DNA of 63,561 bases, the filler included, from Octopus bimaculoides (lineage: Eukaryota), in assembly GCF_001194135.2 (NCBI RefSeq). It is 8 parts of 8 records of this genome, joined end to end, with 100 filler letters (N's around TTAATTAATTAA, not from the genome) between each part and the next. Parts side by side here need not be neighbours in the genome. Positions count along the whole stretch, not along the records: positions 14,786 to 32,485 come from NC_069008.1; 7 more parts are not named here. One strand, given 5' to 3'. Numbering within the stretch: position 1 is the stretch's first letter; the number at the start of each line of letters is the position of its first letter. The translations under genes were made by a program, and so were the position numbers. Shown piece after piece: positions 1-63,561 of the stretch. The notes beneath the pieces are model-generated. The model worked only from the letters and a program-made list of their open reading frames with translations. It searched no databases and was not told where the DNA came from.

Positions 1-37
<37 letters not shown>

Positions 38-296
38 CTTACGATGAATGTAAACAAACCGATGTTTGCATTAGAATTGCCGAAATGTGTATTGTGCGAT
101 ACAAACAAGGTAATAATTTATTTTGAAACGCATAAATGCTGACAGAACAGCAAAGACAGGATAAAAGTGGAAAAATATGTCAGCAACCAGCTATGAGACT
201 GTATGTATATATGTATGTATGCATGTATGTATGTATGTATGTATGTATGTATGTATGTATGTATGTATGCGTGTGTGTATGTATGCATGCATGTAT

Positions 297-402
297 ATTC
301 AGTTTATTTCAAGATTGCTTGCCAACAGACAAAGAACCGGTTTCTAACCTAGATCCAAGGCTCTTTCATTGAAATTTCAACATCAACAGGGTATTTTTGC
401 TT
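297..402. repeat. ~105-bp dispersed element embedded in (ATGT)n arrays, copy 1
   Basis: ATTCAGTTTATTTCAAGA...AAAGAACCGGTTTCTAACCTAGATCCAAGGCTC...GGGTATTTTTGC recurs at 33063-33168; (ATGT)n on both sides in both copies. Confidence 0.8.
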
Positions 403-937
403 GCATGTATGTATGTATGTATGCATGCATGTATGTATGTATATATTTATGTATGTATGTATGTATGTATGTATGAGAATGAATGAATGAATGAATGAAT
501 GAATGTGTGGCTACAGCTGCACCTCAAGGACGAGCTCTTCATTTTCTTCCATAGTTGCTCTCCATAACTTGTAAGACAGATGGATGCCGTATGCATACAC
601 TGTATATGCATACATATCGTGTAGTCGACTTCCTCCACCTCATACAATCATAATAAACATGGCTTCGCCGGTGGCTCTGATCCATTTAGATCATCCTTAA
701 ACTTTCAATAGGATTGAATACTAGTACACGTTTTCATGCAATATATGTTTGTTGTACGGCTTTTTTAAAATTATTATTCTCTTTTCAAATGCTAGGTTAC
801 TTCAATTGCATCTGTGCGATTTTTAGACCAAATGGTTATTTATGTGAACCAAATGGTTATTTATTCCGCCAAGAGTGTATCCTGACATGGTTTTATTACT
901 AACCATATTTAGATACCATAAATGGATATAATAGTCT

Positions 938-1185
938 TTTCTACTAAAAGCACAAGGCCTGAAATTTGGGGTGGGGGGACTAATCGATTACATTGACCCC
1001 AGTGGTATTTAATTTATTGACCCCACTGCAACTTAATTTATTGACCCCACTGGTACTTAATTTATCGACCCCAAAAGGATGTAAGGTGATGTCGACCTCG
1101 ATAGAATTCTAACTCAGAACAAAGATGGACTGAATGCCGTTTGGTATTTCGCCCGGCCTGCTAACGATTCCGCCAGCTCGCAGCT
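938..1185 (-). mobile_element. tRNA-headed SINE family 1 (tail A)
   Basis: Reverse complement matches the copies at 19380-19530 and 40106-40310 (GAGTTCAAATTC B-box, GGGGTCGATAAATTAAGTACC core, AAATTTCAGGCCTTGTGC tail). Confidence 0.8.
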
Positions 1186-1789
1186 GGACATAATAGTATA
1201 GAAACAGAACAGAAGCAAGTGATAAGATAGAACCACCAACCTACCTGTTACCATCTCAACATTACTAATCATCCTGCTGCCTTTTCCTCAACCGTTTCTG
1301 AAGTCTAGTAATAAATTCATGTTTATTAATTAAGATTGCAGTTTTGAAGCTATTAGCTACAATTACCAATTTCCATGATTAATTTTGATTGTTAATTAGG
1401 TTGCCAATAACAATCGTCAGTTGTAATTATAAACGAAGATACTTAATTATAAAGTTGATATTGTTTTCTAACGGACGCATAATGTTTTGATATAGCAAGA
1501 AAAACCTGAAACAAGAAAAGAATACAAAAGCAACGAAGGCCCAGAATGCAGTTGGTGTCATGTGAGCTGTGTGTTTATTCATGTAATTTTTTATGAATTT
1601 TGTTGTTTTTGTCTTTCTTTCTTGTTTTCAGTCGTCTATCTCTTGTTATTGAAACTCGAAACTTCAATGCACTGGATTAGCAGAATCAGCAGAGCGTCGG
1701 ACAAAGTACATTGCAGTATTTAGTTGCATATCTTTACGTTCTGAATTCAAATTGACTTAGACATTGTCGTTGGTCTTTCTGATTTTTAC

Positions 1790-2040
1790 AAGGTGAATTT
1801 AACCCAGCGTATCAGAAACCCATGAAAGCCACATTTATTCTCTACCCTTTCTACAACATATCGCATGATCTGCTGTATGTAATACAGATATTTAGGGATA
1901 GATATGCAAGAAATCATACCGGCTTGTGAAATCCCGATCACACTAACAATGGTAAGTGCAAACCTTTTCGTGATCACTTCGACCAAATCTTTACTGGGGC
2001 CGATATAACTGCTTAAACCTTTACAAGTATGGCAGCAGTC
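1790..2040 (-). pseudogene. L1/Tx1-like reverse transcriptase fragment (degenerate)
   Basis: Translation KDLVEVITKRFALTIVSVIG...QQIMRYVVERVENKCGFHGFLI resembles the RT stretch KILAKVLAxRL...NLHLMRYIIERV...GxLI. Confidence 0.55.
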
Positions 2041-2439
2041 CAATACCTAAGACTAGCGAAACTGTAAAAGAGTAACCGTATTTAAATTAACTAAGCCTTC
2101 CCTTAACCCTGAGACCTGGTATTTGCATTAGATATCATTATTGTTAAACCTGGAAAGAGCAGCGCGGTAGAGTGACATAATCGGCAGGCGAGCGGACAAA
2201 ACGCCTTATTGTAGTTATGCTTCTTTATCTCCTGGTTTGAAGTCCCACCAAAGTTGACGCTGATAATCATGAATCCGAATTCGATAGAATAAAAGTACCA
2301 TTTACTACTTCGCTAGATAAAGTGACAATACATTTCCCTAAATATTTACGACTTTATGCCAGGATCTGAAATAACCATTGATTGAAGCCAACAAGGAAGC
2401 CTTTACACAATCGATACGCTGCAGAAAACACTGTTCAGT

Positions 2440-3560
2440 TGATATTCGTCGATACTTAAAGTCACCCAACGAACGTTGTCGCTCTTACTGACCACTAATT
2501 CTCTTTAGAATGCAAGAGTTGACACCGACTGCACCCAATAGCTTGTAGAGATCTATGAGCACCTAACATTCCAGATGCCAAATTCCCAATTTTAGTGTTT
2601 GCTTAACCCAGGGTTGCAGGTCCGTCAATAGACGAGCTAAGGGAAAACATGTCTCACGAAAGAAATCACACTTGCTCCTTCGGCATACGATGGACTTTAT
2701 AACTAAAGAAACGTATCCCTTCCACAAGAAACGTAAGATGAAAGCTAGAGCAAGACATGGCGGTTAACTGGTTATAAACAACAGAGGTAATGTAGGTTTC
2801 GCTGCTTCTACCCAACCTCTCAGAAATAGTTTCTCTTAGCCTATACAAGCTCTTTCTCGTAACTTCTTCCTAGTTCCTATCCAACTAGAAGTCTGGCGCA
2901 GACCAGATCACAAACATCTTAATAGAACGTATGTCAAGTGGCTCACGAGGCCGACCGGTGTCCACTTAGCTCCTCAGGTAACGAAACCGCTGGCTTACCT
3001 TTGTCAATGCGCATTCCTATTTCCAATACGTATTCTTTCAACTAAATGCTAACCATCTTGATTTCCGTATTTTCTGACACCATCAATGTAATGTCGCTAT
3101 CGAATGACAACACAGATCTTCAGCGCCATAGTTCTCAACATGGTTAGCATCTGCAGCAAAGGCTGAAGACTTAAAACGTACAGGGGCGATGATAGAGCAT
3201 TCTATGATCCATTGTGTAACTCAAAGAGCTTCCAATAAGTATCAATGTAATCTAATCGCCGAACAGATTTCACAATTTTGAAGCTATCTTGCTTCTAAAT
3301 TCCGGTTACACAGAGGATACTCGCCAGTTATTGAAAACCAACCTTGCCAAAGGCTTTAGATTTAACCAATTAAATCAGAACACCGTCGAAACTAGATTTA
3401 TTCGATGCTTTCCTTACTATATATTGCATGATGTGGAGATTGTTGAGTATAGAACTGCAAGAAATCGCATGTCTTTACATTCCCGATCACATACGGACAA
3501 CAAATACCAACCTATTCGCGAACACTGTGGCCAAATCTTAAATTCTGCATCCATCTGAAA
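2440..3560 (-). pseudogene. L1/Tx1-like reverse transcriptase remnant
   Basis: Interrupted frames give NNLHIMQYIVRK...GVLI*LVKSKAFGKV (DQSKAFDRV-like), SAFAAD (AFADD-like), GMRIDKGK and RFRYL; many stops and frameshifts. Confidence 0.65.
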
Positions 3561-3599
3561 TTTGAGCTGGAAGTTGGAGGCACCTTGACTACGTCCTTC

Positions 3600-3760
3600 C
3601 TCGGCAGCGCTGCTCAGTTGTTAATGGATAACCCTGCGATGGACTAGCCTTCCCATTAGAAGGAATGCTGGCCTACTCGCCTAGCCAACTGGGTGGCATC
3701 ATTCGAAAACTAAAACGATGTGAAGTATATTGTGACATGCGATATATAACAACATCCGAT
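3600..3760 (+). mobile_element. SINE fragment with conserved central domain
   Basis: TAACCCTGCGATGGACTAGCCTTCCC resembles the central domain shared by several metazoan SINEs; related sequence at 12860-12905. Confidence 0.4.
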
Positions 3761-4419
3761 AGTCTGATATATCTATTGAGTTCTAGTCTCATTAACTGAC
3801 TGAAGTTTGCTTCAAGTTTACTTCAACTAATTCTATTGCAACTATACCACAAAAGAATGCATCTGATATCAAATAGATCCTCCGTCGATTTCGGCGATGA
3901 GTACTCAGTTATTTGATCAACAGAATGGCATAAATGCTTATTGACAGCGTAAATAAATTTCATAGTCATTCACATAAAGATGTTGATTATCCAACAAAAG
4001 ATAAAATTGATCAGTTTCTGCTTCTGCATTACTTTTTTAGTATTTCCTACAGGTATGGTTATCATATCCACCACTGAAAATATTTGATTTGTGCTCTGTA
4101 AAAAGTTATATTTGATGAAATGTGTGGAAAAAATTAAGGAAATCTGAAAAATCGTCTTTCATTAAAAATATCCCTGAGAGTACCTGTTTCACGCAGCATT
4201 AGTTTTTTTTTTTTTTTTTTTNNNNNNNNNNAGCATTAGTTTTTTTTTTTTTTTGTTTTGTTTGCTTTTTGGTTCTTTCGGTTTTTTGCTTGTTTGTTTT
4301 CTTTTTTTGTTTTTTGTTGTTCTTTTTAATGGAAAAACCGTTTTCCGCAGTTAACAATAATAAAATCTTGAGCGAATATATCCGTTTTCCGTGTTCGAAA
4401 GGTTAATGTGTAAAGCGGC

Positions 4420-4650
4420 TGAGTATTCCCTAAGCACATGCAATCATAATGTAATTACATGAAAGAATCAATGCAACACGGTGTGACATAACTAGATCAT
4501 TGAATTACAGGTACAAACAATTGCCGTCCGCCTAATTTCTCTCACAAGAGGCTACGATAGAAGCTACTTACCCAAGATGTCTAACAGTGGGATAGAACCC
4601 GTGACCTCGAGATTGTAAAGTAAACTTCTGAACCATTCAACCAAGCAGAG
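4420..4650 (-). mobile_element. SINE family 2 variant, degenerate
   Basis: CTCACAAGAGGCTACGATAGAAGC...CCCAAG...AGTGGGATAGAACCC parallels 32400-32480. Confidence 0.5.
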
Positions 4651-4714
4651 TCCAGAGGATTTGATAGGTATATATCATAATTGATATTTATAATTAATCC
4701 TTTTATAATAAAGG

Positions 4715-4915
4715 CAAAAGACCTGAAATTTGGTAAGAAAGGTGATACTCGATAACATTAACCTCGGTACGTAACTGTATTTATTTTAACGTTCTCCAAA
4801 TAACGACAGGCAAAGTCAGCTTCGGCGAGATTTGAACTCAGAACGTATAGTCGGAACAATTGCCGTTAAAATATTTTTCTGGACTTGCTAACTTTTCTGC
4901 CAGCTCATCGCCTAA
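4715..4915 (-). mobile_element. tRNA-headed SINE family 1
   Basis: AAAGTCAGCTTCGGCGAGATTTGAACTCAGAACGTA...CTGCCAGCTC matches the family 1 head in reverse. Confidence 0.7.
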
Positions 4916-5771
4916 TAGTTATGATTAATTATGTTATTTTCCTTTTTTTTTTTTTTTTTTTTTTTTTTGTTAATCTGACAGTTAAAAGATTCAAGTTTTC
5001 ACAACGTCTTTAGTGTGAATCTTCCCCACTGAAGTATCATCTTAGATGACAAATATCCTGCAAAACTAACACTCCATTTGACACAATCATTTTAATTGGC
5101 AATTATATTTTTGCATCGCCAGCACGTTAGAACATGAATTAACGAATTGATAAACATTACACAGTTCATTTGAAATTAGCTCATAATTTATACACTGCAC
5201 ATAATTACGTATATTTTATTGAGAAGTGAGTTTCTTAACCACTTATATACGTATATAATTCTGAGTATACAATGTATACAGGATATCGAAACTTGTTTTT
5301 GTAAAACCCCTCCAAATTTAATAATTTTTATCGAAGTAAACAAAAATAGTCAGAAAAGGGGAATATGGTTGTCTGAAACAATTGATGAACAAGATTCTGC
5401 TGTGCATAGTGAGACAGCATAACTGTATCCTGGAGTTAGTTTGGCTGGAACATAAAAGCATTCGATTTTGTTCTATGCGAGAGGCTAAGCTTGCCCGCGA
5501 TACTACGAGGGACCTTTACGCAGTTGCTCGACCTGCGCGAAAAAGAAACCAAATTTCCTTTACATTACGCGTCGTCACAGAAAACAAAGCGTACATTGGA
5601 TAATGTGACCGGAAGTTTACTCTGCCGTGGAAAGAGCCGTAATGATCAAGACTAGAATGTCTTCGATTAACCAGAAAGAGAGAGAGAGAGAGAGAGAGAG
5701 AGTGAGNNNNNNNNNNNNNNNNNNNNNNNNNNNNNNNNNNNNNNNNNNNNNNNNNNNNNNNNNNNNNNNNN

Positions 5772-5809
<38 letters not shown>

Positions 5810-6744
5810 CTGTGACTAAATAAGAACATTTACAAAACTGAAATGATAACTGAAAATATAATATAAGCGACTTTATCATAAGCCATTATCCTGGAAGCAA
5901 ATAAAGAAGTTGAGAGAGTATGTACCTTAGAAGGATATTTTGAGATTATTCTTTTACGATTCTGGCAATAAATCTCGCCTATATTTATACTTAGCAAATT
6001 TAAAAGGTATATTATCGAATCTAGTTAAACAGAAATACCAGTCTCATACAGCTTCTTTATTAATGACTTTATGTATTAAGAATATAGTCTGTACGAATAG
6101 TTATCTTGACCTTCTCTCAGGACTGGACTTGGACCGAGGTATGTGTATTGTACATGATTATGAAACGAGAAGTAATTAGAAGCCAGTATGTGGACATTTA
6201 TACATCTCCGATATTTGTTGATGAATGCTAGATGTGCCTTGGGATTGACGAGTAATTATCTTAAGATGGCGTCTGTATCTAAGAATGTGCAAACATGGAA
6301 TACTACATAACAACGACGAGAGAAATAGGGCAGTTAGAGTTCTCTGTATGCAGTAAATCAATATTCTACAATATTAATATCAACAATTGGTTTGCTTCAT
6401 TTTCATGCTGGATGAGATCCAAACCACAGATAGAAAAAAGCTCTGAAATTATTGACTGCCACTAGGAACTTTCAGATTAACAAAGATATTGACCGCCTGT
6501 ATTTCAAACGAAAATACGATGAAAGAGTTGTATCGGTTGAAATAACATTTATATTACGCCTCTAATAATATTCATCAAACACCGTTTGTTCTGATGCACG
6601 AATGGATGAGGTTTACATGTTTGAAAAGAATAACATTACGAGGATTGGCAAAGAACGTCTAAGTAACGTGCAAGTAGCCATAATTATTTTGACTGACACT
6701 GGTCGCTCAAATTGCGCATGTTGTCAAAGTTTCTATACAAAGGT

Positions 6745-7760
6745 ACGACTGAACATAATCTCCATTTTAAGGGATGTATTTGCGCCATCCCTGAACACAA
6801 ACTCTCAAATCCTCTTTCAAAAAAAATCAGGTATTCATTGTTGTACACACTTCTTCACAGCCACTTTCACCTCGTCTTTGTCACCAAATACTTGTCACCG
6901 AAGACTGTCCTTCATTGAACTGAACAGGTGGAAGTTGGAGAGAGCTAGATCCGGAATGCTGGAATACTAGCCAAGTATAAGAATACTGACCAACCCAATT
7001 TGCCGTTTGTCTAATTTAATGCCAATGATGTATGTCATTGTGTGGGGGATATGGATCGTTTGCTTATTCTTCTTTGGCTTCTTCTTCCTAATAGTTTCTC
7101 CAAACATTTTGGGTGGCTCAATGTACATGCTACAGCAAGAAAACAAAAAGAATGATACTCTCTTCATTCCAAAATAGTCACCATGACTTTATTTTCCAAT
7201 CAATGGCTCTTGAAATTCTTAGCCTTAGAGAAGAGACTGAGTCTTTCTGTGTAGAACATAAAGATACGCACACGTTTCATCTCCTGTCATCGGATCGAGA
7301 AAAGACATGCCTTCATTGACTTCAAACGCTTCAAACAGACTAGAGCAAACTTCCACTCTTCTCTCTTTCAAATCGAGTACCAACTAACGAGGTAACCACT
7401 TGGCACCTATTTTTCGACTCCCAAAATTTTCCATCACCTTCTCTTCTATGCATTGTAAGCACAGTCTAGTTGTATAGCAAGATCACAGATTGATACTTGA
7501 TCATCTCTTGCGCCGTGTTGTTTATTCAATGGTACTTACCCACTCTTTAAATTACTTCATCCATCTGTGCATACAATTCTTGTCATTAGTGTCAACTCCA
7601 TAAATGACCTGTAGCCTTCTGTGGATGTCAAGAACTCAATGACGTGTGCTGCTTCTGCTTTTTTTCCAGCAGCCATATACGTGACACTAAATTTTTTCTG
7701 GTATTCTAAATGTTTGTTTATGGCGAATATTTCACAAGTTAAATAATTTGCTGTCATACT
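6745..7760 (-). mobile_element. Degenerate mariner transposase remnant
   Basis: Minus-strand frames: HVIEFLTSTEG (N-terminus), KIGAKWLPR (WVPR-like), FLDPMTGDET, YSSIPDLALSNFHLF (YSPDLAPSDFHLF-like), FFERGF. Confidence 0.7.
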
Positions 7761-8769
7761 TATGTAATGTATACATATTTTGTTCTGGTTAATATTAGAT
7801 GCGAGTCTGCATTGATAATGATTTTTCTAGGTCATTTCTTTTCAGTTAACATAATTCCTCTGAATTATAATCATATTTGTGGTCTGATATTTAGAATTAC
7901 CCATCAATTTTTATAAATAAAGGATTATGGTGTGTTAAGGAAGTTTATAGGTTAATTTGAGAGAATATAAGTTTAACTTTTATATCTATATCTTAGAGAA
8001 AAGTACAACTTCACGAGAAGGGAGCCGTGTATCTTTTTCCAAAAAGGGTGCTAACACTGATTGAATGCTATATATTAAGCGTGTCTGCTGCGTTATCTTT
8101 GGCACGGTTACGTATTTTTGAGATATTTAATTATTTCTCATACTACTTGCTAGTTCATTATTGCTGCTTCTCTTGCTACGAGGTTTCGTCATATGATATG
8201 GTCGAGATTCTATTACCTGAGCATGTGGGTATATTTCTAAGAAGACGCGAAGACGCGATGGGTGGTAGCAATTATGAGTTATATATATATATATATATAT
8301 NNNNNNNNNNNNNNNNNNNNNNNNNNNNNNNNNNNNNNNNNNNNNNNNNNNNNNNNNNNNNNNNNNNNNNNNNNNNNNNNNNNNNNNNNNNNNNNNNNNN
8401 NNNNNNNNNNNNNNNNNNNNNNNNNNNNNNNNNNNNNNNNNNNNNNNNNNNNNNNNNNNNNNNNNNNNNNNNNNNNNNNNNNNNNNNNNNNNNNNNNNNN
8501 NNNNNNNNNNNNNNNNNNNNNNNNNNNNNNNNNNNNNNNNNNNNNNNNNNNNNNNNNNNNNNNNNNNNNNNNNNNNNNNNNNNNNNNNNNNNNNNNNNNN
8601 NNNNNNNNNNNNNNNNNNNNNNNNNNNNNNNNNNNNNNNNNNNNNNNNNNNNNNNNNNNNNNNNNNNNNNNAATTAAGTTGAAAATTAATAAAAACGAAA
8701 TAGATTTGAGATTTTTTATAAGTTTCTGGCTCATGCTTACCTTAAAAAATCTGAGTTAAATATTTTCAA

Positions 8770-8929
8770 CCATGGTCAAGTGTTTAAGAAGCTTGCTTTG
8801 CAATCACGTGGTTTGGGGTTCAGTCCCACTGCATGGTACTTTATTCAAAGGCCTTCTACTGTGGTTCCGGGACGACCAATGCCTTGTAAGTGAGTTTTGT
8901 AGACAGAAACAGTGTGGAAATCCGTCGTT

Positions 8930-8996
<67 letters not shown>

Positions 8997-9215
8997 GTGT
9001 GTGTGTGTTTTCCCCCACTAACACCACCAACGCTTGAAAACTGATGTTGGTTTGTTTACGTTCTTGTAACTTAGCGTCTCAACCTAAGAGATCGATAGAA
9101 TATGTTACAGACTTAAGAATAAGTGCGGAAATCGATTTGTTCGCTTGAAAACTCATAAGGAGGTGTCCGACCAAGCCTGCAGTCCAATGACTGCAATAAG
9201 CAAAAAAATATAAAA
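8770..9215 (+). mobile_element. SINE family 2 (tRNA-like head, internal microsatellite, tail)
   Basis: Head GGGTTCAGTCCCACTGCATGG, internal (TA)n(GT)n, tail TGTTTACGTTCTTGTAACTTAGCG...CGATAGAATA, as in other copies. Confidence 0.75.
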
Positions 9216-10090
9216 GGTAATAAAATTTATATTAAAAACTGAAAATTGCTATTCTATCATGCTCTGTTTTACATTTTTGTTTCGTTTTGTTTTCCTTAGT
9301 TTTTTTTACGAGCTAGCTGTAATTGTGCTGTGGCGTTATATAAAGTCTGCAGCTTTTAAAATTAGAAATTTAGTCAGAAATAGGTAACAAGGAATTCTGA
9401 CCAGTTGGCTGAAAATGTATTTTTATCTATAATGAATGTTTCCAATCAGTATTTTTCTAAATTTTTATATTGATACTATCTAGGATGTTTTTACTAAATA
9501 TTCGTGCTTTTTACCTTAAGCTTGACTGAATTAATGATTTTAGCTGTAAGATGAAGTGAAGTTATTCTAAAATTTTAGCTTATGTTCCTTAATAGTAATG
9601 TACGGTTTTTAGTGGAAGAAATGTATATCACCAATGTGAAGATTCACCAATAATAAACTTTAGGTGTATTTTTATAATTGCTAGTAATGGTGTTTGTTAG
9701 TAGATTATGATATAGTATAGATGATTGTACAGCATATATAAATATATACAAAGATATGTATATACAATGTACATAATTATGTGCAGTTATCAAAACGCTA
9801 AAATTGTAAATATGTTTTTACTGTTATTCATTATAAGATTGTGTGTGTATGTCTGTGTGTGTGCGTGTGTGCGTGTATGTGTCTGTGTCTGTGTCTATGA
9901 GCGCGTGATATCCGTGTGAGCATATGTGTGTGTGTACAAAATGGAGAGAAAGAGAGAGATAGACAGCGAGACATATAGCATTCCTGTAAGAGCTAGAAAG
10001 TTCTATATTATGGTGCAAGTATCGTGAACCAACCGGTAAGCACCACGCAAGATTAGTTTAGAGAAAATCTGATTTTGAGTGCCTACGTAT

Positions 10091-10156
<66 letters not shown>

Positions 10157-11491
10157 TAAATCGCACACACGCACATATATGTAGGATTGAGACAGAGGTA
10201 TAGTAAGATTTATNNNNNNNNNNNNNNNNNNNNNNNNNNNNNNNNNNNNNNNNNNNNNNNNNNNNNNNNNNNNNNNNNNNNNNNNNNNNNNNNNNNNNNN
10301 NNNNNNNNNNNNNNNNNNNNNNNNNNNNNNNNNNNNNNNNNNNNNNNNNNNNNNNNNNNNNNNNNNNNNNNNNNNNNNNNNNNNNNNNNNNNNNNNNNNN
10401 NNNNNNNNNNNNNNNNNNNNNNNNNNNNNNNNNNNNNNNNNNNNNNNNNNNNNNNNNNNNNNNNNNNNNNNNNNNNNNNNNNNNNNNNNNNNNNNNNNNN
10501 NNNNNNNNNNNNNNNNNNNNNNNNNNNNNNNNNNNNNNNNNNNNNNNNNNNNNNNNNNNNNNNNNNNNNNNNNNNNNNNNNTATATATATATATATATAT
10601 ATATATTAGACTATGTTATTATATATATTCATATATTCATGTACAAGCATAGATAGTAGGTATCGGTATATATTTATGTTTGCATAATTATAGCCGTGTG
10701 TTACAGTATCCGACTTCAAAAAGAACTATTTCCATGACTATAAGGGCACAGGCAACTCTGTAGAAACATACACTTGCACACATATATACTTATATATACA
10801 TGTGTGTGAGTTTGTGTGTGTGTGTGTGTGTGCGCGCGCGCGCTGATATGAAGAGTGAGAGAGAAATAGAAAGGAGAGTGTGTATGTATGTGTGTATATT
10901 TATACATATGTTATATGCGTGTGAAAAAAGAAACTATATATAGTTTCTTGCGTGTATGTTTACTTGCGTGCTTGTGTGGTTGTGCGCGTATTAGCGAGTG
11001 AGTTTGCAATTGCACTGAACCAGACACAAGAAAGGTAGCGTCGCTGGTTTTTGTAGTTATGTAATATAGCTTGCTGCTGGTGTGTCTTAGTAGTGTGGCT
11101 GGGTTGTTTGGAAGACACTTATTTTAGCAATAGTACACACACGCACACACACACACATACTAACACACACACACACTCACACACACACACACACACTCAC
11201 ACACATTCACACACACACACACACACATATAAATAGAAATAGAGTGAGTGAGTGAGAGAGAGAGAAAGGGAAAGATAGAAAGGGAGTATACCTTGTGTGT
11301 ACAAATAGATGTACGATTGCTACTTTTGAGCTTAGAGTTCCACGTAGATTTTATAGGTGTGCGTGTGTGTGTGTGTGTGTGTGTTTACGTGTGCACATGT
11401 GTTTATTGGTGAGTATGTTTGTATATGTATATATAAGCATTTGTAGATGGGTGGATGAATATGTATATATGTATATATGCATGCAGACAGG

Positions 11492-11542
<51 letters not shown>

Positions 11543-12092
11543 NNNNNNNNNNNNNNNNNNNNNNNNNNNNNNNNNNNNNNNNNNNNNNNNNNNNNNNNNN
11601 NNNNNNNNNNNNNNNNNNNNNNNNNNNNNNNNNNNNNNNNNNNNNNNNNNNNNNNNNNNNNNNNNNNNNNNNNNNNNNNNNNNNNNNNNNNNNNNNNNNN
11701 NNNNNNNNNNNNNNNNNNNNNNNNNNNNNNNNNNNNNNNNNNNNNNNNNNNNNNNNNNNNNNNNNNNNNNNNNNNNNNNNNNNNNNNNNTACATACATAC
11801 ACGCATGCATACATAAATACATACACAAACACCTACATACATACATAAATATATACACATACACATACACATACACCAACATACATATATACATAAATAC
11901 ATACACACACACACATACATACATACATACATACATACATACATACATACACACATATAACCAAACCCATAACGAGTAAAAGAGTCTGAAGTTGTTGCCG
12001 TGTAACATGACACCAGAATTTGGAGCAGCAGAAATAAGAAACTCAGCGGCAGCATTCCATCATTCTTTTATCAACATGATGTCGATCATCTT

Positions 12093-12093
12093 C

Positions 12094-12136
<43 letters not shown>

Positions 12137-12213
12137 GCTGTTCTTGTTGTTATTGTTGTTGCTGTTCTTGTTGTTGTTGTTGTTGTCATCGTTGTTGTCG
12201 TTGTTGTTGTTGT
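12093..12213. repeat. (TTG)n microsatellite
   Basis: Direct reading; produces spurious poly-C/poly-L ORFs. Confidence 0.95.
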
Positions 12214-12444
12214 TTAGCCCCAGGACACTTCGGATCGAACAGATGTATGATCAAAGTCGTAGCTGTTCCAACAGCTTTATTTTTCAACCGTTGTATCGAA
12301 GAGTCCATTATTCAACTTGTCTTTTCTACTTTCTTTTCATATGTTAGGGTATGAGTTGGAGGCTATTTGGCTGCTATTTCTAGTAAGATTAATTCCGTTC
12401 GTTACACGTTCGTTGTTCCTATCATTACTGTAGATGCTAAGTCT

Positions 12445-12650
12445 GTGAGCAGGCAGAATCGTTAACACGTCGGATTAAATGCTTAACGGTATTTCTTTCG
12501 GTTCCTTACGTTGTGAACTTAAATCCCGCCTAGATTAACGTTATCTTTTTTCCCTTCGGGATAAAATAAAGTATCAGTCACGTGTTTGAGTGATGTAATC
12601 GACTAACTCCTGCCTTAACATTGCTGGCTTTTTACCGAAATTTGGAACAA
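12445..12650 (+). mobile_element. tRNA-headed SINE family 1
   Basis: GGCAGAATCGTTAACACGTCGG...ATAAAGTATCAGT...GTAATCGACTAACTCC. Confidence 0.7.
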
Positions 12651-12753
12651 AATTCTTATTGTTCATGTTGCGTTGTTATTGCTGCTGCTGCTGTTGCTGC
12701 TGCCACTGCTACTGCTACTGCTGCTTAGCCACTGTCCCAGTTCAGTTTGCAAA

Positions 12754-12965
12754 GGCGCATGGCTAAGTGGTTACGGTTTCGCAGTCACGATGTTCAGATC
12801 GTGAGGTTTCGATTCTCGGAACAGACATTGCTTTCTGTATTCGTATTCCAGCTACTGTAACTGGGAAGTCAACGCTTCGACAGACTGTCATCCCGTCCAG
12901 GACGTATCAGTGTTGTTATCTCAGTCACTTATATACTAAGGAAACCGGGTTAAGATCCGACCTTA
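12754..12965 (+). mobile_element. tRNA-headed SINE with central domain
   Basis: GGCGCATGGCTAAGTGGTTA A-box, GGTTTCGATTC B-box, CATCCCGTCCAGG core. Confidence 0.6.
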
Positions 12966-13069
12966 TAATCTCTTGGACTCATGGCAGACCTGGTCAGTTC
13001 ACATCGAGAAAATCTTTTACTGAAAGACATACCATCCGTAATCATCCCATCTTGTTGTCAAACATATTG

Positions 13070-13138
<69 letters not shown>

Positions 13139-13472
13139 NNNNNNNNNNNNNNNNNNNNNNNNNNNNNNNNNNNNNNNNNNNNNNNNNNNNNNNNNNNNNN
13201 NNNNNNNNNNNNNNNNNNNNNNNNNNNNNNNNNNNNNNNNNNNNNNNNNNNNNNNNNNNNNNNNNNNNNNNNNNNNNNNNNNNNNNNNNNNNNNNNNNNN
13301 NNNNNNNNNNNNNNNNNNNNNNNNNNNNNNNNNNNNNNNNNNNNNNNNNNNNNNNNNNNNNNNNNNNNNNNNNNNNNNNNNNNNNNNNNNNNNNNNNNNN
13401 NNNNNNNNNNNNNNNNNNNNNNNNNNNNNNNNNNNNNNNNNNNNNNNNNNNNNNNNNNNNNNNNNNNNNNNN

Positions 13473-13690
13473 GCCACCACCACCCCACCACCACCACCGC
13501 TTGACAACTGATGTTGGTGTGTTTACATCCCTGTAACTTAGCGGTTCGGCAAAAGAAATCGATAGAATAAGTGCCAGACTTTTTTAAAATGTACTAAGAT
13601 TGATTCATTCGATTAAAAATTCTTCAAAACGGTGCCCCAGCATGGCCGCAATCTAATAACTGAGGCAAGAGAAGGATAAAAGATAAGGTG
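13473..13690 (+). mobile_element. SINE family 2, 3' half
   Basis: CGCTTGACAACTGATGTTGGTGTGTTTACATCCCTGTAACTTAGCGGTTCGGC...GGTGCCCCAGCATGGCCGCA. Confidence 0.8.
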
Positions 13691-14474
13691 TGATTTAAAG
13701 GAATTTGGCAGCTACTTATTGTTGGTTCAATACTCACATACTTGATCCCGTGTTGGTTCCTATTCTTCAGTTCATTAATGAGAATGACCTCTCAGTAGAA
13801 ACGTACACATATGTTATAGAAGCAAGTCGACAGTGAGAAAAGCAGTATGCAGTCAGTCGATCAGCTAAAAATAGCAGTAAAATTCCTATCAAACCACATT
13901 TTACTTTCTTAATAAAATAGTAGAAAACATTAGATAATTACAGTTCTGCATACGTTGCCTGGAAAGAGCAAATGTTTATGAGTGGAACCTTTTGATCATT
14001 ATCAAATTTTCTAGTAGACTTATTCCACCACCCTATTTAACACAGTCACTTACTTTTAGCAGAGTCTAGTCTGTTGCATTCATTCGGGTCAAGTCTCCGA
14101 TTCTGGGGAGAACTTCTCTTCTTCTTACAATTCTCTGAGAACTTGTAAAGTATCATGGGCCCTGCTTTTTATCTTGAATAAACGATTTTTTTAAAGATCA
14201 ACTTCATTAGAGTTCACCAGGCGTTACACACAACAACAGCATCATCTACAGCAGAGACGACGATATCATCAACGTACAAATGAGATTCACAGATTGAGAG
14301 ATCGATTGACGGAAAACTATTTAGAAGACGAATGACTTGTTTATTATTTATCTCCATGTGATTTGTAATCAGATGAAAAAATAATGAAAGGACTGGAAAA
14401 TAGATAATAATGGCGCCCAATAAAGCAGTTGACAATAGCCTGGTAGACACACAAATACACGGGCACAAGTCTTA

Positions 14475-14475
<1 letters not shown>

Positions 14476-14562
<87 letters not shown>

Positions 14563-14685
14563 GTTTCTTTATTAGCCACACAGGGCTCAACACAGAGTGG
14601 ACAAAATACAAATGTAGAGTTTTTCTTTTCGAGGGGGTCGAAAACAAAGCAGAAAAAAAACAAAAGTGGGGACAACGATGAAAAA
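14476..14685 (-). mobile_element. LINE 3' terminus ending in (CTAT)n
   Basis: Reverse complement ...GAAAAGAAAAACTCTACATTTGTATTTTGTCCACTCTGTGTTGAGCCCTGTGTGGCTAATAAAGAAAC(CTAT)n; near-identical to 60120-60250. Confidence 0.75.
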
Positions 14686-15619
14686 NNNNNNNNNNNNNNN
14701 NNNNNNNNNNNNNNNNNNNNNNNNNNNNNTTAATTAATTAANNNNNNNNNNNNNNNNNNNNNNNNNNNNNNNNNNNNNNNNNNNNGAGATATTATGTTGC
14801 CGTGGGCTCGAACTCTGCAAGAAGTTAAGAATTTTTTTTGACTAAAACACAACCGGAACCCTAAGTAAGACATGTGTAAAATTTGAATGAAATTGGTTGT
14901 GTAGTTCTCGAGTTTTAGGGAAACACACACACACACAGACAGACAGACATTCTCATTTTTATATATATAGATTTAAAATTGTAAATATTTAATCGATACA
15001 GCTACTTCACCCTTTTATGTTTGTCTGTCCTTCTTCGTCCCCTCTTTGTAATGCCTTTATGGCATTCTCATTCCCAGTATTCACCAAAAACATATCTGAC
15101 CCTAGGGAAATATTACTTGGGTTGGAAAAAGGCAGTGTGGCCACAGGAAGGGCATCTGACCATAGGAAATCTACCTCTAATAAACTACATCCAACTCAAG
15201 CATGGAAAATTCATATCATATATCTAGGCCTATTACCCCATTTTTTTTAGGAGGGGGTAGCCACAGCAAGACACACACCAGGCATTCCAGTCATTTCCCA
15301 GCTCAAAGGGGGTACGACTATAAACTACATCAGGTAGTGGGACCCTGGGGCCTTGATTTCAGGGTTTGAGGAGTGTTGATCCACCTCTTAGCTACTATTG
15401 TTCCCAGGTCTACTCTGGCCTGGAGTGGTAGTACCTGTAAGGGTCCCAGCTATGGATTAACTAGCAAACCCTCTTGCAACTAGGGGGAGGGGATCAGTAG
15501 AATGCAGTCGGCGTATTCCCTGTTTTGCATGAGAGGCGACTAAAGGGGGCAAGAGTGAGGGGAACGGGAATCCATATTCTTAAAGAGTCGGCAAGAAAAA
15601 AAAATAAGGAAAATCAAAT

Positions 15620-15955
15620 GTTCAGTACCGCCTGACTGGCCTTCGTAGGATTTTCGAGCGAGATCGTTGCCAGTGCCCCTCGACTGGCCCTTGTGCGGGT
15701 GGCACATAAAATACACCATTTTGAGCGTGGCCGTTGCCAGTACCGCCTGACTGGCCTTCGTGCGGGTGACACGTAAAAGCACCCACTACACTCTCTGAGT
15801 GGTTGGCGTTAGGAAGAGCATCCAGCTGTAGAAACTCTGCCAAATTAGATTGGAGCCTGGTGTTGCCATCCAGTTTCACCAGTCCTCAGTCAAATCGTCC
15901 AACCCATGCTAGCATGGAAAGCGGACGTTAAACGATGATGATGATGATGATGATA
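15620..15955 (+). mobile_element. RTE-type 3' end with internal ~66-bp repeats and (GAT)n tail
   Basis: GGCGTTAGGAAGAGCATCCAGCTGTAGAAAC...CCAACCCATGCTAGCATGGAAAGCGGACGTTAAAC(GAT)n; related copies at 28340-28500 and 52715-52875. Confidence 0.65.
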
Positions 15956-16747
15956 TATGTGCATTTNNNNNNNNNNNNNNNNNNNNNNNNNNNNNNNNNN
16001 NNNNNNNNNNNNNNNNNNNNNNNNNNNNNNNNNNNNNNNNNNNNNNNNNNNNNNNNNNNNNNNNNNNNNNNNNNNNNNNNNNNNNNNNNNNNNNNNNNNN
16101 NNNNNNNNNNNNNNNNNNNNNNNNNNNNNNNNNNNNNNNNNNNNNNNNNNNNNNNNNNNNNNNNNNNNNNNNNNNNNNNNNNNNNNNNNNNNNNNNNNNN
16201 NNNNNNNNNNNNNNNNNNNNNNNNNNNNNNNNNNNNNNNNNNNNNNNNNNNNNNNNNNNNNNNNNNNNNNNNNNNNNNNNNNNNNNNNNNNNNNNNNNNN
16301 NNNNNNNNNNNNNNNNNNNNNNNNNNNNNNNNNNNNNNNNNNNNNNNNNNNNNNNNNNNNNNNNNNNNNNNNNNNNNNNNNNNNNNNNNNNNNNNNNNNN
16401 NNNNNNNNNNNNNNNNNNNNNNNNNNNNNNNNNNNNNNNNNNNNNNNNNNNNNNNNNNNNNNNNNNNNNNNNNNNNNNNNNNNNNNNNNNNNNNNNNNNN
16501 NNNNNNNNNNNNNNNNNNNNNNNNNNNNNNNNNNNNNNNNNNNNNNNNNNNNNNNNNNNNNNNNNNNNNNNNNNNNNNNNNNNNNNNNNNNNNNNNNNNN
16601 NNNNNNNNNNNNNNNNNNNNNNNNNNNNNNNNNNNNNNNNNNNNNNNNNNNNNNNNNNNNNNNNNNNNNNNNNNNNNNNNNNNNNNNNNNNNNNNNNNNN
16701 NNNNNNNNNNNNNNNNNNNNNNNNNNNNNNNNNNNNNNNNNNNNNNG

Positions 16748-16920
16748 TGACTAGTCGATTACATCGGCCTCAATGTTCAACCAGTACTTATTTATCGACC
16801 AAGAAAGGATGAAAAGGAAAGTCGACCTCGGCGGAATTTGAACTCAGAAAGTAGCGACGGAGAAAATGCCGCTAAGTACTTTGCCCACCGTGCTAACGAT
16901 TCTACAAGCTCGCTGCCTTA
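16748..16920 (-). mobile_element. tRNA-headed SINE family 1
   Basis: AAAGTCGACCTCGGCGGAATTTGAACTCAGAA...GCTAACGATTCTACAAGCTCGC. Confidence 0.8.
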
Positions 16921-17422
16921 ATAATAGATAACAGATAATGATAGTAATAATTCGTGTATGTAGTTATAACTGTTTTTGTGTTTGTGTGTGTGTTATGAAA
17001 TGTCAAAGATCTTTGTTGATGAGAAAACATGGAAGTGTTTATCAATCTATTATTAAACGGTCTTTAACAGAAACTAACTTTCCATTAGATTTCCATACAA
17101 TCAAAGATCCTAGTTTAAAGAATGGCCAAGAATAGGATCGCTGATTTGTCATGTTAGCGGTTAAACCTGGGCATAACTACAGATGTGTGCCCCAATGAAT
17201 TCGTTTTCTTTTTTTCTTTCTATAACTTTTAGAGTTCTACCGGAATTCGTTGTGAAAATTTTTTCCACAAGGGTAGAGACGATTTTCATAAAATCTTCTA
17301 CAAATCTGTTTCAGATGGAGCAGATTACGATTATGAAGGAATTTCATGTAAAAATAAACTTTAGGGTAGAGTCGTATAATTCAAAAACTTCGACTTTGTT
17401 TCCTCATACATTTTAATGAAAT

Positions 17423-17645
17423 TTACTCTTTTACTTGTTTCAGTCATTTGACTGTGGCCATGCTGGAGCACCGCCTTTAGTCGAGCAAACCAACCCCAAG
17501 AGTTATTCTTTGTAAGCCTAGTACTTATTCTATCGGTCTCTTTTGCCGAACCGCTAAGTTACTGGGACGTAAACACACCAGCATCGGTTGTCAAGCGATG
17601 TTGGGGGGGGGGGGGACAAACAGACACACAAACATATATACACAC
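17423..17645 (-). mobile_element. SINE family 2, 3' half
   Basis: CTTTTACTTGTTTCAGTCATTTGACTGTGGCCATGCTGGAGCACCGCC...GTAAACACACCAGCATCGGTTGTCAAGCG. Confidence 0.85.
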
Positions 17646-18309
17646 ATCGTCTAGTTAGAATAGAGGCAGCTGACGAAGGATTAATTCCAAGTGGCTGTTT
17701 TCCTGTGTTCGTTCCGTTGTCTGTAGTTCATTGTTCTAACGTCCTGTACCCTGATATGCATCTATATACACATGTAGATGTAAGTATGTACATATATGTA
17801 TGTATACATGCATATATATTCTTTGTATTATATATATATATATATCTACATATACACGATGTGGAATGTGTGAATTATTGCCTTTTTATACATCAAGTTC
17901 CGATACATTCGTAATACACACCATCTGAAAGGTATTTGTTGTACGACTTATTTTAAAATATCCAGCTTTTACACGGAGGTAGTTATATCCAAATCTGTTT
18001 AATTCATTAATTTTTGGACAGTGCTGGAAGGATAGAAATAATATTGATGTCTGACAAGCGATATCAAAACATTAAAAGTTAGTGGAATCAGCAAAAGTAT
18101 ACAATATTAATACATGTAATGCTTTCGAGCTTTAATACTTACAGAAATGATGTTTTATGTGAGACATTGTCGTAAAAAAGGGTGAAGTTGTTGGAAGAAA
18201 ACAAAGCGGAGGAAAACAATAAGATGGAATCAAAACGGAAATGGGGAAATAAACAATCCTTTTGCGCATGCGTGCTCAAACATGCATATATATATATATA
18301 TATATTTTT

Positions 18310-18545
18310 TTTTACTTGTTTCAGTCATTTGACTGTAGCCACCACTTTTTCTTTGTAAGCCTAGTACTTATTCTATCGGTGTATTTTGCCGAACCGCTAA
18401 GTTACTGGGGCCGTAAACACAACAGCATCGGTTGTCAAGCGATATTGGGGGAACAAACACATACATATATATGACGGGCTTCATTCAGTTTCCGTCTACC
18501 AAATCCACTCACAAGGCTTTGGTCGGCCCGAGGCTATAGTTGAAA
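18310..18545 (-). mobile_element. SINE family 2
   Basis: Same tail plus GACGGGCTTC...CTACCAAATCCACTCACAAGGCTTTGGTCGGCCCGAGGCTATAG. Confidence 0.85.
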
Positions 18546-18564
18546 ACACCTGCTGTAAAGGTAT

Positions 18565-19170
18565 TTGGCCACAAGTAAGCCATTGTACATGGCTTTTGTC
18601 TATCTGGAGAAAGCTTTTGACAGAGTCCCTCACTCTGTTATCTGGTGGTCTCTAAGGGTGTTAGGAGTAGATGAGTGGCTTGTTAGAGCTATACAAACCA
18701 TGTTCAGTGGTACTGTCAGGAGAGAGAGCTAGCTAATAATATAGATGAATTTAGTGTAGAAGTAGGGGTTCACCTGGGCTCAGTTCTCAGTCCACTCTTA
18801 TTTATCATAGTCCTCCAGGCCATAACAAAGGAATTCATAACTGGATGTCACTATATGCTGATGACCTTGCTCTTATTGCAGAATCTGTAACAAAATTGGA
18901 AAAGAAATTCCAGGTATGGAAGTAAAACCTGGAATGACAGTGCTTTAAAGTTGTTAACCTAGCAAAGACGAAAGTTGTTAGCAAGGAAGCTAACTGTTGA
19001 ATAAATGGTCCTGCTCAATATGTAGGAAAGGAGTTGGAAGTACTTCCATTCACTGCACCTAGTGTAAGCTATGGACATATAAGTGCAGTGGAATCACAGG
19101 TGGATTAACAGATAAAGTCATCTGCATATGTGCAAGAACAATAAGCACTAAGGATACACAGGAATTAGAC
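18565..19170 (+). pseudogene. RTE-clade LINE reverse transcriptase fragment
   Basis: KPLYMAFVYLEKAFDRVPHSVIWWSLRVLGVDEWLV...VGVHLGSVLSPLLFIIV...LYADDLALIAES; frameshifts and stops. Confidence 0.85.
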
Positions 19171-19379
19171 ACTCTCAGAGGTTTTAATACTGTTTTCTAA
19201 TTTTGGCACAAAGTTAGCAGTTTTAGGAGAGAGGATAAGTCAATTACATCAGCCCCAGTGCCCTACTAGTGCTTATTTTATCAACTCTGAAAGGGGTGAA
19301 AGATAAATTCAGCCTTAGAACATAAAGAGCTGGAAGAAATGCCTCTTTGCATTTTGTCTGATGCACTATTTCATCTGTC

Positions 19380-19530
19380 TTGATGTTCTGAGTTCAAATT
19401 CTGCCGAGGTCGACTTTGCCTTTCATACTTTCGGGGTCGATAAATTAAGTACCAGTTGCATACTGGGTCGATCTAATCAGCTGGCGCCCTCCCCCAAAAT
19501 TTCGGGCCTTGTGCCTAAGGTGGAAAAGAA
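19380..19530 (+). mobile_element. tRNA-headed SINE family 1 (tail A)
   Basis: GTTCTGAGTTCAAATTCTGCCGAGGTCGACTTTGCCTTTCA...CCCCCAAAATTTCGGGCCTTGTGCC. Confidence 0.85.
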
Positions 19531-20029
19531 ATAATTGAAACTATTGAATAATGAAAATATAAAATTCGTTAGGTCATTTTAATTCTTTGATTGTTTATTT
19601 ACCTCCAATTATACAACATTCACTTTCTACACATAGATTCTTAAAATCTGCTGTGACAGAGAATGTTTTCAATAACAATACTTTCCTTCATATAGCTGCA
19701 TAATTAATAACATGTAATAGGCATGAGAATAATTTTCAGCTGTAGATTACAAGTACAGACTTACAATATTTGATGGCAAAAAAAGACAACAGCATATTAA
19801 ACACCTCTATTTCCACAGTGCATATCCAAGGGTCCCAACTTCACATATAGAACCCGAAGTAATTTTTTGCAATATGTTTTTGGGAAAAAATTAGCATTTT
19901 ATATACCATCAAATATGATACTTCACAGAGTGATTTCTTATGTTTCACATTGGCACATTGCTTTGAACTGTGGGTGTTTTTTAGACAACAGCAGCTTCCT
20001 AATTTACAAATACGGATTTTTTCCAAATA

Positions 20030-20680
20030 TCAGGTCATCCCATAAGTTCTGTCTGAATTTTAAATAAAGAAAACAAGTGATCAAATGTTATATTTAATTG
20101 AAATTTAATCATCAATGTACTTTCCCTGATTATCTATGGCTTCTGTCTATTTACAAGCTTTTTAATTCCATCAATGTAAAACTCTTGGTTTTAAAATGAA
20201 GAACTCTGAAATGTCAGTTTTGACCTCCTCCTGGCTTGTGAAAGTTATGTCCCCGAAATGATTCTGTAAACTACGAAACAAATGGTAGTCTGAAGGAGCA
20301 AGGTCGGGAGAATAAGGTGGATGAGGAATCTTTTCCCAACCAAGTTCTTCGATTTTCTGTGATGTGATCTTTGCAGTGTGAGGTTGCGCATTGTTCTGAT
20401 GAAACATCACTCCTTTTCAATTCACTAAAGCGGCTCTTTTTTTCTTCAAAGCTTGGTTCAAATGCTCTAATTGCTGACAGTAGACTTGAGCATTGATTGT
20501 TGCATTAGGTGGTAACAATTCAAAGTGAATTACTCCTTTGCAATCCCACCAGATAGAGAGAACCTTTTTCCCATGAAGTTACCTTCTCGGTTGTGGTTGA
20601 GCTTTTTCCCTTTTACCAATCCACTGTTTATGATGTTTAACATTTCAATAGAAGAACCATTTTTCGTCACCAGTCACAAT
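20030..20680 (-). mobile_element. 5'-truncated mariner (DD34D catalytic half plus 3' TIR)
   Basis: IVTGDEKW...WWDCKGVIHFELL...VMFHQNNAQPH...HPPYSPDLAPSDYHLFRSL; internal stops; TA at 20028-20029 followed by TIR-like TCAGGTCATCCCATAAGTTCTG. Confidence 0.9.
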
Positions 20681-21825
20681 TAAATGCTATGCTTTTGCTT
20701 GTGTCTTCTTAAAAGATTATTATATACAAAAGATTTCCCACATATTTTACAAGAATACGGTTTTTCTCCGGTGTGATCTCGTTTGTGAACCACAAGACTG
20801 GAATTCTGAGTAAACGACTTTCCACATATTTCACAATGATATGGTTTCTCTCCAGTATGGACTCTTTTGTGTCTGATTAAATCACTGTTGGACACAAAAG
20901 ACTTTCCACATATTTGACAATGATATGGTTTTTCTCCAGTGTGGATTCTTCTGTGCTTTGTTAAGACAGAGTGAGAAACAAAAGATTTTCCACATATTTC
21001 ACAATGAAACAGTTTTTCTCCAGTGTGACTACGTTTATGGACTGTAAGTTTTGAATTCTGAATAAAAGACTTTCCACATATTTCACAGGAAAACAATTTC
21101 TCTCCAGTGTGTATTTTTTTGTGAACTATAAGATTAGAATTATCAGCAAATGCTTTCCCACACGTTTCACAATGGAAAGGTTTCTCTCCAGTGTGGGTTC
21201 TTTTGTGTCTATTCAAGTCACTATTACAGACAAACGATTTTCCACATATTTCACAAGGATATGGTTTTTCACCAATGTGTACGCCTTTGTGTCTTGTTAA
21301 TTTACACTTAGAAACGAAAGATTTTCCACACATTTCACAGTGGAAGGGTTTTTCTCCAGTGTGTATGCTTTTGTGGTTTGTTAAGACACACTTAGAAACA
21401 AACGACTTCTCACACACTTCACAGTGAAACAGTTTTTCACCAGTATGACTACGTATGTGGTTAACAAGATGAGAATTCTGACTGAAAGACTTTCCACATA
21501 TCTCACAATGATATGGCTTTTCTCCAGTGTGTATTCTTCTGTGTTTCATTAAATAACTTTTACAGGTAAAATATTTTCCACAGATTTCACAATGGAAGAG
21601 CCTTACCTTGTGGAGTATTTCTTTGTGCATCAAAACTTCATTTTCTGAAGAGAAAGTTTCCCCACAAATCTCACAACAATGTTCAGGAATGTGAACCTGT
21701 ACTGGTTGTTCTTTAATAATTATGTTACCATGTGAAGGTTTCTCACCACTACGTGTCTGTCTGACTGAATCTATATTGGTAAAAACAGCTGTTTTGGAAG
21801 TGTCTAAGAGAGTAACGTCCTCCAT
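20680..21825 (-). CDS. Single-exon C2H2 zinc-finger protein, 12 fingers (CEIC type), 381 aa
   Basis: Intact ATG-to-TAA ORF with 12 CxxC-12-HxxxH fingers and TGEKP-type linkers. Confidence 0.93.
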
Positions 21826-22815
21826 TTTAACTCTCCACGAATTATTAAAAGCTCAGAAATGCTTGTGAATATAACTTGTTTTAGTTCAGTTTTATTGCCT
21901 TGGATCTCCTTACACGTATGGAAAATGTTTATGCGGATATATTTTCTGGGCGATCTTTCGATACCAGTACAAAATATGGGCGAAGCTTCTGTTCCTACCT
22001 TGAGAAATGTTGATGTCGTTAATAGGTTGAAATATATATAGTCCGCAAGTGGCTAGCAGACGACGTGCAGATAAAATTCATATTCTTCAAATTGTGACAG
22101 AATGATCAGTTAGTATAAGTATGAACTAAAATAAGTCTGTTTAAGTACTGGGGTTCAATAAATGCTGTGCGTGAGTATTTGTTTAGCTATATGTGTGCGT
22201 GTAATCCTTTTAAATCAATTTAGTTAACTAAAGATAGAAGAAAATGGCAATGTGTGATGTGACGGTAATCCAAAGAACACCTGCTATATATTCGATGGTC
22301 AGCTGAAAACTCAAGAAGTATCACGAAAGTTATTCGTTCAGTTGTCCTGTAAAATAGGGAACAACCAATTAACGATGTAACATTGTTTGTGATGAAATAT
22401 TAATCATGTAGATGACGGGACTCTGACACTGGAACATGTAGGTTACTGTATATTACCTAAAAAAAAAAAACACTCACGTTCACCTTAATATGAGATAATT
22501 ACTATATTTGATAGAAATAAATGAACTGAACTGACTTTAGACAAACTAGATAGACGGTGTCAATGACAATTTTCCCCTATGTGAATGAAACCGGTGATAC
22601 AATTTAAAAGTCCTTAAGATAATTTAATACATTCAGCGACGCTTTCCATCATAAAGATTTATTTCTTTAGTTCTATCGAACTCATAATAAATGATAATAA
22701 TAATAATAATGTTGATGATGATGATGATATCTTTATTTTCCACAAAGGGTTTACATTAAGAAAAACATTATGGACAAAACAAAGAATGTGTAAGTGTGAG
22801 TGTATTGTGAATAAT

Positions 22816-23020
22816 GGTACTACTAAAGCAGCGTGGTCCCGAACGCGCAGTTGTGCGTCCGCGCTAGCTAGTCGTGAGTGGTCGATCCTAACCCTAACCC
22901 TATCCCTATCCCTAACCACGTATTTATTTGTACGCGCACTTTTTGTAGGATCGACCACTCACGACTAGCTATCGCGGACGCGCGACTGCGCGTTCGGGAC
23001 CACGCTGCTTTAGTAGTACC
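22816..23020. mobile_element. Merlin-like (or Mutator-like) MITE, 205 bp, with telomere-like core
   Basis: ~72-bp TIRs starting GGTACTACTAAAGCAGCG; perfect 9-bp TSD GTGAATAAT (22807-22815 and 23021-23029); central CCTAACCCTAACCCTATCCCTATCCCTAACC. Confidence 0.85.
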
Positions 23021-23039
23021 GTGAATAATATCTTTGTCC

Positions 23040-23215
23040 AATAGCGGTCGATTACATCGACCCCTTCCCCAGAACGTAACGGGTAGTTATTTCATTTATC
23101 ACGAAAGGATGAAAAGCAAAGTCGACCTCGACGGAATTTTAATTCAGAACGCAAAGAAGCGGGAGAAAAGCTGCTGAACATGTTGACCGGTGCGGTAACG
23201 TTTCAACTAGCAAAA
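23040..23215 (-). mobile_element. tRNA-headed SINE family 1
   Basis: GGATGAAAAGCAAAGTCGACCTCGACGGAATTTTAATTCAGAACG. Confidence 0.7.
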
Positions 23216-23399
23216 TTCGTCCAGATGTTAGACCGGTGAATAAATTATGCTTCTTTATTCATTCCAGTAAAATACTAGTCTGGTACTTTAATATTTTTAT
23301 TTTTTTTAAATCACAGCTTAAATGAAGGACAATCCGACTTTTTTTTGCTTAAATCCCAGCATCAGGCCATTAAATATATTTACGGACAGAAAAATATTT

Positions 23400-23545
23400 A
23401 TTTCACATTTTGACACAAGGCCAGCAATTTCGGGAGAGGCGGGAAGTCGATAGATCGATCCTAGTGTTCATCTGGTACTTATTTTATCGACCCCGAAGGG
23501 ATGAAAGGGAAAAGCGACCTCAGCGGAATTTCATCTCAGAGGAGT
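23400..23545 (-). mobile_element. tRNA-headed SINE family 1 (tail A), head truncated
   Basis: CACAAGGCCAGCAATTTCGGG...CTGGTACTTATTTTATCGACCCCGAAGGGATGAAAGG. Confidence 0.75.
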
Positions 23546-23604
23546 TCTGTCCCAATCTGTATTAACTCGATTATTATGTGTGAATGTATGTATTACTTTA
23601 TAGT

Positions 23605-23890
23605 CATAATGTATGCCGTTTCAAAGGTATTTCCATAAAATTTCATAGCAAAAAAACCTCCATTTTTCTAAACGTTACGAGGGAAAAACTCGGATTTTGT
23701 GAATTTTCCGAAGACCACTTCCCACCCCTTTGGAAACGATTTTCCCCACAAATTTCTTTATAATCGTAATGTATGTCGTTTGAAAGGTATTTCTATAAAA
23801 TTTCATTGGAAAAACCCCATTTTTCTAAAAGTTATGAAGGAAAAACTCGGATCTTGTGAATTTTCAGAAGTCCTCTCCCCCACACTCCCA
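23605..23890 (+). repeat. Imperfect 160-bp tandem duplication; homologous unit at 50760-50960
   Basis: GTATGCCGTTTCAAAGGTATTTC at 23611 and GTATGTCGTTTGAAAGGTATTTC at 23771. Confidence 0.75.
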
Positions 23891-24691
23891 TTGCTTTGAG
23901 CGCATTTTTTTTTATTCATATTCGTTTCCTACACATTGTTTTACACCCATTCCAGTATTTTGGGGGGATTTTCATTTCCAGGTCAAGATGTAAACATTAA
24001 CCAAAAAGTCCAATGAATCCGGGATGGGGTTCCCCCCCCTTCTTCCCGCCNNNNNNNNNNNNNNNNNNNNNNNNNNNNNNNNNNNNNNNNNNNNNNNNNN
24101 NNNNNNNNNNNNNNNNNNNNNNNNNNNNNNNNNNNNNNNNNNNNNNNNNNNNNNNNNNNNNNNNNNNNNNNNNNNNNNNNNNNNNNNNNNNNNNNNNNNN
24201 NNNNNNNNNNNNNNNNNNNNNNNNNNNNNNNNNNNNNNNNNNNNNNNNNNNNNNNNNNNNNNNNNNNNNNNNNNNNNNNNNNNNNNNNNNNNNNNNNNNN
24301 NNNNNNNNNNNNNNNNNNNNNNNNNNNNNNNNNNNNNNNNNNNNNNNNNNNNNNNNNNNNNNNNNNNNNNNNNNNNNNNNNNNNNNNNNNNNNNNNNNNN
24401 NNNNNNNNNNNNNNNNNNNNNNNNNNNNNNNNNNNNNNNNNNNNNNNNNNNNNNNNNNNNNNNNNNNNNNNNNNNNNNNNNNNNNNNNNNNNNNNNNNNN
24501 NNNNNNNNNNNNNNNNNNNNNNNNNNNNNNNNNNNNNNNNNNNNNNNNNNNNNNNNNNNNNNNNNNNNNNNNNNNNNNNNNNNNNNNNNNNNNNNNNNNN
24601 NNNNNNNNNNNNNNNNNNNNNNNNNNNNNNNNNNNNNNNNNNNNNNNNNNNNNNNNNNNNNNNNNNNNNNNNNNNNNNNNNNNNNNNNNNN

Positions 24692-24890
24692 CGTTAAAAA
24701 AAAAATTTCCGGAAAATATTTTAAAATGAGGAAATGGTGGTGGCGAGGCGAAATTTTGAATTTGAGATTTTCGAAATTTTTTTTTCAGAATAGCAATCTC
24801 CATAGCCTAAAACGTGAGATTCCGTTAAAAAAAAAAATAATAATAAGGGGGGGAAGGTTCAGATTACATATTGTCCATCTGGACCGATTG
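24692..24890. mobile_element. Right end of a second copy of the 25380-25798 MITE family
   Basis: ATCTCCATAGCCTAAAACGTGAGATTCCGTTAAAA...AAGGTTCAGATTACATATTGTCCATCT nearly identical to 25700-25798. Confidence 0.8.
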
Positions 24891-25009
24891 CCGAATCCTA
24901 ATGTAAACAATAATGATATCTATGGAAACTTATTTAGCATAATCAGATGGTAACCATGGTGATACACCTCACAACATTGATGAGTTGCTCTTTTGTTAAT
25001 GTGAGAACA

Positions 25010-25122
25010 TTTGTGCGACGTCACATGACATATTTCCCTTCCACTTCCTGTGTGACTTCGTAATAGATGTTTGTTCTATCGAAGGTATTTCACTATAAAC
25101 ACAAATTTATGTAGCATAACAG
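25010..25122 (+). promoter_or_regulatory. Putative promoter and non-coding first exon of the downstream ZNF
   Basis: CGACGTCACATGAC (CRE/E-box-like), CACTTCCTGT (ETS-like), donor CAG|GTAAGA at 25122/25123; candidate acceptor TTATTTCAG at 28640-28648. Confidence 0.3.
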
Positions 25123-25379
25123 GTAAGATATAAATAATAGAGATATTTTAGTAAAAGTAGTTGGACACGAGTGATGTAAAACGTTTTGATGTTGCTAATC
25201 AGCTATTGATATTAATTCTTTTCTCCACCACTTTGTCTAAAATCAATGATTCAACAGATTTAGACAATAACTACGGCATACATTAGGATTTGATGTGAAA
25301 AGTTTTTCGGAGGTGTAGGAGGAATTTCGGATAACTCATGACTCTACTTCGGCAGCATTTTGGGTTAAGTACACCATTT

Positions 25380-25798
25380 GGTGGAGATGGAGTATATGTA
25401 ATCTGGGTATACCCCCACTTTTAAATTTTGTTTTTTTTTTACGGAATCCTATGTTTCAGACCATGGAGAATCCGATTCTGGAAAAAAATTTTCAAAATTT
25501 CTATCCCCCCATCCCCAGTTTTTATATAGATCCACAGGGTAAACCTAACCCTAACCCTGACCGTAACCCTGACCCTAACCCTAACCCTAAACCTAACCCT
25601 AACACTAGTTTTGTGAGATTTGGCTGTTATTTCTAGCATGTAAATAGCCTGCTTGGTGGGAGGGGGGGGAATTGAAATTTTTCAAAATTTTTTTTTTCAG
25701 AATCGGAATCTCCATAGCCTAAAACGTGGGATTCCGTTAAAAAAAAATTAATAAATAAGGGGGGGAAAGGTTCAGATTACATATAGTCCATCTCTACC
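25380..25798. mobile_element. MITE with ~130-bp imperfect TIRs and internal (CCCTAA)n
   Basis: GGTGGAGATGGAGTATATGTAATCTG versus CAGATTACATATAGTCCATCTCTACC; subterminal inverted blocks; telomere-like run at 25545-25602; TSD unclear. Confidence 0.75.
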
Positions 25799-25809
25799 GT
25801 CATTTTTAT

Positions 25810-26200
25810 GACAAGTTGCTCGTAAGTCTCTTATAACATTCCTTCCCGATCTTTTCTTTCATGCTTGCATACTGAATGCCAGAGCCTTCATTTCTTCCTA
25901 GGTATTTATAAGTTTGTTCCTGATCAAGTTCCTTCATAATTGTTAACATCTAGCGCAACTGAATTGGAGGTTTTCAATTTACTTTTCTGGAAAGTGGTCC
26001 TGGCACATTTAGCAAGACCAAATTCCATCCTGATTTCATTACAGAATCCTTTCACAGTACATAATAGGCCTTCAAGCTCATCATTGACTTTGCCATATAA
26101 AATACACGGCTTATTTTCTTGTCAGTTTTATATCCAAACCATGTTCTTCCAAGTTTGTAGCAAGCATATTGTCTACTCGGCTATTTCGCTTTAAAATTAT
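25810..26200 (-). pseudogene. R4/Dong-like non-LTR retrotransposon RT fragment
   Basis: LYGKVNDELEGLLCTVKGFCNEIRMEFGLAKCA...KELDQEQTYKYLG...MKEKIGKECYKR. Confidence 0.8.
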
Positions 26201-26899
26201 ATCAAATGGGCATGTTTCGGCATTGTCAACATTTAATCATATGGCTAGGGTTGGACTAGATTAATTGCAAAGATTGGATGGTCTTAACTAGCTAATCAGT
26301 GTTTGAGCAACAGTTTTTATCCCAACATAGAAACATTCTCTTCCTGTCCACCAACCATTATATAAGGACTGCTCCCTCACGTTATAGAGCAGAGAGAGGA
26401 GGGAGAGACGAGATCATGAGCCAAGCAGATGTCTTCCAGTTGCCGATGTTGCGCAGCACACAGGACAAAGCCATAAACATGCTATGAAATTTCAACTATG
26501 AGACAACTTCCACTGTTCAAGACATACTTAAAATTACCAAACCAGTTGCTTCACAATATGTAAGATATTTGCCATGTGTTCTTGCTGGTAGTATTATTCA
26601 TGTTGTACCAACATGCTGTACCTTCTATTAGTGTTAAATTAAAATGTAGCAGTCAGTTACAATCTTTGTCTTCATATTTCTTGGTGCTCTTAACCATGGC
26701 TCATCTGGAACCAGAAATTTATTATTTTACCAGGGCCATAGCCACACAACTTCAACACCCGCCACCTTGTGTTATGCGGAGTGGGAGAAGAGTTCGTTGG
26801 CCGGCCAAGTTTGTACAGACTATTTCTAATTGTGCACTTTGCACAGTGATTGTCATTCAGTTGGAAACATTGATTATGACAAAGAGCCATTTCACTGTA

Positions 26900-28010
26900 A
26901 GCTCGCCAAAGCATGCTTAATGTTCCGAGTGGCAGGGGCGCTTCAAAAGTGGAAGAACATTCCTGGAAGATGATGAGTGATCTGGAAGGCCTGCCACGAG
27001 CGTCACCCCCAGAACTGTAGAGAAAATTCATCAACTCATCGATGAAAGTAAACAAAGTTTGTTCTTTTTTAGAAGCGTTGAGATGTATTGTAAGATACAG
27101 AAATAAATTTATTTCTCAAACGCATGATAATGCTATAAATAGCTTGATCAGGATAAATTATCCATTTATTGCAGAAAAATATGTTACTGGCCAGCCATGA
27201 GACTCAAACTCACATCTCTGTNNNNNNNNNNNNNNNNNNNNNNNNNNNNNNNNNNNNNNNNNNNNNNNNNNNNNNNNNNNNNNNNNNNNNNNNNNNNNNN
27301 NNNNNNNNNNNNNNNNNNNNNNNNNNNNNNNNNNNNNNNNNNNNNNNAATCACAGAGATGTGAGTTCGGGTCTCATGGCTGGCCAGTAACGTATTTTTCT
27401 GCATTATATGGATAATTTATCCTGATCAAGCTATTTATAGCATTATCACGCGTTTGAGAAATAAATTTATTTCTGTATCTTTCATCAACTTTTGCATGAG
27501 GATCGTTGGAGGACAATCACTGACATTGCTGATGTTGTTTGTCTGTCATATGGGTCTGTGCAGGCAATCCTAATGTCTGAATTGAACATGTGGCATGTCT
27601 CTGCCAAGCTTGTCCCCCACCTGCTGACCACTGAGCAGAAAGAACATCACATTGAAGTCTTACAAGATCTCCGTCAGCATGCCACTGATGACACATCCTT
27701 GTCGAGGATCATCACCCTGTCATTGATTTCTCCTCACTTGTGAGTTTCTCTCCAAAAACAACATGGTTTTACTTCCACACTCATCCTATTCACCATATTT
27801 AGCCCCTGCAGACTTTAATCTTTCCCCCAGGATGAAAGTGCAGCTCAAAGGTTGCAGTTTTAACATTGTTGTCAAGATCTTGAGTGAATTGCAGAAGGTC
27901 CTTGACTCACTTATGGAAAACAACTTCCAGGCCAGATTCCAAAAGTGGCAGGAAAACTGGGGGGGGCCAGTGTATTGCTGTGCAAGGTGACTATTTCAAA
28001 AGAGATTAGG
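26900..28010 (+). mobile_element. Internally deleted mariner, split by fold-back element copy 1
   Basis: RFKSGRTFLEDDE*SGRPATSVTPRTVEKIHQL | LHEDRWRTITDIA...SAKLVPHLLT...SRIIT and PHSSYSPYLAPADF; the reading frame resumes across the insertion. Confidence 0.85.
27037..27480. mobile_element. tRNA fold-back element family A, copy 1 (centre in gap)
   Basis: Inverted arms on either side of the gap; 10-bp TSD TTCATCAACT at 27027-27036 and 27481-27490; homologous to 30111-30579. Confidence 0.85.
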
Positions 28011-28017
28011 TTAAAAC

Positions 28018-28227
28018 TTAACCCTTTAGCATTTAAACTGGCCATATCCGGCCAAAAGTAAAACTGGCCAGATCTGGTCTCTCACACCAACCCTACAATA
28101 TCGTTTTAAAAATTAACAGCTACCTCATCAAAATCTCATAGCTACGAGATAATGCATGATTAGTTCAAAATAATGTGGATAAAAAAGCATTAACTATGGC
28201 AGAATAATGTGAACACTAAAGGGTTAA
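28018..28227. mobile_element. piggyBac-like MITE
   Basis: TTAA|CCCTTTAGCATT...CACTAAAGGG|TTAA; related copies at 30783-30990 and 48570-49045. Confidence 0.75.
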
Positions 28228-28339
28228 GCAAATATGTTATTTTCTATTAAAGATAACTAGTCCGGGAATTTTTTGATACCATCTCATAATTGTAAGCAAG
28301 CGTGACTGTCATATAAGCTATGTCATTCATTCCCAATAT

Positions 28340-28500
28340 GCTGCAATAACATATCTGGCCATGAGGGAAAGTTACTTTGCTTTGAAACAGGTGAGGGGTG
28401 GTGACAGGAAGGGCATCCAACCATAGAAAATCTGTTTCAATAAAACTCTGTTTGACCCATTCAAGTATGGAAATAGCAGGAAGCTGATGATGATGATTAT
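28340..28500 (+). mobile_element. RTE-tail repeat, degenerate
   Basis: GACAGGAAGGGCATCCAACCATAGAAAA...GACCCATTCAAGTATGGAA...(GAT)n. Confidence 0.55.
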
Positions 28501-28949
28501 ATAATGCATATATTTCGAAAGTAGAGAGAAAAATTGTCCTCATACATTCTTATTTCTATACAGTTTATCTGTATAAAAATAATCTAGTATAATTTGTCCA
28601 GTTGTTTTAAGTATCTTCTATATCTTATATTCTTGTTTATTATTTCAGATTATCTGAAGGCGTTGGCATCAAAGGTTCATCAAGGATCATCAATATTTAT
28701 CAACTTTTAAAGATTAAAGAAGTTATGCTTAACAAATATATCTCATTTGATATTATTTGTAAACTGAGATTAGTAGTAATTTTATCTACCTCCTTATCTT
28801 GGATATGTACAACATGAATTTTCGAACTGAATTTAGATTACAAGGAGTTTGCAACATATTAAGATATTTGCAAAGATTACAGTTGATGGGAAAATAGCAA
28901 AAAAAAATATATTTGTTTGGAATCAATACAAACAAAAAGAAGAAAAATT

Positions 28950-29969
28950 ATGGAAAAAGAATTATGTGAAGACAACCTCAAGTTTCAAGCAAAATCTAAA
29001 AGAATTGAATTTCCTGGTGATAGCAAGGAAGAAAGAGTGAAAACATCATTCACTTGTGATATCTGTGGTAAATCATTATCTCAAAAATGCCATCTCACTA
29101 CACATAAACGTACTCATACAGGAGAGAAGCCTTATCATTGCGATATCTGTGGTAAATCATTCTCTGAAACTAGTTACCTAACTAAACATAAACGACTTCA
29201 TACAGGAGAGAATCCATATCAGTGTGATATCTGTGGTAAATCTTGCTCGGGAAGTACTGACTTAACTATTCATGTACGCACTCATACAGGAGAGAAGCCA
29301 TTTCACTGTGACATCTGTGGCAAATCATTCTCTCATGGAAATACACTGACTATACACAAACGTATTCATACAGGTGAAAAACCATACCACTGTGATATCT
29401 GTGGTAAATCATTCTCTGAAAAAGGTACCTTAACTATTCACAAACGTATTCACACAGGAGAGAAACCTTATTGTTGTGATATCTGTGGTAAATCATTCTC
29501 CCAAAGACCTCATTTAGCTGAACACAAACGTATTCATACAGGTGAGAAAGCACATCACTGTGATGTCTGCAGTAAATCATTCTTTAGAAGTAGTGACTTA
29601 ACGGCGCACAAACGTATTCATACAGGAGAGAGGCCATATCACTGTGATATCTGCGGTAGATCATTCTCTCATAATCATAATTTAACCAAACACAAACGTA
29701 TTCATGCAGGAGAGACACCATATCTTTGTGATATCTGTGGTAAATCATTCTCTCAATTATATAATTTGACTACACACAAACGTATTCACACAGGAGAGAA
29801 ACCATATAATTGTGATATCTGTGGTAAATCATTCTCTGAAAATAGTACCTTAACAACTCACAAACGTATCCATACAGGTGAGAGTCCATATTGCTGTGAC
29901 ATCTGTGGGAAATCATTCTCTCGTAAAAGGAACTTAACTACTCATATAGGTATTCATTCACAACAGTAA
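28950..29969 (+). CDS. Single-exon C2H2 zinc-finger protein, 11 fingers (CDIC type), 339 aa from first ATG
   Basis: Intact [11 protein letters not shown]...; 11 fingers with TGE[K/N/R/S]P-type linkers; the ORF track's 28917 start is a TTG. Confidence 0.93.
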
Positions 29970-30256
29970 CTACACCAATGCCAACATTCTGATTGAAGTT
30001 AATGCTGTGCTGCAAGCTCACTACTGCATTTATCTTGATAACATTTTCCCCTTTTCTTGTTGGTATATGTAGTTATTTTACGAATGCTAGTTCTAGACAG
30101 TATTCATAAACGATGAAAGTAAACAAAGTTTGTATTTAGAAGCATTGACATGTATTGGTAAGATACAGAATTAAATTTATATCTCAAACGCGTGATAATG
30201 CTATAAATAGCATGATCAGGATAAATTATCCATATAAGGCAGAAAAATACGTTACT

Positions 30257-30328
30257 GGCCAGCCATGAGACTCGAACTCACATCTCTGTGATTACATGTC
30301 AAGTGTTTTACCATTAAACTAAACTGCC
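30257..30328 (-). tRNA. tRNA-Thr(TGT)-like pseudo-tRNA, left arm of the fold-back
   Basis: Inverted copy of 30428-30499 with one D-arm difference. Confidence 0.6.
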
Positions 30329-30427
30329 CAGCAACGAATTCTTCTGCAATTTTAGAACTTATAAATTTAGCTTCATAAGACGCTAACAATAAATTCAACT
30401 TTAAAATTGCAGAAGAATTCGTTGCTG

Positions 30428-30499
30428 GGCAGTTTAGTCTAATGGTAAAACACTTGACATGTAATCACAGAGATGTGAGTTCGAGTCTCATGGCTGGCC
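30428..30499 (+). tRNA. tRNA-Thr(TGT)-like pseudo-tRNA, right arm of the fold-back
   Basis: Manual cloverleaf: acceptor GGCAGTT/GGCTGGC (6 of 7 pairs), D-arm GTCT-AATGGTA-AAAC, anticodon loop CATGTAA, T-arm GTGAG-TTCGAGT-CTCAT; A at position 33 and a bulged C suggest it is non-functional as a tRNA. Confidence 0.65.
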
Positions 30500-30782
30500 A
30501 GTAACGTATTTTTCTACATTATATGCATAATTTATCCTGATCACGCTATTTATAGCATTATCACGTGTTTGAGAAATAAAGTATTCATAAAATTACTCTG
30601 TATACCAATTAGAAACAAAAAAATCAGTTTGTTTATCACATTTAATATAAATACATCTTGATAAAGAAAATTTTCTGCAGTCCATCTGCACATGTACTGT
30701 GTTTAAAAACAATGTTCATAGACATCGTAAAAGTGAATACTCACCTGTCATTTTACTATTTTATTAGTGCAGGTATTTCTCA

Positions 30783-30990
30783 TTAAGCCTTTATCCTTTA
30801 AACTGGCCATATCCGGCTCAGATATTCTAGCTGTTTAATTTTCAAACTGTGCAGATCTGACATCTCATGCCTGCCATAAAACATCATTCGAAAATACACA
30901 ATCACATCATCAAAATCTCAAAGCTACAAGATAATGCATGATTAATTGAAAACAATGTGAATAAATAAGTATCACATTTGACAGTAAATT
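30783..30990. mobile_element. piggyBac-like MITE, degenerate
   Basis: TTTAAACTGGCCATATCCGG...CAAAATCTCAAAGCTACAAGATAATGCATGATT as in 28018-28227. Confidence 0.65.
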
Positions 30991-32134
30991 GATACCAAGC
31001 AGGATAATGTTTTAAAAACTGAACAAGTCATGTCTACTAAATACAAGATTGTTTAAATGTATCAGGTGACATTATTTTAATTCTAGAAATACATTGTTCA
31101 AAACTGATGTGGTCTATTTACTTTTCTGATGAATGTATATCAGTCAGTTTGATCTTCCATCTGCAGTGATGAGGATATTAGATGCAAAGTTCTGCCTTGT
31201 TGGGTTTTGTTTCCAGTCTGTTATCTTTACACAGCTAACCTCTTGCTAAGACAAAATCTTTGACTACTGATATAGGAAAATTGATTAAACAGTTACTGAT
31301 GTTACAATCAGCCACCTGGTTAAATAAAAATTCATTAAATGCAAGAGAAACAAAATATATATTTGATCAATTAAAATTATGTAATGTGTTATTGTGTAAT
31401 TACTAGAACCATTAAAGTTGTTAGTGAGAATAAATGGTTAATATAATGAGAAATATATTCACAGAGGAAACAAAATATAATAGCATGTAATGATAACTTG
31501 CTAACCCTGTATTTTATATAAACAACTATATCAACCTTGGTGAGATAACGTACCATTGTAATATTTTTAATAACTGCATGCTTTCAAAATACTTTGTAGC
31601 AATTACCATACAACATGTTAGTTCATGAGATATTTTTGGGGGATGAATACCTTAGATAATTTGCTTTCTTAAGATGTATTTACATTAAGTGTGATACACA
31701 GATAAAAGAAAAATAAGGAGAAATCAGAAATTACTCATTTTGCCCCGCAATATGATTCCAAATCTAAACAGTAGCAACATTTACACTAAGTCTTTTCTTA
31801 TGGCTAGATAGTAACCATGGTGATTCATATATATATACCAAATTTCAAAATTTCCACTTAATTTCTAAAATTTCATAATCTGTGACAGAAACAGAAGAGA
31901 TCTTACTCTGTTTGCCTATCTCATTTTCATGGTAAACTTTCTTATTCTCTATAAAAGTATATTACTAACACTGAGTGTGTGTGTGTGTTTGCATGTGTTT
32001 AAGGAATTTCATTAGGATGATAGAGTGATTTAAAAACGGTATGTAAAGGATAATTATTTTAATAGCATACTTGTCTGTTAATAAATATATTTTTTCTTAC
32101 ACACACACACACCCAGACTCACTTGAAGTGGAGT

Positions 32135-32485
32135 GGGGTTACTCTTTTACTTGTTTCAGTCTTTTTAACTGTGGCCATGCTGGAGCACCGCCTTTAGTCA
32201 AGCAAATCGACCCCAGGACTTATTCTTTGGAAACCTAGTACTTATTCTATCGGTCTCTTTTTGCCGAACCACTAAGTTACGGGGACGTAAACACACCAGC
32301 ATCGGTTGTCAAGCGATGTTGGGGGGACAAACACAGACACACAAACACATACACACATATATATATATATATATACATATATACGACGGGCTTCTTTCAG
32401 TTTCTGTCTACCAAATCCACTCACAAGGCTTTGGTCGGCCCAAGGTGCCACGCAGTGGGAATGAACCTGGGACAATGTGGTTGGT
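32135..32485 (-). mobile_element. SINE family 2, near full length
   Basis: Tail, internal (CA)(TA) microsatellite, and head CAAGGTGCCACGCAGTGGGAATGAACC. Confidence 0.9.
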
Positions 32486-33029
32486 NNNNNNNNNNNNNNN
32501 NNNNNNNNNNNNNNNNNNNNNNNNNNNNNTTAATTAATTAANNNNNNNNNNNNNNNNNNNNNNNNNNNNNNNNNNNNNNNNNNNNTATCTTTTTAAGGGC
32601 TGACTAATTGGGGACCCAGTGACTCCCCTATTTCTACTGCATTTTAAACTAAATACATGGCATTGGCGACCAAATCAGAGGAATGACAATGAATTTCATG
32701 CCATGAACTCCCAGGGAGTATTGTAAAGAGGTTCAATTTCTGAAGGGCTGCTTAAATAGGGCCCCACTGACCCCCTGCCATTTTTACTGCATTTACTTTG
32801 CTCCTACGGTTATTTATTAAACTATGATCAACATCAATGCTTAGCACATTTGCAGAAATAAGTTTGGGCATTCTAACTACCTTCACGCACATTCAAATCG
32901 AGATAAAAGGTTTCAACAGGTACGTTTCAAGTGTGGAGATTTATATTTTATGGCTCATGAAACTTATGTCTAGTATGTTTAAAAAGGCTAAATATGCATA
33001 CAGCGTATGTATGTATTTATGTATGTATG

Positions 33030-33060
<31 letters not shown>

Positions 33061-33062
33061 TT

Positions 33063-33168
33063 ATTCAGTTTATTTCAAGATTTCATGCCAATAAAGAACC
33101 GGTTTCTAACCTAGATCCAAGGCTCCTTCATTGAAATTTCAACATCAACCACAGGGTATTTTTGCTTG
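33063..33168. repeat. ~105-bp element embedded in (ATGT)n, copy 2
   Basis: Matches 297-402. Confidence 0.8.
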
Positions 33169-34065
33169 TTTGGTTGTATGTATGTATGTATGTATATGTG
33201 CAGATTTGTATGTTTTATGTATCTATTCTCATGCATATAGTTGCACATCTAGACATGCTCACATGTNNNNNNNNNNNNNNNNNNNNNNNNNNNNNNNNNN
33301 NNNNNNNNNNNNNNNNNNNNNNNNNNNNNNNNNNNNNNNNNNNNNNNNNNNNNNNNNNNNNNNNNNNNNNNNNNNNNNNNNNNNNNNNNNNNNNNNNNNN
33401 NNNNNNNNNNNNNNNNNNNNNNNNNNNNNNNNNNNNNNNNNNNNNNNNNNNNNNNNNNNNNNNNNNNNNNNNNNNNNNNNNNNNNNNNNNNNNNNNNNNN
33501 NNNNNNNNNNNNNNNNNNNNNNNNNNNNNNNNNNNNNNNNNNNNNNNNNNNNNNNNNNNNNNNNNNNNNNNNNNNNNNNNNNNNNNNNNNNNNNNNNNNN
33601 NNNNNNNNNNNNNNNNNNNNNNNNNNNNNNNNNNNNNNNNNNNNNNNNNNNNNNNNNNNNNNNNNNNNNNNNNNNNNNNNNNNNNNNNNNNNNNNNNNNN
33701 NNNNNNNNNNNNNNNNNNNNNNNNNNNNNNNNNNNNNNNNNNNNNNNNNNNNNNNNNNNNNNNNNNNNNNNNNNNNNNNNNNNNNNNNNNNNNNNNNNNN
33801 NNNNNNNNNNNNNNNNNNNNNNNNNNNNNNNNNNNNNNNNNNNNNNNNNNNNNNNNNNNNNNNNNNNNNNNNNNNNNNNNNNNNNNNNNNNNNNNNNNNN
33901 NNNNNNNNNNNNNNNNNNNNNNNNNNNNNNNNNNNNNNNNNNNNNNNNNNNNNNNNNNNNNNNNNNNNNNNNNNNNNNNNNNNNNNNNNNNNNNNNNNNN
34001 NNNNNNNNNNNNNNNNNNNNNNNNNNNNNNNNNNNNNNNCTTCGAAAAAAAAATATATATGTATG

Positions 34066-34105
<40 letters not shown>

Positions 34106-34496
34106 TGTATAAGTGTAAATTTATGATATTGTATGTGTGTTACATTTGTGTGCATGTATGTGTGTAGCTGTGGATATTTTTGTGTGAATGTCGTTACTGA
34201 TTCTTGTACGAACAATTGGTTGATACCAGTTCTTAAAATTGTGATGTTAACAGAAAAGAAGGAAAAGGAACAAGGTCTAGGATTTGATATTTATATATAA
34301 GTATATGTGCATACCCATCTACGTACGTGTCTGATTATGTATGTAAATGTATGTATGTATGTATGTATGTATGTATGTATGTATGTATGTATGTATGTAT
34401 GCATGCATGTATGTATGTATGTATGTATGTATGTATGTATGTATGTATGTATGTATGTATATANNNNNNNNNNCTATATATAAAAAAGATATATAT

Positions 34497-34675
34497 ACCA
34501 TTCGCTTACTTGGCATTTGACTGCGGCGATGCTGGAGTACCGCCTTTAGTCGAACAAATCGACCCCGGAACTTATTCTTTGTAAGCCTAGTACTTATTCT
34601 ACCGGTCTTCTTCCGCCGAACTGCTAGTTTACGGGGACGTAAACACACCAACATCGGTTTTCAAGCGATGATGGG
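34497..34675 (-). mobile_element. SINE family 2, 3' half
   Basis: GCTGGAGTACCGCCTTTAGTCGAACAAATCGACCCC...GTAAACACACCAACATCGG. Confidence 0.85.
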
Positions 34676-34689
34676 AGGGTAATGATTTG

Positions 34690-35530
34690 TAATGCCTGAC
34701 TTAATGTTATTGCTGTCGGTACACTCTTGTGAATTTAATAGTCTCATATTGTGTGTGGATATTATTTGTGAGATGTTTTTAGTGTTAGAGAAACCGAATC
34801 TAACCGTGTGCGTGTTTATGACTGGGAAATAGTGAGAATGTCTTGGAAAATTCTTATTAACAGCATTTCAGAACTGGGAAACCAAATTTGATTTAGTATT
34901 TTTACCAAAAGGTATTATCAGCCAAATATTTTAAAACAGATTCTGGTTTAGAATGTGTGCTATTATTATTTCTAAATAGTTTCAATTTATTATTGTTATT
35001 ATTGAAAAAGGGTTTAAACTGACGGTTACTTCCCTTATAATGTAAATAAATGTTTGATTGTTTGTTAACGTCAATAGTTTTATGATGAGAATGATAATTG
35101 TATTTATCGTTGCTGTTAATATTAATATCTATATTATTACGGGTATCGATTTCATAAGTGTAATTAATATAACTAACTTTTTCTCTATATCCTGCTTTTA
35201 ATAAAGCAGAGTTGTGAAAGTCAGCTTCCTTATTGAAAATATTTTCATTTATGGATAACTTTGATAATCTAAGTGAAATGTTCCTAACTAAATTTCTTGT
35301 TACCGAATTAGGATGATTACTAAATTTGCTAATGTATTTAAGGTTAGTGGAAGATTTGTGGTAAGGGAAAAANNNNNNNNNNTGCTAATGTATTTAAGGT
35401 TAGTGGAAGATTTGTGGTAAGGGAAAAAGGTTTTTGTGTGTAGCTCTAGAGTGACATCTAGGAAATTGGCTATGGATGTTTCGTCTTCAAAGGTTATACT
35501 AAAGCACATTCTACTGAAAAATCTGGCTAG
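34690..35530 (-). pseudogene. Penelope-like element (PLE) RT thumb and linker remnant
   Basis: FSITFEDETSIANFLDVTLELHTKTFFPYHK...YISKFSNHPNSV...LLKAGY...NIWLIIPFGKNTKSN...NKNFPRH...INTHTVRFGFS...IISTHN matches the NFLDVTL / PYxK / SNHP / IWFNPPF / HN motif series I recall for endonuclease-bearing PLEs. Confidence 0.8.
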
Positions 35531-35532
35531 GA

Positions 35533-49045: not shown

Positions 49046-49991
49046 GAAGATTAGCTTGGTTTTCAAGGTTTTTGTCTTTTTAACCCCAAGTCAGCCTTAA
49101 GTTGACTTATCAAAGCTGTTCCAAACATGATCATTTCAAATTGATATCTCGAACTATTATATCCAATATGAGCTTCCATTTTAAAACAGGTGTGATCTGA
49201 GGGAGGTTTGATTGATATTTTTAGTAAGATACAAGACAATGTAGAGATTTTCTTTATTGGCTCAATTTGTTTATTGTTTCTAGCAATCTCAGCAACCATG
49301 TAGAGATCCTCTCTCAGGCTGGAGCTCCTTTGTTATTTTGTCACTCAAGGTGGTACCAAAATGCAATCAAGTTAGCTCATCAAATGACTAACACTAAGGG
49401 AGAAATGGATGCTATCACACAATGGCAATTCATTACCTATCCATTCAACAACTAAGACTATCTTTAGAGCCTTTGTACCACACACTAAGCTGTGTTTGAT
49501 CATTTCCCCTCCAGACCTTCTAGTAATAGTAGTTTGGTCTCAATGGCAGAACATTGAAATATTACAAGTTAATTTTCTCAACCAATCAATTACTAACCAA
49601 TTAGTTTCAGTTATTGGATTGCAGCCATACAGGTTTCATAACCACAGAATTTATTTCTGTCCAATATTTATTCTATTGATCTCTAATGAAGCCACTGAGT
49701 ACAAGACACACGCACATACACAATGATGCTCATCTATATAATTTCTGTTAGAATTCCATTCAAAATGAATTGGTCAACCTGAACCTATAGTGGAAGACAC
49801 TTTCCAGAGATGCTAAGCAATAGGATCAGATATACAATTTCTTAATCACAAAGCTATGCCTGCACTAATTATTATTAAATATAAATATTCAATGCAGGGA
49901 AAACAAAAAAATAAGTCTTATTTGTAAAGATATTTGTCATAAACGTTTGGTGAAAAATACTGTAAGAGTAAACTAAAAAATATTTACTCAC

Positions 49992-50192
49992 CTTATTTGG
50001 ATGTGCTTGAATTGAGAGGGATGTTCTAACAGAAAGCACCTTGAACAAAAAAGGCAACTCTCCTTTGAAGTAGTCATCAGTCTCCTTTCCTAACCGTTCT
50101 GGATGTTCACTGATCCACTCTCCAAGATCTTTCTCATCCATTCCTTCCAAATATATTTTGGAGGGTCCATTTGGATGTGTGCCCATCCATAA
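49992..50192 (-). CDS. MPI: Mannose-6-phosphate isomerase, internal 201-bp exon (phase 0/0)
   Basis: LWMGTHPNGPSKI...GELPFLFKVLSVRTSLSIQAHPNK carries type I PMI motifs LWMGTHP and LSIQAHP; acceptor TTTTTAAAG, donor GTGAGT. Confidence 0.93.
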
Positions 50193-52073
50193 CTTTAAAA
50201 AAAATACAAAACAATGAATTTTGTAATTAAGACAAAATTTTAGTAATCTATATATATATAAAAATGAGAATGTTTGTCTGTGTGTCTGTGTGCTTCCCTA
50301 AAACTCGAGAACTACACAACCAATTTCATTCAATTTTTACACATGCCTTACTTAGGGTCCCGGTTGTATTTTAGTCAAAAAAAATGTTTAACTTCTTGCA
50401 AAGTTTGAGCCCACAGCAACATCATATCTCCTCCACTATTTAAGTATTACGTGTCAAAAGTGAAACAAAAACACTCATGTCAAATACTTTCACTTTAAAA
50501 ATGAAACTNNNNNNNNNNNNNNNNNNNNNNNNNNNNNNNNNNNNNNNNNNNNTTAATTAATTAANNNNNNNNNNNNNNNNNNNNNNNNNNNNNNNNNNNN
50601 NNNNNNNNTGTTGCATTATTTTTTTTTTTTCAATTTTGTTTCTGGTTAATAATGTCAACATTAACCAAAAATAGTCTACTAAATGTAAAAAAACGTTTTT
50701 GTACACCCATTAGACTGTTTTTTTTTTTTTGTTGTTTTGGTGACAGGGCGCTAATCTAGATCCTGAAAGTTATGAGGGAAAAAATAGATCATGTGAACTT
50801 TCCAGCAGTCCTCTCCCCACCCCTTTGGAAAACATTTTCCTCATATATTCCTTTATAATTGTAATCTGTGCCATTTGAACGGTATTTCTATAAAATTTCA
50901 TTAATATATACCCAATGTCCTGAAAGTTGTGAGGGGAAAATCAGATCTTGGGAATTTTTGTTTATAGTTATGTAATTTTAGCTGATCTTGTTGAGTAAAT
51001 TCAACTTTTATGGGCAGGTAAATTTAATTAACAGGTGTAAAAGCAACAACATTATGGATAAACACTAAAATTGAAATTCTTAATGCATCTTACCTGTTTG
51101 ATTTGTTACTAAAATTATCTCAGATGGCAACCAACAAAATGTTTACCACTTTTCAAGATGAAGTATGTTAATTTGAATTAATTAAAATACAGGTATAATT
51201 GATACAAGATTTTATTCTTTTGCTAAATATTTCATACCTCACTGCGGAATAATTTTTTGGGGAGCATTCAATGTATCTGACCTCCAAACTTGCCGCACGC
51301 TACTTTTTTCCAGAAAAGAAGGTGGGAGGAGTGGTAGAGACCTTGAAGTTTCCTACCAAGAGAGTTTTGTTTCACAGGCCTTTTTTTTTTCTTTTCCAGA
51401 TTATTTTGTATGCTTTCAAAGAATGTGACATCAAAATCTTGCATAAATGGCTCATTTTTTCCAGAAAAGATCTGGCTGCTATTTCTAGCATACCCTACTA
51501 CCACATGACAGCTAAATATTTACCGAAATATTTACCAACTTTTTTCCTTCCCTTTATTTTTTCCACCTTAGTTGACTTTGCTTTTCTCCCAGTTCTCTGC
51601 TTTCTAGAAGAAAAGTTCCCACATTATCACAAAGCTATAAGAATTCACTAACATGATTTGTTTATTTTTTAAAAATATTTTGTAGAGGAATTAGATACAA
51701 TGGAATTTGGCTGGTTTAAACACTAAGGAGTTAAAAAGTGCCAAAACTATAAAATCAGCCTTTTTGGTCCTTTTAAGGGCTTTAAAAACACAAAAAGTAT
51801 ATATATGTTTTTCTCTTTTTTTGCTTTAGAGTTAAAAAAATGCTGATTTATATAGTTCTAAATTTCAAAAGGACTAAAAATGGCTGATTTCATAGTTTTG
51901 GCCCTTTTTTAGGTTTTTTAGGTTTTAGAGCCAGAAAAGGGTAAAAAAAACTCATTTGAAACACAATATTAGTATCAAACTAAAAAAACTTTATTGATAA
52001 AGTGGCCATAAAAATTTTTTTTTTTAAATGAAAAACACGATATATGCGTAATTTAATTTTTCCTCTTTTTGTC

Positions 52074-52271
52074 CTAAATTTTATTGATGAGATTCACGTC
52101 CTTCGTGAAAATTAACATACTAAAATTTTTATCAGACAAAGATGATCTCTTGACACTCAAGATGTCTTTGCCCATGAAAAATAAACATTCAACTGCAGCA
52201 CTGGAAGGGATGGATGTGTTGAACTTGACAAACAAGTCCACCAACACTTGCTCACTGAATGACGCGTACAA
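52074..52271 (-). pseudogene. hAT transposase C-terminal dimerisation domain remnant
   Basis: LFVKFNTSIPSSAAVECLFFMGKDILSVKRSSLSDKNF (PSSAxVERLFS-like); subterminal inverted blocks at ~51740-51775 and ~51868-51903. Confidence 0.75.
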
Positions 52272-52496
52272 TATTAAATATGCTAAGACAATCAGAAAAC
52301 AATAGACACTTGTAAACGTCTACTGGTTTTTTGAAATTTTAGGGTTCATGGACTTGAGTTAATGGAAGCTAAATATAACGGAAGTTAATTCAACAAATAA
52401 TAATTTTCAAAGTTAACTTAAAAGTTAAAACGTTTACAAAAATATTAACTTCATTAATTAACGATTAATGGATTTACACCCAGCTCTGTATGTATG

Positions 52497-52532
<36 letters not shown>

Positions 52533-52714
52533 GCTTGAAACAAGAAATGTCTCAATTCTAAGCAACAAGTTGATTTCAACATATTTTTGCAAGACTGATC
52601 TCTGAGTTAATCAGTTTTTTAGGATAGAAGAACTTTTTCATATCTTCTATAACTGGTATTTTAACGTACATTCTAAGAAAAAAAAATTTACAATTATTTT
52701 AATCCATCATCATC

Positions 52715-52875
52715 ATTATCATCATCATCATTGTCGTCGTTTCACGTCCACTTTCCATGCTGGCATGGGTTGGACAGTTTCACTGAGGGCTGGCTATCCA
52801 GAAGGCTACACCAGGGTCCAGTCTGATCTGGCAAAGTTTCTACAGCTGGATGCCCTTCCTAATGCCAACCACTCC
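52715..52875 (-). mobile_element. RTE-type 3' end with (CAT)n tail
   Basis: CGTCCACTTTCCATGCTGGCATGGGTTGGAC...TTTCTACAGCTGGATGCCCTTCCTAATGCCAACC. Confidence 0.75.
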
Positions 52876-53939
52876 AAGAATGTGTATGCAGGTGCTTATG
52901 CCTCTTCAAGAGAGAGGGAATTATTTTAATTCATTAATGATAAATATAATATTGCATATAACTTCTTTTTATGTTTTGCAATTTTCAGAAAACTTTTGTG
53001 AATCTGTTTTCTACACATGAAAATTCAAATGATTATGAAAAACAATTTTGTGTAATTGAAGAGTGATTTAGCTGTTATTTTTAGTACATCTCACGACCTA
53101 CTGATACCTTNNNNNNNNNNNNNNNNNNNNNNNNNNNNNNNNNNNNNNNNNNNNNNNNNNNNNNNNNNNNNNNNNNNNNNNNNNNNNNNNNNNNNNNNNN
53201 NNNNNNNNNNNNNNNNNNNNNNNNNNNNNNNNNNNNNNNNNNNNNNNNNNNNNNNNNNNNNNNNNNNNNNNNNNNNNNNNNNNNNNNNNNNNNNNNNNNN
53301 NNNNNNNNNNNNNNNNNNACACCAGGGTCCAGTCTGATCTGGCAAAGTTTCTACAGCTGGATGCCCTTCCTAATGCCAACCACTCCAAGAATGTGTATGC
53401 AGGTGCTTATGCCTCTTCAAGAGAGAGGGAATTATTTTAATTCATTAATGATAAATATAATATTGCATATAACTTCTTTTTATGTTTTGCAATTTTCAGA
53501 AAATTTTTGTGAATTTGTGTTCTATGCACTGGAATTCATATGCTTTTGGCAAAAAAAAAGGAAAAAAATTAAAAAGAATTTTTTAAAACCTCATAAATCC
53601 TAAAAATTTCCTACTTCTTTTCATTTTTTTTTTTTTAATCGGAGTTTAAAATACAGACATACAGAACATTTTGCTTAACTTCCAGCAATGGACCACTCTT
53701 GAACAATATCAATGCTTCATAGAAACAAAGAAACGAAGAAGGTATCAGGTGGCTGTGCGATGTGCTGAAAACAACAGCTAAATTGCCTAAATCACACACA
53801 AGAATTATATTTGCCTAATCTTTTGAATTCCCGTGTGTAGAAACCAAATTTACAAAAAATTTCTGAAAACTTCCAAAAATAAGAAAGTTACGAGGGGTTA
53901 TATGGGGTGCTTAAATCAAAATTCTCCTCCTCCGACTAA

Positions 53940-55973
53940 GAAGAAATGCTAACGGTATTCATTTGAATATCTGTCTTGTGGTTGTATTCTATCACCACAG
54001 AATGAAGCGAAACCAATGTGTCTCATATGTATGGATGTGCTATCAAATGGTAGCATGAAGCCAGCTCAGCTCAAAATCCATTCAGAGACCAAGCTCAAAG
54101 ACAAGTAAAACAATCCAGTAGAATATTTTAGAAAACTGTGCAATGAATTCCAAGCAAGAAAAATGGTGAATAAGTTATTTAGTAATCAATTGTGTCAAAA
54201 TGATAATGGTTGACTGGAATCCTATGGAATTTCTAAAATGATAGCAATGATTGGGAAACCTCATAATATTGGTGAAACTGTAATTTTTCCAGTGGTATCT
54301 GTCATAATTTTATCTTTTATGAAACAAAATGCTAATGAAATTCCTTGTAAGATTCCTTTAATTAACTCATCAGTGTAGCGGTGCATTAATGAAATGGCTA
54401 AGGTGTAGAAAAGCAACTTGTAGCCAAACTGCAAGTAAAGAAATTTACTCTTCAGCCTGATGAAATCTATCCTGAGAGATAGTAAAGTTATAGTATTGAT
54501 ATACTTCAGTTTTTAGATTGTAATGGATCCAGAGAGGAAATGCTTTTTACCAGACATCTTAAAACAGATATTAAAGGCGAAACAATTTTCAAAGGCACTA
54601 TAACTTATTTCAAGGAACATAATATTTCCCTGAGAAATATAAGAGTTGTGCTAATGACAGTGCTTCGCCCATGATTGGCAGATACAGAGGTGTTATTGCC
54701 TGTTTAATAAATGCTGTATTTTGTGTACACTGTGTACTAACACCTGCAACACCTTCTTGCAAAACAATTAAGTGCATATCTGCATGATGCCTTTAATATT
54801 GTAATATTATTTAAAAAACTACATCTTTCATTAATTCTGTAATCAAAATGGAGAATTTGAACACTTTGTAATTCAAACATTCATGATATGGTTATCAAAA
54901 TGTAAATTGTCTGTGTTATTATTATTATTATTATTATTATTTTGTACTTTGGTATATTATTGTCTCATTCCAGGCTAAAAACAAATGGTAACAGCTAAAT
55001 GCAATATATTTTATTTATCAGAAATATTTGATAAAATATATCTGATAAATATATATCTGAGTAACGGATAAAATATATCTGACAAAAAGCTTCGAGGAGA
55101 AAACTTTGATCTCCTATCCTCCAAATGAGCTATTATTGCTTTTCTGGGGAAAGTACAGCTCTAGAAAATAAATATTGTATGTTGTGTATTATTGCAATCT
55201 CATTGTTTGGAATCAGTTAACAGTAATCTGCATGATGGTGACCTTGTATTATTTACTGAACATTTGAAAAACTTGCCTAATGATATGCAAGCTCGGTTTA
55301 ATGACCTGCTGAAGTTAAATATACTGTGTTGGGTGACATTTCATTTTGAAGTTAATGTTGCTCTATGTAGGTGTCTGTTTGCAGGAGAATCTCATTGAAT
55401 TGCAGAGTGATGAAATATTTCAGGCAAGATTTTTAAAGATGGAGAACATAATGTATGGTAAAAAAAAATAACACTGCTACAAAGTATCCACTATTCTGGT
55501 GGGGGATGCTTTTCCCTTGTCTTACCTTGTTGGATCTGGTTTCAGCCATGTCACTAACTTACTGTGAAAAGCTCGTAAGCAAATCGACATTGTAGAAAAA
55601 TGTGATCTTCCATTATCATTGACAACATAAGAGGAGAATATTTTAAAACTAGCAGAGCAGCACCAACCACCAGACTTGCATTAAAGAAATTAACACTAAA
55701 GTACTACCTTATATTAATAAATATATACCTGTATATTTATTTTACTTGTGAGCATTGATTTTCTGTAAAATTTAGTTGTTAAGAAATTGGTTATAGGTAC
55801 ACAAGATATTTTAACGATTTTTGTACAAGTCCTAATAATATTCAATTATAAAAATACAATATGATTTTTTTGAATATCGAATGGGTATGGTGGGTGTGTG
55901 TAGGGCGGGTCCACAGGAGTAAAATAGGAATGAAAAGGGTTCACAGGTAAAAAAAAAAGTTTGAGAACACCTG
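53940..55973 (+). mobile_element. Charlie/Buster-type hAT fossil with right TIR
   Basis: RYSFEYL...PMCLICMDVLSNGSMKPAQL...SYGISKMIAMIGKPHNIGETVI; ends AAAAGTTTGAGAACACCTG; many stops. Confidence 0.8.
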
Positions 55974-57195
55974 GTTTACGTAGCTGTTGTTGAAGTTGAA
56001 AGTTTGAAATATAGGTGACAGGTACTATTTTCAAGAAATTTTCCCTCCAATTTGACCCAATTGTAATTGAGGTAACTAATAAAATATCTGGATAATTTTT
56101 GGGTGAAGAAGCTATAAGGAATATTTTGTTGAGTTTTTAGATTTAGTTCCGTTTGATTGTGTTGTGTCTGGGGAGAGTCTTTCTGTTGCATTAATTTCAT
56201 ATTATGTGCTATTTTTCCATAACCCTCTTTTGTGTGACCAAGATATTTAAGATTTTGTTGCATTTCTGATCTTTCTTATGTCTAAGGATGGATGTTTANN
56301 NNNNNNNNNNNNNNNNNNNNNNNNNNNNNNNNNNNNNNNNNNTTAATTAATTAANNNNNNNNNNNNNNNNNNNNNNNNNNNNNNNNNNNNNNNNNNNNTA
56401 TATATATATATATATATATATCACTATACTCTCATGTCGAGTGTTTTGCAAAGCAAAATAAAACCAGACAATGTTGTAACTGAACAACTCGCACAAAGAA
56501 TTTGTTTTCAATGGTAACCTGTTGCTACGGTCGTAATTTTTCAACTGTTTCACTCCATCTCTGCTAGCGTAGGGCATAGAATGTAACGTCTATTAACATC
56601 TTTTTCTACAAACTTTCCACTTTGACACCACCCATCTACCGTAAATTTTGTTAGGTACACGTTGACCCTACTCTGTTGTCGACCCTACTCTGTTGTCGAT
56701 TTTTTGACAGGTTCTGTTTTTGCCTTGCTACATTTCCACCAAAGCTCTTCACCAGGCTAGTTAGGTGGAGGTACTAGTTTAGTTGCCGTTGACCCAGATT
56801 TATAATAAAAAGCGATTGTGTTTAGGAGTGGTGTAAATATATTTTAATTGGAATAACTATCGATGACAGTCAAAGCATGAAGGTAGATGTATATTACTAC
56901 TCGACAATCCGAGAGACGGTGAAACTGATAGGCGTAATATAATCAGTAGCTAACCAACATTTGAATAAGGTTTTTATACATGGCATTTTTACATTGAATT
57001 CTTTACTATTTAAGCTTATTTACTACAAAAATCTATATAACGTATACGTGTATGTGTGTGCTGTACGTAGTATGTATATATTTATATTTACATTGGGATG
57101 TGTGTGTGTGTGTGTGTNNNNNNNNNNNNNNNNNNNNNNNNNNNNNNNNNNNNNNNNNNNNNNNNNNNNNNNNNNNNNNNNNNNNNNNNNNNNNN

Positions 57196-57233
<38 letters not shown>

Positions 57234-57434
57234 AGGGCGGTGTCCCAGCATGACTGCAGTCTAATGTCTATAACAAGTAAAAGTTAAAGAATAAATACCA
57301 TAAATCAGACACACCTCTACATCTCTCCAAGAATTGCTTGATCAATTTAAATTCCGTAGATCAATTACTTCCTTGTCTCTTATTAAGGTAAATGATTTTG
57401 CTCCTTTTCATTATCTTTTATTATTTATCTTTTA

Positions 57435-57610
57435 TTACTTTCACTCTTTGGACTGCATTTTAGTCGAACAAATCGACCTCAGTAATTATTTTGAAACCTG
57501 GTACTTATTCTATTGATATCTGTTTGCCGCACCGCTAAGTTACGGGAAAGTAAATAAACACCAGTTGTCAAGGTTGGCTGCGTGGGGAGGGACAAACACA
57601 TACAAATAAT
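57435..57610 (-). mobile_element. SINE family 2, 3' half
   Basis: TTTAGTCGAACAAATCGACCTCAG...GGTACTTATTCTATTG...CCGCTAAGTTACGGG. Confidence 0.75.
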
Positions 57611-57667
57611 CCACACGCACGCGCACACACAAGTATGTATGTATGTATGTATGTATGTACAATGGTG

Positions 57668-58236
57668 CTTCTTTCCGACTGCCCGAAAAACACAACAACA
57701 ACTAACTAAACACATAGAAAAAGCCTTGCTGCCTACACCGCCATCCACACAAAAAACAACAAAAGCAATATTAACAACATCAACGACAGAAAATACAACA
57801 AAAACTGCAAAATTAAGAAACAAAGAAGACGAAAAAAGGAGAGACAATACAAAAACTGATACCCCTTCCCCCACATTACTTACACCACAACCAAAAATTC
57901 AACAACCAACAACAACAAAAACAACAACACAACCACTTACACAAGCAAACACAGATCCATACAACATGTCCCTAACTCCTTCCGATTCCTCACAGTTTTC
58001 ATCTGAAGACGAGTCAAGTAATGAGGAATGGAAAATAGCCCAAAAAGGAAGGAGGAAGAGGAGCAAAAAAAGAAAAACGAACAACAAAGCAGGGAGAATC
58101 ACATCTCCCGAAAACACTCCCAACTTCTACATGATAGACACCCATAATAACACACCAAAAACAATGCTAACAGCAATAGACACTACAAACACAGAGTTGA
58201 TGAAATACATCAACTCTAAAACAAACATCACAAATA
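57668..58236 (+). other. Open A/C-rich reading frame, possible LINE ORF1 N-terminus
   Basis: No stop over ~190 codons; T/P/K-rich, acidic SSEDESSNEEW followed by basic KGRRKRSKKRK; runs into a gap. Confidence 0.4.
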
Positions 58237-58766
58237 NNNNNNNNNNNNNNNNNNNNNNNNNNNNNNNNNNNNNNNNNNNNNNNNNNNNNNNNNNNNNNNN
58301 NNNNNNNNNNNNNNNNNNNNNNNNNNNNNNNNNNNNNNNNNNNNNNNNNNNNNNNNNNNNNNNNNNNNNNNNNNNNNNNNNNNNNNNNNNNNNNNNNNNN
58401 NNNNNNNNNNNNNNNNNNNNNNNNNNNNNNNNNNNNNNNNNNNNNNNNNNNNNNNNNNNNNNNNNNNNNNNNNNNNNNNNNNNNNNNNNNNNNNNNNNNN
58501 NNNNNNNNNNNNNNNNNNNNNNNNNNNNNNNNNNNNNNNNNNNNNNNNNNNNNNNNNNNNNNNNNNNNNNNNNNNNNNNNNNNNNNNNNNNNNNNNNNNN
58601 NNNNNNNNNNNNNNNNNNNNNNNNNNNNNNNNNNNNNNNNNNNNNNNNNNNNNNNNNNNNNNNNNNNNNNNNNNNNNNNNNNNNNNNNNNNNNNNNNNNN
58701 NNNNNNNNNNNNNNNNNNNNNNNNNNNNNNNNNNNNNNNNNNNNNNNNNNNNNNNNNNNNNNNNNA

Positions 58767-59745
58767 AGAGTCTGGATCTCGAAGTAAAGACGATATTCAT
58801 AGACCCGGAGGGTAGACTGGTTGTGCTGGATGTCGACGGCAGCGATGGTTGCGCTTTTCGGCTGCTAGCAGTCTATGTTCCTCCTTTAACAGGTCGGTCG
58901 GATTTCTTTCGACGTCTAGAGGTATTCCTGGGAACGTCTCGTCCTTTACTTTTAGTGGGGATTGGAATGCTACCTTGGACACGCATCTAGACTACGTAGG
59001 AAGAGACAACAATAGAAGAGGATGTAAATGCTTCAGAGACCTGCTCAGACGCTTTCAACTGTCTGACAGGTACCGACTCGAACACCCAAATGTGCCAACG
59101 TGGACATGGAATAACCGCATTGGGTCGTCGAGATCGTATCTAGATAGGATAGTATGTAGGAAAATAGATAGAGATAGCTTAGGATGTCCACAATTCCACA
59201 CAGTCAGCTTCACGGATCACAAACTTGTGACGTGTACGCTAGACTTAGATAAGGCACATAGGCAGGGTCCCGGTTACTGGAAACTAAACGCGTCTTTCCC
59301 GTCGAGACAAGTTTTCAGAGACCGGATTAGCACGTTAGTAAAGAGGGCTTTGATGGGAGCTATCATCAACAACAAATGGTGGTTTGCCCTCAAGAGAGCA
59401 GTAAAAGCAGAAGCAACTAGATATTGCAAGGCACTAGCCGTAGATAGAAAGAGAGTAGAGGGAGAGCTAGTGAATAAGTTAGAGGAGGTATTAAGAAGCG
59501 GCATCGCATCCGACGTTTTGGCGGCGAAATTGGCCCTCGAACAACATTTCAACGCCAAACACGAAGGATGTGCTGTCAGGGCAAGGATGCATGCTCTAAG
59601 GAACGAAGGTGTTGGAGCCGCGCGAGAGGCCCGGGTGGCGGAGGCGCAGCGAGGCAACAGAGCCACCATCCGGTCTCTGGTAGATGAACAGGGGCGCGAA
59701 TTGCTCGAGCCGAGCAAGATGTGCGAGGCGTTTCAGCGGCATTTT
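58767..59745 (+). pseudogene. L1/Tx1-like ORF2 APE endonuclease region with one frameshift
   Basis: IDPEGRLVVLDV...LLAVYVPP...LLLVG/DWNA...LSDRYRL...WTW...SYLDRI...FTDHKLV...GPGYWKLNAS. Confidence 0.88.
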
Positions 59746-60119
59746 NNNNNNNNNNNNNNNNNNNNNNNNNNNNNNNNNNNNNNNNNNNNNNNNNNNNNNN
59801 NNNNNNNNNNNNNNNNNNNNNNNNNNNNNNNNNNNNNNNNNNNNNNNNNNNNNNNNNNNNNNNNNNNNNNNNNNNNNNNNNNNNNNNNNNNNNNNNNNNN
59901 NNNNNNNNNNNNNNNNNNNNNNNNNNNNNNNNNNNNNNNNNNNNNNACGTTTCTTGCATAAAGAAAAAGAATTTTATTTAACAAATTGTGACACTAAGGA
60001 CCGAGGTTACCGTGGTCTTTTCCGTAGGTTTTTCTTTCCACGGATAACCTCCCCATTTATTGGGAAATTTTTATAATATTTTCTTTTTTTTTTTGTACAT
60101 ACCCCAAACGTTTTCTCGA

Positions 60120-60250
60120 TGCCTTTTCATCGTTATCTCCATTTTATTTTTTTACTTTATTTTCGTCCCTATCGAAAAGAAAAACTCTACATTTGTATTT
60201 TTGTCCCCTCTATGTTGAGCCCTGTGTGGCTAATAAAGAAACATATCTAT
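60120..60250 (+). mobile_element. LINE 3' terminus, same family as 14476-14685
   Basis: CGAAAAGAAAAACTCTACATTTGTATTTTTGTCCCCTCTATGTTGAGCCCTGTGTGGCTAATAAAGAAACATATCTATC. Confidence 0.75.
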
Positions 60251-60686
60251 CAAGAAGCCTAGAACCACATTATGATGTGCCCTTTTCCAAGAAAGTTGAG
60301 TGTGAATTGAGGGAGATTTACCAACTATTTCTATCAGGCCGCATAACCACAGAAGTGACTTCTCAGTTATCATTTAATTTGTATCCATTGTAAATATAGT
60401 GCGCGCGTGCATGCGGGCGTATGTGCGTGTGTGTGTGTGTTTTGGAGGGGGTAGCGATGTGTCATTAATCAAGAAGACCTAGTCTTATTGAGAACATCGT
60501 GTATAAATACATCCTGTATAAATGAGTTGAGCGGAGTGTCGTGCGCGTGTGTGTGCGTGTGCGACGGAGTACGCATGAAAATTTAGTCATCCAACCCATC
60601 TCCACCCACGCTTTCTGTCTCTCTGCGGCTCAACACGGCGGACCTGCTAGAGATACTACCCAGTTCCACTAAACTAAAACTCACAT

Positions 60687-60737
<51 letters not shown>

Positions 60738-62055
60738 TCCTCGCTCCCATTTAATCTGAAATTAATCCGGCGCAGATCCCACAATTTTCCTCTCTGTTCC
60801 GCTTATCTTCAACAGCATCACCACCATCTTCTGATCTCATTCATTTCTCTTTCTCTCTCTTTTACTCTCTCCTCTCTCTTTCTCACTCTNNNNNNNNNNN
60901 NNNNNNNNNNNNNNNNNNNNNNNNNNNNNNNNNTTAATTAATTAANNNNNNNNNNNNNNNNNNNNNNNNNNNNNNNNNNNNNNNNNNNNTATATATATAG
61001 GTGAGAAAGTTGGTATGTGAAAGCACGTGGTTGGATGTATAAAAGATAATAAGAGTGAAAAAAACTACAGAAGGCTTGTGTTACATGGTTAAAGTATATA
61101 TTTAAATTATGTCAGAAAAATGTTAGAAAAATGTTATAAAATCTTTTTGGTATATAAACATTGTATTTTGTGAAATAACCGGTTTCGTGTTGTCTTTTCA
61201 AATTTCTCTACTTCATTGTAACGTGTTCGCTCCAGTATGTGATACGACGCTATATAAAAGCTTGGATATTTACAAATGAGAGAATGATACACTTGGTGCA
61301 TGTAGTATAATGTTCGAAACTCCGGGTTACTCCGAGTTTCCTGTTTCCGTTTCTTTCAGGGAATATACATGTTTCTGTTTGTGCATGCATACACAAACGT
61401 ATGAGGATAGCGTATACTTATAAAAATATATACATGTATATATACATGTATATATACGCATATATATATACACATATATGTACATATATATNNNNNNNNN
61501 NNNNNNNNNNNNNNNNNNNNNNNNNNNNNNNNNNNNNNNNNNNNNNNNNNNNNNNNNNNNNNNNNNNNNNNNNNNNNNNNNNNNNNNNNNNNNNNNNNNN
61601 NNNNNNNNNNNNNNNNNNNNNNNNNNNNNNNNNNNNNNNNNNNNNNNNNNNNNNNNNNNNNNNNNNNNNNNNNNNNNNNNNNNNNNNNNNNNNNNNNNNN
61701 NNNNNNNNNNNNNNNNNNNNNNNNNNNNNNNNNNNNNNNNNNNNNNNNNNNNNNNNNNNNNNNNNNNNNNNNNNNNNNNNNNNNNNNNNNNNNNNNNNNN
61801 NNNNNNNNNNNNNNNNNNNNNNNNNNNNNNNNNNNNNNNNNNNNNNNNNNNNNNNNNNNNNNNNNNNNNNNNNNNNNNNNNNNNNNNNNNNNNNNTATAT
61901 ATATACGTACATCTTACACATATACACTCACATACACGCATAGTTATATATAAAGATGCATACACATGTATATGCGTATATGTGTATGTGTGTGTATGCG
62001 TTTGTATTGTAAATCTTAAAGTTGTAACATTCATGACTGTTGACTTTGGATTTAC

Positions 62056-62398
62056 AAGTGCAGCACTCTTCCTGCCGGCTCCTGGTACATTTCCTTTCCT
62101 AAAAAGATCAATTCCAGTACACAAAAACAAATGAAAAGTTTATATGGAATCATAAATAACCACCACATTGAACATTAACTTGAACATTAACGATAGAGAC
62201 GATATTACCTATACAACGTAATGCTAAAAAGCAATACATAGCATCCATTGATCCCAAATAATGTAGACTCATTTATAGCTGAAAGAAAATGGCCGACGCT
62301 AAAACCTGAAATACGACACCAATTACCATCAGTAAAGGAAGAACCAATCCTGTAATACCTACCTTGTATGAAATGCCAGCAGTGTACAGCAGCAGTCA
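62056..62398 (-). CDS. Candidate three-exon fragment of an unknown membrane protein (62363-62398, 62209-62278, 62056-62098)
   Basis: GT-AG introns of ~84 and 110 bp with pyrimidine tracts; phases are compatible and give TAAVHCWHFIQ-AINESTLFGINGCYVLLFSITLY-RKGNVPGAGRKSAAL; the middle exon is open in only one frame. Confidence 0.4.
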
Positions 62399-63271
62399 CT
62401 TTAATCAGAAAATGGCATATGTATATGCGTATACGAATATGTATGTATATATATATANNNNNNNNNNNNNNNNNNNNNNNNNNNNNNNNNNNNNNNNNNN
62501 NTTAATTAATTAANNNNNNNNNNNNNNNNNNNNNNNNNNNNNNNNNNNNNNNNNNNNTGTTTGTTTCCTTTTACACAATATTAAAACAACGGCTAAAACT
62601 TTTCTGAGCAACACTCCTACTAACTTTATCTATGAGCCGCCACTAGTCGAAACTGAAAGGGAAGAAGTAAATAGCTACCAAATCTAGGGTTAATGTAGAT
62701 GAACTTTAGCCTTTTAGGAAATATCTACCGTTCTTCCCTTCATAACAGGGAAGAACGGTACGAAAGTATAAACCAGCAAAAACCGTTTCATGAGGAAACT
62801 GGAGACTTAAATAATAGATTGTTTATCATTCTGGCTCTCTTCAAGCGATGAAAGACGTCTCCATATCTAGTCAGGAAATCTAAACTAAAAAGTATAGAAT
62901 TTGATTATTAAATGTTTCGCTAAACATTTCTGACTTGTCAAACGTCACTACGAGAAGAATCACTTCCAGCCAAAACACTTTTGCTTCAAAGCAACGTTCT
63001 TGAGTCATCTTTCAAATTTCAGTTCTTTAAAAACGTACCAACTAACTTCTCTACTAAAACTTATGGGTCAACGAATTTTCTTTAACAACTTCTTCAAAAG
63101 AAAGAGTGATTGTTTAAGTTTATTGTTCGTGTAGTAAGCAAAGAAATTCTTGCGCACTCCTGATTTCCTGTAATTCGGATAGACAAAAATGGAAAAGGCG
63201 TTGCTCCGAGGATGACGAGGGTAGTGCGCCGGAACAGCCACTCTGATTCACGGGCTCGCATTTGCCGATAG

Positions 63272-63318
<47 letters not shown>

Positions 63319-63561
63319 GTTTGTTTGTATGTGTCTGTCTGTCTAACATATATAAACAAATATTTAAATACCATAAAGCCTCATGAATATACATTTATAT
63401 ATGTATATATTATCTATGTATAAAAACATATCTATTTACACGCGCGCGCACACTCTCGCTCTCTCTCTCACACACGGATGGATAGATAGATAGACAGACA
63501 GACACACAGATAGACAGGCAGACAGACACACAGACAGACAGGCAGACGGACACACAGACAG

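What the first reader, a model, noticed from the sequence alone, without database searches (positions are those of the whole stretch)
27027..30591. Fold-back mobile element with two back-to-back tRNA-Thr-like heads (family A)
Copy 2 is a complete 469-bp hairpin with ~178-bp arms of about 96% identity. Each arm has an outward-facing tRNA-Thr(TGT)-like sequence with A and B boxes, then a tail with three mini-palindromes (GGATAAATTATCC, GCTATAAATAGC, AGAAATAAATTTATTTCT). It moved as a unit: TSDs are 10 bp (copy 1, splitting a mariner ORF) and 12 bp (copy 2). The left end is fixed (CGATGAAAG) while the right end differs by ~16 nt between copies. An ordinary SINE starts at its tRNA head and a MITE has symmetric ends with fixed-length TSDs; this fits neither.
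Basis: partly seen in the sequence, partly recalled or inferred. Interest (0 to 1): 0.8.

Follow-up and report, generated by a model that had tools for sequence, protein, structure and literature searches.

The report
Hairpin-shaped tRNA-derived retroposon in octopus
Two copies of a roughly 470-490 bp octopus mobile element, each made of two back-to-back tRNA-like units, were inserted as whole hairpins, most likely by reverse transcription at the target site, and not by the cut-and-paste route of a fold-back DNA transposon.

Summary
The piece is Octopus bimaculoides chromosome CM046628.1, inside a C2H2 zinc-finger gene cluster.

- **Copy 2** (30111-30579, 469 bp) has 178-179-nt arms, 96% complementary, around a unique 47-nt spacer.
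- **tRNA-like units:** each arm carries an outward-reading tRNA-Thr(UGU)-like unit. Rfam scores are 36.2 and 29.9 bits against a threshold of 29. ARAGORN calls no tRNA.
- **Copy 1** (27037-27480) has the same arms around an assembly gap.
- **Gap test:** removing copy 1 plus one 10-bp repeat restores a single mariner reading frame, colinear with Mos1. Both sides of the gap therefore belong to one insertion.
- **Ends and duplications:** target duplications are 10 and 12 bp. The left end is shared; the right ends differ by 16 nt.

The asymmetry fits target-primed reverse transcription, which gives one defined end, one variable end and duplications of variable length. The closest documented architecture is that of Penelope-like element insertions: inverted copies, a one-sided "tail", variable duplications and assembly breaks. 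No hammerhead ribozyme was found, and no partner element could be tested.

Only two copies could be reached, so I could not tell whether the dimer forms at each insertion or descends from a dimeric master. Repbase and Dfam could not be checked. Interest is moderate.

The parts
27027..27036 (.). Copy 1, left target-site duplication TTCATCAACT
   Evidence: Exact repeat of 27481-27490. It is part of the mariner reading frame.
27037..27092 (-). Copy 1, left-only terminal extension (CAT+CGATGAAAGTAAAC...), with no counterpart in the right arm. It starts with the palindrome CATCGATG and contains the palindrome AACAAAGTTTGTT.
   Evidence: Four-arm alignment; arm limits; palindromes.
27093..27221 (-). 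Copy 1, left arm up to the gap: tail with three mini-palindromes, A5 (T5 on the minus strand) and the 3' part of the tRNA-like unit
27222..27347 (.). Assembly gap hiding the centre of copy 1. It corresponds to 30290-30462 of copy 2, which is 173 nt.
27348..27480 (+). Copy 1, right arm from the gap outward. It ends ...TTTCTGTATCT, 16 nt further out than copy 2.
27481..27490 (.). Copy 1, right target-site duplication TTCATCAACT
   Evidence: Excision restores the frame.
30099..30110 (.). Copy 2, left target-site duplication AGTATTCATAAA
30111..30176 (-). Copy 2, left-only terminal extension (CGATGAAAGTAAAC...). [quoted passage not shown]
   Evidence: (D4).
30177..30354 (-). Copy 2, left arm: tail, trailer with T5 (A5 at 30243-30247 on +), tRNA-Thr-like unit 30257-30328 (-), leader 30328-30347
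30355..30401 (.). Copy 2, unique 47-nt AT-rich spacer between the arms (the hairpin loop). It has no match elsewhere in the reachable sequence.
30402..30579 (+). Copy 2, right arm: leader 30409-30428, tRNA-Thr-like unit 30428-30499 (+), T5 at 30509-30513, and a tail truncated inside the 18-nt palindrome (...GAGAAATAA)
30580..30591 (.). Copy 2, right target-site duplication AGTATTCATAAA

Best explanation
This is a non-autonomous retroposon built from a tRNA-Thr-derived unit. Each arm consists of a leader, a tRNA-like unit, a trailer with T5, and a tail with small stem-loops. [quoted passage not shown]

**Shown**
- Both copies were inserted as whole dimers between exact target duplications of 10 and 12 bp.
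- One end is the same in both copies: ...AAACTTTGTTTACTTTCATCG on the minus strand.
- The other end falls at different positions, 16 nt apart.
- The left end carries 56-66 nt that the right arm lacks.
- The four arms differ only by private substitutions.

**Inferred**
- The shared left end is where reverse transcription of the sense RNA (the strand on which the tRNA-like unit reads as a tRNA) was primed by the nicked plus strand of the target.
- The right arm was made in the same integration event. Either the second target strand primed on the same kind of RNA at an internal site in or near the 18-nt stem-loop, as a Penelope-like element enzyme does in vitro, or the first cDNA snapped back on itself.
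- This gives two identical arms at birth, a one-sided extension and a variable right end.

**Confidence**
- That the element moves by TPRT-type retroposition and integrates as a dimer: about 0.65 (the confidence given for this field).
- That the dimer is made anew at each insertion: about 0.35.
- That it is instead copied from a dimeric hairpin master (first rival): about 0.3.
For: **Integration as one unit**
- Exact duplications of 10 and 12 bp flank the whole dimers.
- Precise excision of copy 1 restores a mariner frame colinear with Mos1.

**Ends**
- The left terminus is shared (D4).
- The right ends differ by 16 nt. Each abuts its duplication directly, so the truncation dates from the insertion itself.
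- At the right junctions, 1-2 nt could belong to either the arm or the target (read).
- The right ends lie 6 nt beyond the 18-nt palindrome (copy 1) and at its centre (copy 2).

**Arms**
- In the 108-nt core shared by the four arms, all 12 substitutions are private, and 4 of them are at CpG.
- Arms of one copy (94.4% and 95.4%) are no more alike than arms of different copies (91.7-97.2%).
- So the arms were identical when each copy was born.

**Units**
- The tRNA-like units have intact A and B box regions.

**Precedents in the literature**
- Penelope-like element insertions often carry an inverted 5'-truncated copy that forms inverted repeats, a 30-40-bp tail at one end, duplications of variable length, and problems for short-read assembly (PMC8557442).
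- A purified Penelope-like element protein cleaves and extends both DNA strands and starts reverse transcription at two internal RNA sites, which explains the tail (PMC11167929).
- cDNA snap-back junctions have been observed in R2 TPRT (PMC11371274, PMC11331408).
- Naiad Penelope-like element remnants occur in Octopus spp. (PMC8557442), and RTE-clade LINEs showing evidence of recent activity are reported in O. vulgaris and O. bimaculoides (PMC9115989).
Against: - Only two copies were available, and the centre of copy 1 is unread.
- No hammerhead ribozyme or other Penelope-like element signature was found.
- No reverse transcriptase ORF lies in the reachable region.
- The 3' end could not be compared with any octopus LINE or Penelope-like element.
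- A T5 run 10 nt after each tRNA-like unit should stop Pol III before the tail. The arms also include 26 nt upstream of the tRNA-like unit, plus a 47-nt spacer. The template RNA is therefore not a simple Pol III SINE transcript.
- In Penelope-like elements the inverted copy is usually truncated at the inner junction. Here the inner ends are symmetric.
- With two copies, a fixed 10-bp duplication plus a 2-nt coincidence in copy 2 cannot be excluded (my estimate is about 0.06-0.1).
Confidence: 0.65

Rival explanations
1. Hairpin master. A dimeric source copy is transcribed from the right end leftward (minus-strand RNA). That hairpin RNA is reverse transcribed by a LINE enzyme from its fixed 3' end, ...CUUUCAUCG. 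The variable right end is ordinary 5' truncation. This shares the TPRT core of the best explanation and differs only in when the dimer arose.
For: - It is the simplest reading of a fixed 3' end, a variable 5' end and variable duplications.
- Both copies have the same architecture.
- The unique 47-nt spacer and the 26-nt leader inside the arms are easily explained as parts of a fixed family sequence.
- RTE-clade LINEs showing evidence of recent activity are reported in O. vulgaris and O. bimaculoides (PMC9115989).
Against: - There is no internal promoter for a transcript that starts at the right end. The tRNA-like promoters point outward.
- The template would be a 179-bp near-perfect RNA duplex (-313 kcal/mol). 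I judge that a poor template and an obvious target for dsRNA pathways (my inference).
- No substitution specific to the left or right arm is shared by the two copies. The master would therefore have had perfectly identical arms.
Confidence: 0.3
2. Fold-back DNA transposon or MITE with long terminal inverted repeats, moved by a transposase such as a Mutator-like enzyme with 9-11-bp duplications. The copies seen here would be damaged.
For: - Long inverted repeats and small subterminal palindromes that could be protein-binding sites.
- Duplications near the Mutator range (from my own knowledge of that superfamily).
- A hypothetical full-length element could be symmetric if the right arm once extended to CGATGAAAG.
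Against: - The ends are not equivalent. The left 56-66 nt are absent on the right, and the two right ends differ by 16 nt.
- Each truncated end directly abuts an exact duplication, so the truncated forms are what integrated.
- The duplications are 10 and 12 bp.
- A transposase needs both termini.
Confidence: 0.1
3. Not one unit. Either two independent monomer SINE insertions happened to land head to head, or the palindromes are assembly artefacts.
For: - Copy 1 has an assembly gap at its centre.
- Palindromes can be generated by assembly errors.
Against: - Exact duplications bracket the dimers, not the single arms.
- Two loci show the same arrangement.
- The arms of copy 2 differ at 7 positions, so it is not a mirrored read.
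- The flanks of copy 1 are contiguous in the mariner frame.
Confidence: 0.03

Closest known systems
Insertion architecture of Penelope-like elements (PLEs) and their non-autonomous derivatives (metazoan retrozymes)
   Same: - Retroposed by TPRT.
- Insertions often carry an inverted copy that forms inverted repeats.
- An extension is present at only one end.
- Duplications vary in length.
- Short-read assemblies break at them (PMC8557442, PMC8969392).
- The enzyme extends both strands and uses alternative internal start sites (PMC11167929).
   Different: - No hammerhead ribozyme, no tandem pseudo-LTR, and no demonstrated similarity to any Penelope-like element.
- The one-sided extension is 56-66 nt, not 30-40.
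- The inner ends of the arms are symmetric, not truncated.
- The core is tRNA-derived.
tRNA-derived SINEs (SINE2/tRNA), including the octopus OK, OR1 and OR2 families (Ohshima and Okada 1994, cited in PMC4824008)
   Same: - A tRNA-related unit with A and B boxes.
- Short and non-coding.
- Variable duplications and a defined 3' end.
   Different: - The tRNA-like unit is not at the 5' end of the inserted unit.
- It is followed by T5.
- It is preceded by a 26-nt leader that pairs with the trailer.
- The element integrates as a head-to-head dimer.
- There is no A-rich or microsatellite tail.
- Sequence identity to OK, OR1 or OR2 could not be checked.
cDNA snap-back junctions in R2 TPRT (PMC11371274, PMC11331408) and L1 twin-priming inversions (the latter from my own knowledge: Ostertag and Kazazian 2001)
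   Same: Inverted sequence is created at the 5' side of a TPRT insertion within a single integration event.
   Different: - Snap-back is a minority outcome in R2, whereas here it is seen in both copies.
- Twin priming inverts an adjacent, non-overlapping segment. It does not duplicate the same 179 nt.
Fold-back DNA transposons (Drosophila FB, Galileo) and hairpin MITEs (from my own knowledge)
   Same: Long inverted repeats and a hairpin-forming sequence.
   Different: Those have equivalent termini and fixed-length duplications. This element has neither.

Membership tests
tRNA-derived SINE (SINE2/tRNA) | tRNA-related region with Pol III A and B boxes | tested here: met
   The Rfam tRNA model matches full length at 36.2 and 29.9 bits against a gathering score of 29. 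The D and T arm regions align well to the tRNA consensus.
tRNA-derived SINE (SINE2/tRNA) | tRNA-related head at the 5' end of the unit, so that the internal promoter transcribes the whole element | tested here: not met
   The arms include 26 nt upstream of the tRNA-like unit and there is a 47-nt spacer. A T5 run lies 10 nt after the unit.
tRNA-derived SINE (SINE2/tRNA) | 3' tail shared with a partner LINE, or an A-rich or simple-repeat tail | not testable with these tools
   No octopus LINE library and no Repbase or Dfam were available. The sequence itself shows no A-rich tail at either end.
tRNA-derived SINE (SINE2/tRNA) | Target duplications of variable length | tested here: met
   10 and 12 bp, but from only two copies.
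MITE / fold-back DNA transposon | Equivalent terminal inverted repeats at both ends | tested here: not met
   The left 56-66 nt have no counterpart on the right, and the right ends differ by 16 nt between copies.
MITE / fold-back DNA transposon | Fixed-length duplication typical of a superfamily | tested here: inconclusive
   10 against 12 bp. A 2-nt coincidence cannot be excluded with two copies.
PLE insertion / PLE-dependent non-autonomous element | Inverted-repeat insertion structure with an extension at one end only and a variable duplication | tested here: met
   The description of the family comes from PMC8557442 and PMC11167929. The extension here is longer (56-66 nt) than the published 30-40 bp.
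PLE insertion / PLE-dependent non-autonomous element | Hammerhead ribozyme motif (canonical PLEs and retrozymes) | tested here: not met
   No hammerhead match at E up to 10 over the whole piece, or up to 1 over the arms. Naiad and Chlamys PLEs also lack it (PMC8557442).
PLE insertion / PLE-dependent non-autonomous element | Tandem pseudo-LTR arrangement, or sequence shared with an autonomous PLE | not testable with these tools
   No tandem copy is seen at these two loci. No octopus PLE sequences were available for comparison.
Functional tRNA-Thr gene | Canonical cloverleaf accepted by a tRNA finder | tested here: not met
   ARAGORN finds no tRNA. The Rfam scores are barely above threshold, position 33 is A instead of U, and the anticodon stem has a bulge.
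L1-type twin-priming inversion | The inverted and direct segments are adjacent, non-overlapping parts of the template | tested here: not met
   The two arms are copies of the same 178-179 nt.

The most novel reading that the evidence does not exclude
A tRNA-derived, SINE-like family whose every insertion is born as a hairpin. Its partner enzyme, a Penelope-like element or another reverse transcriptase, would prime on both strands of the target, or the cDNA would snap back. That would make it a ribozyme-free, tRNA-headed non-autonomous partner of such an enzyme. It would also be a dispersed source of ready-made 180-bp double-stranded RNA in a genome known for heavy A-to-I editing.
Probability: 0.25. 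Interest if true: 0.7.

Novelty: new variant of a known kind. Interest (0 to 1): 0.45.

Why it matters
SINEs make up about 4% of the O. bimaculoides genome, and their bursts have been linked in time to the C2H2 zinc-finger gene expansion (PMC12988792). Both copies here sit inside such a cluster. Copy 2 lies 141 bp downstream of a zinc-finger gene's stop codon.

- **Mechanism.** If the dimer is made at each insertion, the family would be a natural readout of both-strand priming or snap-back during target-primed reverse transcription. That step has so far been seen mainly in vitro or with engineered R2.
- **Annotation.** Such a family would also widen what counts as a non-autonomous partner of Penelope-like elements.
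- **Effect on host RNA.** Any transcript that crosses a copy folds into a roughly 180-bp near-perfect duplex. From general knowledge, that is a likely substrate for ADAR editing and small-RNA pathways, which are prominent in cephalopods.
- **Assembly.** These elements break short-read assemblies, as at 27222-27347, so they are probably under-counted.

Tried and rejected
**Searches for more copies**
- blastn of copy 2 against the piece and against both 10-kb extensions fetched from the chromosome (window-equivalent 10680-39969) found none. Much of the added sequence is N.
- An exact 18-mer scan of the metagenome and prokaryote genome collections gave only chance matches of 18-25 nt.
- A protein search with the 48-aa ORF that crosses the loop found no hit.
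- A search with the zinc-finger protein listed no octopus protein among the 120 hits shown, nearly all of them vertebrate zinc-finger proteins.
- The octopus proteins of this window are not in the searchable collection.
- A concatenated query (zinc-finger N-termini, mariner and an element ORF) gave one distant mariner-like Logan protein, which was of no use.

**Other checks that added nothing**
- Pfam on the mariner remnant gave only a sub-threshold HTH_32 match. The PDB search settled the mariner identity instead.
- The Rfam plant microRNA matches (MIR5512 at 70 bits against a threshold of 139, and MIR6445) are generic long-hairpin matches and I rejected them.
- A literature search for 'inverted dimer' SINEs returned nothing.
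- The octopus papers read here name no matching SINE family.

**Readings considered and rejected**
- Helitron or rolling-circle element, because target duplications are present.
- L1-type twin priming, because the arms are copies of the same segment.
- A genuine pair of tRNA genes, because ARAGORN is negative and the unit is clearly mobile.
- A plus-strand RNA template, because the right ends share no common terminus.
Full report
**Where the piece comes from.** The zinc-finger ORF at 28950-29969 is encoded, residue for residue, on Octopus bimaculoides chromosome CM046628.1 (assembly GCA_001194135.2). A second C2H2 gene lies at 20680-21825 (-). The finding therefore sits in an octopus C2H2 zinc-finger cluster. 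The bacterial-style tools are of limited use here. No eukaryotic repeat library (Repbase or Dfam) was available.

**The observation.**
- Copy 2 occupies 30111-30579 (469 bp). Its arms are 30176-30354 and 30402-30580, 179 nt and 96% complementary, 47 nt apart. The arms proper are 178 nt once the first duplication base is removed.
- The Rfam tRNA model matches each arm full length: 30257-30328 (-) at 36.2 bits and 30428-30499 (+) at 29.9 bits, against a threshold of 29.
- In both alignments the anticodon position reads UGU (Thr). Position 33 is A instead of U and the anticodon stem carries a bulge.
- ARAGORN calls no tRNA. These are tRNA-derived sequences, not working tRNA genes. Both read outward from the centre.
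- The tail carries GGATAAATTATCC, GCTATAAATAGC and AGAAATAAATTTATTTCT. A fourth palindrome, ACAAAGTTTGT, lies near the left end.
- The enrichment of such palindromes over dinucleotide shuffles is modest (P about 0.006-0.03 in copy 1).
- The flanking direct repeats are exact: TTCATCAACT (27027-27036 and 27481-27490) and AGTATTCATAAA (30099-30110 and 30580-30591).
- Both copies share the left terminus CGATGAAAGTAAACAAAGTTTGT. Copy 1 has three more bases, making the terminal palindrome CATCGATG.
- The right arm of copy 1 extends 16 nt further out than that of copy 2.

**The assembly gap.** The sequence on the two sides of 27222-27347 aligns in register with the left and right arms of copy 2. The unread part corresponds to 30290-30462 of copy 2, which is 173 nt against the 126 N written. 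If the centre is the same, copy 1 would be about 491 bp.

An independent test comes from the host sequence. Deleting 27037-27490 (the element plus one duplication) fuses the flanks into one open frame...GRFKSGRTFLEDDE*SGRPATSVTPRTVEKIHQL|LHEDRWRTITDIADVV.... This frame aligns colinearly across the junction with Mos1 mariner transposase (E 2.4e-9). The two contigs that flank the gap are therefore true neighbours and belong to one insertion into a mariner remnant. What the centre of copy 1 looks like remains unknown.

**Further anatomy.**
1. The left end carries 56 nt (copy 1) or 66 nt (copy 2) that have no counterpart in the right arm.
2. The arms start 26 nt upstream of the tRNA-like unit. This leader (GCAGAAGAATTCGTTGCTGG) can pair with the trailer (CCAGTAACGTATTTTTCTGC), so each unit sits on a stem of about 20 bp.
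3. That trailer holds a T5 run 10 nt after the unit, which is a Pol III terminator by the usual rule.
4. The 47-nt spacer is unique in the reachable sequence.
5. In the 108-nt core common to all four arms there are 12 substitutions, and all are private to one arm (5, 1, 2 and 4). Four are at CpG.
6. Arms of one copy (94.4% and 95.4%) are no more alike than arms of different copies (91.7-97.2%). The four arms form a star, so the two arms were identical when each copy was born, and both copies are of similar age.
7. As RNA the whole element folds into one hairpin of -313 kcal/mol (z = -38).

**What it is.** A cut-and-paste element needs two equivalent ends. Here the ends are not equivalent. The two right ends differ from each other, and each truncated right end directly abuts an exact duplication. 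The truncated forms are therefore what integrated.

A plus-strand RNA template is excluded because the right ends share no terminus. Three features together form the signature of target-primed reverse transcription: one defined end, one variable end, and duplications of 10 and 12 bp. On this reading, the nicked plus strand of the target primed on the 3' end of an RNA that reads ...AAACUUUGUUUACUUUCAUCG(AUG). That is the strand on which the left tRNA-like unit is in sense.

I put retroposition as a dimer at about 0.65. With two copies, a fixed 10-bp duplication plus a 2-nt coincidence cannot be ruled out.

**When the dimer arises.** There are two versions.

*Version A, hairpin master.* A dimeric source is transcribed from the right end, and the variable right end is 5' truncation. 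This accounts simply for the spacer and the leader. It has three weaknesses:
- It needs an outside promoter, because both tRNA-like promoters point outward.
- It needs a 179-bp RNA duplex as template.
- It needs a master with perfectly identical arms.

*Version B, dimer made at each integration from a sense monomer RNA.* Either the second target strand also primes, at an internal site, or the cDNA snaps back. This has published precedent:
- Penelope-like element insertions often have an adjacent inverted 5'-truncated copy that forms inverted repeats. They also have a 30-40-bp tail at one end only and duplications of variable length, and they disturb short-read assemblies (PMC8557442, PMC8969392).
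- A purified Penelope-like element protein cleaves and extends both strands. It starts reverse transcription at two internal sites in a stem-loop, and the stretch between the sites is the tail (PMC11167929).
- Snap-back junctions have been seen in R2 insertions (PMC11371274, PMC11331408).
- In this element the right ends lie 6 nt beyond the 18-nt stem-loop (copy 1) and at its centre (copy 2). The left end lies 11-14 nt beyond another small stem-loop. This fits internal starts at stem-loops, but it rests on two copies only.

I prefer version B (about 0.35) slightly over version A (about 0.3). The reasons are that both of the two copies are dimers, that the arms were identical at birth, and that the extension is one-sided.

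Against any Penelope-like element link:
- There is no hammerhead match and no tandem pseudo-LTR.
- No reverse transcriptase ORF lies nearby.
- The inner ends of the arms are symmetric.
- No partner sequence could be tested.

For both versions, the T5 run and the upstream leader mean the template is not a plain Pol III SINE transcript.

**Comparison with known kinds.** The element works like a retroposon and resembles Penelope-like element insertions in architecture. It resembles SINE2/tRNA elements in content. It fails defining features of each:
- A SINE has its head at the 5' end and no terminator inside the unit.
- A canonical Penelope-like element or retrozyme has a hammerhead ribozyme.
- A MITE or fold-back element has equivalent ends.
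- Twin priming inverts a non-overlapping segment.

I therefore rate it a new variant of a known kind. The clear caveat is that the family may already be in Repbase or Dfam, or may correspond to one of the octopus SINEs of Ohshima and Okada (1994). Neither could be checked here.

**Limits.** Only two copies could be reached. No further copy lies in window-equivalent 10680-39969, much of which is N outside the piece. No octopus DNA is present in the metagenome or prokaryote collections. The protein routes to more octopus loci failed. The choice between versions A and B, the copy number and the partner enzyme all need a genome-wide census.

Noticed in passing
window 28018-28227; second copy 30784-30972: A roughly 200-bp piggyBac-type MITE: TTAA duplication on both sides and terminal inverted repeats CCCTTTAG...CTAAAGGG. 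It lies just 3' of the mariner remnant. A degenerate relative (72% identity over 190 nt) lies about 200 bp downstream of copy 2.
   Followed up: partly
window about 26900-27990: The host of copy 1 is a dead mariner-family element. It has in-frame stops and an internal deletion that removes most of the catalytic core. The N-terminal DNA-binding part and the C-terminal part (...LPHSSYSPYLAPADF...) both align to Mos1.
   Followed up: partly
window 30409-30428 with 30498-30515, and the mirror segments 30328-30347 with 30241-30258: The leader and trailer of each tRNA-like unit are complementary over about 20 nt (17 identical positions plus 2 G-U pairs). The unit can therefore sit on a long stem, or the whole element can switch between one long hairpin and two stemmed cloverleaves. 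No explanation was tested.
   Followed up: partly
window 27037-27044: The left terminus of copy 1 is the perfect palindrome CATCGATG. Copy 2 lacks the first three bases. These could be an alternative start of reverse transcription, or bases added at the junction.
   Followed up: no
window 28950-29969 (+) and 20680-21825 (-): Two intact C2H2 zinc-finger genes (339 and 381 aa), with fingers in 84-bp periodic repeats (D1). Copy 2 lies 141 bp after the stop codon of the first, possibly in its 3' UTR. Neither protein is in the large searchable protein collection.
   Followed up: partly
window 17753-17863 and 32278-32409: Simple TA/TG-rich stretches give weak, sub-threshold matches to microRNA families rich in the same repeats (mir-297, mir-466, mir-3149). 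These are most likely low-complexity artefacts.
   Followed up: no
the four arms, 108-nt core: Four of the 12 private substitutions are CpG to TpG or CpA changes. This is consistent with methylation-driven decay of these copies.
   Followed up: no
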